A stretch of 64,000 nt of DNA from Mytilus trossulus (Eukaryota), in the NCBI RefSeq assembly GCF_036588685.1, contig NC_086381.1, positions 61,752,001-61,816,000 on the forward strand, written 5' to 3'. The position numbers and the translations under genes were made by a program. Below the pieces are notes generated by a model that was not told the origin of the DNA, ran no database searches, and saw only the letters and a program-made list of their open reading frames with translations. This document shows positions 1 to 64,000 of the stretch, piece after piece. Positions within the stretch are counted from its first letter, which is position 1, and the number at the start of each line of letters is the position of its first letter.

Positions 1-1845
1 TTCAGTTTGTACATGACTAATGAATTCAAGACAGATATATTTATGTTTATCGGACAAATGTAGTGTATTTAATAAAAAAAAAGTGTTAAATTTATGTAAA
101 TAGTACAGAATCAAAAATCGAATAGGGTTGTGTTTTAATGTGGAATCGAGATGGCCAAATTCAAAAAGTATATCAAAAGCATAATAATAGTTCTTGATAG
201 CAACATCTTATAAAAAGAAATTATGTCAGTTACTTGGTGTAATACAAATGAATGCTTATTTCCTGTGAATCAAATACAGTTCATATACATGTATAGTCAT
301 TTCGGGGCCTTTTACATGTATAGAGCAGACTATGCGGTATGGGTCTTGCTCATTGATGAAGACCGTACGGTGACTTATAGTTGTTAACATGTGTGTCGTG
401 CTGTCTCATTTGCAATTATACCACACCTTCTTTTTTTATATTTGTTCGTAAAATGTAAAATGTTGATACTCTGACCGAGGGCGCACGTTAAATAATGTCA
501 GTTTTATTGTATAAATCCTGACTCGTATGCAGTTTGCAATTTTTTGAAGTTCAAGCGCAATTATTTTATCAATTACCAGGAAGACACACATGAAACATCA
601 CATTAAATGATGTTACGTTTTTTTTATGAACAACATTTTTCACTTTTTATCCTTTGATACAAAACATAAAAATATCTGTCTTGAATTTATTAGTCATGTA
701 TAAATGTACAGTGACCTTTGAACTACATGTATTATTAACGCATACACACGTTGATTTTGTATGTTTATGCAAAAGGAAACTTCAGAGAGTCAATGTTAAA
801 AAGAGGAAACATAGAATAAGTGATGAAAATAATTCGTATTAGAAAAAATGTCAAAGAAAACAAAATAAGTCAAAATTCCCGAAGGACAGAAAAGGTGTAT
901 TTCCTACTAATAAACAGACGTTCGTAAAAAATCAATAAGAAATGGCATACCTTTTTATTATTTTGTTGTCACACTGAAAGGTCACTGTAAAGTCTGTATA
1001 TGGAGTTGTGCTTGAAATAAGCATGCATACATGTAGACTGTACGGCCTAGCAATACATGTACATCTGTTGTTATGAAGTAAATGAGAAGATTGCATGTAT
1101 GGTGTATTGATTAAGTATAATGTTAACATATACATGTTTTTTAAAGGTTACAAAACTAAATGCGCTTACTTTTGCGAATTTCTTTCCATATTCAAGTATG
1201 CTAGGAGTAGTACAGAAAAGTTTGTTCATTACCAATTAATAGTAACAAGGATAAGTTTTCATGCTCTGAATGCTACCTTAATGATACGTTTACTGCGTGT
1301 GGTGCAACTTCCAAAACAATAAATTTTAGAAAGCATTAAACGAAACTTAAATGAGTTTATTTAGCACAGATAATCTTCGTTCATATTGACATGTCTTGGT
1401 GTCTTTATGTCAACTGTTACGTTTTGTACACGTATATACATTTCTGAAAAGCGTGTCTCGCCTCAGCGAACATTTAGTAAAAGTGGGGTTCGTGTTGTTT
1501 ATTCTTTAGTTTTCTATGTTGTGTCATGTGTACTATTGTTTGTCTGTTTGTCTTTTTTTATTTTTAGCCATGGCGTTGTCCGTTTGTTTTAGATTTACGA
1601 GTTTGACTGTCCCTTTGGTATCTTTCGTCCCTCTTTTAGTTCAGTCTCTAACTGTTGGCAAGATATGTTGACAACTCTGGGCAACTGAGATAATTCCGGA
1701 TGTTTATAGGGGCTCGTGCAGCTCACGCTTTATTTTCTATGTTGTGTTTTGTGTACTGTTGTTTCTCTTTTCTCATTTTTTCGCCGTGGCATCAAATTGT
1801 CAGTTTGATTTCGACTAATATTTTTTTAATATGCCTTGTTTATAA

Positions 1846-2696
1846 AGCCTCTGTCACACCTTACCGGATAGCACGAACGGACACCTAACGGATGAAAATA
1901 AAAGTTGTCTGTTGACAAAATTGTTATCCGTTGTGAGTCCGTTGATGTACAATGTACTGACCGAATAAAACGGACGTGTAACGGATGCATAACGGACACA
2001 CAACGTATATGCAACGTACGAGAAACGGAAACGTACCGGACAGAACGGATGTCGAACGTACATCCAACGGACGAGTACCGCATAAAACGGACACCTAACG
2101 AAAGCGAACCGGATAAAACGGACGAACAAGATATACGGAAAAATCAAAGGCGACAATAATAATACATGTAATTCGCATAAATATTCAAAATGTGCTAAGA
2201 TCGATTATGAATATTAAGAATTCACGAACCTTAAGAAGTCTGACATACCAATACTAGTAATTAGCATTTCAAACGCAAACTTTTCATTTGACATTTATCC
2301 GTTTTAGATCCGTTCATCATCCGTTTTATCCGTTATACGTCCGGTATGAGTCCGTTTTTCATCCGTTCAACATCCGTTTTATCCGTTAAACGTCCGGTAG
2401 ATGTCCGTTGACGAATTTATCTTCCAGACCTCCAACAGATGTATAACGGACACGTACGTAACGAATACAAAACGGAAACGAAACGGACGAGTACCGTACA
2501 AAACGGACGTTCAACGGACATTTTATCCGTTCAAAGTTTTGAACATGCTCAAAGTTTTCCACCGAACAGAACGGACGTCAACGGATAAAACGTACGCTTA
2601 TCGGACATGCAACGGATATGGACAGATAAGAACGGATTGAAAAAAGTTATCCGTTAGGCGTCCGTTCGAGCTATTCGGTAAGGTGTAACCGAGGCT
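1846..2696. mobile_element. PIF/Harbinger-type MITE (851 bp)
   Basis: ~48-bp TIRs (agcctctgtcacaccttaccggatagcacgaacgg / ccgttcgagctattcggtaaggtgtaaccgaggct). TAA TSD at 1843-1845 and 2697-2699. Empty site (gta-taa-gaca) in copy B near 22074. Dense internal AACGGA motifs. Confidence 0.88.
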
Positions 2697-2770
2697 TAAG
2701 ATAAATATAGATGTTAAGGTTGATCAAGATCATAGTGTTTGTCCTAATTTACTCGTATTATCTATGCTTG

Positions 2771-2844
2771 TTAATGTTTGTGTCAATTTGGTCTTTTGTT
2801 GAAAGTTGTCTCATTGGCAACCATACCACATCTTCTTTTTTATA
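2771..2844 (+). mobile_element. Short truncated copy of the abundant ...gttgtctcattggcaa(t/c)cataccacatcttcttttttata repeat
   Basis: Absent at the matching site in copy B (atgc-ttg-aca, ~22146). Flanked by TTG on both sides. Confidence 0.8.
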
Positions 2845-4584
2845 TTGACATACATGTATCTGCGAGATTCTATATGAATGGCTTCATTAAACGAACAGAG
2901 GCAAAAGATGATCTGGGCAAGGTCTTAAAATCACATGGCAATGTGTCTGGTAATATTGGAAGCTTCTTCGCATCTACAATTAAGTGTAAGTATATGGGTT
3001 GTCACATATCTGCAAAATTTCTAGTATCCAATTAGGAATAAATGCAAAGAGAGTTATAAATACTTGTATGATGAATAGTTATAATAAGATATCTACTGGT
3101 ACCATTTAACTTATATACAAAACGTATATGACTTTTGTATACACTGTAGCGTTGTCGTTTTTATATGGATTCGTGTTTGTCGGTGTGTTATTTTGGTAGC
3201 GTAAATAACGTAAAATCCATGTTCAAATGGCACAAAGAAAACAAACCACAACACAAAGTTTCAGATCAAATCACTATGTAATCTGTAAATAAATATCAGT
3301 TTGACATAATAAAACAGTTGAACAATAATCCTTATTCAATAACACAATATTACTCTCAGCACTTCTAACTAACAATCTATCTATTCTCTTTTACTCTGAT
3401 CTCTCTCGCATACCCTTATATACTTAACACATGACATGAGTAAAATCTCTTTGTTCTTACTGTGGTATAATCTGGATAATGCACAGCAAAGGTGTGCATT
3501 AACTACCTCAGATATACTGCACAGTTCAAATCTATGTTTACCTTTAGGGTCGGTTCCTACATGTAGATATTTAAGGGGCGTTATTCTATCAAATTAAAAA
3601 ACATTTTTTGAGTGTAGCGAGACTAAGCACAATATTGACTATTTTTAGCTAAAACACGATACTGTCTAATACTAGGATGACGACATATTAGCCCCCCCCC
3701 CCCCCCCCCCCCCCCCCCGAACCATCACTCTGCCTTTAAATTTCAACAAATTGAACTTGGTACAAACATCGTAGTTTCAAAATAGGAAAACTGAAAGGTT
3801 TCTTATTCCTTTTTTATCATCTTAGCTTGAACATTAAATGTTTTATTATATTTTGTGTAGAACATAAATCTTAAATCAGTGTTTCAAATTCAGAAAGATG
3901 GTTAAAACATTTTTTGGGTAATTTCTGCCAAAAAAGAAATGTATCTAAGAATATCCGAATAAAAGAAATCTGATTTGGATTAGTTTTAGACTTAATGGAA
4001 ATTATAACTACTTTTTAAATATCTATTCCCCATATTTTTGGATCGAATTTAAAGTGGTCATGTTAAGTTTCTTTTAAAACACGGAGATTAGCTGGAGATC
4101 AAACATATTTCATTTAGATGATCGTGTCTTAAAAATTAATACAGTAGATAAAAAGCAACTTCGGAGAGGTCGTAAAAGATAGGAAAGAGAAACGTACTTT
4201 TGTTTATTCAACATTTAAAATTTAGGTAATCTTTCTCGGTTTATCTTTCTCTTTTAAAGCATATCAGTGAAGGAAAGAAATTCAAAAGCTAAATAACCCG
4301 TTCAGTTATGTTTTCATACAACGATTTGAAAGTACACAATTTGTCAAATTCTTAATCGTCACTTATTAAATAAAAAATGGGAACAGATTTAACAGAAACA
4401 TTAAAAAAAAAATTACCTTTAAATCTCACGTTTACAATAAGTCTAAACTAAAAAAAAGTTAGCAATTCAAAACTTACTCAAGTCGATTTTCCCCCCTTTC
4501 TTTTCCCTAAAGCCTACAAGGAACTTTCCTAGGATCCTTGGAACATCGTCCACATCTAAAACGTTCTCGTAAATTAATGACGTC

Positions 4585-4755
4585 ATGTGTTAAAACAGTT
4601 ATTGGCCAATCAAATCGGTATATAGAGGTTAATCTGCACGCTCAGGGTGGCCCTCTAACCCGAACTCCTACGTCGTTTGGGTTAATAAGGGTCACCTGAG
4701 CTGCCCAGATTAACATCTTTATACCGACTTGCTTGGTCAAAAACTATAACATAAT
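4585..4755. mobile_element. Palindromic (hairpin) miniature element inside the TG..CA insert
   Basis: Imperfect inverted arms (tcggtatatagaggttaatctg / cagattaacatctttataccga) centred on aacccgaac-tcctacgtc-gtttgggtt. Confidence 0.65.
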
Positions 4756-4760
4756 TACAA

Positions 4761-4927
4761 GCGGTACCTCAACGATTCCAAAGATGGGATACCGGGCGGA
4801 TATCTAGATACCGGGCGGTACCTAAACTGTTCTAAAGATTGGTTACCGGGCGGTACCCTGACAGTTTCAAAGATGGGGTTCCGGACTGTACTCCGACGGT
4901 TCCTAAGATGGGGTACCGGGCGGTTCT
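4761..4927. repeat. GC-rich minisatellite, ~35-bp unit, ~4-5 copies
   Basis: Repeated aagatgggg-taccgggcggtacc units. Confidence 0.8.
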
Positions 4928-6354
4928 TAAGATACGTGAATTTACATGATAAAGTTACCGTTTAAATAAATAAAAATACTGGGCATTGCCCTATAGAAAT
5001 GTAATTTAACCAAACGTATTAAAAAAAAAAGACATCTTACATAATGATAAATTATACAGTCAAACTATTAAAAGTCGCTACAACACTGTATTTCTTTCGG
5101 TTTTTTTTTCACGATTGTTTCTGAATAAAAATCTTGCATTTTGTTTCCTTAATATACTTTATCTTTATTGTAGGTCCATGTTCACCTATAATGGGTGCAA
5201 ATAAGCAAATTTTAAATATTATTATCAATTTATTTTGTTGTTATACCTTTTTTCTTGTTTATGCTATTTACCAGCAAATGCTATAGGCCTTATAATTCTT
5301 AAAAATGCATCTATCAATATAAAGTTATTGCTTTGTCCTAAGTTTTACAAAGTTTGTGGTTATACTGTCAAACATATGAATATATACATGCATTTCTTAT
5401 ATAATTAATTCCATGCATAATTATGCAACAAAGCCATTAAAGTCAGGTTACAACAAATTACCTCTTTTTGAAAGAATTAAGGTAAGATAAATTAAATATT
5501 TATCTGCGTATTAAAATTATCTTCGCATCAAAAATCTCAACAGTGTGCAATGTTTATTCTTAGAAAAAAGAATCGTCAAATAAACTAGAAATTAAGCTTA
5601 AACAAATAATATTCAAGTTAATTCTGATTATCGTTCTTAGTCCGCTGCTAATGCTAGAGTGAACAATAAATTCTATTGAAATAGTCTTCAATTACAGGTT
5701 CATTTTTGCATGATATAGTTACGAATCACATTTCTAACATCTGTATCAACCGTAAAATATATATCTAGACATGTAAAAATTAAAATCACATAAAACTCAA
5801 AACGGAAAGTCCCTTATCCAAAGGCAAAATGAAACGACAAAAAACACCAAACGAATGGACAACAACCGTCATACACCTGACTTGGTACAGACATTTTAAA
5901 ATGTAGAAAGTCGTTGATTAAATCGGGTTTTATAACGCTAAACCTCTCAATTGTATAGCAGTCGTTTCAAATTCCGTTATATTTACAACGATGCGTGAAC
6001 AAAACGGACACAATAGGTAAAATAATCAAAATATGGTTACAGCAGTCATCACTGCATTACAATCTCAAAACAAACAAACAATCACAAAAAACATCTATCA
6101 AATTAAAAAAAGCATTCGTTGTAAAATACATTAATTTTATAGTTATTTTCCTCATTATTCGTCTGTTTGGTTCTACAAACTGAATTTAATACAAGAAAGC
6201 ATTCTGACAATTATCGGTTTAGGTGTTGCTCATTGCTGAAGGTCGTGCGGTGGCCTAAAGTTGCTAACTTCTATGGTATAAGGTATCTGCTGGAGATAAA
6301 AACATATTAATTTTTACACAAGTGTACACCAACTCATCGCATGCATTATACTAT

Positions 6355-6953
6355 ATTCTACCATGACGTCCTTCAAACGCTTTGAGTACACACCCGTGGT
6401 AAAATATGAATATATTGGTTGGGCTGTTCCGATTGTACTCCCACGTCACATGATTGTTTATGAATGAAGTACACGACGTCATAGAATAATGAAGTAGTAA
6501 TTTAAGCATTTTACGGGAAAATACACGCTTCTGATACCGAAAATCATCACAACACAGAAACGGTAACAAACGATGCTAAAATGAGGTATAAGCCCTTTTT
6601 TTTATATACATAGAAGATATATAGGTAAATTATCATTAAAATTCATCCAAATTTATCTAAATATGTTATTTTAAATAGTTTGAGCATGTCACTAATTCTG
6701 TTTCCTCCGATCTGTACCGCCAATCTAAAAGTGCGTTAATTTATGGGAACGGCAAATATTTGCCTCCACCTAAAGCGCTTCGATCCAAAAGAATTGCCGT
6801 ATTTGTCTTATTAGAATCGAAATAATTCATGGGGGCTTGAATATATCTAAATTTTACTACGGGTTATTTTATCGCTCAGGGTAAAATATTTGTCATAAAG
6901 GCCAACCCGTGGTAAAATCACGATATATTCAAGCCCCCATGAATTATTTCTTA
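6355..6953. mobile_element. Non-autonomous element with a long 3' hairpin, ending ...atttctta(a)
   Basis: Absent in copy B (ctat|aatagtt at ~24360). Second family member at 31387-32524. Terminal hairpin aataattcatgggggcttgaatatatc / gatatattcaagcccccatgaattatt (6822-6949). No clear TSD. Confidence 0.8.
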
Positions 6954-8774
6954 AATAGTTCGCTCACTGAGGTACACATGAACTATTGGCTAATTTGGAT
7001 TTAATCAAACCTTTTTTGCCACTATTTAATATTTTTCAATCGACCACAAGACATATTTTTTTTAACAATACGGTTATAGTAAAAGCATAATTATGATGCT
7101 CTATGATCTGATATGAATTGTCGTTAAGTTCGTAAAATGAGTTGCAAGACAGGCGCAAACAATGGAGAAAAGGTTTATACATGAGGTTTGTGTTGATCAG
7201 GTTTTAGGTTCTAGTTTTATATGTTTGTTTCTTCTTCATGTATTGTTTACACTTTTGTATTAAAAAGCTGTACGATCTTCAACTTATTTGTTGCATTGTC
7301 CCCTTGGTGCATGTCCATAGGTAAATTAATGAACTTAATTATTTTGAAACTTCATAATATTAGTTATATTCGTGTTTCATGTTTCTTGATCCCTTGTAAT
7401 GTTCTTCTTTTTCAATGAATTTAGCCTCACCGAGTCTTAAGTTTCAATATTGTTAACATGTTTGACATTCCGTGTCTCGTCCTTTATACTCGAGGTGATA
7501 TCGATGTATTGCTCTCGCCTAAATTTCCATTATGCATAAATTATGCAAATTAGTTTGGGGTTTTCAACAGATCTATAAAAATTATAGATCCGCGGTCATT
7601 ACAAGTGAATAAAAGACAAAGTGCATTTTTTATACCTGCTATTCCGTTCTCCGTTCATACGATGTTTCAACAAAATATGGAATCATTTCAGTTGTCTGTT
7701 TAGTACTGAAAAATTGACTGAATTATCTTTAATAAAATACGCTTTTATATGTTTAATTAGATTTAAGAAAGAGGTCAAGGGCTCTTGTTCATTCATAAAA
7801 TTATCGTTCATTCATAAATTAATCGTAAAATCAAAACCACTACACAGGTCACACAGGTTATAAATACGTCGTGTCAAATGATAACTTGTAATCTAAAAAA
7901 ACTGACGGACTTACAACAACAGATGGAAGTTTTGAACGACCTTGACTGGCTATACAACCCTTGCACGGTCAGTTGACATACTCAACTGACTCCCCCTACC
8001 AATGGATCTGAAATTTATTTCACATATTTTCGATATATGGAAGATAATAATGGTAATATTAATAAAAATTTTAATTTAACTAAGGTAACACGTTTAATAA
8101 TATAATTTCTCGCAATGTTTCCTAAAAATTGATAAATATCAAAGAAACATAGATCTGTTTGTTCTTGTTCGTAAATTGACTATTTAATGTCATGTTTGTC
8201 TGGTATGACCCCCTATTTCGGGATTGCATCAGAATTATAGTTATCTCGTATCGCATGAGGATGACACATATCAACTGAGCAATTATGTTAGGGACTTAGT
8301 TTAAAGAAATCCTGTCAAGGTAACATTATGAAAATATTTTTGTAAGCTGAAATATATATTTATTTTTTACATGTTTATGTCTTGTAAGATATTTTATTTT
8401 TGTCCCGTTTTTCGTCTGGAAAGTTGAAATATTTTAACTGAATGGTTATATAATTTAAAGTAATTATGAAAATTGTTAAAATTAAATCAATGAAAAATAA
8501 TAAATTGCCCAGTTAGGGACGACATCAAAAGATCAATGTAGGATAACAAGAAAAACTTAAATCAAATAGTTTCGGGGTGAGGGTAAAACTCCTGCAAGTT
8601 TTGTTTATACGACATTGATTTTTACATATATCCATATTGGTCAATCAATGTTTCCAAAATTAAGTTAAAGGAGGGGAAGGGGGTTTGGGGGGGGGGGGGG
8701 GCGGATAAACTTGTTGTCTCCTGGCAAATGCCTGGTGAAATATAAAACATATTGAAAATGTGTTCATGCTAAAT

Positions 8775-9048
8775 AGATATAGGAAGATGTGGTGTGAGTG
8801 CCAATGAGACAACTCTCCATCCAAATAACAATTTAAAAAGTAAACCATTATAGGTTAAAGTACGGCCTTCAACACGAAGCCTTGGCTCACACCGAACAAC
8901 AAGCAATAAAGGGCCTCAAAATTACTAGTGTAAAACCATTCAAACTGGAAAACCAACGGTCTTATATATATAAACAAAACGAGAAACGAAAAACACGTAT
9001 ATATTACATAAACAAACGACAACTACTGTACATCAGATTCCTGACTTA
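8775..9048 (-). mobile_element. Dispersed repeat, 'ataggaagatgtggtgtgagtgccaatgagacaact' subfamily
   Basis: Same core recurs at ~290-440, 20530-20665, 26275-26385, 30115-30245, 32142-32380, 33110-33370, 41425-41640, 57075-57160 and 61465-61520. Confidence 0.8.
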
Positions 9049-10110
9049 GCACATTAAAGTCTTTTATTGATATAAAGTTAAAACCTTCTTGCTTCTCACA
9101 AGACAACACTCATGTCCTTTCAGGTTTAGTTCTTATTAATTATGTGGATGAAAAATAAAGGTCCACAAACATTAGCATGGCAGCAATTGCTTGTATAGTC
9201 TACCCAACACCTATACTAAAATTAATTTGACTCGATTAATTTTCATAAAACTTTGACGAAGTATTCAATTTGACCCTTTGATAAAAATATAAAAAAAATC
9301 AAAAAATTTGAACCAACCGTTTTATTAGAAAAATTACACTGGTTATATAGCAGTTTGAAAAACACTCATTTTGATCACTGAGAAGCTTAATATTCCATCA
9401 AAGGGAAATCACACTATTGTTTATACGCATCGCTCTCGGCGCCGCTATAGTGTCGTAACTGTATTATGACGTCGCCGTTTTCGTGTCCGTCGTAAAGGTT
9501 TCTAATTTGAAAAATAACGATCCGCTCGAAGGGACGTTCTGTCATGGTGTAAATTTCTGTGATTTTATTTCATATTTATGTTGTTACAAACTTTCACAAA
9601 TCCATATGTCGTAATCTTCTTAAAGTACAATTAGTTAAATAGAACTTAATGTCATTTTGAGATAACGGATTAAGCTTAACAAGTTCTCGTGAATAGACAA
9701 AATTTGTCAAATTTGTATTAATTAGTGTCATTCTATATTAGAGTAACTCAACATTTGTTATAAAAAGAAACATTCAGAAATTATGGTCAGTGAGGATTAC
9801 CGAACGTTAGAATACGGAACTCGTATTGCTACTTTTAAGGACTCTCAAACGGACTGTGCCGTTGTTATTGTTTTATGGACTTCCATATGTAACTTTGATT
9901 TATGTAACTATATTGAGATAATTTGATTCAAAAATAGAACATTGAAAGTACAACCTGTGTATTTCTTATTTATTTAAATCTACCGCTAGTTCCCCCGTGT
10001 TGTAAAATTACAATACGTCAGTTCCACTCAAGCGGGAGAAATGACAATGAACATATCATATTTTTTTTTAGAACTGTTATAATTAAATAAAAAATACATG
10101 TCCACAAAAA

Positions 10111-10282
10111 AGGGTCTGATTGTATTGGGGTAAATTTACGGAATACAGAATAATGGGCAAATACTGCAGAATAAAAGGCAAAAAAACAGATGAATAGAGA
10201 ATGAAGCTTAAATATAAAGAATAAAAAATACTGGTAACACAACATTAATATTAATAAACGGACGACCCTCTATCCAGACCCT
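10111..10282. mobile_element. Small MITE with agggtctg/cagaccct termini and internal GAATA repeats
   Basis: Short inverted termini and periodic gaata motif. Architecture parallels 30884-31114. Confidence 0.5.
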
Positions 10283-11264
10283 AATGATAAAAAAACATAT
10301 CAATACAAGTCAAAACACCTAATCATCATGATTAATCAACACTAAGAACGATGGAAATTCATAGCATATTCAATATAATTTAGTACCCTCTCGGACCATT
10401 TTCTCGAAACCGAAGTTAGTGACAAATACTTTTCTTTGGCAGCATATCGTCGCAATGTGGTATATAGAGTTCATGGTATATTTTCGGGAGGAGGGAGAGG
10501 GGGTACAAATAAACCAAGAGTAGCAGCATGTAAGCGTACACCTTTCGAAATCTCAGTCGAACAGAGAGTTGTAAATAGGAACAATGAGTTTTTACAGTTT
10601 TCTCATATCAAATGCATGAAACGTCATAACTATAGTTTTTTTTTTATACTACATGTATAAATAATTCATCAAAAATCTCATTTGATATTTATATTTATCC
10701 AGCGCAGCCTGTCGGGTCAATACAAAGCAGGGTCAAAATTAATATGTTCTAGTTCTGAATACTTGTATGCACTAAACTTGCCACTGAACGTAAATAATGT
10801 TTGAAGTGGTATTTGATCTCGTTTTTTATTTCACATGTGACGACAGAAATAATTCAAGTGTCGTCCATCTTTCCCGAATGTTCCTTTGGCATTCAATGCC
10901 TCTCATTTTTTAAGGGGGGAAGGATGAAAACGAGTGATTTGTAGAGTAATCATATTTATTGAAATATTCAATTATAAAACGTTAATATAATAACGAAAAT
11001 CATCCAAAATTTTACATCGGTTGCTGGCTGTCGAAATCAAAGAAACTTTAGCACCGTATTGTATGGTACATGATACTCAATCTCTCTTAAATGCTTTGTT
11101 CCTGCTAACATTTGGGCACACATTTTGTAGTATTTCTTCAAACTGTCGTTAGCGAACTGAAGGACCAGCAAGTAAGAAATAAGGCCGCTAGACGTCAAAT
11201 AATCTGGGAATATCAAACACTATGAATAGTTATATATTTTAGTACTATTGATGACCTACACCAA

Positions 11265-12283
11265 CAACAATAAAATGCTACGCTGAGCGCAGCCTGATAC
11301 GCCCGAAGAGGTTGAACAGTTTTGGCACTGACGTTTGGACACAATATCCAAGCTTGATATATATATACTAGGGAATTTGGACTGTGATCAAATTTTTTAC
11401 ATAATAAAGGTTTCTGACACAAAATAAATATAGTCGAAGGTCTTACAAAACTATTGTGCAATCGGAGATTTCTTCTTGATATATTTCAAAAAATTAGAAA
11501 TTTCAAAAAATTGCAGAAAAAAATTATGATCCACACACACCCCACCCCCACCCCATTCCTTTTGTGGTTATTACCCCAAAACTCAATCCCAGTCTTTCCT
11601 TTGTGGTGTGGAACCTTATAGTACAATTCTAGACAGATCCATATACTCAAACACAAGTTAGTGTAAAATTGTAAAACTAGTTAAATGCTTGTTTTTGAAA
11701 CCTAATTCCTGAACGTTTAGAGCAATTACAAGTACCCCCAACCTCAATTTGTGATATGAAACCTTGTGGTACAATTTCAGAGATATTCATTATTCTCAAT
11801 GTCATATAAGAAATTAATGAAAATCAAAACGGAATTTATATCAACAAATTTAAACAATTCATCAAAGTTGTATGAAAATTGGAAAAAGCATCTTAGAGTT
11901 AGGCGTACGAAAACTGGAAAAAGCCCCCCTTTTTAATGAATAAAACCCCATATCTTAGAATCGTACAATCGAAAATCTATAAAATTGAGCCTACATCAAT
12001 CGATATGAACAATGCACTAAAGTTTCATGGGAACTGCTGAAAGCACTTATTTAGTTATTGTCTGAAAACTTAAAAAAAACCTTTTTTAATAGTAACTCGG
12101 ACACGAAAAATCTAAAATTCATAAAAGACGAAAGGAAGCTCTCGTCAGTAGATACAAAAATATCACCAAAGTTTGTTGTCAATTGGTTGAAGCGTCCGAC
12201 ATATTGACGGATGGACGGACGGACGGACGGACGGACAACGGTATACCATGATACATGTATGTCCCGTAAACGGGCGTATACAA
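11265..12283 (-). mobile_element. Helentron-associated (HINE-like) non-autonomous element
   Basis: (GGAC)n microsatellite at 12207-12236 next to the hairpin cccgtaaacggg and cgtata end. The other end has the subterminal palindrome ctgagcgcag and the matching atacgccc motif. May be composite. Confidence 0.55.
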
Positions 12284-12341
12284 ATTTCTTAACACGTACT
12301 ATACATTTGGCTTTAAAAGTCTCCATCAAGAGAAATATTCA

Positions 12342-12368
<27 letters not shown>
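12342..12368. repeat. (CA)n microsatellite
   Basis: Direct reading. Confidence 0.95.
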
Positions 12369-12372
<4 letters not shown>

Positions 12373-13070
12373 TTTATGTAGATTTACATGTTTCACGGAG
12401 TACTGCTTAACTGTAACCAACACATTAATGGTCCGTCTGGTGAAGGAATATTCCACTAATATAGACAAAAGTTTTGTGCTGATGATCATGAAATATTCGC
12501 CACTGAAAATTTTGCAAAATTCATGAAAAAAATAAAAAAAATTAATAGTAATGCTAGTTCAAATCACTTGCCTGTGGTACGTACAGTCAGATTGTCGGAT
12601 TTCGACCATGATTGAAAAGAACGACTAGGTTTTTAATACAAAGGTATAGCTAATTAACCTCTCATTCTTTGGTTCTTTTAAAAAAAGAAGGCCAATATGA
12701 TATAGCAGAGAGTGCTTAAATGGACACACAGATTCAATCAGTTATTTCCAAATTAACTATCATCAATCAGTATTGGCAAACAAAAAGTACATATACCATC
12801 ATAAAAGATAAATATGATATACATTCAAAGAAAGAGAGTTTAACCAACAGAAAATAGAAACTGCAATATTCTTACTGTTAATTTCATCGGATCTCAAAAT
12901 GTGTATTTACTCTTTCCAAAATTTTGACTCTATCTAACAGTATAACTCGAAAGTTTCTAAGTGTAACTCTAGCTTTGACTAGAAATCTTACTCGAATAAA
13001 TGTCCGAAATCAAAATAAAACTCGAACTCAACCTGGGAGTCGAACTTAATTTGGTTCGATTATATATACA

Positions 13071-13798
13071 TGTTCCGGACCATATGAGTATTTGGACCGT
13101 ACGCGTACGGTCTGATTAATATCATTGAGAAGTTGCTTAAGTTTATAAGTTACAAATGCATGTAAAGTTCATGTTAAGATCAACATAGCTTAACTCTCAA
13201 ATTAATATGGAAAAGTAAAATTGTAATTGGAATAAAATCTTTATTTTTTAACTATAGAAAAAATTCACGCTAATTAAATCTGTTAATATCTTGTATTTAG
13301 CATGTCGATCAGTAATACATTAATTGAATTATGATCATAGAAATTTACGACATCGGAAGAAAACATGATGTAGACGACAATTTTATAATATTAGAAACTT
13401 TACAAAAAATGCAAATGCAAAGAAACATGAATGGACTGCAAACATGTAAATGTAAAAAATATTACATTAATTGTTGTAGCAAGTGTCACCTTGGGCGAAA
13501 GTACCAAAATAGGATCCAGATATACAATTTTAACAAATATTTAATTTCAATTTATCAATTGTTCATTTTATCCATCTAATTGTAATGATAACAATTTATA
13601 AAACTGAAAATAAAGATTGTGATAAATGTTTGTTTAAATTTAACCCATATGATCCCAAACCATGCATGGTTGGCTCGTAATGGACCATACGCGTATACTC
13701 ATACGGTTCGACCGTACGCGTATGGTCGCACCGTTCAAGTAGACGTATACGGTCCGGACCGTACGCGTATGGTCAAAATACTCATATGGTCTGTAACC
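13071..13798. mobile_element. TIR MITE in TA-rich site (~730 bp)
   Basis: TIR gttccggaccatatgagtatttggaccgtacgcgtacggtc / gaccgtacgcgtatggtcaaaatactcatatggtctgtaac. Subterminal TACGCGTA palindromes. (TA)n flanks. Confidence 0.85.
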
Positions 13799-15479
13799 TA
13801 TATATTGAGCGTGGTGTTATTACGGAAATGTTAACCATTTTCAAATTTCTTCCGAAAATGGTGTCATTAAGGACTCTTTTTTTAAACAGTGCCAAGTTTG
13901 TGGGTTTTTAAACACTGCATATCAGGTTTTATCTTCCAGGTGCGAATATATACAAGTTAGTGAATTTATTCTGTTTGTAGTCTACTGGAACGTGTTACTT
14001 CCGAAGTAGAAGATTCTTTATCTGCAAGCTGTAAATTATTTCTTTAATATATACGGCATGAGGCAGACAATCGTTTACCCTATACAATGAATGCAATTAA
14101 AAAATGCAGATGATTTCAACTTTGACAATTACTTTATAATAAACTGTTACTGTATTTAATGTTTAACGTTTCGATAGATTGATAAAAATATCGATAAATA
14201 ATCGAAATACCCTGAAAAATGTTATTATATTTTGTTGTGACAAGGTTTAGTCCAACCCGATAGTTCCAAGCATTGCCAGAAATGCCCCTATGCTAGCAAC
14301 GTCGTTCTATAACGTTAGTTATAAATAATTCCCGCCAAAAATCGATTATAAAATTGTTTCCGTTTAAGCGGATTTAAAACATCGGTGACCCCCCATTTTT
14401 ATTTATGGTTTTAAAATCTTCCCTGAAGCTGCAACTTTTGCAGAAGTTTGAAGGAAAAAACATTAGTAGATTTTTTTATTTTCAAGAAAAATCTATAATA
14501 AATCGAAATTAAAAACGGCGGGAAATGTTCAAAGGCCTTGAAAATTAAGGAAACTGCGAAAAATAAATGTGTATAAGGTAAAAGTTACAATTGACTGTTA
14601 TAGTTTTACCAGTAAAACATCGTTTTTCAATAATTTTGACTTCAATTAGCAATTTAGAGCGCTATTTCTATATTTCGGTATAACGCGATTCTTTACTTTT
14701 TGATGACGTCATGTCTCGAAAATATCATCGGTGACCCCAAATTTTTTTTCGCCTAAAATATTGTAAAAAGTATGATCTGTCTTCATGCAAAATTACAATG
14801 AATTATTATTAGTAGTTTAAATAGATCTTTTACAAAAACTTAACCTACAACAGTTTACATTCTTTTAATCACACTTTAAATTCCGGCCTTGTTTTAGTTA
14901 TAAATTCTGCAGAAATGTACCCCTGTTCAATTTCGAATTAAAAAAATATATTTGGATGAATGGATAGCTGATTAGTGTCCAGTGGCGAATTTAATGCATA
15001 TTCAGAAAGAGAACATGTATAAATATAAACCCTAGTTCCGTGGTAATAGTCTGCAGAACGATATGGTTTCCTATCCTGTTAAGTTGTAGTTGCATTAACG
15101 TTACACACACAAACAATGTTTCAGAATAAACACATGAATTGCATCAATCTTTTTGAAACGGAAGAGAAGCAAACAGAAATTATCAGTGAAAACAAAGAAG
15201 AATTTAACATTAAACAGGGTTATAATCAAAAGCCCGATATATGTTAGATATCATGCATGTGACGAATATCAAACCTTGTTAAAGCACATTCAACGCAAGA
15301 AATGAAAGATCGGAATAAAATATTCATACCAATTTGGTAAGATCTTTGAAAAGAAAAATCTTAATGAAATCAAATTATATTCATCCTCAGAAATGTTGAA
15401 AGAATTGAAATTAAAAAGGTATTGTAAAATGAAAAGTAGATCAAAATATTATTTTACCTACACCGTAACCAAAACAAAA

Positions 15480-16258
15480 CTAGAGGCTCTAAAGAGCCTA
15501 CGTCACCTTCTTGGTCTATGTGCATGTTAAACAAAGGACACAGATAAATTCATGACACGATTGTTTTTGGTAATGGTTATGTGTTTGTAGATCTTACTTT
15601 ACTGAACATTATTGATGCTTACAATTATCTCTATCCATAATGAACTTGGACCTGTAGTTCAGTGGTAAATATTTTGTAAAAATTTACAAACTTTATGAAA
15701 ATTGTTAAAAATTTACTATAAAGAGCAATAACTTTTTGAGGGATCAATTGGTCATTTTGGACATGTTGACTTATTTGTAGGTCTTACTTTGCTGTACATT
15801 ATTGCTGTTTACAGTTTATCTCTATCTGTAATATCATTCAAGATGATAATCAAAAGCTGCAAAATTTTCTTAAAATAACAAATTAAGGGGCAGCACCTAA
15901 CAACAGATTGTCCGATTCATCAGAAAGTTTTAGGGCAGATAGAATGATGATGACCTAATAAACTTTTTTACTCCATGTCAAATTTGCACTTGATGCTTTT
16001 ATTTCAGAGAAAAAGCCAAAATCTACATGTTACCCTCTTTGTCCTATTATTAGCTACGGCGGCCATTTTGGTTAGTTGGGCGAGTCACCGAACATATTTT
16101 CAAACTAGTAACCCCAAGGACAATTGTGGCCACGTTTGGTTAAATTTTGCACAAAAGTTTCAGAGGAAAAGATTTGTGTAAAAGTTAACGACGACGGACG
16201 ACGACGGACGCTAAGTGATAAGAAAAGCTCACTTGGCCCTTCGGTCCAGGTGAGTTAA
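15480..16258 (-). mobile_element. HINE-like non-autonomous Helentron
   Basis: On the minus strand: 5' ctcac-ctggaccgaagggccaa-gtgag hairpin, (CGT/CGTC)n microsatellite, two internal repeats (tttgtag(a/g)tcttacttt...), 3' palindrome ggctctttagagcc then ctag-TT. Sits in T/A runs. Confidence 0.8.
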
Positions 16259-16649
16259 AAAATAAAACAACACCAAAAACAAAATGTGTTTTCTCTTGCG
16301 TAATTCATGACGACTATTCGAGAGAGGGGTACTCTGCACGGAAAATTCATGGCGAACAATAACAATTTGTCTCAACTAAGTCGCTGTAACTGCTGGTAAA
16401 ATGTTAGTTTTTTGGAGGTCTTTCAAAGTTCTTTTATAAGTAAAGATTGTAAATAATTTGTTTGTAAAATTTGTAATTGTTCTAAACCTTTGCATTAAAT
16501 ATCAACTACAGCAAAGTTGATTTTCTTTGAAAAATCCAGTTGTATTGACATTAAAGTTGGTCATGGTGTTCACTAATCGTCTCATACTAACAGTATATAC
16601 TGTTTGAATTAAAAAGAAACCATTTAATATGTTTACGTGATTTTATTAA

Positions 16650-16888
16650 CTATTTTGTACAAACAACGCATCGTACATCTGTAGCATCTTTGTATGGAGG
16701 GCACCTCAAACTGCCACATTTGGTTCTGATTCCATAGAATAAAGCCCCGTTTTCGTCTCCAGTTTTATTGTCGAGAGGTTCGGCATCTTTGTCAACACAT
16801 GCATAATCCTTACTGCTGTAAGTCTTATAATCTGTCATTAGGAAACCACTGTACTCGGATGTCCATCCCTTGTAACATGTTTTTCTAC
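16650..16888 (-). CDS. Exon 4 (terminal) of C4-like gene
   Basis: Acceptor tttacag. Encodes GRKTCYKGW...CVVCTK, then TAG at 16652-16650. Confidence 0.92.
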
Positions 16889-19817
16889 CTGTAAATTGAA
16901 CAATTGTGTTTACTATAACTTATACTGCACTCGTTCTATTTGAGCAGTCAAAATGCGTTGACTGTATATTTCTATGTCATATACAGTCACTGACCTGATA
17001 TCACTTTTCCTCATGAATATTTAAACAGAAATTGCCGAAATTGTAATTTATTATTCATACGACCTATTCAACCTGTTCTTGTTTTCAATGTATACAACAA
17101 CTCAAACTTCTTTCTTTTACAATTTTTAGAAAACAAATATTCCACTTAAATCATTATGTTTTATGCTTATAGTTGATATTTTAGTTTATTCTTAAACAAT
17201 AATTCCTTCACCATCGATTAAATGTTTCATTAGGATCATTAGGAAATGTACATTTCCTTGTGTTGTATATTTCTCCGCCTGCATGATATGAGGCCTTTTT
17301 TTTTTTATAAAAGCGGGAGTTTCCCAATGTTTAAATCAAATAATAAAATTAACACATTAAACAACTATTGAAAATGGTTTTTTTTAGATTGCAGTATAAA
17401 GACAATAATAGTGCATTGACTTGACATATCAACGATATAAGGATTCGGCACGAAATGGGGAAAATGCTCGGCATAGCCTCGCTTTCCCCGTTTCTAAGCC
17501 TCGTCCTAATATCGTTGATATGTCAAATCAATGCACTATTATTGTCTATTTATAAGGTCGTTGTTGTGATGATCTTTTAATCACTACTTTGTTGATCAAA
17601 TGCATATATGTTATTGACTTATGTTCTTAAATCAACAGCTACCAAATAAAAGTTTGTTGATTATCAGTCAGCTATAGCTGCAGTTTTTACTTTTTGCAAA
17701 CTTAATCAACAGGTAAGGTAACTTTTTCGTTTTAATTTGTTTAAATGTATCTTGTTTTATTGTATAATGGCGAATAATTGAAAAGCTTTACCACAAACAG
17801 AAACCTATTCATCTAAATTTTATTAAGACTTTTAAATGATAAGGAAACACACATTATGATAAACGTCAATAACAATAAAATCTAATAATATCAACTGCAA
17901 AATAAATAATCCAACTATACCTGGAATCATCACATGAACCGATCTTCTTCTTTGGAAACAAACAGCGCATGGTACTTCTTTGTTTTGCATATCTGCTTTC
18001 ATTCCTGATGGTTTGTATGATGAACCAAACTCATATTCCGAACCATATAATTGGTCGTTTTCAGTTTTCTGTGACTCTCCATTTTCCGGGTCATTTGGTA
18101 GACATAGATAGTTGACACCTCCAGCTTTGTTTCTATAGTCATTTCCGCCAACCTGCCCTACGTTACAGAAATGTGTTAAATTTTTCATTATGAAAAGAAA
18201 AGTACAAAACATCGAAATAATTCAGTACTATTGTAGTGTATCATTGACATTAATTTTGTATATATAAATTTAGTAAAGACTTGGTGAACGGTAGAAAAAG
18301 GGGGGTTGAGGCGGTTAACAATACAAACGTGTTGTACATTATGTAGTGGGGGGGTAAACAATTTAGAGATTAAGTACATATATAACTCTTTCAAAACATT
18401 TTTAAAAACACAAATGCATACCCTATCATTTATTTTTTCACAAAAGATATACCTTTTGCAATCTTACTTTCAAGGGCAGATACATATATTTGACAAATAT
18501 CTCGACATGCATTTTCAACTGTCGTAGTCTCATGTTAGAAATAAAAATCGACACAAAATATATGTCATTTGCTTATGATTCAGTCAACCTTGTCATATAT
18601 TTTATCTTAATTTTTGACTTTATGACATATCATAAAACTTTAAAAAGTGACATGTTCTAATGGGTCATCCATGCCGTCTATCACCAAGTGACCCCTTCCT
18701 CATAAAAACGAGATCAAAATGGTCATGCTTACATTAATAATCTACAGCTTGACTTTTTAAGAATAAAAATGAGTGAGTGTACGTCAATCTTGAAAATTTG
18801 TCGAACTAAGTTTGTACATATATTTATTGTCTCGTTTTTTTTTTACAAAAATCATGGCTAGTTAAAATATATTAATCTTGATACTTTTGGCAGCCCAATT
18901 TTCCCAATGGATTAACAAAGAAGTGGAAAGAGGTCCTGTATCAGAACTGTATATTATGTATTTATTTTCTTTTGCTTACCTGTATAAACCATATCTACTC
19001 CTTTCGGACATCCTTTCTTACCCCAACGTATATATGTAACACCTAAAAATGTACGTAAATAAACAGTAATAGTTAAGTGTGTTGATTTGCAAAATATATT
19101 ATTAATTTCGCCTCTAAATTCAAAATTACGTGCTTATGATACATTATGCTGATCTGATTAAAATGAAATTATTTAAATTTGAAATTGCATGCACAACCAG
19201 ATTCATAAAGCACGAATACAGAGCTTTTTGATAATTTCTTCATGTACTTTGTATGTCTCTCCTCCTCTCACAAGCAAAGCGGATATTCATAAAAATATTT
19301 GTTTGGCAGGAATTGGTATCGGTGGGTGATCTTTGATTGTAAATTGATCCTTTTCTTTTTTTAATTTTAAACATATTAAAATTAAATATGTTTTGTTCAG
19401 CTGCATTATGTCATCATCTAAAATAATATATTTTATTATTGAAAAGATGCAATATCTTTTGTGTATTTTTTTCTTTTTAAATTAGTTTTATGTTTCAATC
19501 TTTTGTATAAAATTGTGTATACATTTTTTTTCTTGTTGTTTTCTTTCTTTCGTTCTTGCTTTGTCTTGTTTTGTATTGTTTTGTTTTATTTTCCTTTTTA
19601 AAATCTATTTTCTTGACATAAGTTATACATATTAAACGTTCATGCCTGAAGCAACCGGCCTTCCTGTTGAAATGCCTTCCTCTTTTCTAGTTGTACGAAG
19701 ATAATGCTTCATTAGAAAAGACTGGTCAGATGCCGATAAGTCATAATCTTTACAATCATGACACTGGACAAGCACCAGGCTTGTTGTTACAATAACTACC
19801 AAAGCTGACAGGAACAT
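16650..19817 (-). CDS. Secreted Cys-rich short-chain collagen C4-like protein, 236 aa, 4 coding exons: join(19817-19646,19042-18980,18157-17921,16888-16650)
   Basis: Exons of 172+63+237+239=711 nt splice in frame, all introns phase 1. Product: MFLSALVVIVTTSLVLVQC (signal-like)...GVTYIRWGKKGCP...VYTGQVGG...GGVNYLCLPNDP...LYGSEYE...EVPCAVC...MIPGRKTCYKGWTSEYSGFLM...YACVD...GALFY...CGSLRCPPY...VRCVVCTK*. These are the motifs of the invertebrate short-chain collagen C4-like domain. No Gly-X-Y repeats. Minus-strand AATAAA at 16647-16642. Confidence 0.9.
17396..17553. mobile_element. Hairpin end of an intronic element (intron 3 of the C4-like gene; element may extend back to ~16915)
   Basis: Arms agacaataatagtgcattgacttgacatatcaacgatat / atatcgttgatatgtcaaatcaatgcactattattgtct around the loop ggcatagcc. 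Confidence 0.75.
17921..18157 (-). CDS. Exon 3 of C4-like gene
   Basis: Acceptor cgtag, donor CCAG|gtatag. Encodes NYLCLP, YGSEYE, VPCAVC, MIPG. Confidence 0.92.
18980..19042 (-). CDS. Exon 2 of C4-like gene (GVTYIRWGKKGCPKGVDMVYTG)
   Basis: Acceptor tttttag, donor ACAG|gtaagc, conserved YxRWG..C motif. Too short to appear in the ORF track. Confidence 0.9.
19646..19817 (-). CDS. Exon 1 of C4-like gene (signal peptide and low-complexity linker)
   Basis: ATG at 19817, hydrophobic N-terminus ending VQC. Best phase-1 donor is CAG|GCATGA (GC donor) at 19646/19645. Confidence 0.75.
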
Positions 19818-22598
19818 GTTTGCTACTACAACAAATGTAAACACGATGTATAAGACATTCTTAAATATCTGTCAATGCAACACTTTAAAAAAGAGCTTTA
19901 CGACTCAGTGGTTGACAAGGGAAGCATCCATCATTCTGTTGATGCTGTTTTCATGCGTACATGTATACTTATATTTTATTAAAGGAGAAAAGTAATGTTT
20001 GCATAGTTCTCTATACTATTTGTTTTTTGTAGTTTAAATATAATTAGTGCAGTATGTTCAAATTACTCAACGATTAAAATGTTTAGTCATTCAATTTCAA
20101 ATTGATAAGAAAAAAATGGAACGCCGCGACAACTTGAGGTACAGACCTTGTTGATCTGAAAGACTCACAACAATGTAACAGTTGTTGCGGCTGTTTATTC
20201 CATTGCAGGATTAAAGCAGTTCAGTTCATGTTCAGTTTGTACATGACTAATGAATTCAAGACAGATATATTGATGTTTATCGGACAAATGTCGTATATTT
20301 AATAAAAAAAGAGTTAAATTCATGTAAATAGTACAGAATCAAAAATCGAATAGGGTTGTGTTTTAATGTGGAATCGAGATGGCCAAATTCAAAAAGTATA
20401 TCAAAAGTATAATAACATAGTTCTTGATAGCAACATCTTATAAAAAGAAATTATGTCAGTTACTTTGTGTAATACAAATGAATGTTTTTTTCCTGTGAAT
20501 CAAATACAGTTCATATATATATATATAGTCATTTCGGGGCCTTTTATATAGCAGACTATGCGGTATGGGTCTTGCTCATTGATGAAGACCGTACGGTGAC
20601 TTATAGTTGTTAATTTGTGTGTCGTGCTGTCTCATTTTCAATTATACCACACCTTCTTTTTTATATTTGTTCGTAAAATGTAAAATGTTGATACTCTGAC
20701 CGAGGGCGCACATTAAATAATGTCAGTTTTATTGTATAAATCCTTGCTCTGACTCGTATGCAGTTTGCAATTTTTTGAAGTTCAAGCGCAATTATTTTAT
20801 CAACTACCAGGAAGACACATATGAAACATCATATTAAATGATGTTACGTTTTTTTTATGAACAACATTTTTCACTTTTTATCCTTTTTCATTTGATGCAT
20901 TGTCCAAAACATAAATACATCTGTCTTGAATTTATTAGTCATGTTCAAATGTACAGTGACCTTTAAACTATTATAGACGCATACACACGTTGAGTTTGTA
21001 TGTTTATGCAAGAGGAAACTTCAGAGAGTCAATAGTGAATGTTAAAAAGAGGAAACATAGAATAAGTGATGAAAATAATTCGTAATAGAAAAAAGGTCAA
21101 AGAAAACAAAAATAAGTCAAAATGACACAAAAGGTGTACTTCGTACTAATAAATAGACGTTCGTAAAAAATCAATAAGAAATAGCATACCTTTTTATTCT
21201 GTTGTTGTCACACTTAAAAGTCAAAGTACAGTCTGTATATGGAGTTGTGCTTGAAATTAGCATACATACGTGTGGACTGTATGGCCTAGCAGTATATTCA
21301 CACAATACATGTACATCTGTTGTTATAACGTAAATGAGAAGATTGCATGTATGGTGTATTGATTAAGTATAATGTTAACATATACATGTATTCCAAAGGT
21401 TACAAAACTAAATGCGCTTACGCTTGCATTTCTTTCCATAGTCAAATATGCCAGGAGTAATACAGAAAAGTTCGTTCATAGAGTAACAAGGACAAGTTTT
21501 CATGTTCTGAATGCTGCATTAAGGATACATTTACTGCGTGTGGTGCAACTTTCAAAATAATTAATTTTAGAAAGCATCAACCGAAACTTAAATGAGTTTA
21601 TTTAGCACAGATAATCTTCGTTCATATTGACATGTCTTGGTGTCTTTGTTTCAACTGTTACTTTTTGTACACGTATATACACTTCTGAAAAGCTTGTCTC
21701 AGCTAACATTTAGTAAAAGTGGGGTTCGTGTTCTTTATTCTTTAGTTTTCTATGTTGTGTCATGTGTACTATTGTTTGTCTGTTTGTCTTTTTCATTTTT
21801 AGCCATGGCGTTGTCCGTTTGTTTTAGAGTTTGACTGTCCCTTTGGTATATTTCGTCCCTCTTTTAGTTCAGTCTTTAACTGTTGGCAAGATCTGTTGGC
21901 AACTCAGGGCAACTGAGATGATCCCGGATTTTTATAGGGGCTCGTGCAGCTCACGCTTTATTTTCTATGTTGTGTTTTGTGTACTGTTGTATCTTTTTTC
22001 TCAATTTTTCGCCGTGGCATCAAATTGTCAGTTTGATTACGACTAATGATTTTTTTTTAGTATGCCTTGTGTATAAGACAATTGTAGATGTTAAGATTGA
22101 TCAAGATCATAGTTTTTGTCATTATTTTATCGTATTATATATGCTTGACATACATGTACCTGCGATACTCTGTATGAAGGTTTAAACTAAACGAACAGAG
22201 GCAAAAGATGATTGGGGCAAGGTCTTCAAAATCACATGGCAATGTGTCTGGTAATATTGGAAGCTTCTTCGTATCTATAAATATATAGACAATTGGAAGC
22301 ATCTTCGCATCTACAGTAAGTGTAAGTATATGGGTTGTCACATATCTGCAAAATTTCTAGTATCCAATTAGGAATAAATGCAAAGAGAGATATAAATACT
22401 TGTATGTTAAATAGTTCTAATAAGATATCTACTGGTACCATTTAACTTATATACAAAACGTATATGACTTTTGTATACACTGTACATTTGTACCTCTTTC
22501 GGTTTTGTAACGATTGTTTCTGTGTAAAAATCTTGCATTATGTTTCCTTAAGATACATTATCTTTGTTGTAGGTTCAAGTTCACCTAAATGTATATAT

Positions 22599-23226
22599 AT
22601 TTGAGAGCCCAGGTGGTCGTGTGGTCGTGTGGTCTAGCGGGACGGCTGCAGTGCAGGCGATTTGGTGTCACGATATCACAGTAGCATGGGTTCGAATCCC
22701 GGCGAGGGAGGAACTAAAAATTTGCGAAAGCAAATTTACAGATCTAACATTGTTGGGTTGATGTTTAGACGAGTTGTATATACATTATGTACACAGCCAT
22801 GTATCACCATCATTGATGGCGATCCGATGGATACATCTGTTGTAGGTCTGTCACTGACTCAGACATACTTATGAATATAATTATTTTCTGTGACTGTATC
22901 TTACATTAATTTGTAGGATCCTTTACTATAGATAATTTAGCTGATCTGTAACCATAACATCTTCATGCCTTATATATCATGTACTGTAGTACGCCGCTAG
23001 ATTAAAACTGACGTGGAAAGGTAACACATGGCCAGCGAAAGCTCTTTATTTGAGAGCCCAGGTGGTCGTGTGGTCTAGCGGGACGGCTGCAGTGCAGGCT
23101 ATTTGGTGTCAAGATAGCACAGTAGCATGGGTTCGAATCCCGGCGAGGGAAGAACCAAAAATTTGCAAAAGCAAATTTACAGATCTAACATTGATGGGTT
23201 GATGTTTAGACGAGTTACATATATAC
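22599..23226 (+). mobile_element. tRNA-headed partial-tandem retroelement: two ~175-bp direct repeats (22599-22782, 23049-23226) separated by ~270 bp
   Basis: Each repeat has a Pol III A-box-like tggtcgtgtgg and a perfect B box ggttcgaatcc, a stem-loop aaatttgc-gaaa-gcaaattt, and a (TA)-rich tail. Absent from copy A (~5190). Confidence 0.85.
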
Positions 23227-25892
23227 ATGTAGACAAATTTTAAATATTATTATCAATCTATTTTGTTGTTTTATCTTTTTATGCTATTTACCAGCAAATG
23301 TTATAGGCCTTATACTTCTTAAAAATGCATCTATCAATATAAAGTTATTGCTTTGTCCTAAGTTTTACAAAGTTTGTGGTTATACTGTCAAATATATGGA
23401 TATATTTGCACTTCTTATATAATTAATTCCATGCATAAGTATGCAACAAAGCCATGACAGTCAGGTTACAACAAATTACCTCTTTTTGAAAGAATTAAGG
23501 TAAAATAAATCAAATAGTAATCTTCGCATCAAAAATCTGAACAGTGTGCAATGTTTATTCTTAGAAAAAAAGAATCGTCAAATAAACGAAAAAGTAAGCT
23601 GAAATAAATACTATTCAAGTTAGTTCTTATTATCGTTCTTAGTCCGCTGCTAATGCTAGAATAAACAATAAATTCTATTGAAATATTCTTATTTTTGCAT
23701 GATATAGTTACGAATCACATTTTTAACATCCGTATCAACCGTACCATATATATTTAGACATGTAAAAATTAAAATCACAAAAAAAATGAACTCCTAGGAA
23801 ACTCAAAACGGAAAGTCCGTTATCCAAAGGCAAAATCAAACGACAAAATCCACCAAACGAACGGACAACAACCGTCATATTCCTGACTTCGTACGGGCAT
23901 TTTTAAATGAAGAAAATGGTGGATTAAATCAGATTTGATAACGCTAAACCTCTCTCGTGTATGACAGTCGTTTCAAATTCCGTTATTTTTACGACGATGC
24001 GTGAACAAAACAGACACAATAGGTAAACTAGTCAAAATATGGTTACAGCAGTCATCACTGCGTTACAATCTCGAAACAAACAAACAAGCACAAAAAGCAT
24101 CTATCAAACTAAAGAAAGCATTTGTTGTAAAATACACTAATTTTATAGTTATTTTCCTCATTATTCGTCTGTTTGGTTCTACAAACTGAATTGAATACAA
24201 GAAAGCATTCTGACAATTATCGGTTAAGGTGTTGCTCATTGCTGAAGGTCGTGCGGTGGCCTAAAGTTGCTAACTTCTATGGTATAAGGTATCTACTGTC
24301 GAAAAAAACATACCATCTTTTACACAAGTCTACACCAACTCAGCGCATGCATTATACTATAATAGTTCGCTCACTGAGGTACAAATTAACTATTGGCTAA
24401 TTTTGATTTAATCAAACCTTTTTTGCCACTATTTAATATTTTTCAATCGAACACAAGACATATTTCTTTTAACAATACGGTTATAGTACAAGCATAATTA
24501 TGATGCCCTCTGATCTGGTATGAATTGTCGTTAAGTTCGTAAAATGAGTTGCAAGACAGACACAAACAATAGAGAAAAGGTTTATACATGAAGTTTGTGT
24601 TGTTCAGGTTTTAGGTTTTAGTTTTATATGGAAACTTTGTTTATTTCATCTTCATGTAATGTTTACACTGTTGTCTTAAAAGTTGTACGATCTTCAACTT
24701 ATTTGTTGCATTGCCCCCTTGGTGCATGTCCATTGGTAAATTAATGAACTTAATCATTTTGAAACTTCATTATATTAGTTATATTCGTGTTTCGTGTCCC
24801 CTTGTAACTGAATGTTTTCCTTTTTCAATGAATTTAGCCTCACCGAGTCTTAAGTTTCAATATTGTTTTCATGTTTGACATTCCGTGTCTCGTCCTTTTT
24901 ACTTGAGGTCATTTCGATGTATTGCTCTCGCCTAAATTTCCATTATGCATAAATTATGCAAATTAGTTTGGGGTTTTCAACAGATCTATAACAATTATAG
25001 ATCCGCTGTCATTACAAGTGAAAAAAAATGCATTTTCTATACCTGCAATTCCGTTTTCCGTTCATACGATGTTTCAAAAAAATATGGAATCATTTCAGTT
25101 GTTGGTTAAGTACTGAAAATTTGACTGAATTATCTTTAATTAAATACGGGTCTATATGTTTCATTGGATTGTTAAGAAAGAGGTCAAGGGCTCTTGTTCA
25201 TTCCTAAATGTAACGTACAATCAAAACCACTACACAGGTCACACAGGTTATACATATGTAGTGCCAAATGATAACCTGTAATATAAAAAAACAGACTTAC
25301 AACAACAGATGGAAGTTATTAACGACCTTGACCTTGTACCGTCAGTTGACAAACTTAACCGACTCCCCTCACCAATGGACCTGCAATTTATTTCACATGT
25401 TTTCGAAATATTGAAGACAATAATAATAATAATAATAATAATTCTTAATTTAACCAAGGTAACACATTAAACAAGATCATTTTTCGCAATGTTTCCTAAA
25501 AAATGATAAATGTCAAAGTAACATAGAGCTGTGTGTTCTTGTTCGTATAATGACTATTTAATGTCATGTTTGTCTGTGTTGACCCCCTATTTTGGGATTG
25601 CATCAGAATTATAGTCATATCGTATCGCATGAGCATGACACATATCAACTGAGCAATTATGGTTGGGACTTAGTTTTAAGAAATGATGTCAAAGTAACAT
25701 TATGAAAATATTTTTGTAAGCTGAAATATATATTTATTTTTTACATGTTTATGTCTTGTAAGATATTTTATTTTTGTCCCGTTTTTCAACATTTGCGTTT
25801 GGAAAGTTGAAATGTTTTAACTGAATGGTTAATTTAAATTAATTTAGAAAATTGTTAAAATTTAATCAATAAAGGAAAGCATTGCCCAGTTA

Positions 25893-26122
25893 GGGATGAC
25901 ATCAAAAGATCAATGTAGGATAAATAAAAAAAAACTAAAATCAAATAGCTCCGGGGTAGGGGTTAAACTGTTGCAAGTTTTGTTTATCCCACATTGATTT
26001 TTACATATCCATATTGGTCAATCAATTTTTCCAAAATTAAGTTAAAGAGGGGGGAGGGGGGTCAGGGAAAAAACTATGTGAATTAAGTTTTTTATCCTTC
26101 ATTGAACTTTTGATGTCGTCCC
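25893..26122. mobile_element. MITE with TTA TSD (PIF/Harbinger- or Zator-type)
   Basis: TIR gggatgacatcaaaagatcaatg / cattgaacttttgatgtcgtccc, TTA on both sides. Truncated paralog at 8516-8701 and another partial copy at ~29551-29650. Confidence 0.8.
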
Positions 26123-26631
26123 TTACAAACACTACCAGGGTATAATCTATAATGATTTCTTTTTGAGTTATACTTTTCAGCACATATATAATTATCCCTA
26201 AATTTAGCCTGATAAACTTGTTGTCTCCTCGTGAAATATAAAACATATTAAAAATGTGTTCGTGCTAAATATTAAAAAAAAAGATGTGGTTTGATTGCCA
26301 ATGAGACAACTATCCACAGAGGACCAAAATGACACAGATATTAACATCTAAAGGTTACCGTACGTCCTTCAACAATGAGCAAAGCACATAAAATATTTTA
26401 TTGATATAAAGTTAAAACCTTCTTGTTTCTTACTAGACAACACTCATGTCCTGTCAGGTTTAATTCTTATATATGTGGATGAAAAATAAAAGTCCCCAAA
26501 ACATTCACATGACAGCAATTGCCTTTATAGCCTTTAAGGCTTTGGTTTTTTTTACAAAATTGTGTCCACCATGCACTTGCACTGCACTATAATAATAGTA
26601 GAATAAAATGATAGACAAATAGATGAACATA

Positions 26632-26634
<3 letters not shown>

Positions 26635-26662
<28 letters not shown>

Positions 26663-27500
26663 TTATTCTGAAGAACCTATGTTGATACAATGGTATACAG
26701 AAATACATAGACATACATAATAATATTATAAAACATGGTGAGGTCACAGCAAATAGAGAAAAAAGAATGTATATGTTTGGAGGCTTCCATTTTATCAGAG
26801 AGAATCCATTTTTGTATTAATGATTCTAGTGAGCTTACACAGCTTTTTAAGTTTTGATTGTTTTGAAAAATTCATAACTGCTTTAAACTTTAGAGTATTA
26901 ATGTTGGTACAGAATTGTTCATCTAATAATGCATTCTTTCCTTTCTTCGGAGTCTTGTACATTCTAGAATATAGTGACATTCATCTCCAATTTCATTACT
27001 ATTACATAAGTTACAAGTTCGATTTTCTCTGGGTATGTTTTTCCATCTTCCAGATTCTATTGGGAGCTTGTGATTTACGGTTCTAAATCTACAAAGAGTG
27101 AAAACGTCTTTATCGTCTAGCTTGTTGATATAGTTCTTGAAAGCAAAACTTTCTTTTTAAATGCAATAGTTAACAGTTTTAGGACTGTTATTAATATTTG
27201 AACTCCAAGTTTGAATAAATTGGTCTTGGAGACTAGTTCTAATCGTATGTTTTAGCCAATCATAATTGTAAAAGTTCCATATTTATACAAACCTTCAACC
27301 GTAATATTAATATAATATAAAACAACAAACCAGTGTATTCTCTATATCCTTATGTCATAGTAGGCACTTGATGAAAATGAATATTTAAGAAGAATAGTCC
27401 AAAGTATACTGATTTGCATCACTACAATATACAAGTTATAACAGTGAGGTTGAATATCCTGTCAATTTTTCATTATCCAAGCACGAACTTGTATCAGAAA
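26635..27500 (-). mobile_element. 5'-truncated non-LTR retrotransposon (CR1/L2-group-like) 3' fragment
   Basis: Minus-strand frames give NHKLPIESGRWK, EIGDECHYILECT and NTLKFKAVMN...KLCK, the zinc-knuckle C-terminus of LINE ORF2. Frameshifted. Ends in AATAAAA plus a (TA)n tail. Confidence 0.75.
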
Positions 27501-29339
27501 AAAATATCTCTGTAAATTAACCTCATGTTCAGGTATAATAAATGTGATCTGTTTATGTGACATGTGCTTTTGACCATCAACAAGAAAATGTGGTCATCCG
27601 ATGTTCAGTACTTCAGTACTTTGATTTGATCTATTTTGTCAATTTTTTTTGGAGGGGGAGGGGGGCTTGCGTTTTTGTCTTTTTTTCTTCTTTTTTGTAA
27701 ATATCAATAACGCACAACACAGTCAGTTCAGTTCCTATTTTAATAAAGTAATATAATTTTCTTTCATTATAGTAGCTCTGGTTCACGTCTTAAAATACTG
27801 ATTAATGAATCATTTGAACTAAGATCACGTCTTATATTTTCAATTAATTAAAACGTGAGGAGAAATGATTGGATCGACTTTTTCAAGAATTAGGGCAACA
27901 TTGATTTCGTCTGTGCCTTTTTGTAAATATTTGCAGTCCATAGTACATATTTGTACGAATTGATTACTATGTGCGAAAGTCTGATACTTTAATTGTGTCT
28001 CTGACCTCCTCACCAATCTACAGAACTCTGTTTTCTTTTTACGTTTCTGTGTCGTAAATATAATTGATTGACTACTAAAAATTCAGACTTTGCTCCCTGA
28101 GATGTGTAACGAAACATAGGTGAAACTAGAAAAGCAAACATGACCACAGTGGACAAATACACATCGATAAGAGAAATGAACTTATTTACTTATAAATTGA
28201 CATTGCAAAAGAAAATAATAAAATTTAAGTTTTTAAAAATTGCTGGTCTCATTTCAATGTAATAAAATTGAGAATGGAAATAGGGAATGTGTCAAAGAGA
28301 CAACAACCCGACCAAATGAATATGATTTCAGTAGCTAGATATTGTTTTCTGTTTTAAATTTTATAAAGATGAAAACAAAATCTATGTACTTTGAGCCAAG
28401 TTTTTGGCTACAATAGTTGTTACCATATACAGTCGTGATATTGTAATGGAACAGAAAAAGCACCTTAAATTTAATTATCATTTGTAATAATCCAATAGAA
28501 AGAAAACGTTCTCGTGTCGGCCTATCAAAGTAGTAGCGTATGGGAGTATGTAACATTCTGATTATTGAAAAACAAAATGTAAAAACAACTTATTTACCCA
28601 GACGAAAGCAATAAATGTGAAGGTTAAATGTGAAGTGGGAATGAACCCATGACCTTGCGGACGGCAATGTCGTTTTTTTTATGTTAGATGTAACTAATAA
28701 GCAGTATATTCTACAAGGAAGCCATACATTTGTTATATATTATATGGTATATATTTATTGGTGATTCTAAACACAAGTACTTGTCTTAAGGGCTTAATAG
28801 CTAAAGTTGTCAAAAATCAACGAAGACATGTTTTTGAGGAAAAAAAACAACTGTTAAGTCTGCAGTTTTTCAATTTTCAGAGGACACATATTTGGATTAA
28901 AATAATGCGAATTCGTTATCTCGGTTTGAGTACACGTTTATAGATAGAAATAAAACAATCTCATACAATAACAACTTTACTGGATTCTTTTTTCAATTGA
29001 TAGAACAGTTTACGTAATCAAAACTGTAACAGAAAACGCCATTGCCAAAAATAAAGAAGCCCCACTACAAATTAATGAAAACAAAATGGGGTGCAGTAAG
29101 TATTTAAGATGATAGAAGGCCATTTTTAATTCACTTCGTAGCTCGAAAAATGATGAGCTGTAATTCTAATTATATGTTCATGAAGTGTTAACGAAAGTAT
29201 ACTGTTGTTCAATAGTCATACATCGATATATTGAAGACTCATGCTGGGGCCAAACAAAAATCGAGGTAAACACAACAACTATTAGAGGGAAACAATGGAA
29301 CAACAGAAACACTGGTCTGCTACAACAACAAAGACCAGC

Positions 29340-29482
29340 TAACATACCGACATTGCAAGTGCTGTATAGCCAGTCAGAGTCGTTAAATACTTCCATTTGT
29401 AGACCAACACCCATACAGACATTGCAAGTGCTGTATAGCCAGTTAGAGTCGTTAAACACTTCCATGTGTTGTCCAACATACA
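29340..29482. repeat. Tandem duplication, ~68-bp unit x2
   Basis: gacattgcaagtgctgtatagccagt(c/t)agagtcgttaaa(t/c)acttccat occurs twice. Confidence 0.85.
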
Positions 29483-30883
29483 TAGTAACGGACTATAAGA
29501 TGACAACTACCATATTCAGGACTTGGTACAGAACATTTAAAAAACAGTTAGGGACGACATCAAAAGTTCAATGTAGGATAAACAATTCATATATTGTTTT
29601 CATTGACCTCCCTACCCCCCTCTTAACATAATTTGGGAAACATTGATGACTTTTTTTGTACACAATTTACACATTTGATCTTATGGGTCCTACCAGCCTC
29701 TCCAAACTTCAACGAACCCTTTACCCCTTACTTACAGATGAAACTCGATCACAGGTATTTAGTTGAGCTTATCCAAATTGTTTTCCCCTCCACCCTAGTT
29801 CCCACCTCTGACTTCCGTTTCTCACTCCCTTTTTCCATAGCTATGTCTTCAACCTCTTTAACAAATTCACAAATTTTGAAAATCAGATCAGCCATCTTTA
29901 GTCTTTAAAACCCAAAGCATTTGTATTTCTTCAATTAGTATTTTCATCGATTGTTGTAATCTTTTCGAATCGATTTAACACATTAAATTAGATACATGTA
30001 GGTCTAACATTCATATCTGCGAGATATAGAAAACAATAATCTGTCTCGTATGTATGTTAAAAACCATTTACCACTATTCAAGGACTCAGTTTTTAACAGC
30101 AGTTAAAACCTACCATATAAAAAAGAAGATGTGGTATTGCCAATGAGACAACTATCCACAAAAGACTAAAACGACACAGACATTAACAACTATAGGTCAC
30201 CGTACGGTCTTCAACAATGAGGAAAGCACACACCGCATAGTCGTGCATTTAATTTGACTTTCCTGAACGATGTTTGTTTTAAATAAAATTGGAGAATCTA
30301 AAGCCTTTTCTGTATCATCTTCAGAATTATACATAACTCAAAAATCAATTGATCAATAGCATTCACATCAGAAAACTCAAACTGAATTTGTGATGCTGTA
30401 ATCGAAAGACACAATTCCAACATAATTCTATTTTTGAAGAATTTACAGTACTTATATCAACAATCGAAATGCATGTTACGCAATTGATGCCATAAAATCT
30501 AATCTTTAAAATGGGAAAGAGAGAACATTTAATTGAAAGCTTTTCCCGGTCTCATTCCATATTGATAGATGCTGTCAGAAGCTATTGACATTTACAAGCT
30601 AATCATTTTCTTCCGACTTCTGTAGTTTAAATCTATATGAAAAAAAAAACAAATAAAGACAGTCCGTTTGTTTCAAAGTTCAAAATACCAATCACATGAT
30701 TTCATTAAAGCAACAAGTTTCAGAACCACGTACGCTTTAATGAACTAAATAGAAAGAACATATATCAATAAATGTTATTTCTAGACGCGATCAGAATTAA
30801 TACGTCTGTAGAATTACCAATAAATACAACTGCTGTACGTAAAGTAGTATTTGCTGAAATAACTATGTTTGGAATTCACAAGT

Positions 30884-31114
30884 GAGGCCCCTCATGGGGG
30901 GGGGGGGCTCCTAGTAATCACATAATCACCATTTATTTGCCAATATAATCACATAATCATTACATATTTGCTTATCTTTAGTAATCAAATAATCATAAAC
31001 TAAAAATACAGTCCTAGGTAATCAAATAATCATGAAATATTTGGCTTAATAATCAAATAATCATTAAAAAAACGGCCAAGTTATCACATAATCAAAAACC
31101 CCATGAGGGCCCTC
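30884..31114. mobile_element. MITE with 6-bp TSD and internal TAATCA array
   Basis: TIR gaggcccctcatgggg / ccccatgagggccctc. ACAAGT at 30878-30883 and 31115-31120. Confidence 0.88.
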
Positions 31115-31386
31115 ACAAGTTAAAAAGCAATTCCGAACATGGTGAACAAACATCTTTCTGGATCCCGCTCTCATTCCGTATTGCTTGTCAAATGCTATAT
31201 ATTGACATTTACAAAATAATCATTTTCATAACGTAAGAAAAATTACATAAAAGGGCATTCAATGTGTACAATAAAATGTATATGCTACAACTTTAGCACA
31301 ATGTTTTATCTTACTTTTTATTTAAGCTCAATGCCCTATGCATTGCTTTGATGTTGTCAAACGTACGGCTTCTTATTTTACAATCA

Positions 31387-32524
31387 ATTCTAACATGAAG
31401 TCCTTCAACGCTTTGAGTACACATCCGTGGTAAAATATGAATATACTGACTGGGCTATTGTAATCGTACTCCCAAGTTATATGATTTTTTATGAACGAGT
31501 TACCCGACGTCATAGAACGATGAAGTTAGAATTTCAGCATTTTACGGGAACATACACGCTTTTAAAACCGAAAATCATCACAAAAAGAAAACGTAAATAA
31601 ACGATGCTAATCTGTGTTATAAGCCCTTTTGTTTTATACATAAAAAGTTTCACATTGTGTCGAGCGGCTGATATTTAAGATATCGATACAAGGAAAACCC
31701 GGTTATCTGTGTATCGTTCTATTACTGTTCTTTTTTTTTCATTTCCCTAAGACAGTTTTACGCTTGACGAAAGCAAGCTTGATAACGTCTCTTCTCGCAT
31801 TGTAACGTCGCTGATAACTTCTCTCACATTGTGACGTCGCTGATAATGCCTGGTCTCGTTTTGAAGGCTTGATACGAGAATTAGTGAACGACAGAGCAGG
31901 GTGATATAGGCGTAGGGAAGGACGATAAACGTAAATTATCATATACATTGATCCAAAACTATCTAAATACTTTATTGTAAATAGTTTGAGCATGTCACTT
32001 AGTCTGTTACTCCGTTCTTAACGCCAATTTAATAGTGCGTTTATTTATTGGAACGGCAAATATTTGCCTCCACCTAGAGCGTTTGGATCCAAAAGAATTG
32101 CCGTATTTGTCCTATCAGAATCGAAATAATTGAAGGGGGCTATAACCCCGCCACATTATTTATGTATGTGCCTGTCCCAAGTCAGGAGCCTGTAATTCAG
32201 TGGTTGTCGTTTGTTTATGTGTTAAATATTTGTTTTTTGTTCATTTTTTTTACCTAAATAAGGCCGTTTTTTTTCTCGTTTGAATTGTTTTACATTGTCT
32301 TATCGGGGCCTTTTATAGCTGACTATGCGGTATGTGGATAGTTGTCTCATTGGCAATCATACCACATCTTCTTTTTTATATTGAATATATCTAGATTTTA
32401 CCACGGGTTGTCCCTTTATGCGATATTTTAGCCCTCGCTATCGCTCAGGGTGAAATATTTGTCACAAAGGGACAACCCGTAGTAAAATCACGATATATTG
32501 AAGCCCAATTGAATTATTTTTTAA
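31387..32524. mobile_element. Second copy of the 6355-6953 hairpin-terminated family, with extra internal sequence and a nested repeat at 32142-32380
   Basis: Shared segments gtccttcaa..cgctttgagtacaca.ccgtggtaaaatatgaatat and gatccaaaagaattgccgtatttgtc, plus the terminal hairpin. Confidence 0.8.
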
Positions 32525-33398
32525 TTAGACAAACCAGGTAGTATGCTAATTTTCTTTATATTATCATAACATTTACTGATGTACGTCAAACTATTACACG
32601 CTCGCCCGCACTTGGCGAGTACATATACATGTATTAAACTGTTATCTTGTTTTCAGAATTTTGATCATATCAATAAATGAGTTATCAAAAGAGTATTGTT
32701 GACAATAAACTAGTTGCTTTCCTGACATGTAGTTATAAGCCCGTTCAATAATACGATCAATATTGTTATGTACTTACAAAAATATCATCAATATCTGTGT
32801 AGGAATCTAACAAAATGTATATGTATGTTTATACTGTGTTGACACATGAACATAATGTTTTAGTTGCAAATGGTACATTTAATGTTGTTCTCAGATTGCT
32901 TCAGAAGTCTTTAACAAAATATGATTGACTTATAAGTTTAATAGTACAATAAAAAACGGCACCAGTGACCGATGGGTGTAAGATATTCAAATATAATACC
33001 AGAAATCTGTCAACACACCGAGTATCCAATGCAGTGAAGGAGCAACCTACTATTATATTTATAACAAAGTCGAGTCTCCGGATAGTTTGGTTTCCTTTAC
33101 CAATAAATATAAAAAAGGAGATGTGGATTGATTGCCAATCAGACAACTCTCTACAATAGACCAACTGACACATAAATAACAGCTATATGTCACATTAAGG
33201 CCTTCAACAATGAACAAATCCCATACCGCTAAGTAATCTAAAAGAGACCCCGAAATGACAATGTATAATAATTTATATGAGAAAACTAACGACCACATTC
33301 ATGTACAAAAAATTAACGAAAAACAAATATTTTACACATAAACATGATAAACAAACGAAAACTACTGTCCACTACAAAATAGTCAATCAAATTTACAG

Positions 33399-33529
33399 NN
33401 NNNNNNNNNNNNNNNNNNNNNNNNNNNNNNNNNNNNNNNNNNNNNNNNNNNNNNNNNNNNNNNNNNNNNNNNNNNNNNNNNNNNNNNNNNNNNNNNNNNN
33501 NNNNNNNNNNNNNNNNNNNNNNNNNNNNN
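33399..33529. other. Assembly gap (131 N)
   Basis: Run of N. Confidence 1.
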
Positions 33530-36072
33530 CACGTCAGTTAAAATACCATATCTATTAGTTCAAATCCTGTTCTGAACACGGATGATATATTTGCCACTGG
33601 ATCGTTAAGCAATTAATCAATCATATATGATGTGAGGACCTTGCAATGTACACCTTTTACAGCATACTATTTGTGACTTCAAGGCCGAAGAATGACAAAG
33701 TGGATTTTGGTTTTCATTGTGACAATTATGCTTTGCTTGGTAAAATAAACTATTATACCACCGAAAAATCTCGTCGGCACAAAAACAAAAATCCAACAAA
33801 AACAAAATGAAAAACAAAATATCAATCTTTTCGTAAATGGAAATAAATATTATTGACAAGGGACGTTTATATCAGGTCTGTTAAGTTTGTGTTAGGTTAT
33901 GGTAATTCACTTCACACATTGTTTTGCATTTGCTTTTTTCAAGGTAGAATCGGACATGAAAATCTACTCCAGAGTCAAAAAGTCAAAGTATCTTAAATTG
34001 TTAGAGGCATTTAGGCAATTACAATCGCTAAACAGATTAAGACAGACACTTTTCTAATAAAAAATAATCAAGTGTAAAAATATGACTACTTATGCAACAA
34101 AAAATTGCAACGAAAGTAATTTCCTTAGGTCAATAGAACTCATTTGTTACAAATTTTCCAAGTCATTTAAGAAATTTGCTTTGCGTACCCAATTAAGCGA
34201 TATTCTGGTTTAATATGCGTAAAAAGCAATACATTTTTCTATGGCTTTATTATTAGAAATGGTCGAGAATCAATTTATATGGACGCATAGAAAACTCGTT
34301 TGGAACATGTATCTTGTTATACTGTTATTCCTTGTTCATTATAACTATATTTCAGAGTAAGTTTACATAACAAGACGATTTACAAAACATGTACTTTACA
34401 CGTTTTATTCAATGCAACAGGAAAACTGACTACTATTTTTTTGAAGTTATTTCCTTTCTGTATGATATGCATTATTTTAATAATCAAAACATGGCCGACT
34501 GCTTTGTTTGGTACTTGAGGAAATTATAATCAAAGAGACATAACGGTGAGGACCAGTGTAACTTCCCGTCATTAATCAAAACAGCCATTTGTCTACTCGA
34601 CACAGACTTTTTATAGTTTCCTCTTTATTAAAGTTGCACATAGAAAATTTGTCTTGCTGAGTATTGATGTATTAACGTTTCCATCGTCACTTCCTTTGTT
34701 TTAGCACTTAATGGATTGTCGTAAAATATTACGGAATACATTTGTATATAATCGTTATTTGGTAATAAAACAAATTAGAAAACCTTTTTCTTTTTTTATT
34801 GAGAACATGAATAATGGAAACAAAATAGAAAAAAACACAAAAGGATACAAAAAAAAGCAACAACACTATTGTCCGTTGAAACAAGATAATACGTTTTCTA
34901 AAACCATAATCTTATTGAACTCCTACTCGAAACTGAGCATGATTCTATAGCATTTGAAACTCCTTTAAAATGTCATATCACGTTAACAACATCATATAAA
35001 AAAAAATGGGAGGATAATTTACATGAGCAGAGGAATCTTCTATTATAAAACATCAACATAACAACACAAAATTATAAAAAAAGATTAAAATAAAAGTTAC
35101 TGGATACATACATACAGAGCTACAACTCTTCAAAATGTGCTAAGCTGTAATTCTTCTATTATATATACAGGAGCTAGAAAGATTTTACAGAAACTTTTAT
35201 AAAATACCAGCATCTCTAAACGCTCTTTTGAAGCAAATGACTATAAACAGTCTGTTAAAACGAAACAAATTAATGTTTTGATTGATGCCGGAAATTTATA
35301 CTGGATCATAGTTTAACGGTTTAAGTAATTGTAATTTGTAACAATTTACGCAAAACATTCGCAATGACTTTTTCTTTTTCTAACTTGTATGTTTGTTAAT
35401 GGCAACATAAATATATACATTTGTACCTATCATATTCCAAACGTTTTTATGTTTTTTTCAAAAACAGGACAAAGTCTAGACGCACATTACAAACGTATAG
35501 CTATATGTGTTGTGTTTTTCATGTTCATGGCCATAATCCATCAACAATAAGATTGCATTACTGAAAACCACGTGTTTTTATCATATCAAATACGTTTTTT
35601 ATCAGCTTGATATGTTCTAGTCAAATCGTTTCCTGGAATTATAAAAATGTCATTCATCAATTTAGCATTACATAAATGTACATTATAAATTTTATAGGAA
35701 CGATTAACGCCATTGACAACTCAACAAAGATCTCGCACAGACGATTGGTTGTTGTTACGTAAAAAAAGGCACATTTTTTATAGCAATTTTAAAATTTCGT
35801 CGACTTCCTCATATTCATAAGGCAAATGCCTTTTTGTGAATTTTAAGGAATAATGACTGTATTATTTAGATAGCTTTCAAAATGAATAGCGATTATAGAC
35901 GATAAATATATTTTTTGTTCAGATATAGAAAGATAATTAAGACCGGAATTTCATTCTGTTGTTAAAGTCTCTATTTTACACTTCCTAATTAGAATTTATC
36001 AATGTCAAGTTGAAATAAGAGTCCAGTTGGAGGTTATTATTAAATATTGTAAGGAATAGTGGCGTGTTAAAA

Positions 36073-36183
36073 GTGATAATGTCATGTTGTGAGTGATAAT
36101 GTCATGTTATAAGTGATAATGTCATGTTGTGAATGATTAAGTCATGTTTTAAATTATAATGTCATGTTGTAAGTGATAATGTT
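36073..36183. repeat. 20-bp minisatellite (gtgataatgtcatgttgtaa) x~5.5
   Basis: Direct reading. Confidence 0.9.
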
Positions 36184-37109
36184 AAATGGAAAGTGAAACA
36201 TGTCAATGTGGAGATAAACCATTTAAACTTTGAACTTAGAATTGTCCAGCCGGAACTGATACATGTCAATTCGAAGTGAAAACTGCATATACATGTCAAC
36301 TTGGAATTTTAATACCGGAACCAATTTTACTGCACAACACGTGCATTTCGATAGTTCATGTATCTTCAGTGATGCCATAATCCAAACTATATGAATAGTC
36401 AAATGTTTTAAAAGTTGCAGAGCTGATCATTACAAAAAAATAAGTTCTGAATATCATTCCATTGTATTTGCCACTGAACCTTATACAATTATGAAAATAG
36501 ATATCATCAGTGAAATTTTAACACGTAATAATAACTGATGTTTTCCTCAGTTTGGTTTGTCACCCGAATTTGTTTCATGCAGTTATATTGATTAATCATG
36601 ACTCTTGAACAGCGATATACTGTATTGCCTTTGTATTCTTTCGATTTCCCTCCTTCCTTGTGAAAAAAATACTGCTCTTTAGTTACTTAAATATTTACTA
36701 ATTCAAGCATTTAAACACCTACTATTATTATTCATATAATAAGATATTCAAAAATCATAGACAAAGAGCTTTTAACGTTTAAATTAAATGCAATAGAATG
36801 CTAATTAGAAATATATACCCTTCTGAGAATAGCTTCATCATCGTGACTGAACTAAGATTTTTATCATTTACCACCTTAATAGTTTTCGATCGTTCTAATA
36901 GACCCAAGAGATTTGCCGATCATTACATAGCTCATTGTTTTTTTTATGATTAATTCATTTTCTTGTCTGAATTATTATGTCACGTGAGAAATCATGCCAA
37001 TAGAAAGGTTACTCCAATCGTTTGGGAATTACTGGATAAATGAGTCGACAAGGCAATACCTTAAATGGAATATTAATTGGGTTTGGGTATTTTGTATTAT
37101 GGAAATGAC

Positions 37110-37119
37110 GGGACTTTCC
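37110..37119 (+). promoter_or_regulatory. Canonical NF-kappaB site GGGACTTTCC
   Basis: Exact match to the classical kappaB decamer. E-box CACGTG at ~36981 nearby. Function not demonstrable from sequence. Confidence 0.3.
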
Positions 37120-38140
37120 GTATACAAAGGATTTAGTGAGACAAAATGGTTTATATCAAGCCATTGTGTCTAATGTGAAATTAAATTAGATTGTTCTTGC
37201 ACCTCTGCATTTTCATTGGAGATTTATTAGTACAAAATTGGAATACAACCATTAATAATTCTTGTTTGCTTGACAGGCGAAAAAGTTCACGATTTTATTT
37301 GCGTTTTATCATTTTTCATAAGTTGAAATTGATTTGAATGTTTTACTAAATCTCAGCCATTGAAGGCATACATGATGTACGTACATTTTGCTAGGAAGTC
37401 AGTTATATTGACAATCAAAATAGTTTTAAATGCTAAACTTCTAACTAAGAAAATTGTTAAAAGTCTGTTAAAAGGAATGCGCTCTGCTGATTAGTTGAAA
37501 AAACAACAACACTTTATTAGTTCCGTGTGTCAGAAGCACTGTTATAGCTTATCCTTTTCGGGAACGCCGAAAAAAAAACCCAGATTTGGTCGTTCGGAAA
37601 ACACTTCTAATGAATTATATGACAAGACTAAGAGATGTCATAAATTTGCGCATGCTATAAGATAATTAAATCATCACTTAATTAATTTTATGCAACCAAA
37701 GCGCTTTCCTGGATTTACATTCACCAGAAACGCGCAAAGTCGAATGTGTAAAAACCAAGGATGTATAAAAAAAAATGTGAGCTATATGTACAAACAGACA
37801 TAAAACAGATAGCCATATCCATCTTAGGATACCTTCGAATAAATGAGTTGAAACCTTAGTTGCGCAATAATGTCTGAATTTCAGAATCGATAATTTTAAA
37901 AAGGTGCATGTATTTCTTGCTGCTTTTTTTTTCGAATACACGTATATATTAATTGTGATTACTTTTTGATCTCTTTTTAATTTACTCCCTTCAGTTTGTG
38001 TGACTTCAAATTGTATGGTTATGTATTGGTACAATGAAACTATTTCTCTGGTTTCATTGTACCAATAATTTTTTCTTGTGTACACTGTAAAATTAATATC
38101 AAAGTAAAACGGCATTGTATTTTTCAAGTTAAGTACCTTT

Positions 38141-38288
38141 TTCAATGCGGTTCCTCTATATATATGATAACTTATTACACGAGTACTTTGTTTAGTGCCT
38201 GTTTCAATATGGTTCCTCTATGATAGCTTCTTAGACCATTACTTTGTTTAGTGCCTGTTTCAATGCGGATCCTCTATGATAACTTATT
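38141..38288. repeat. ~57-62-bp tandem repeat x2.5
   Basis: ttcaatgcggttcctctat...tactttgtttagtgcctgt units. Confidence 0.85.
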
Positions 38289-39974
38289 GATCAGGTTTGG
38301 TTTTTCTATAATTAGTAATTTATCTTGTTTGTGCTCAATTTTACACTCTAATCGAAGCAAACGAGGTGTTAAATTGGAATAATCAACCGTTAAATGCTAC
38401 GATCTCTCACTTTCGTCGAAGTTTCAAATTAACTTGTTCTGTTTGTTTGGTAGTAGTTAAGTGGAAAGCGTCTCTGAGATATCCTTAGGGAATAAAGATA
38501 ACTGAAATTATAGAATTGCATTCAAAAGAAAATATGAGATCTGAAGGTTTATTGTACAGGTTTCGTGAACACATCTAAATTAGGTGGTTGTTTGTTGAAG
38601 ATATACATTTTTCTAACAGTCACTTTATTATGCTTTACCGTGATAAAGACTGTTGATGGTGCAAATAAGATAAATTGGTTTTATTCCCATTTCCCATATG
38701 GGAAGTTGTTTTCGTCAATAAGAAAATAAACAAACACCAACCTTGATGACTTGTGTATTTCTTTTTCTTCTTCTTCCAAATAGTTCTCTTTATATTTTTT
38801 CCCCTTTTTAAACAACTAGATTATTATACTTTTACAGTGTATGTCTAGGAAACAGGGATTCACATATATTTTTTAAAGATGAAATAGTGAAAGTTACCTT
38901 ACTGTAAAATAGACAGGAAATTTATTCTATACACGAAAGCTTTAAACACTTACATGTTACTAAATTGTCATATGAGTGAAACACATTATTAGCCTGTTTC
39001 TCAATTTTCAAATTTATAGCAAATACGTTCTGTAATACTAACATTTTTTAAGTTGTATATATGATATTTCAATACTACTGTGCAGTATCCCTTCCAAAAA
39101 AAGATGAAGAATAAACCGAAGGGGACAGTAAAAAATCGTCAAATAAATCAGAACAGTAACACCATAACCAGAATAAAAGACAAACAACAACCCAACACAA
39201 AATACCATTCAGAAAGATTAAAATTCAGTCAGATACTCTAACCCAAACGATAAATGGGCTCAACTCTGGTGCACAGGAAAAGAAATAGTTCCCTCGTCAA
39301 TAGTGAAAGATTCACTGTTTAAATTCCTTTTGATGCTATTTATATTTATTTATATATCTTAGTAGGTGATAATTCAGTATACAATTGCAGGCTGGTGAAT
39401 GTGTTCAGTTTAAATTCTTAAGAGAAAACCAGGCAGAACTTGGAAATTTTGTTCCACAGCCTTTTTGAGATAAATGTGTTTTTGTAATGTATCCACCTTG
39501 TTTTGTTGGGAAATGACATTTTAAAAAGTCATATTGGGTTATTATGTATAAAAAAAATGAATTTGATTTTTCAGTAAATTTGACTGCTTATATAGGGAAA
39601 TAGGGGTATTAATTTCTCAACAAAAACAGCCTACAATATAACAATTGATACATATTCTAAAAGATGACCATGAATACAGCAGGAAATGATAATCACATCT
39701 TTGGTATCTGTTGATATGTAAATGTTCTAATGCAGTAAACTGTCAGGAAACAGCAGTTTATTTTCGTCTTTTTGGTTTTTAGACATGCCAAAAGTGATGC
39801 TCTTCAATTTAAAAACCGATAAAGGTTGTAACCAGCTGGTAATGTTTTGACAGAAAAATGAACTTCTGTTGTATATTTTTATACATAATTGAACATTTTG
39901 ATAAGATGTAAGAAAAGTACATAACTTTGTGGTGTTGGGAAACTTATTTCCCTCACCAGGAGATTGTTGCATAC

Positions 39975-40245
39975 ATGTACGGGTGATCACTTCCAGACAG
40001 AGGCAGTTAAAATATCTGTACGGGAATGAGGATTATTTATAAGACTGAAATTATTGTATTATTTGCTGGAAATGTGGAATATGAGGAATTTAAAGCCATC
40101 CGTGAGTAGTTTTTGATGAATCAGCTGGACAAATGCTGGAAATTATACAGTTTTCTCCCACCTTAAAACAGTACATGGTATATCATGGACACCAAAAGCA
40201 AACTATAAAGATCTAAATGCCATAATTTTGTGCATCTTGAAAACT
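39975..40245 (+). pseudogene. Degenerate OTU/vertnin-like coding remnant inside the Kolobok-like element
   Basis: Broken frames give CTGD, LYGNEDY, IRLKLLYYLLE, ISWT and HNFVHL, resembling the TGDGNC..LYG.E...R...W...NHFVPL pattern of vertnin-type OTU domains. Followed by a GT-AG intron-like segment at 40327-40500. Confidence 0.45.
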
Positions 40246-41442
40246 GGAAAGGCGGATCACTTTGAAGCAGATGATAGTGATAGTGTTTAAAAGAATTCTT
40301 TGTGACAGTTATACCAGTTGGAACAGGTAATAGTTTAAATTATGAAAGTTTAAAATTACTTCTCGGATAAATCATGTGTACTTGAATATATGTATATAAT
40401 ATTAAAATTCATCTTATTTAATATAATTAATTTAAAACATTTTCAAGCAAAAAACTGATGTTTACATGTATAGCTTGACTATTCCTTCATTTGTTTTCAG
40501 GTGACTGAGCTTACAGAAAATCACACATGAAACTGTGACCAGTTTGGGAGACTCATACAACAGAACATTTCAATACCTATTAAGTTTTTTATGTATATGT
40601 TTGACTTTTGGTAATATTTTGGGGGTTACTTTAGTAATTGAGAGACCTCAATATTGAAAATGACAATTTTGATAGAGGACAATTTTAAGAATATCAACTT
40701 AGTTGTTTATGGATCTTTATCTTTTAAAATATTACTGGGTGTCTGAAAGAATATTTAAATTTTTTCTGAAACTATTTAGATATTTATCATGTTTCATGTG
40801 TTTATATAGGCAAATATTTATACATGTCATTTATGTTATGCAAGGGTTTATATGAATTTCTAAAAAGATGTATATATGTGTTGATAAAATAAGTTCCAAA
40901 TTATTACAGAGTAACAGAAAATGGGATCAATTTATATTAAAACAAATCTGTTAAAAGGAAATGAAAAGTCAAAAATTGTATTTTTTTTAAATAATTGTGT
41001 TAACATTTTTGTGCTATTTAGAAATATGTACACCAAAAAAAATAAACTTTAATATAAGTATCAATGTAGTATGCCCTTGTTATTTTTTGGTTTTGTGCAG
41101 TACATGCATTTGAATCTTGATAAAAATTAATGGATTGAATTAATAAACAGAATAAACTAATTGTTATATTAACACTGTAGCTAAGTATATGTCACATTTA
41201 ATCAGGTTAAGTTATCCGTCTTATTAACAAAGGAGGTTTGATATGATTGCGAATTTCAAGGCTACATGTACCTATCACAGTTCTTTTTAGGCCATAATCA
41301 TTGTGATGTATGGGAATAATTCTTTGTTGTCATATTCTGACTTTTATACAAACCAAGTGATGAAGATAAAGGGTGCTTCTATTTCCAAAGGTTTTGAAGA
41401 AACTGCTATGGAACACAATAAAAATCAGAAGATGTAGTATAA

Positions 41443-41561
41443 CAGTGGCAGATCCAGAAATTTTCATAAGAGGGGGCCCACTGGCTGACCTAAGGGGGGT
41501 CTGCTCCAGTCACGCTTCAGTGATTCCCTATATTTGTCCCCCCCCCCTAAATCCGCCTCTG
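41443..41561. mobile_element. Small TIR element (CAGTGGC(A)GAT / ATCCGCCTCTG) nested in a dispersed repeat
   Basis: Inverted termini. Interrupts aagatgtagtataa|...|cagacaactctcc. Confidence 0.65.
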
Positions 41562-42544
41562 CATAATTTTAATCAGACAACTCTCCATTAAGAGACCATA
41601 CAATGTAAAAGTTTATAGTAATAGGTACAGCCTTCAATAAAGAATTAAACCACTCTGCATAATCATATTTGATTTTGCAAAAACAAAGAGCATGCTTATT
41701 TATAGATTTTGTCACTATCAATTATATACGTGCATGTACTAATGTATTTATATAGTGTCTGTCCTTGATTTGAAATCCCCCCCCCCCCAAAAAAAAATAA
41801 ATTATAAATGGACAAGATCCATGGTCATGATGGTCATGCCAGTTGGGAGTTCAGAATATATAAGGTTGAGAAATGAGGATCTAATCATTTATTATTCGAC
41901 CGCAAACAATTTTTGGGAATGTATAATGGTATGATGTCGTCATTGTTGTTGTTTGAAGACACATTGGTTTCGGATAATAACTTTAGTTTAAATTAATGGA
42001 TATCTATGAAATTATGTTATAAGGTTCAATTCCCCTAAAGGAAGGTTTGGATAAATTTGGGATGATGGTCCTTGGAACACAACAGATTGTCTTGAGGTGC
42101 TGCACACATGTGCCAAATATCAAAAGATTTTGTCAAAGGGCAAACAGATAATGCTCCCGACACAAAATTGTAAACAAAAGTCATCTTTTTACTTTGAGGT
42201 CAAAGGTCAAAGTACAGGAAAAAATTGTATTTTAGGTATCTGTGGTATTGACCTATGATCTAGATGCCAATTCAGTGAGAATTTTGTTGCATCTTCCAAC
42301 TAAGTACTTTCATGGTGAAAATTTGTACAAAAAAGGCCTACAGGAAATGAATAGTGTACATTTAATGCGTGCTATGGCAACCAAAGGAACAAAGTGGCGA
42401 CAAGACTACAACTTTTTTTCTTTATTTTTTTTCATCAAAAACTCACTAAAACATGATAAATACAATAAAGATGCAAAAGTGTATGGTATTTTGCAACTTA
42501 ATCCATGTAATACCATTTTGGTTTGCCGAAGCATAATTTTCTCA

Positions 42545-43935
42545 ATATTACAATTTTCCTTATTTTTTGCATTTTTTTACTGAATTGTTTTAAAAAGAGT
42601 AAAAAAGATACCAAAAATTGTACTTTCATTAATTTTATGCCCCTCCTACGATAGTGCCTCCGTTCGTCTGTCCGTCCGTCCGTCTGTCCCGCTTCAGGTT
42701 AAAGTTTTTGGTCAAGGTAGTTTTTGATGAAGATGAAGTCCAATCAACTTGAAACTTAGTATCATGTGCCCTATGATATGTTTTTTTTCTAATTTAAATG
42801 CCTTATTAGAGTTTTGACCCCAATTTTACGGTTCACTGAACATAGAAAATGATAGTGCAAATTTCAGGTTAAAGTTTTTGGTCAAGGTAGTTTTTGATAA
42901 AGTAGAAGTTTAATCAACTTGAAACTTAGTGTACATGTTCCCTTTGATAACATCATTATAATTTTAATGCCGAATTAGAGAATTTATTCCAATTTCACGG
43001 TCCACTAAACATAGAAACTGATAGTGCGAGTGGGGCATCCGTGTACTGTGGAAACATTCTTGTTTTAAACCAACATAGTACTAGACTTTCATATCAGAAG
43101 TAAGTCATAAATGTTGTTTTCCTCTGGTGATGGATAATTGAAAACGGTTAACAACTGGCTTTTCTTAAATTTTCTCAATTTTTCTTATTTTAGCATTTTT
43201 TTACCTTATTTTTTTTTAAATCAAAAAGATACCAAAAATTTCATTTCCATCATTTTTCACACCAAACTAGTACTAGACTTGCATAAAGGTAGTTTATTCA
43301 TAAGTGTTGTTTTCCTCTGGTGATGGATAATTGAAAACGGTCAGAAAACGGCTTTTCTCAAATTTTCTCAATTTTCCCTATTTTAGCATTTTTTCACCTT
43401 ATTTCTTGAAAAAAATCAAAAAGATACCAAAACTTTTATTCTCATTATTTTTTACACCAACATAAAACAAAACTTCCATATAGGTAGTTAAGTCATAAAG
43501 GCTGTTTTTCTCCAATGATTGATCATTGAAAACGGTTAGAAACTGGCATTTCTTAATTTTCCTTATTTTAGCATTTTTTACCTTATTTTTTGAAAAAAAT
43601 CAAAAAGATACCAACAATTTTATTTTCATTATTTTTTACACCAACATAGTTCTAAACTTCCATATAGGTAGTTTAGTCATAAGGGCTGTTTTTCTCTAAT
43701 GATGGATCATTGAAAACGGTTAGAAACTGGCATTTCTCAATTTTCTCAATTTTCCTTATTTTAGCATTTTTTTACCTTATTTTTTTTAAAAAATCAAAAA
43801 GATACCAAAAATTTTATTTTCATTATTTTTTACACCAACATAGTACTAGACTTCCATATAGGTAGTTTTGTCATAAGTATTGTTTTTCTCCGATGACGGA
43901 TAATTGAAAACAGTAAGAAACTGGCTTTTCCTCCA
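42545..43935. repeat. ~190-bp tandem satellite-like array (~5.5 units) near the right end of the Kolobok-like element
   Basis: accaacatagtactagact anchor at 43069, 43261, 43456, 43640 and 43834. First unit interrupted by a HINE. Confidence 0.9.
42633..43063 (+). mobile_element. HINE-like non-autonomous Helentron nested in the satellite
   Basis: 5' ttttatgcccc, (GTCC)n microsatellite, two ~170-bp internal repeats (ttcaggttaaagtttttggtcaaggtag), ggggcat inverted motif, 3' cattcttg-TT. Inserted in a T run. Confidence 0.85.
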
Positions 43936-46389
43936 TACATTTCAATGGAAAATAGCGGTTTGAGCCCTTATATTGAATTTCATTAAAAAAAATGTCAAAT
44001 TCACAAAAAATTGAAAAAAAAATTATATATTCCCAGTCAGTTTGTTATACTGAAAGGGTAAAATATAAGTTTGACCAAATCAATTTTTTTTAGTTGAACA
44101 GTCCTGCCTGGTGCTCTCTGACATTACCTCTTAACATAATCAAATTCATCGGCAAAAGTACTTATCGGATTATATGCTATCGTTTTCTTTGTTTAGGAAA
44201 ACACCGAATGCGCTTTATAACTAGATTCTGCCATATTTCGCAAACACAGTAGACAAATGTAATAATATGAATGTTTAAATGTATAAATGTAAAAAAAAGT
44301 GTTGGGTACAATTTGATATGAGCAAAAGCCGGTATAAGATTTTTAAGCTCATGATTTTTTTCAAGTTTCTTTTAAAGAGGATTTTCTTGACGTCCTATTC
44401 TACATAAAAAGGATAAGGCCCAAAAATTCAAACAGATTTAAAATTCATGGCTTTAACTTCTGTCTACATATAATCCCCTTTATAATCAAATCACAACGAC
44501 GGCTAATGCGAATGTAAAGAGTGGCGCTCTTATGTGGTGCTAAAATAGAAAAAAATGGAAGAAAAAAACTCAAGTTTAATATATATTAGTCCGAGAACGA
44601 TGTCAGAATAGGTAACAAAAGAAACTAAGCAAAATGACAACGATACACTGACAAATAAATTAACAATGACAATTAACAGTTATTGACATGCTAGTTTTTA
44701 TTACTTTTAAGGTGTGTTATTTTCATAGCATCAATTCATAAAACGCCTTTTTAAAAGCTTTTTGCTTCAAAAACAAAGAATCAGTGTTTGCCACTAGACT
44801 TTTAGATAAACCCTTAATGATTTAAAGACGCCAGCTATTATTTTGTTTGGGTTAACCCATTCGTGATATTTATGGCTTATCTTTGGAAAAAGTAAAATTT
44901 ACAGAGCACGATAACAACAAAGAGAAACGAAATGTCATTTATCAGTATTAGAAATACTAAAAACAAAGAGATAAATCAATGCTTTATATTACATTTAACC
45001 GTATGCATCAAAGAAAATAAAACAAATGCTCGCAGCAGGCAAGATAGAAGTCGTAAATCTTTTGATACTAACATAATGTATTATTCGACGCGAATATATC
45101 GACCAGTTTACCTTTTAACATTCATATATAGCTTGCAGATAGTCCCGTCATAGATAGTATTAAAATGGAAATGACATAATGCAATAGCATGATTTGATAA
45201 TTATATTTTTTCAAAATTTCTTTTCAATAATTTCTCTCAACAACGACATCTGATATAAAAGCTTCTAAAACGATTGTACATCTTTATAAATACTTTATGA
45301 ATCAAATTATAACACCGCTTATACCGGCTTCTGTGTTTTAACAACTTTACGAAGAAAACAAATACTGAATAAGATATGCTAAGGTTAATTTACCTTTTGG
45401 TGTCAAAAAGCGGCATCATGCTTTTGTACTTTTAGTAAAATAATTAGGAAAGACCATTGATCATTGTTTAGTTTTTTTTAGAACAAATGTTTGATAAAAG
45501 AGAACAAGTTTTGCATTGAGAATATTTTTAGTAAAATAACTTATGCTACAAGGTCTTTTTTAAACTTGAATATTATAACTTGAAAACGAATTTCAAGGAT
45601 TAATTAATCTTTAACACATTATTTCTTTTAAAACAAGTTTATCTCTTTTAAAACAATTAAACTTTACATTTGTGTACCTTTAATTTGTAAAATCAAGGAA
45701 TATTAAAAAGCATATGTTGTAGCTCAAAGCATAATTTATATATTTGTGGACATTTCTAATACATAATCGATTTGACTAGACAGTTTCTGCTATTCAATTT
45801 ATTTTTCTGTTTATTTTCTTTGTATTTCCCCAAGCAATGTCAAAGCTTGATGAAAGTTAAAGCCAGCAATAAATGAAATCTTATAGACGGAAGGAAAGTA
45901 TCCAGAGATATATGTCATCAATTATTCGTGATAATTTCAATTAAAATCAGTCGGTCGATCAACTTGTGATGGCTGACATACAGCTCAAGTGATAATAATT
46001 CAACCCTTGTTTTTAACAATGATCAAATTAGTGTTTCTAAAAGCAATTGTCATGTATCGAAAGGGTCATAAGGCATGCCATAAGCTGCTAAAAGAGTGTC
46101 TTACATGGATGTAACATAAAAGTGTGCTAATCTTTTCGCCAACTTACGTTTTTGTTTTTTGTTTTGTTCATATGAAGCATAATACATGCAGGAGGTCGTT
46201 CTTTCATAAGCAATCCACATTTGGATAAATAGCATCACCCTTTAACATCAAGTTCCTTTATACAAATGGATTAAGCTGAATACATGTTGGAATGGTTAAT
46301 GACTTGATAACATTCGAATTGAAATTAAAGGTGCCACATATTCCGACCATTTGCTTCATATCAGGAATAACTTCTAGACATTGACAAAG

Positions 46390-46865
46390 ATGTTAACATG
46401 AGAAGCATCTGATAGGACAATACAGATTGTTTCAGCTTTGTAAATTTGAACTTTAAATGTATATGTAGCATCATTCCACCAGAAAAGAGGGACGAAATAT
46501 ACTAGAGGGACAGTAAAACTCATAAATCAAAAATAAACTGACAACTGACTAGAAATGAAAGAAAACAAACAGACGAACTATAGAACGCTTGACACAACAT
46601 ATAAAACTGAGGAATAAGCAACACGAAGCCCATCAAAAACTATTGGTGATTTTAAGTGCTCCGAAAGGTTAAGCAGATCCTGCTCCACATGTGGCACCCG
46701 TCGTGCTGCTTATGTTATAAACAAATCTAGTAAAACGTCTTATTCTGTAGGTCATATTCATGAAAGATAATGTTACTACGTTATCTCCAGGTTGATATAC
46801 TATTCAAGAAATAATAAAGAACGCTATCATGATGTGGTTGACTATTACGGAAAACTATTACAACT
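46390..46865 (+). mobile_element. Degenerate Penelope-like RT C-terminal remnant, interrupted by an inverted dispersed repeat (46483-~46760)
   Basis: Frames give DCFSFVNLNFKCICSIIPP, then YVISRLIYYSRN...YHD, resembling the DDFNF.IVNFP...SNIP / YISQLIRY.R motifs. The interrupting repeat is the reverse complement of the family at ~1480-1638 and 21717-21865. Confidence 0.5.
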
Positions 46866-49772
46866 ATTGTAGACTGTTATTTTACCTTTATGTCGTCGTG
46901 TCGCTTTTTTTCTCTTCAATTTTTCTAATTGATAATTTCTGTTTATTTTCTTAAACTATAGTCTATGTTAGGATAACCTTATGATTGAAACAAAATATGT
47001 ATTTTAGTTCGATTTATAAAGCGTTTAGTGCATTTAAATAACGCAGCCTCAAAAACTAATTGTAGAACTAATTTTAGATCATTGTCCTGGTTTACTAAAT
47101 ATATTCATTGTATTCTCACACATTTAGCATCAATAGAAAAGACAAATATAGTTCATATTAGTTTTAATAGGTTGGTTTTAGTAATTATGTTTACAATCAC
47201 CACTCATTATTCTATAATAAAACGATAACAGCGGATGCGTTATAGTATGTACATGCTAAAGTGAAATATTAATAGTTGGACATAATGATTTTATGTTTAA
47301 ATTTCGCTGTATAATTCACTGTTACGTAGTTTATACACATAGATATATTAAAACATTGTTCTTTTACGGAAAAGAATTAGAAAATTCAAAAATTTGAATA
47401 TATTTTGGTTAACCAATGATATTGATTGTATATGATAAAAGTATTGTCATAAAATCATTAAAGTTTGATATTAGTAATAAAATAGGGTGTAATTATAGGT
47501 TTTTGAACAATGTATCAACGTAATAAGAATCTTTAATTATTTATTTTTCTGAAATTACATATTTGAACTCTTCTTTGTGTTTATAGACTATTATATATAT
47601 AAATTGTAATTACAATATTCTACAGAATATAAACATGATAAAGGTCAATCTGTCGAAGGATGTTCATACTCTTATGTCAAAAATCCAGAACGCAGAATTA
47701 AATTAAATTTCCTTAGATACGAAGATAAAGATGTATACGCAAGACACGCGTTTCGTCTACAAGAGGACTTTTCGGTGACGATTGAGTAAAAAAAAAATAA
47801 CAAAAAGTAACAAAAAATAAAGTTTAATAAAATACTTATTGAAATAGCACTGACCCTTAATTTCAAATGTTTTATCAAATACAGCTTATATCATCTATTC
47901 CTGTGACATTTTTCTGGGAGGTATACATGAATTTTAAACTGGTATAACGTTTTGCTATGCATGTACCGATTTATTTTATTTATAGATGGATATAAAAAAT
48001 CCGTTGGTTCTAAAATAGCTCGAAGAGTTCATATATTTATGATCCATATACACATTTTCTACGTCAACTATAGTATATGAAAAAAAACCAATCCTAGTTA
48101 ACAGTTGGTACCGATAACAACCTTCGAGAAATAATCATTGAACTCAACAATTTATAATCTAAATGACTCATCTTTTATCAACAAAAATGGAAATAACGCT
48201 GCGCCACATGATGAAGTTTAAGCAATATTTTGACGTTGATATCCAATCACAACATTTTTTGTTTTACGATTTTCCAAAATGATGTCACCAAACCGTAAGA
48301 ACCTGAAATAGATTGGTTTTCTATTTGGAAACAGAAAATCAAATCTTACAATTTAAGAAAATATGAATACCATCTCGTGACTGAATATATTAGGTTTGTT
48401 TTGACTATCAAGATTGTAGTCTGCAATTTCATGACAATGAAGCAACTGTACGACCTGTAAATATGCAGAATGTGTCTAAGTTTTTTATTTTGATATATTT
48501 AAAAGAGACTTGATTTGTACGGCGTTTGAGGTGTGTGCTATAGAAGACCTACATTCTGTTCATATATCTTGCTTTCTTCATAGTATTTTAAGTACACAAA
48601 ATATTTCAAATGACGTCTTCAAAATTAGGCATATTGTTAACTATTCACACGTTAGAGAGAGAGAGAGGTTTAGTGCTATAAAAGCAGGTTCAATCCACCA
48701 TTTTCTACATTCGAAAATGCTTCTATCAAGTCAGGGATATGACAGTTGTTGTCCATTCGTTTGATATGGTTTTTTTCTTTATTTTGCCATTTGTTTGTTG
48801 ACTTTCCGTTTATTTTTCCTTGGAGTACAGTATTTTTGTGAATTGACTTTTAACACTTGTATTAATTTAGCTCATAGGGCATACAGCGGGAGGTTTATAA
48901 GTTCTATTGGTCTAAGAATGCTCAAATCACCACCAACATCGAGTGACATATTTTGTTTTCGTTTATCAATGCTAGCAATGCAACTTAGTTGAGGTTTCCG
49001 ATTAACAACTGCTTAAAGACGATTTTTTTCTAATCGTATCATAAACAAAGTTTGTTGCAATCGGTGCCGACCTGTACACCATCTTGACGAAAACGATGAA
49101 CCAATTCAAATAAGTAACTATTTAATTGCGTAAAACTTTGTAATAGTCACTGTAAGTTATTGATGCCAACCCACTACACCAATCAACATTTGAGTATAAA
49201 GAACTCGTTGCTCTCACAGTGATATATATGGATTCTTTAATCATCTTAAGCATAGCTTTAGTCCATCTGATATTCCTTTGTTGTTATTATAGGATTATTT
49301 TATGCATATATCATTGCCCTCTTTGGTATTTCTTTAATTAAATCAATTCCATGAACCGGTCGTTTTTAGATTTTAGTATGTACATGACTTCCAGTTAATA
49401 AGAAACGAACAATAAATATGTCGCAATTTTGAATTTTTCATCACGCAGTTGTTTGTTTATGGTTTTTCTTGTTGACCGTTGCCATGTAATTTTCGCATCA
49501 TTGCCTTCTTCCTGAAATATGGTATTGTGACTGCAAAATCATGCAAAAGATTGAATGGAATTTATAAAAACTAATGTTTCTAAGTTCAAATTTATTGATA
49601 TCTTATATAGCAGAACTTTTCTGTTGATGTACTTCTTGAAACATGGGGAAAAAACTTATCTCTCAAGTAATGTTTTTGTATAAAATTATACAAACACGTT
49701 ATGCTTTGAAGTGTTCTGCTTAGTGTGCTCATCTACTTCGTATTTGAGTTGGACTTGCAGTTGTTTGATTTA

Positions 49773-49817
49773 AGCATCACTGATGAGTTTAATGTTGGCG
49801 AAAAGTGAATTTGGCAT
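49773..49817 (+). ncRNA. Degenerate minimal hammerhead motif
   Basis: gcatca-CTGATGA-gtttaatgttggc-GAAA-agtgaatttggc. Core boxes intact, stems eroded. Same family as 57887-57933. Confidence 0.45.
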
Positions 49818-50980
49818 ACACAGTAATAAAGCTTACATCGTTCATAAGTTTTTTGTTTAATTTTACGGTTCAATATTGGGTTTCATAAGCTAAGTAACCA
49901 AGGCGGTAATCATAAATGATTTTCAATGTACTTTTTTTCAATTTTATTTTGTTTAATATTCAGGTTTATTTTCACATATACATTTATATATACAAATTTC
50001 ATTTATATTTTTTTTTATAAGAATTTAGATATCAGAAAAATCAAAATATGGGTAACACTAATGTAACAATTAAAAACCCTTTACTATCGAATGAGGATGC
50101 TGAATTATCTCCTTAAACAAAAAGTCAGAATGCGGAGGGAATAAATCAATATGATTTAAATAATTTTTTTTTATTAAACAAAACAAAAAAAACCAGGAAC
50201 AACGATAAAAGTAAAAGGCTATATCCATCATGGATCAGTCATGTCGCAGTCTTTAACTCTGTATAGACGTGCATGGTCAGATCCTCTCTACCTGTTATCT
50301 ACGATACTGGTGTACTGATAGATGGCTTACTGGCCTACTACTTTTGAAAACAAAATCCATTTCAACGCTGTTTGATTTTGATTCTGATAGGTGTAAATGC
50401 CCGAGTTAGTCTATACTACAAAACTCAAATTGATGTTAGCGTAATGTTATGCCGACTGACATCTGTAAACCTGTATTCGTAGTGATGGATAATGAGCCGC
50501 CTTTTCACAGTTCTTGGTTCTTGTCACCGATTTATTGACCAGTACTTCATCAAAGTGTTCAGTAGGTCAAACAGCTGACCAACATGACCACGATAATAGC
50601 CGTTGTGAAAAAGAAACTAAACTATTTAAAATACCAAACTATTGAAGAGGATAAAACCGACATGAAACAGCATCCCACAAAACCCCTTGACAAACAGGTT
50701 ATAGGAAAAAAAGTAAAACAGATAATGCATGGTGTCAGATATCTAGAACTCATGACTTGTAGTTTTAGTTATAATTATGTACACCACATTTAGGATAGAT
50801 ATTGTCAATTTCGCTTTATATTTGTAGCTGCTATCTGCTCATATAGATTCCGAAATAAGTTGCATGGCATGTATTCATATAGCCTTTGCTGATCAAGTGT
50901 TTGAGTTTAAGCTGAACAGGTGAATGTTAATTCAATAAATCGCTTTTACAGCACACACATTTATTAAATGTTATTTCCAT

Positions 50981-51780
50981 TTATCCAAACAGTTTGAATG
51001 CGTCAAACCAACTACCTTTTACCAAATTGAATAGACGTGGTGTTTCAAAATAACAAAATAAAAATACGTTTTGATCATCATCTAAAACATTTTCAATTAA
51101 CAATGACCGGAACTTTTTGTTATAAAGGTGGTACAATTCTAATACAGCCGATTGATGTCCGCCACAAAAGCCTCCAGGTAATGCAGGGTCAATACTTTCC
51201 TTGTGTAATCTAATCCCATACTTTTTATACATTTCTGTGCCGTGTAGTTGTATGAACGTTACTGTTTTGTTTAAGGCAAGAAGTTTTGATGGTGTCCACC
51301 CTTGAACATTATGAAATATGTGTTCATCGCCATGACCATAACCGCCATCTATCCAAAAAAAATGAGAGGTATTGAATATGTTAACTTCAATGGCATCCTT
51401 TAAGAAAGACAGCTTATTATTCGTTAGAATGATATAGTCTACCGAAAACCCTTCTGGGTTTTGTAGCATGGTGTTATTTTCTTTAAACTCATCTGTTTCT
51501 ATAACATTGTATATAATTTGTCTGTATCTATTGAACTCAATTTTTGAAAATCGTTTCACCATAAAAACAATATTTGAATGTATCAGTTCACTATATTGTT
51601 TTCTTATTAACTTTTCTGTTGACTTTTCACAAAAAACAACAAGTTTTGCATTCAATTTTAAGATATGCAAAAAGTACTGGATATATGTCATGAACGATCT
51701 TTTCCAATTATTCCAGTTGCCTCTGCCAATGTCATAAATAGCTGTTACCAGTGTGGCAGAATTTTCATTATATCTTGTAT
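50981..51780 (-). CDS. HtrL/YibB-family (putative glycosyltransferase) protein, terminal exon carrying the entire conserved domain
   Basis: Motifs TLVTAIYDIGRGNW...RSF..Y...F, NPE...Y.....K..FL..AI..N.F.T.HFFWIDGGYGH, GGF.GG, DDDQ, W...F match the HtrL_YibB family. Polypyrimidine acceptor (tttttatatttcacttatgattttag) at 51782-51781, TAA stop, AATAAA at 50965-50960. The ORF-track start at 51823 is intronic. Confidence 0.88.
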
Positions 51781-51850
51781 CTAAAATCATAAGTGAAATA
51801 TAAAAAGATATAGACCTTAACAATAACTCATACTATTCGATGTTGTTTAC

Positions 51851-51908
51851 TATTTGATGTGATGAACCTTTTGTGTACTACATCATTTACATATAGGTAT
51901 TTTTTCAT
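51851..51908 (-). CDS. Candidate upstream exon of HtrL-like gene (MKKYLYVNDVVHKRFITSN)
   Basis: ATG at 51908. Phase-1 donor AATA|gtaaac at 51850 gives a 70-nt intron and an in-frame 285-aa product. The donor is weak, so the true first exon could lie elsewhere. Confidence 0.3.
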
Positions 51909-52381
51909 ATACTTGAATTTTGTAATTATCCTACATTTATGAGTTTTATCTTATCGTTGTGAACGTAATAATGGAATTATAATACTAAATTAAAATACTG
52001 TTTAAATACTATATATTTTTTTCTAGTTTTGCCATTATGTTCGCAACAAACTCGTAGGAAATAAAATAAACAAAAAATAATATTTTAAAAAGAAATTAAA
52101 ATGTCTGTGTTATTGAATTTAATGAATTCTTTGTCATTTTGTCGCTTTTCGTTTTTTCAATTGTATTATCATTTTAGTATCCCTGCTCCTCTTTTAAACG
52201 CGTTTTGATATAAAACGGTAACAATAAAAAAAGTATGTATCAATATTATAACTAATCTTTCAACTCCCTCAGGCAAAGATGGCGTTAGATGAATTTGGCT
52301 ATTTATTTTAGGTATTTTTGACATATAGCTCTTCAACGGTTTCGGTACTTATCCAGCATCGGATTTCAAATGCTTGGCTTT

Positions 52382-52426
52382 GAGCGTTTCTGATGTAGGT
52401 TAATTCAAAAAAGCGCTTCGGACGCA
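52382..52426 (+). ncRNA. Degenerate minimal hammerhead motif (second family) in a ~200-bp repeat (52260-52460)
   Basis: gcgttt-CTGATGT-aggttaattc-aaaa-AAGCGCTT-C-ggacgc. Related copy on the minus strand at 37693-37735. Confidence 0.4.
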
Positions 52427-52491
52427 TAAAAGTATTAATCGTGTTGTTTTCAATTTTTTAACCAACCCTTCATTAAAGATATTAGAAAATA

Positions 52492-52707
52492 CCGTATAGC
52501 GGGTTATTTTCGCGGGTGTGAAATTTCGCGATTTTCATTGAACAAGGTATACGAAATATTTTGCGGTTATTATTTTGGCGGATTAAAAACTTTTATTAAT
52601 ACCTTTGTATGAACACTTTTAATTTGGCGGAATTTATTTTGGCGATTAAGTTCTGTCCGCGAAAATAAGCGAAAATTTGCACCCCGCGAAAATAACCCGC
52701 TATACGG
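52492..52707. mobile_element. Tc1/mariner(pogo)-type MITE, 216 bp
   Basis: Perfect TIR ccgtatagcgggttattttcgcggg / cccgcgaaaataacccgctatacgg, TA TSD on both sides. Confidence 0.9.
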
Positions 52708-53699
52708 TATGTAAACCATTGCATGACAGCAGCAGTATCACAAATGCACATATTTAAGGTATCAATATGAGACGGAAGACAACGTTTGCAGTCTAAATAT
52801 TGGTAGATGGCGTGCACGTGCGGTACAAAGCAGGAAGTACAATAGGAGCCTTTATTATAACTCTGAAATTACAAACGTCCAAGACTTCTAAATTAATGAT
52901 ACTTTTATAGAGAGTTAAATTGGATCGGTCAACAAATAGAACGACTGGAAAACAACTGCCTGAATGCAACACAGAATCTGTGATACCGCATGATAAATAT
53001 CTTCTACCTATATCCAGTGTAGCAAATACAGGAAAGATCAAGGATAAGGAAATGACGAACAAGCGGACGCCGCTCGTTATTTAAAAAATCTTATGCTGTT
53101 TATTGTGAAATTATCGATCTGAGTTTTCATATCTGTGAAAGATGTAAGGTATTAATAAGTATTAACAGGTGCAGTTCGTATGTTTATACTGCATTTTTTA
53201 TGCACAATTTATAAGAAGAAAACAAAAACAAAAATAGAGCAAAAAAAACTAAAGTATGGGAGAATATAACCGATTACTAAATTACAGACAATTTGTATTG
53301 GATAGTCGTAAAAATTATGTAAGTATAAGATGTGCATAAATAGCTGAACCCTGCCATCATTTATGAAAGTGGTATGCAAGCAGAACACTAGAACATAGTT
53401 TAACTTATTGTATCAAGTATGTGTAACAGTCACGAAAACCAATGGTTTCAATAAATACGAAAGGCAAACAAGATGTTTTAAATACAGTCTTGAAAAATAT
53501 AAGATGGTATTGATATTTCGTTTCCCAAATGTGGACTGTATGGTGTTTTTTTAAAACATTTTAGCAAACTTTACAGTTAATGGTTCTCTGATAAATATCG
53601 TAAAGTCTTTGATGTTGTTCATTTAATGTTATCGTGTCAGCTCTTCGGGTGTTTAACACTTCTGCAATTTGTTTTTATCGTTATCATTGGGTCATTGTC

Positions 53700-54600
53700 C
53701 TTTCTTGAGGACTGTTTATCTCAAAAGCCATTGTAGACTAGTAGCCTTACAAGTTTTAGAAAAAGTCTAACGCTACAATGAGTGAAGTTACTATCACAAT
53801 AAACACGCATCGCTTTTATTAAACCATGAATCATTAACTTCATTTCAAGCTATTTCTATTCCCATTTAAACTTTCTTATCTCATCAACTATAAACATTCA
53901 TTTAAGCTTTTGAATCTGATTATTTTTATCCCAAGCCGAACAAGGCCAATACCATTATTGATAGGAACATCTAGAGAATTAAAATGTGTGACAGTTTAAA
54001 GATAAGACATCAAATGTACATTATTGCTCCTTGAGCACATTCAAATGTTCAGACTTTATGTTGATAAATTACCCAGCCAATTGCACCTTATATGACAGTT
54101 GTTTTAACTTGCCTTTTATAGAAACATCTCCAGAAGCTGCTTCTTTACACAAACAAAGGAAGATTAAATGTATCGCTAGATCCATGTTATATTTGAACAA
54201 TCATTAGACCATCGATCTTACTTGACTACAGATAAGAAGATAACAGAACTTTTAATGCCATGATCATGCTTATCTAATTATAATACACAAGTAGATATTA
54301 CCAAAGCGACCGTACTGACCTCACTATAGAATACAATATCAGGAACAACCATAGATAGACATGATTCTTATCAATGTAGACATCTGGTAATGAAAGATGA
54401 ACACTATGTAAAGTTCAAATACTTGTTTTTAAAACCATTGTATATGGCATCCACTGAGTTTTAAAAGTGAACATCGTTTGCACGAAGTAAACTACTTACT
54501 ACCCAACACAAAGTACTGAAAGACTTATCAAATGTTGACACCAGTTCTATCATAGAGTTTAGTTCTGTTCAAAGTTATGTATTGTTTCTGTATACGTTAT
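53700..54600 (+). mobile_element. Highly decayed non-LTR retrotransposon remnant (tentative)
   Basis: Scattered motifs (TIEY, FKTIVY, HRLHE..LLP-like) resembling CR1/L2-group ORF2 C-termini. Many stops. Confidence 0.3.
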
Positions 54601-57600
54601 TATTTTATTTTTTATGTGATTTTCTTGCTTACAAGTTCGTTTCTATTGTAATGGGTTGTGAGCTGTAACTGTTGTTGACTTGTTGATTATTTGTATTTTT
54701 AAATAACGTTAACATTTCTGTATTTTCTTTTTACATTTATCAGGTGCATCCGAAGCATAAAAATGTTATTCAGTATATATGCATACTGTAGAAAATATCT
54801 TTTTAAATACATTTTTTTGCATATTACACGTACTAGTAATTGGAGTTCTGTCATTTATAATTTGAAAAATATTGTATAATGAGCTGCTATGAAAAATAGG
54901 AATTCAAATTTCAGAACCCATGATTCATTTTTATATTTGCTTTGCTTTGCTCACACATTGTTGCAATCTAATGGAATTCTATTCGTCTGTCATACAAGTA
55001 ATAGCTTTAACAAACTTATATGTTTTCTGCTCTATAGTCGGATTGTTGTCGCTATGACACATTTCCCATTTCCTTTCTTAATTTTATTATAAACCAGAAT
55101 TAATCCACCATTTTCTACATAAAGAAATGCCTGTACAAATTCATTGATATGACAGTTTGTTTCCATGTTATGTTTGTTTGAGGTTATCATTGTGTAATTT
55201 TATAAAAAAACAACTTTCCGTTGTGGATTTCCATAGGAGTGAGTTTTTTGTTGTTGGTTATTTTACTTTTACAAATCGAAAATTGACGTACAGTTAAACC
55301 AGGTACTTATATCAATGTAGAACCCCATAATTTTTTAATGTATATTTTGAGATTCTATGTGTCTAATAAATAATATACAAAATATATATAAAATAATATA
55401 AAATCTGTTTAACTGTTTCTCAGATTAGAAGAACCTGTATTCGGCTAATTTCGTCGGTCTTATATTTTTACATGAATTGTCTGGTCTGTAAAAATTATGA
55501 TTGTGTCTGATTCCGGCTTGTAACCTTTTGACTCTATGTGATCATGAAATTGTATGGCGTGTGACACAAAACTTAATTTTTCGTCATTTTTCAATAGTGT
55601 ACCAAAAGTTAGGATATGGTTTTGAATTTTTATTGCATCCTTTGAATACGGTATGTCTTTAATCGAATTTTGAATTTACATATCAAATCTGTTCACCCTT
55701 TTCAACATTCAAACAATATATAAATGAATCTCGACTTCAATTTGTAAATATCTTTGAAAATGTGAAAAAAAATATCAATAATACATGATTTACTTAAAAA
55801 AACCATCTTTGATGATTTGATTATATATTTGAATATCAAAAAACTTTTGAAATGTGTTTTATATTAATGTGATTATAATTTTCAAATGCAACTGTCAGTA
55901 GCATTTCATTAAAGTTATTTGTTTATTTGTATTTCAGTTAAAATTGTAAATAAATTCCATAGAAATACGAATGCATTTAAGTGAATATGTAAACTAATTT
56001 CAAGTTTGAGCTACGACGTCTTTTTGAAAAAAGCATTTGTTAATTTCCCAGGAGTACTGTTTCCTGGGTTAGTTTATTTTCATTCAAGAAGCCATGCGAT
56101 GTAATCTTTTCTCAAAAATTGATTTCAAATTGCACAGAAATAAAAACTTTCAACGACGTTTATGCAACGATGATTTAACTTCTAAGAGAAGTATGTTTTT
56201 TCTTGAAGTTAAATTGTTGTTTCCTTACAAGATTTTTCTTACAATTTGCAACAGTCGCTGTATTGTTTGATGCAGCAAATTTAAAAATCGCTGTTGCAAA
56301 ACCGAAATAGAAAATGTGTATATACGAAGCGCTAACAGAACCTTGATACGGTATTTATTAGATTATTAGATTAAGAGTCTTAGTTTGTGAAGGAATACAC
56401 CATCGTTCATCGGCTTTTATTTTCTTAACTCTCTTTTTTTCTTAAATTGTATTTGCTTTTTGATAATGCAATTTGAAAACCAAATTAAAACATTGCATTT
56501 CGAATTTTAAAACATTTCAAACGATGTTTTATTGATCTAGAATTCTGCAATGTCAAAGGCCTTTTTAAGATACAAAAATATATCATAATTTAAAAAAAAG
56601 AAATAACAAATAGTAATCTTCATAAAAAATGTATCTCTGATTTTCTGCAATACTGACAGTACTGTAGTCCTTTAAGACAAACTTAAATGTATATTTCGCG
56701 TTATTTTCCTCTTCGTTTCGCCATCTTTCAAATGCAGTAAAACTGCACTTCATCTGTTTAAATTAAATATTATATATCAGACCACCAATAAATAGTCCGT
56801 TTCTGTTCAACCAAATTTGGCAATTTTTACAGCTTTCTAAAAATGTCACCTTAGGTTTAATTTTAAAGAAACCAGATATCTGAATTGTACATGTATCAGC
56901 TTTCAACATGCCGATTTTCAAAGTACATTTAAAATCATATACACATTGTCATTTTAATTTCATTACGTTTTTAGTATTGATTGATCAGTTGTTCCGTTGT
57001 ATACATGTATATACATGACACATGCGAAAGATGATATGATGTACCTATATTTTTCGAAAAATGTTATTATGTATGAAAAAGAAGATGTGGCATGATTGCC
57101 AATGAGACAACTACCCACAAAAGACCAAAATGACACAGACGTTAACAACTATAGGTCACCCTACATGCAAACAAGAAGGATCATCTAGTATTATAGCCGT
57201 ATAATTATATACGTCAGACGTGCTTTTTGTTTATTACAAACGATTCATTGAGGCTTCAATAATTAGGACAAAGACCTTTGTTAATGCATTCCCGTGGTGT
57301 TTTCTATATAAGTTTTGTTTATTTCTCAAGTCAACCATTATCAACAGAGTTTCACATAACGAAAATTTTGTTTTTCACAGTTTGTATATGAATGTTATGG
57401 GGAAGAACTAGACAATAAATAGCTAATGTATGTCAGTAATCAGTACTTAAAATATACCATTTTCAATATTTCGAGAAAAACATATTTAAGAAACTGAGGT
57501 TCACTCTCCTACAGGAAAAGTTGAAAAAAGCTATGCATATGAAATATTTGTTTTGTCCCATTTTAGACATGAAATACAACGTTTTATTTCTTAAATTCAC

Positions 57601-57886
57601 ATTTTTATGTTTAATAGTTCCGTCGAACATCAATTAGAAAAGCGCCTTGTATGATTACATTTTATAAAGTGTGCTTCACCTTACTTAAGGTATACAACTA
57701 CTTATTCATAACCCTATTGTTTTGTATGTTATTCCCTTCAGAATTTTAATAAATAACCTGTCTTAAGTTCAAATAAAGTGGCAGGTATTTAATGTCAAAA
57801 CAATATCCTCTTCCGACTTGTGCTGAAAAATTCTACATACTTTTAATTCTATATAGTTATCAAAGATACTAGAATTTATTATTCAA

Positions 57887-57933
57887 TACGCCAGACGCGC
57901 GTTTCGTATACATGAGACTCGTCAATGATGCTC
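57887..57933 (-). ncRNA. Degenerate minimal type I hammerhead motif in a retrozyme-like repeat (repeat extends to ~58052)
   Basis: Minus strand gcatca-TTGACGA-gtctcatgtatac-GAAACGCGCGTC-tggcg. Palindromic stem III intact, C3 of the core mutated. Confidence 0.6.
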
Positions 57934-60900
57934 ATATAAAAAAAGTTATTAAGCCAAGCATGTACAAAGTTGAATAGCATTGAGAACCAAAAATTGCAAA
58001 AAAGTTGTGACAAATACGGCTAAGGTAATCTATTCCTGGAATAAGAAAATCCTATAGGAGAGCTTTCTGATTCCAGGAAGTGTAAAAGTGCAAAACAGAT
58101 AATTATGATCTGAACAATATGACAAGTCGGCTGGCCTATTGAATTCAAATGCTTTTTTATTATCGAAAGAAACTTTTTAGAAGGGTTGTACGGTAATTAT
58201 AAGTCTTCACGCTTTCATTTGATACCCAATCTATCTCTATTGACAGAGATTAAGCTATGGATAGACACTATTATGGTTAAAATATGTACTACTTTCTTGA
58301 ATTTTTTTTCCCGACCGGGTCTGAACTAGTGGTTCAATACTTTAAACTTGAAATCTCGATACATTTGTAATCCGACATCGACAGGGTGAGCATCTTCTGT
58401 TGTTTATGCCGCTTCCTCCATGTAAATTCATTTTCTGAAAAAAATGACACAATCGGTTAATTTACAGATCAGAGCACAAAGTATATTTTATATTAAGAAC
58501 ATACACTTTTACTTCTTTTTAAAGTGTAATCATGGTATATGTATTGTATAACGATAAGTCATTGATATATTTAAGGTATGACACCATAAAATCTGACAGA
58601 GCAGTTAACATCCTTTGACAAAAACAAGCAATACTCTAGGGAAATTAAAGATGTAATTTGAAAATTAATTTTGTACATTGAACTTGTTGGTTTAATCAAG
58701 CATACAGTTTGATGAGTAACTCACATGCGCAACATTTAAAAGATCCTTAATTGGTATAAACAAGTTCAATGTCTTCTAAAACATTCACTCCTATTAAAAT
58801 ATCTTTTGGAAGAGTATTCATTGCTGTGGGCAGACACTTTCAATTGTTAATTGGACTTTGCAATGTTGCATGATAAAGCTTCGAGGTTACCGGAAATAAA
58901 GTTTCATTTTCTGACATAGGACACGCATTTCTTTTAAGCTGAATTTTAGTGAAAGTATTGTCGTGTGTTTGTGTATTCTATTTAAAATGAGCCGATAGTA
59001 AAGAGGAGTGTTAAGTTCACATAGAACATGTTTAATAAAAAAAAAAAAGTGGTGCCCCTGTTCCGAGTCATAAGCTCTGCTCTTCATAAAAATATATCTT
59101 CAAATTTCAGTTAATTAATTCTAAATGTACTGGAATTAAGTGTAACTTCCATTTTCAATTTATAAGTGCAGATGTTCGTTGAGGGGTCAGCCGCATTCCG
59201 CTTCCCGGTACGGAACTGTATCGCCATGGTGGGGCCTCATTGGTAGCATTGGGCTAATTTTCTGATCTTTGGTCGTGTTGTTTTATTGACAAATTTCACA
59301 TTTTTTTTTTCATTTTTTATTCTGCAGGGATTATAAACAAAAGTTTGACACAGCAATATTTTCCAAAAATGTTTTATCCGATGCATAATTTTAGATTTCA
59401 GGCAAAATAATTTCGAATTTAGTAGGTCAGTGCAATATCAAATGTAACAGCTGGCCTGTATATGATGTTAAACTATTAAATAAAATAATATGTTTAAACT
59501 TGAAATTATATAATCCTAGCCAGAAATTAGTAGTGATTTTGCTGATTGATATTCATAATTTGTAAATGATAATTATACCACGTGATACATGTAATAGTAT
59601 AAACTGGACTGGCTTGATATCGCTAAAATCTTTAAAAAGCGGATATCATTAGTTTCCCGTTACAGAGTCCTTATTTACAATCACTTTGAAATTTCTGTAA
59701 AGTTGTCAGGCAAAATATAAACAATGAACGCGAATTTAGTGAATTTTTCATGTTTTCGTGTGTTTATTTTTCTTGAAATAGGGGCATTTTAACTTTACGT
59801 GGGTTCCTAGAGTTCAACGACTACACACACAAGGTTTGGACTTGCTTATTCTTTGGACATTCAAGTTTCAAATTTCACCCCGGCAATCTATTTTCTAATG
59901 ACCTTGTAAGCCAATTTTCAACACGAAGTTTGCAATTATGACGTTTCAACCATTTCAGCCTGTATTTTACCATAAAAGGCTAAAAGCCTCTCGAACCTTG
60001 ATTTTTGCAACAACAGTCATTATGTTTCGTTTAAATGGTGTTTATTATTGTGTATACTTATTTGCTGCCCCGAAACCTGTTTATCACTTAAATAAAAATT
60101 AAAACAGACACGTTTTTTTAAAATTCCCTATCATTTTAATATAATTTCCGTGACCCGTATGCAAATTCTTTAGTATTATATTCAAATAAGCAAAGTGGCG
60201 TTGATTTCTGGATATTTTCTTTTATCATACTCTTAATGTAAAACAGTAGTTTGAAATATCACTATCAGTATCTTTATCTCCACCTTTGTTTTGAACCATG
60301 GAGGTTTCTTTTTTACAATTACCGTACCCGAAAACATTTTATGACAACCATATGTCGGAACCATTTGTTAATTACCGTACTAGCTTTGTTTTTTTTTATT
60401 AACCATTTAAAGTTATTACTTTCTTGTGGATTATTGTAAGACAAAAGAACCATTGTTAAAGAGTTTGTCTAAAGAGTAAAATCCTTTAAATATCTACAAA
60501 GATAAATTTTCAAGGACAAACTATATAACTTTTATCTTTTCGTTAATTTTGAAACGACAATTTGAAATATCTTGCTTGTAATTTATAAAATTATTGCCCT
60601 ATTAATAAAAATGATTCAAATACCTCATTTAAGACAGTCTAACGTAGGAACTTTCGTCAAGTTGGTATTCCACTCCGATATATCATTATGTTGTTAAGTA
60701 TTCTACCATTTGTCTTTTTTTCAAAATCACAAACAATTATTTTGTTTGATTATTCGACATATATTTGTAGTTTTTGTATTACTATATAAAGTTTTCAATT
60801 ATCTTTTTTTTTTTAAAAGCATGAAGAGGCCGAAAATAGTCTTTAAAAGATTACTATACAATGTATTATACACATAATGTCAAACATATTTGAATTTAAC

Positions 60901-62104
60901 CAAAATTTCAGCTTTGAAACAACAGTAGACTTTTTTTGAAAAGCAATTGGTGTTGCGCAACGACTGAACTACTAAATTGCCAAATAATCCGCGTTTATGT
61001 TTTAATGAAATAAAAAATGTACATTTCTTCTTTATCAACTATATTTTTTTATTATTTTCTTTGATATATTTTCAAAGACTAAATTAGGTTTTTCCTCTGT
61101 AATAGTTGTCTTCTATTTATAGATCTTTTATTATATTACATCTCATTCTCTTTGATGGCTTGAATAACTGGCATGCTTTATAACCTTACCTGTACATAAA
61201 CAGAATGACTGATTTTATGTTAGCAATTATGGACTGACAAATAGAAACACATACGTTATATAAGGATACAGATGTGTACAAATGTGGTCCTAAAACAGCT
61301 TTATTTATATAATCATTCCAATTTGTTGATCGAAACAACTGTTACGGTTATACGGATAAATAAGAATCTGCATTAGTGGTGACGTCAGTATGATAACAAT
61401 AATAATACTTTTTGGCAAATACAGAAAAAAAACGTATTGGCCAATTGGGTATTCCATTACATAGATATAGGAAGATGTGGTATGAGTGCCGGTGAGACAA
61501 CTCTCCATCCAAATAAAAATTTAATAAATTTGTTTTAAGGAAATCCATGCTAGCACTGTATGCAATAATCCTTATCTATCGGTCATCACATTGCAAAATA
61601 TGATACAACAAAGATAAAGGCTCTGGATTTTCTATAAAATTTCCATATGTTTAGCATTGAAGCAACACAAGGGTACATAATCCTTAACATAGTTTCAAAC
61701 TGTTTTGGTCGATTCAGACTACATGTCTGATCAAATCAAAACGTAGAAGCATGTTAGGAGGGGTGATATCAATGAATGATTTATCCTACCCTGATGTAAT
61801 AGAGTTTGACGAAACGTCATGATCTTGACGGGTGTTATTTCGTATTTCCCCTTAGAGCAACCAACATATGTAAATACTTTCTAGTATAGGGTGGGCACAC
61901 TTGACCATGCTTGCCAAATACTATACCGTCTTTTATTCCAACTACAACGTAGTTGTCATAATGATGCTTGTTGCATTGTGTATCTTATATCATGTGTTTT
62001 ACTGTAACAAACTAAGGTCTAGAAAGGCAAAGTTTAGTCTGTGCACGTGCAAAAACTATGTTTTGCCTAAATTGAGAAAGGCTATCATGTGTTTAACTGC
62101 TGTT

Positions 62105-62480
62105 TAAATGGGATTTCTTTGTAAGTAGTGCAATTTAGGTAAATGATTTGGTTGATGTACTGTACACAACTTATGGTGATTTGGGTAACCTTCCATATAT
62201 TATCTACAAAGTGTTTCTGTTAATTGGTATGTATTGAAGGGTATAATACTACTCAGTAGTTTAAATTGAGTAAACGGAAAAGCTATCACCGTACGTGTTT
62301 TCATGCTGGATTTTTTAATATGCGTTTCTTTGTAATGAGTGGGATTTGTTAAATGATTTGACGGATCTATGGGGTGAATTAGTTAACCTCTTTAACTTTC
62401 TACATAGTGTTTCGTAAATTGGTAAGTTGAAAGGTACAATAGTCATGATAGTATACTAATAGTAAAATTTGAGTACTGGT
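62105..62480. repeat. Diverged ~210-bp tandem duplication
   Basis: tttctttgtaa...taaatgatttg...taacct...agtgtttc...aattggta...tttgagta recurs at ~62113 and ~62325. Confidence 0.6.
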
Positions 62481-64000
62481 ATTCGTAATTATTTTTTTAA
62501 TATGTAAGTCATCCATAGATTTGTATGCATCTGCATCTTAACTATTTAGTATACTAAGTGGAACATCCAACACACCAATTGAATTCTTTTTTAAACAACA
62601 AACCTTCCTTGGAGATTGGAGTATTCGATCACATATATTGCATAAAACTAATACTTAAAGTAAACATAGACTTTTAAATTGACAATGTTTACACGCAAAC
62701 AATACAATGAGCGTCGTCTGTTAAAACATGCTGCATGTTTAGTTAATACTCTCTTTTTTATTATATTAGTTTTTCGTGTAAGAGGGTTCTTCTGTTAAAC
62801 AGATGGAATAGAACATTGGTTTTTTTATAAAGTCTCAAGGATCAAAGTACAGAATTGATGCAGGAAGTGACTGCGTATGATAATATGTTGTGTAAAAATG
62901 GTTGTAAGTTTCGTCAGTAAAATTGGAGATAATTTGTTCACCAAATCAATGTATAATGAACGATGCCATTACTTGGAGAATATTTTGTTGAAATTTAGGG
63001 TTGTCGTAATTCCATCTGTTGATGAAATAAAATAAAGAAAAATTAAGAGACACGGAAAATAATATGTGTTGCATTTTCTATTTCATGAGTAGCACATATA
63101 GCTATAAACAGTATGTTAATTTAAAAAAAAAGAAAAAAATAAGTCAATATTCACATTTCGTCTTAATTGTGAATTTTAACTGAACAAGGGGTAAATTGAA
63201 GAAGATTACCTTAGCTGAGCTGCTAATGAAAATTGATGGTTTTATAAATTGAGAGAAGAACATAGCATAGCAGATAACTGTTATATTTGTAGGTTTGGAA
63301 ATAAGTATCACAATAAAAGCAAATAAAGGTTGTTAATATATATAACTAGCACAGTTAGAATCACGTGACTTGTGAAGGGTGCGGACCTTGATAACAGCAA
63401 GTGATCCAATTTTTGATACTTACAACATTGAAAGTGCAGGAATCCATGAATCATCTGCGTCAGTCTGTTGAAAATCACCGTTGCACATGGTGTTTAGGCT
63501 AATTGAATGTGACCAGCTTGCAGGTGCTCTCAAAATGTCCGAAACCAATAGCAATTATATACTATTGAGTTGCCACATGTTCTCATTGGAAAAATACCGA
63601 AGCCTTCTAACACAGGAATAAGAAAAAACAGAGAAGTTTAATCTAAAGTATCGTGATAATATGTATGTTTTGAATGTATATAAACTCTGACCTGTTCAGA
63701 TATCATAAACATTTTTTTTAATTTGCCATACAAACAGTTATCGTTAAATTCCTCGACAAAGTTTATGAAACAATTGGTTTATTTACCAAAGAAATCATTT
63801 TTTTTCAAACAAAAAGAAATACTTTCGCAGTATAATCATGATAATGATTTCGTGTGGTCAAACTCGTACTATTTCATAGATGGTCCTTCATAGTTTGAGT
63901 GATCAAATGTAAAACGTATCAGTGCTGTTTCAAACACGTACCAAAGACTTCCAAAACAACTGTAAGAGTGTTCTTCATACCTCATAAGGTCTTTCATTGA

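Follow-up and report, generated by a model that had tools for sequence, protein, structure and literature searches.

A tRNA-Headed Tandem Retroelement in Mytilus trossulus with the Probable Relic of a Hammerhead Ribozyme at Its Unit Junction

Introduction

The described systems closest to the element considered here begin with the metazoan non-LTR retrozymes, which include families of 350–390 bp in Mytilus galloprovincialis (PMC7229834). The same source describes circles of a mussel retrozyme family of about 355 nt, and it notes blocked hammerheads in viroid circles, plant circles, and some mussel circles. The SMalpha and Sjalpha repeats of Schistosoma are reported to need at least two units to propagate (PMC6765202, PMC8490949). 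With respect to Penelope-like elements (PLEs), two internal start sites of the reverse transcriptase (RT) are described as generating the Penelope tail (PMC11167929, PMC8557442), minimal hammerheads of the Penelope type are described in PMC4209133, and a CxxxxCxxC linker and a DKG motif are given for Neptune and Nematis (PMC8557442).

The DNA analyzed in this study, referred to below as the window, is a stretch of 64,000 nt from Mytilus trossulus (assembly GCF_036588685.1, contig NC_086381.1, positions 61,752,001 to 61,816,000, forward strand). An earlier note had proposed that it contains a protein-free mobile RNA, tandemly repeated and headed by a tRNA-like sequence, related to retrozymes and to Penelope-like elements, and this much is supported by the anatomy of the element, its ends, and the pattern of its RNA. 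I consider it probable, on balance, that the insertion belongs among the young copies of a tRNA-headed, non-coding tandem retroelement (unit 441 bp), likely mobilized by a Neptune-type enzyme, whose unit junction is likely a decayed hammerhead. In the literature searched (Repbase, Dfam, and the supplement of PMC7229834 lying outside that search), I found no 441-bp tRNA-headed mussel family described.

The Insertion and Its Unit

The whole insertion lies at 22592–23233 on the plus strand, TA-rich fillers on both sides included, and is absent from a paralog at about 5187–5206. In the alignment of the two loci, the match of the left flank runs to about 22591 and that of the right flank picks up at 23234, with about 12 nt of the paralog gone at the insertion site and TA runs at both edges. 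The description given in the earlier note, of an insertion missing from the duplicate locus, lacking a clean target-site duplication (TSD), and made of about 1.4 tandem copies of a unit of about 441 bp, is borne out by this alignment and by the presence of two heads 441 apart.

The first, full unit (22603–23051, plus strand) measures 449 bp, comprising the 441-bp unit of the family and a private 8-bp duplication in the head. The second, partial unit (23052–23216, plus strand) extends from the second head to the main fixed 3' end, with AGAC at 23208. Two AGAC signals in the first unit, at 22767 and 22861 (22767–22864, plus strand), are 94 nt apart and mark the fixed 3' ends of the family. None of the six reading frames of the 441-bp unit is endlessly open when read as a circle, each containing 7–10 stops, and the fold of the unit is better than that of any of 100 shuffled sequences (z = −4.8).

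Each unit was said to begin with Pol III A and B boxes, and motifs of these boxes are indeed present on the plus strand: the first head (22607–22706) has an A-box region and a B box at 22689–22699, and the second has A-box motifs at 23063–23073 and 23071–23081 and a B box at 23130–23140. They are not, however, called as tRNA by either ARAGORN or Rfam. No tRNA was reported by ARAGORN at its default settings, either for the window or for 12 loci, and at relaxed settings it gave one match in 25 loci. Directly before the second head is a run of U (23045–23051, plus strand), which reads TTTATTT in this copy, where most young copies have T7. T runs terminate transcription by Pol III, and this one would serve as a terminator just ahead of the next head.

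Several observations concern the window more generally. It contains a segmental duplication (about 0.5–9 kb against 20.5–26.5 kb, about 88–95% identity, several indels). The empty paralog at 5187–5206 is without a (TA)n run, whereas the filled site at 22592–23233 has TA fillers on both sides; in this single case the insertion itself may have added TA repeats, beyond merely targeting them. On the minus strand at 50981–51832 there is an uninterrupted frame of 283 aa with a match to Pfam HtrL_YibB (E = 4.5e-51), which is described as a bacterial family, and a tandem array of AT-rich units of about 190 bp occupies 43105–43930.

Copies, Ends, and Targets Across the Genome

Genome-wide searches covered one assembly of 1.3 Gb. 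The earlier note had allowed that the spacer might prove unique to this locus, the repeat being then two independent SINEs. The spacer recurs, however, giving 1,712 first-look candidates, and so that reading fails. The junction pattern found 5,120 exact matches, as compared to none for the reversed control, and the size of the family may therefore be put at no fewer than 5,120 junction copies, a lower bound. In an index of sequencing runs, at least 95% of the family's sampled sequence words were found under four species labels, and none of the indexed holders is on record as RNA. Insertions range from fractions of one unit to more than 14 units, long pure arrays among them. Within age classes, old copies are 82% alike, mid copies 86%, and young copies 97%, and the median number of differences between units is 3.0 inside one array versus 7.5 across arrays.

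The 3' ends are sharply placed. Among 129 distinct ends, 91 lie at unit positions 160–185 and 20 at 255–275, both sites coming after an AGAC and spaced 94 nt apart. The 5' ends, counted after 37 with inverted flanks were left out, are spread evenly over the unit without a stop at the junction; 6 of the 92 fall near it, where 4.2 are expected (p = 0.24). A surplus of 5' ends at the head (15/75) was gone once the flanks at inverted junctions were removed. TA repeats close 56 of the 92 5' flanks, and inverted partner copies often differ by the 94-nt tail, one ending at each 3' site.

Partial tandems, random 5' ends, inverted truncated partners, two fixed 3' ends, AT-rich or (TA)n targets, and the lack of a clear TSD are all features of a non-autonomous Penelope-like element. 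In particular, the two fixed 3' ends, taken together with inverted partners that differ by the tail, match the Penelope signature of two RT starts, and the AGAC signals at 22767 and 22861 would be the start sites that define such a tail. The label of SINE, part of the hybrid suggested previously, fits poorly, since insertions do not start at the head (the same 6 of 92 ends, close to the expected number), and ends of the SINE kind, with a start at the head and a LINE-type tail with TSD, were not found. The element is not a conventional SINE, and in structure it passes as a non-autonomous Penelope-like element.

A Candidate Penelope-Like Partner

A search of the genome for the GIY-YIG domain gave 149 matches, from which 30 loci and 20 longer regions were looked at. 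In these, the 441-bp family often adjoins Penelope ends at TA runs. The candidate partner has an open reading frame of 901 aa, with the RT at 423–581, a C-terminal GIY-YIG at 798–881, and both the CxxxxCxxC linker and the DKG motif, and its 3' UTR carries a minimal hammerhead. Its family has two end sites separated by 93 nt, at each of which TAGAC is followed by 3–4 nt and (TA)n. A second family, of 911 aa (RT and C-terminal GIY-YIG), has the same TAGAC, 3–4 nt, and (TA)n ends with a spacing of 89 nt, while the remaining Penelope families inspected have other kinds of ends. No TA-flanked AGAC end was found within 1.7 kb past the open reading frame in two Naiad-type loci.

BLAST found no homology between the 441-bp family and autonomous elements in 50 PLE loci, and local alignment of the family with the two partners gave p = 0.10 (901 aa) and p = 0.014 (911 aa), both uncorrected. 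Since shared sequence is limited to the ends, it is from these that I infer a Neptune-type partner; mobilization of the 441-bp element by such a Penelope-like enzyme is likely.

Other elements were encountered in the same searches. Young Naiad-type elements (L186, L187, L199) have open frames of 1,056 aa and an N-terminal GIY-YIG, and many of them stand in tandem pairs about 4.28 kb apart. Penelope families with a C-terminal endonuclease (L190, L191, L192, L196, L197) have hammerhead-like motifs with odd first boxes in their 3' UTRs. A tandem family of about 573 bp (L043:1896–2468, minus strand; also L017, L052, L058, L082) contains a canonical type I hammerhead; no A or B boxes were found in it, it has the TTTAGACNNGTT+(TA)n end of the 441-bp family, and it often adjoins that family tail to tail. 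Finally, a hammerhead tandem family of 354–356 bp (L106–L125; control L112:975–1328) gave 48 Rfam matches, 42 of them over the cut-off, and is strongly expressed from the ribozyme strand.

The Junction in This Copy and in the Living Family

The degenerate type I hammerhead at the junction (22994–23081, plus strand) is identified by homology to an old subfamily, described below. Ten base pairs of distal helix I (22994–23003/23072–23081) are retained, and proximal helix I is lost. C3 to G8 fall at 23008–23013, position 9 is T23014, helix II spans 23015–23036, and the GAAA box is at 23037–23040. Helix III, five base pairs of GCTCT/AGAGC, is at 23041–23045/23053–23057, so numbered that 16.1 is C23057, H17 is C23058, and 1.1 is 23059. 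The CTGACG and GAAA boxes, the 5-bp hairpin, and the 10-bp distal helix are thus present where they had been placed before. The cut predicted after 23059 was one base off in its numbering, as homology with the old subfamily puts the ancestral cut after 23058.

Nor are the defects in the core the decay of this one copy. Position 9 is T and position 16.1 (23057) is C in 75 of 75 young junctions, a sample biased towards copies like that in the window, and both must therefore be considered states of the family. In the first 100 matches of the junction pattern in genome order, position 9 is T in 92, and a box with A9 is present in 958 genomic copies. The full type I descriptor is passed by none of 188 mid and young junctions from the living family, which has lost U16.1, proximal helix I, and mostly A9 too. 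Rfam recognized no hammerhead or tRNA at the junction in the window, and nothing in A9 copies or old copies. Changes at A9 of the hammerhead are severe. No data on A9U in hammerheads were found in the literature. The ribozyme of this copy is predicted to be inactive.

The Old Subfamily

A search for an A box of the tRNA type exposed relatives 70–80% identical to the family, and the set was then extended. Of its 43 rows, 7 were left out as being of the mid type or deleted, and 36 old-type copies remained. They have the tRNA-type A box TGGCCGAGTGG, which is clearer than that in the window copy. The majority sequence of the 36 has every canonical base of the core and the site GUC, and beside the core it has a helix I of 4 bp. 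The individual counts, out of 36, are C3 30, U4 34, G5 32, A6 35, G8 32, A9 34, A13 34, A14 35, A15.1 34, U16.1 33, and C17 31, and in helix I A2.1/U1.1 31/29, U2.2/A1.2 33/36, and C2.3/G1.3 29/32. A bulged G follows A15.1 in 35 copies. The full type I descriptor is passed by 3 of 20,000 shuffles and by 3 of the 43 individual copies in the old set, the latter number lowered by decay and the loss of CpG.

In a comparison across subfamilies, made with 32 copies from old to young, three pairs of helix III and three of the distal helix have changed on both sides, and together the two helices have 48 two-sided cells as compared to 21.5 ± 2.9, the covariation counts here and below being inflated by kinship of the rows. 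The pairs that are broken are A15.1-U16.1, in 16 of the 32 copies, and three core-proximal pairs of helix I, in 14–18 of 32. In a tree rooted at its midpoint, with no outgroup, the old copies make up one side of a branch with support 100/99 and have long tips, and one intermediate sequence (L087) is basal among mid and young copies. A search with the downstream part of L087 matched an unrelated repeat. Both A9 and U9 occur in mid and young copies, and therefore the loss of A9 was not a single clean step. The direction from old to young is read from the age of the old copies and from their more tRNA-like A box.

The earlier proposal of a hammerhead at the junction, with the hairpin as helix III, therefore holds for the old subfamily, whose majority core is canonical, but not for a working ribozyme in this copy or among the living junctions, and the intact type I hammerhead in each unit that would be expected of a retrozyme is confined to the old majority. 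What remains at the junction is likely a hammerhead in decay, of which old relatives have kept a near-canonical form. At three loci (L242, L252, L257) an old-type junction is followed about 300–340 nt on by one of the mid type in the same orientation; the tandem is chimeric and belongs to a duplicated locus.

The original A box of young copies reads TGGTCGTGTGG, its A being gone, a consensus-like box is found 8 nt downstream (23071–23081), and the loop has turned into T7. I infer that these changes are linked.

The junction is also part of a long rod hairpin (22980–23096, plus strand), in which the last part of the spacer, repeating the tRNA-derived head imperfectly and in inverted orientation, pairs with the next head and leaves the U-run as the loop. 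The rod is more stable than any hammerhead fold by about 25 kcal/mol, and in 34 copies five of its pairs show two-sided change. Old copies too fold better as the rod, a nascent hammerhead costing 8–20 kcal/mol, and since the rod was already there, the old ribozyme could act only during transcription.

RNA of the Family

RNA reads were placed on one permuted unit. Three stranded runs with high counts, all from a single study, held 4,685, 5,934, and 3,822 reads of the family in 8.7, 8.3, and 7.3 million records (about 520–720 per million). The bias to sense is mostly about 10–100-fold by bin, and the RNA strand is that of the A and B boxes. Depth at the U-run is about 740–1,230, the RNA being continuous across it, and 642, 884, and 431 sense reads cross the permutation joint. 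No pile-up of read ends was seen along the unit in the three runs, the region of the cut included. Reads that leave at the main 3' end number 46, 80, and 62, and 8–9% of reads continue into unlike sequence. From a fourth run came only 383 reads, of which 63% run into flanks.

At position 9, A is found in 11–15% of sense reads and U in 85–89%. Reads over the junction mostly have the full genomic T7, a deletion of one nucleotide being found in 12–14% and an insertion in about 7%. The RNA runs may not come from the same species or population as the assembly, since the commonest variant on one contig (C1) is missing from the listed RNA variants. C at 23031 is found in 60–74% of sense reads, versus 652 genome matches and 12 of the first 100, an apparent enrichment that may be due to differences of species or population. 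The idea that the RNA is enriched for two changes that repair helix II was abandoned, as C at 23035 is already the genome majority.

The retrozyme family of about 355 nt served as a control in the same runs. It shows a like sense excess, reads across joints, and no ends, with a higher two-strand background, and its pattern fixes the strand reading of the runs. The RNA seen does not look like a linear monomer made by Pol III and ending at T7. In short reads a circle and a long multimer look alike, and the RNA of the family is probably one or the other, a circle or a long chain, made without a standard ribozyme. A circle would be the simplest reading of the endless pattern, and long multimers would also fit.

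Explanation and Its Rivals

According to the explanation I favor, tandem arrays would be transcribed on the A/B-box strand, probably starting from the heads, and the RNA would be kept as a covalently unbroken molecule, most likely a circle of 441 nt that is stabilized by the rod and made without canonical self-cleavage. The GIY-YIG nuclease of a Penelope element would cut AT-rich DNA, and the RT would start within the RNA just 3' of either AGAC signal. Copying over the junction through a varying number of rounds, the RT would produce insertions of 0.3 to more than 14 units, with random 5' ends and inverted partners.

A bolder version of this explanation, which I put forward tentatively and would not yet bet on, is that a retrozyme lineage passed the processing of its RNA to Pol III and the host, and that its ribozyme-free circles are copied by the Neptune RT as rolling circles. 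In such a hand-over the T7 terminator and the shifted A box would have arisen at the old cut region during the loss of the hammerhead, and the rod would bring the two termini of a monomer transcribed by Pol III together in a single hairpin loop, ready for a host ligase. If true, the subfamilies would record, as a series of fossils does, how a ribozyme was lost within one genome, and the element would show a new route to circular RNA in animals.

The rival that survives best, though I judge it unlikely, is that with the loss of the hammerhead nothing is circular, and that a linear, multimeric read-through RNA is copied by a Penelope RT from internal starts. Ordinary non-autonomous Penelope-like tandems provide the model, and in PMC11167929 hammerhead mutants of Poseidon_Ac are described as leaving insertion in vitro unaffected, unprocessed RNA being the main substrate. 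The existence of arrays of at least 14 units and the full genomic T7 in most junction reads are consistent with such an RNA. However, exits at the main 3' end amount to about 4–7% of sense depth, as compared to 58 of 163 genomic copies (36%), the RNA is strongly one-stranded with many haplotypes mixed, and its pattern is that of the control family, for which circles are published. T7 should, moreover, stop Pol III. The closeness of units within arrays also argues against this rival, although recent origin or gene conversion would have the same effect.

It is less probable still that the living family has been re-registered to a dimeric minimal hammerhead of the Penelope type (23004–23048, plus strand), with an AAAA/UUUU helix I and an AGCU palindrome, cutting after 23044, A9 copies cutting themselves and U9 copies being cut in trans. 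The register is intact in 98 genomic copies, long young arrays among them; the A9 box is widespread, in those 958 copies and in 11–15% of sense reads; and the features of minimal hammerheads described in PMC4209133 fit. The cut would leave 5'-OH and cyclic-phosphate ends suited to RtcB and would account for circles that keep the whole T7. No shuffle in 20,000 matches the minimal descriptor, a test inflated by boxes and a helix II that were inherited from the old ribozyme. Against this, the register is broken in the window copy (T9, G.G in helix II, A23048), which is not among the 10 of 188 living junctions that pass the strict descriptor; none of its nine specific pairs shows two-sided change, and one pair of helix I is broken in 17 of 31 rows. 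Furthermore, U9 prevails in 85–89% of reads, and the site is hidden by the rod, at about 25 kcal/mol. Because old copies have G at its H17, I demoted this register from true ribozyme to rival.

I find it very hard to believe that the match to a hammerhead is a coincidence within a rod formed from an inverted tRNA head, and that there was never a ribozyme. Rfam, to be sure, finds nothing, and covariation in the rod (20 two-sided cells versus 4.1 ± 3.0) exceeds that of any pair specific to catalysis. Still, the majority sequence of the old copies shows the complete set of core bases, with GUC and the 4-bp helix I in register, an arrangement matched by 3 of 20,000 shuffles, and two other tandem families and the candidate partner bear hammerheads in the same genome. 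Least credible of all is that this copy has at its junction an active variant hammerhead cutting after 23059: the boxes and hairpin are there and natural core variants with low activity are described (PMC3088659), but U9, C16.1, and A.A or A.C beside the core in helix I occur all three together, each a criterion for rejection in that source, none of the 188 living junctions passes, and no read ends pile up at the site.

The explanation preferred here, in which a continuous RNA that has lost its ribozyme is copied by a Neptune-type RT, bears on whether Penelope-type elements and their parasites need hammerheads or merely carry them. Within a single genome, an extinct subfamily whose hammerhead is near-canonical is found beside its far more abundant ribozyme-less descendants, which are still amplifying and whose RNA is plentiful and endless. 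With one candidate enzyme named and two start sites placed exactly, rolling-circle copying of animal retrozyme RNA becomes testable.

Comparison with Known Systems

The element shares with tRNA-derived SINEs a tRNA-type head with A and B boxes. Unlike them, it forms circularly permuted tandems, does not start at the head, and has no LINE-type tail with TSD.

With the Schistosoma SMalpha and Sjalpha repeats, as described in PMC6765202 and PMC8490949, it has in common a promoter of the Pol III type, a putative one in the 441-bp family, and the position of a hammerhead in tandem repeats. The SMalpha ribozyme is described there as active and canonical, whereas the living 441-bp lineage has lost its own, and the 441-bp family differs further in the T7 just before the head, in its Penelope tail ends, and in its targeting of TA.

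The resemblance to metazoan retrozymes, as they appear in PMC7229834, lies in a short non-coding unit repeated head to tail, the position of the hammerhead at the junction, abundant sense RNA, and suspected mobilization of the Penelope type. The differences are the length of 441 bp, the head derived from a tRNA, and the restriction of the canonical hammerhead to an extinct subfamily, and BLAST found no similarity between the 441-bp family and the retrozyme family of about 355 bp in the same genome. In its anatomy and in the pattern of its RNA the element behaves as a retrozyme does, and it likely derives from one, but an intact hammerhead it does not have.

Finally, the element is like non-autonomous and Neptune-type PLEs, as characterized in PMC8557442, PMC11167929, and bioRxiv 10.64898/2026.07.22.740005, in its partial tandems, its inverted 5'-truncated partners, its one-sided tail, its (TA)n bias, and its lack of a TSD. 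It departs from PLEs in that homology to the pLTR is limited to the AGAC end signal and its spacing, in that the tail measures 94 nt, as compared to the 30–40 bp described for PLEs in those sources, and in that a tRNA head replaces the pLTR.
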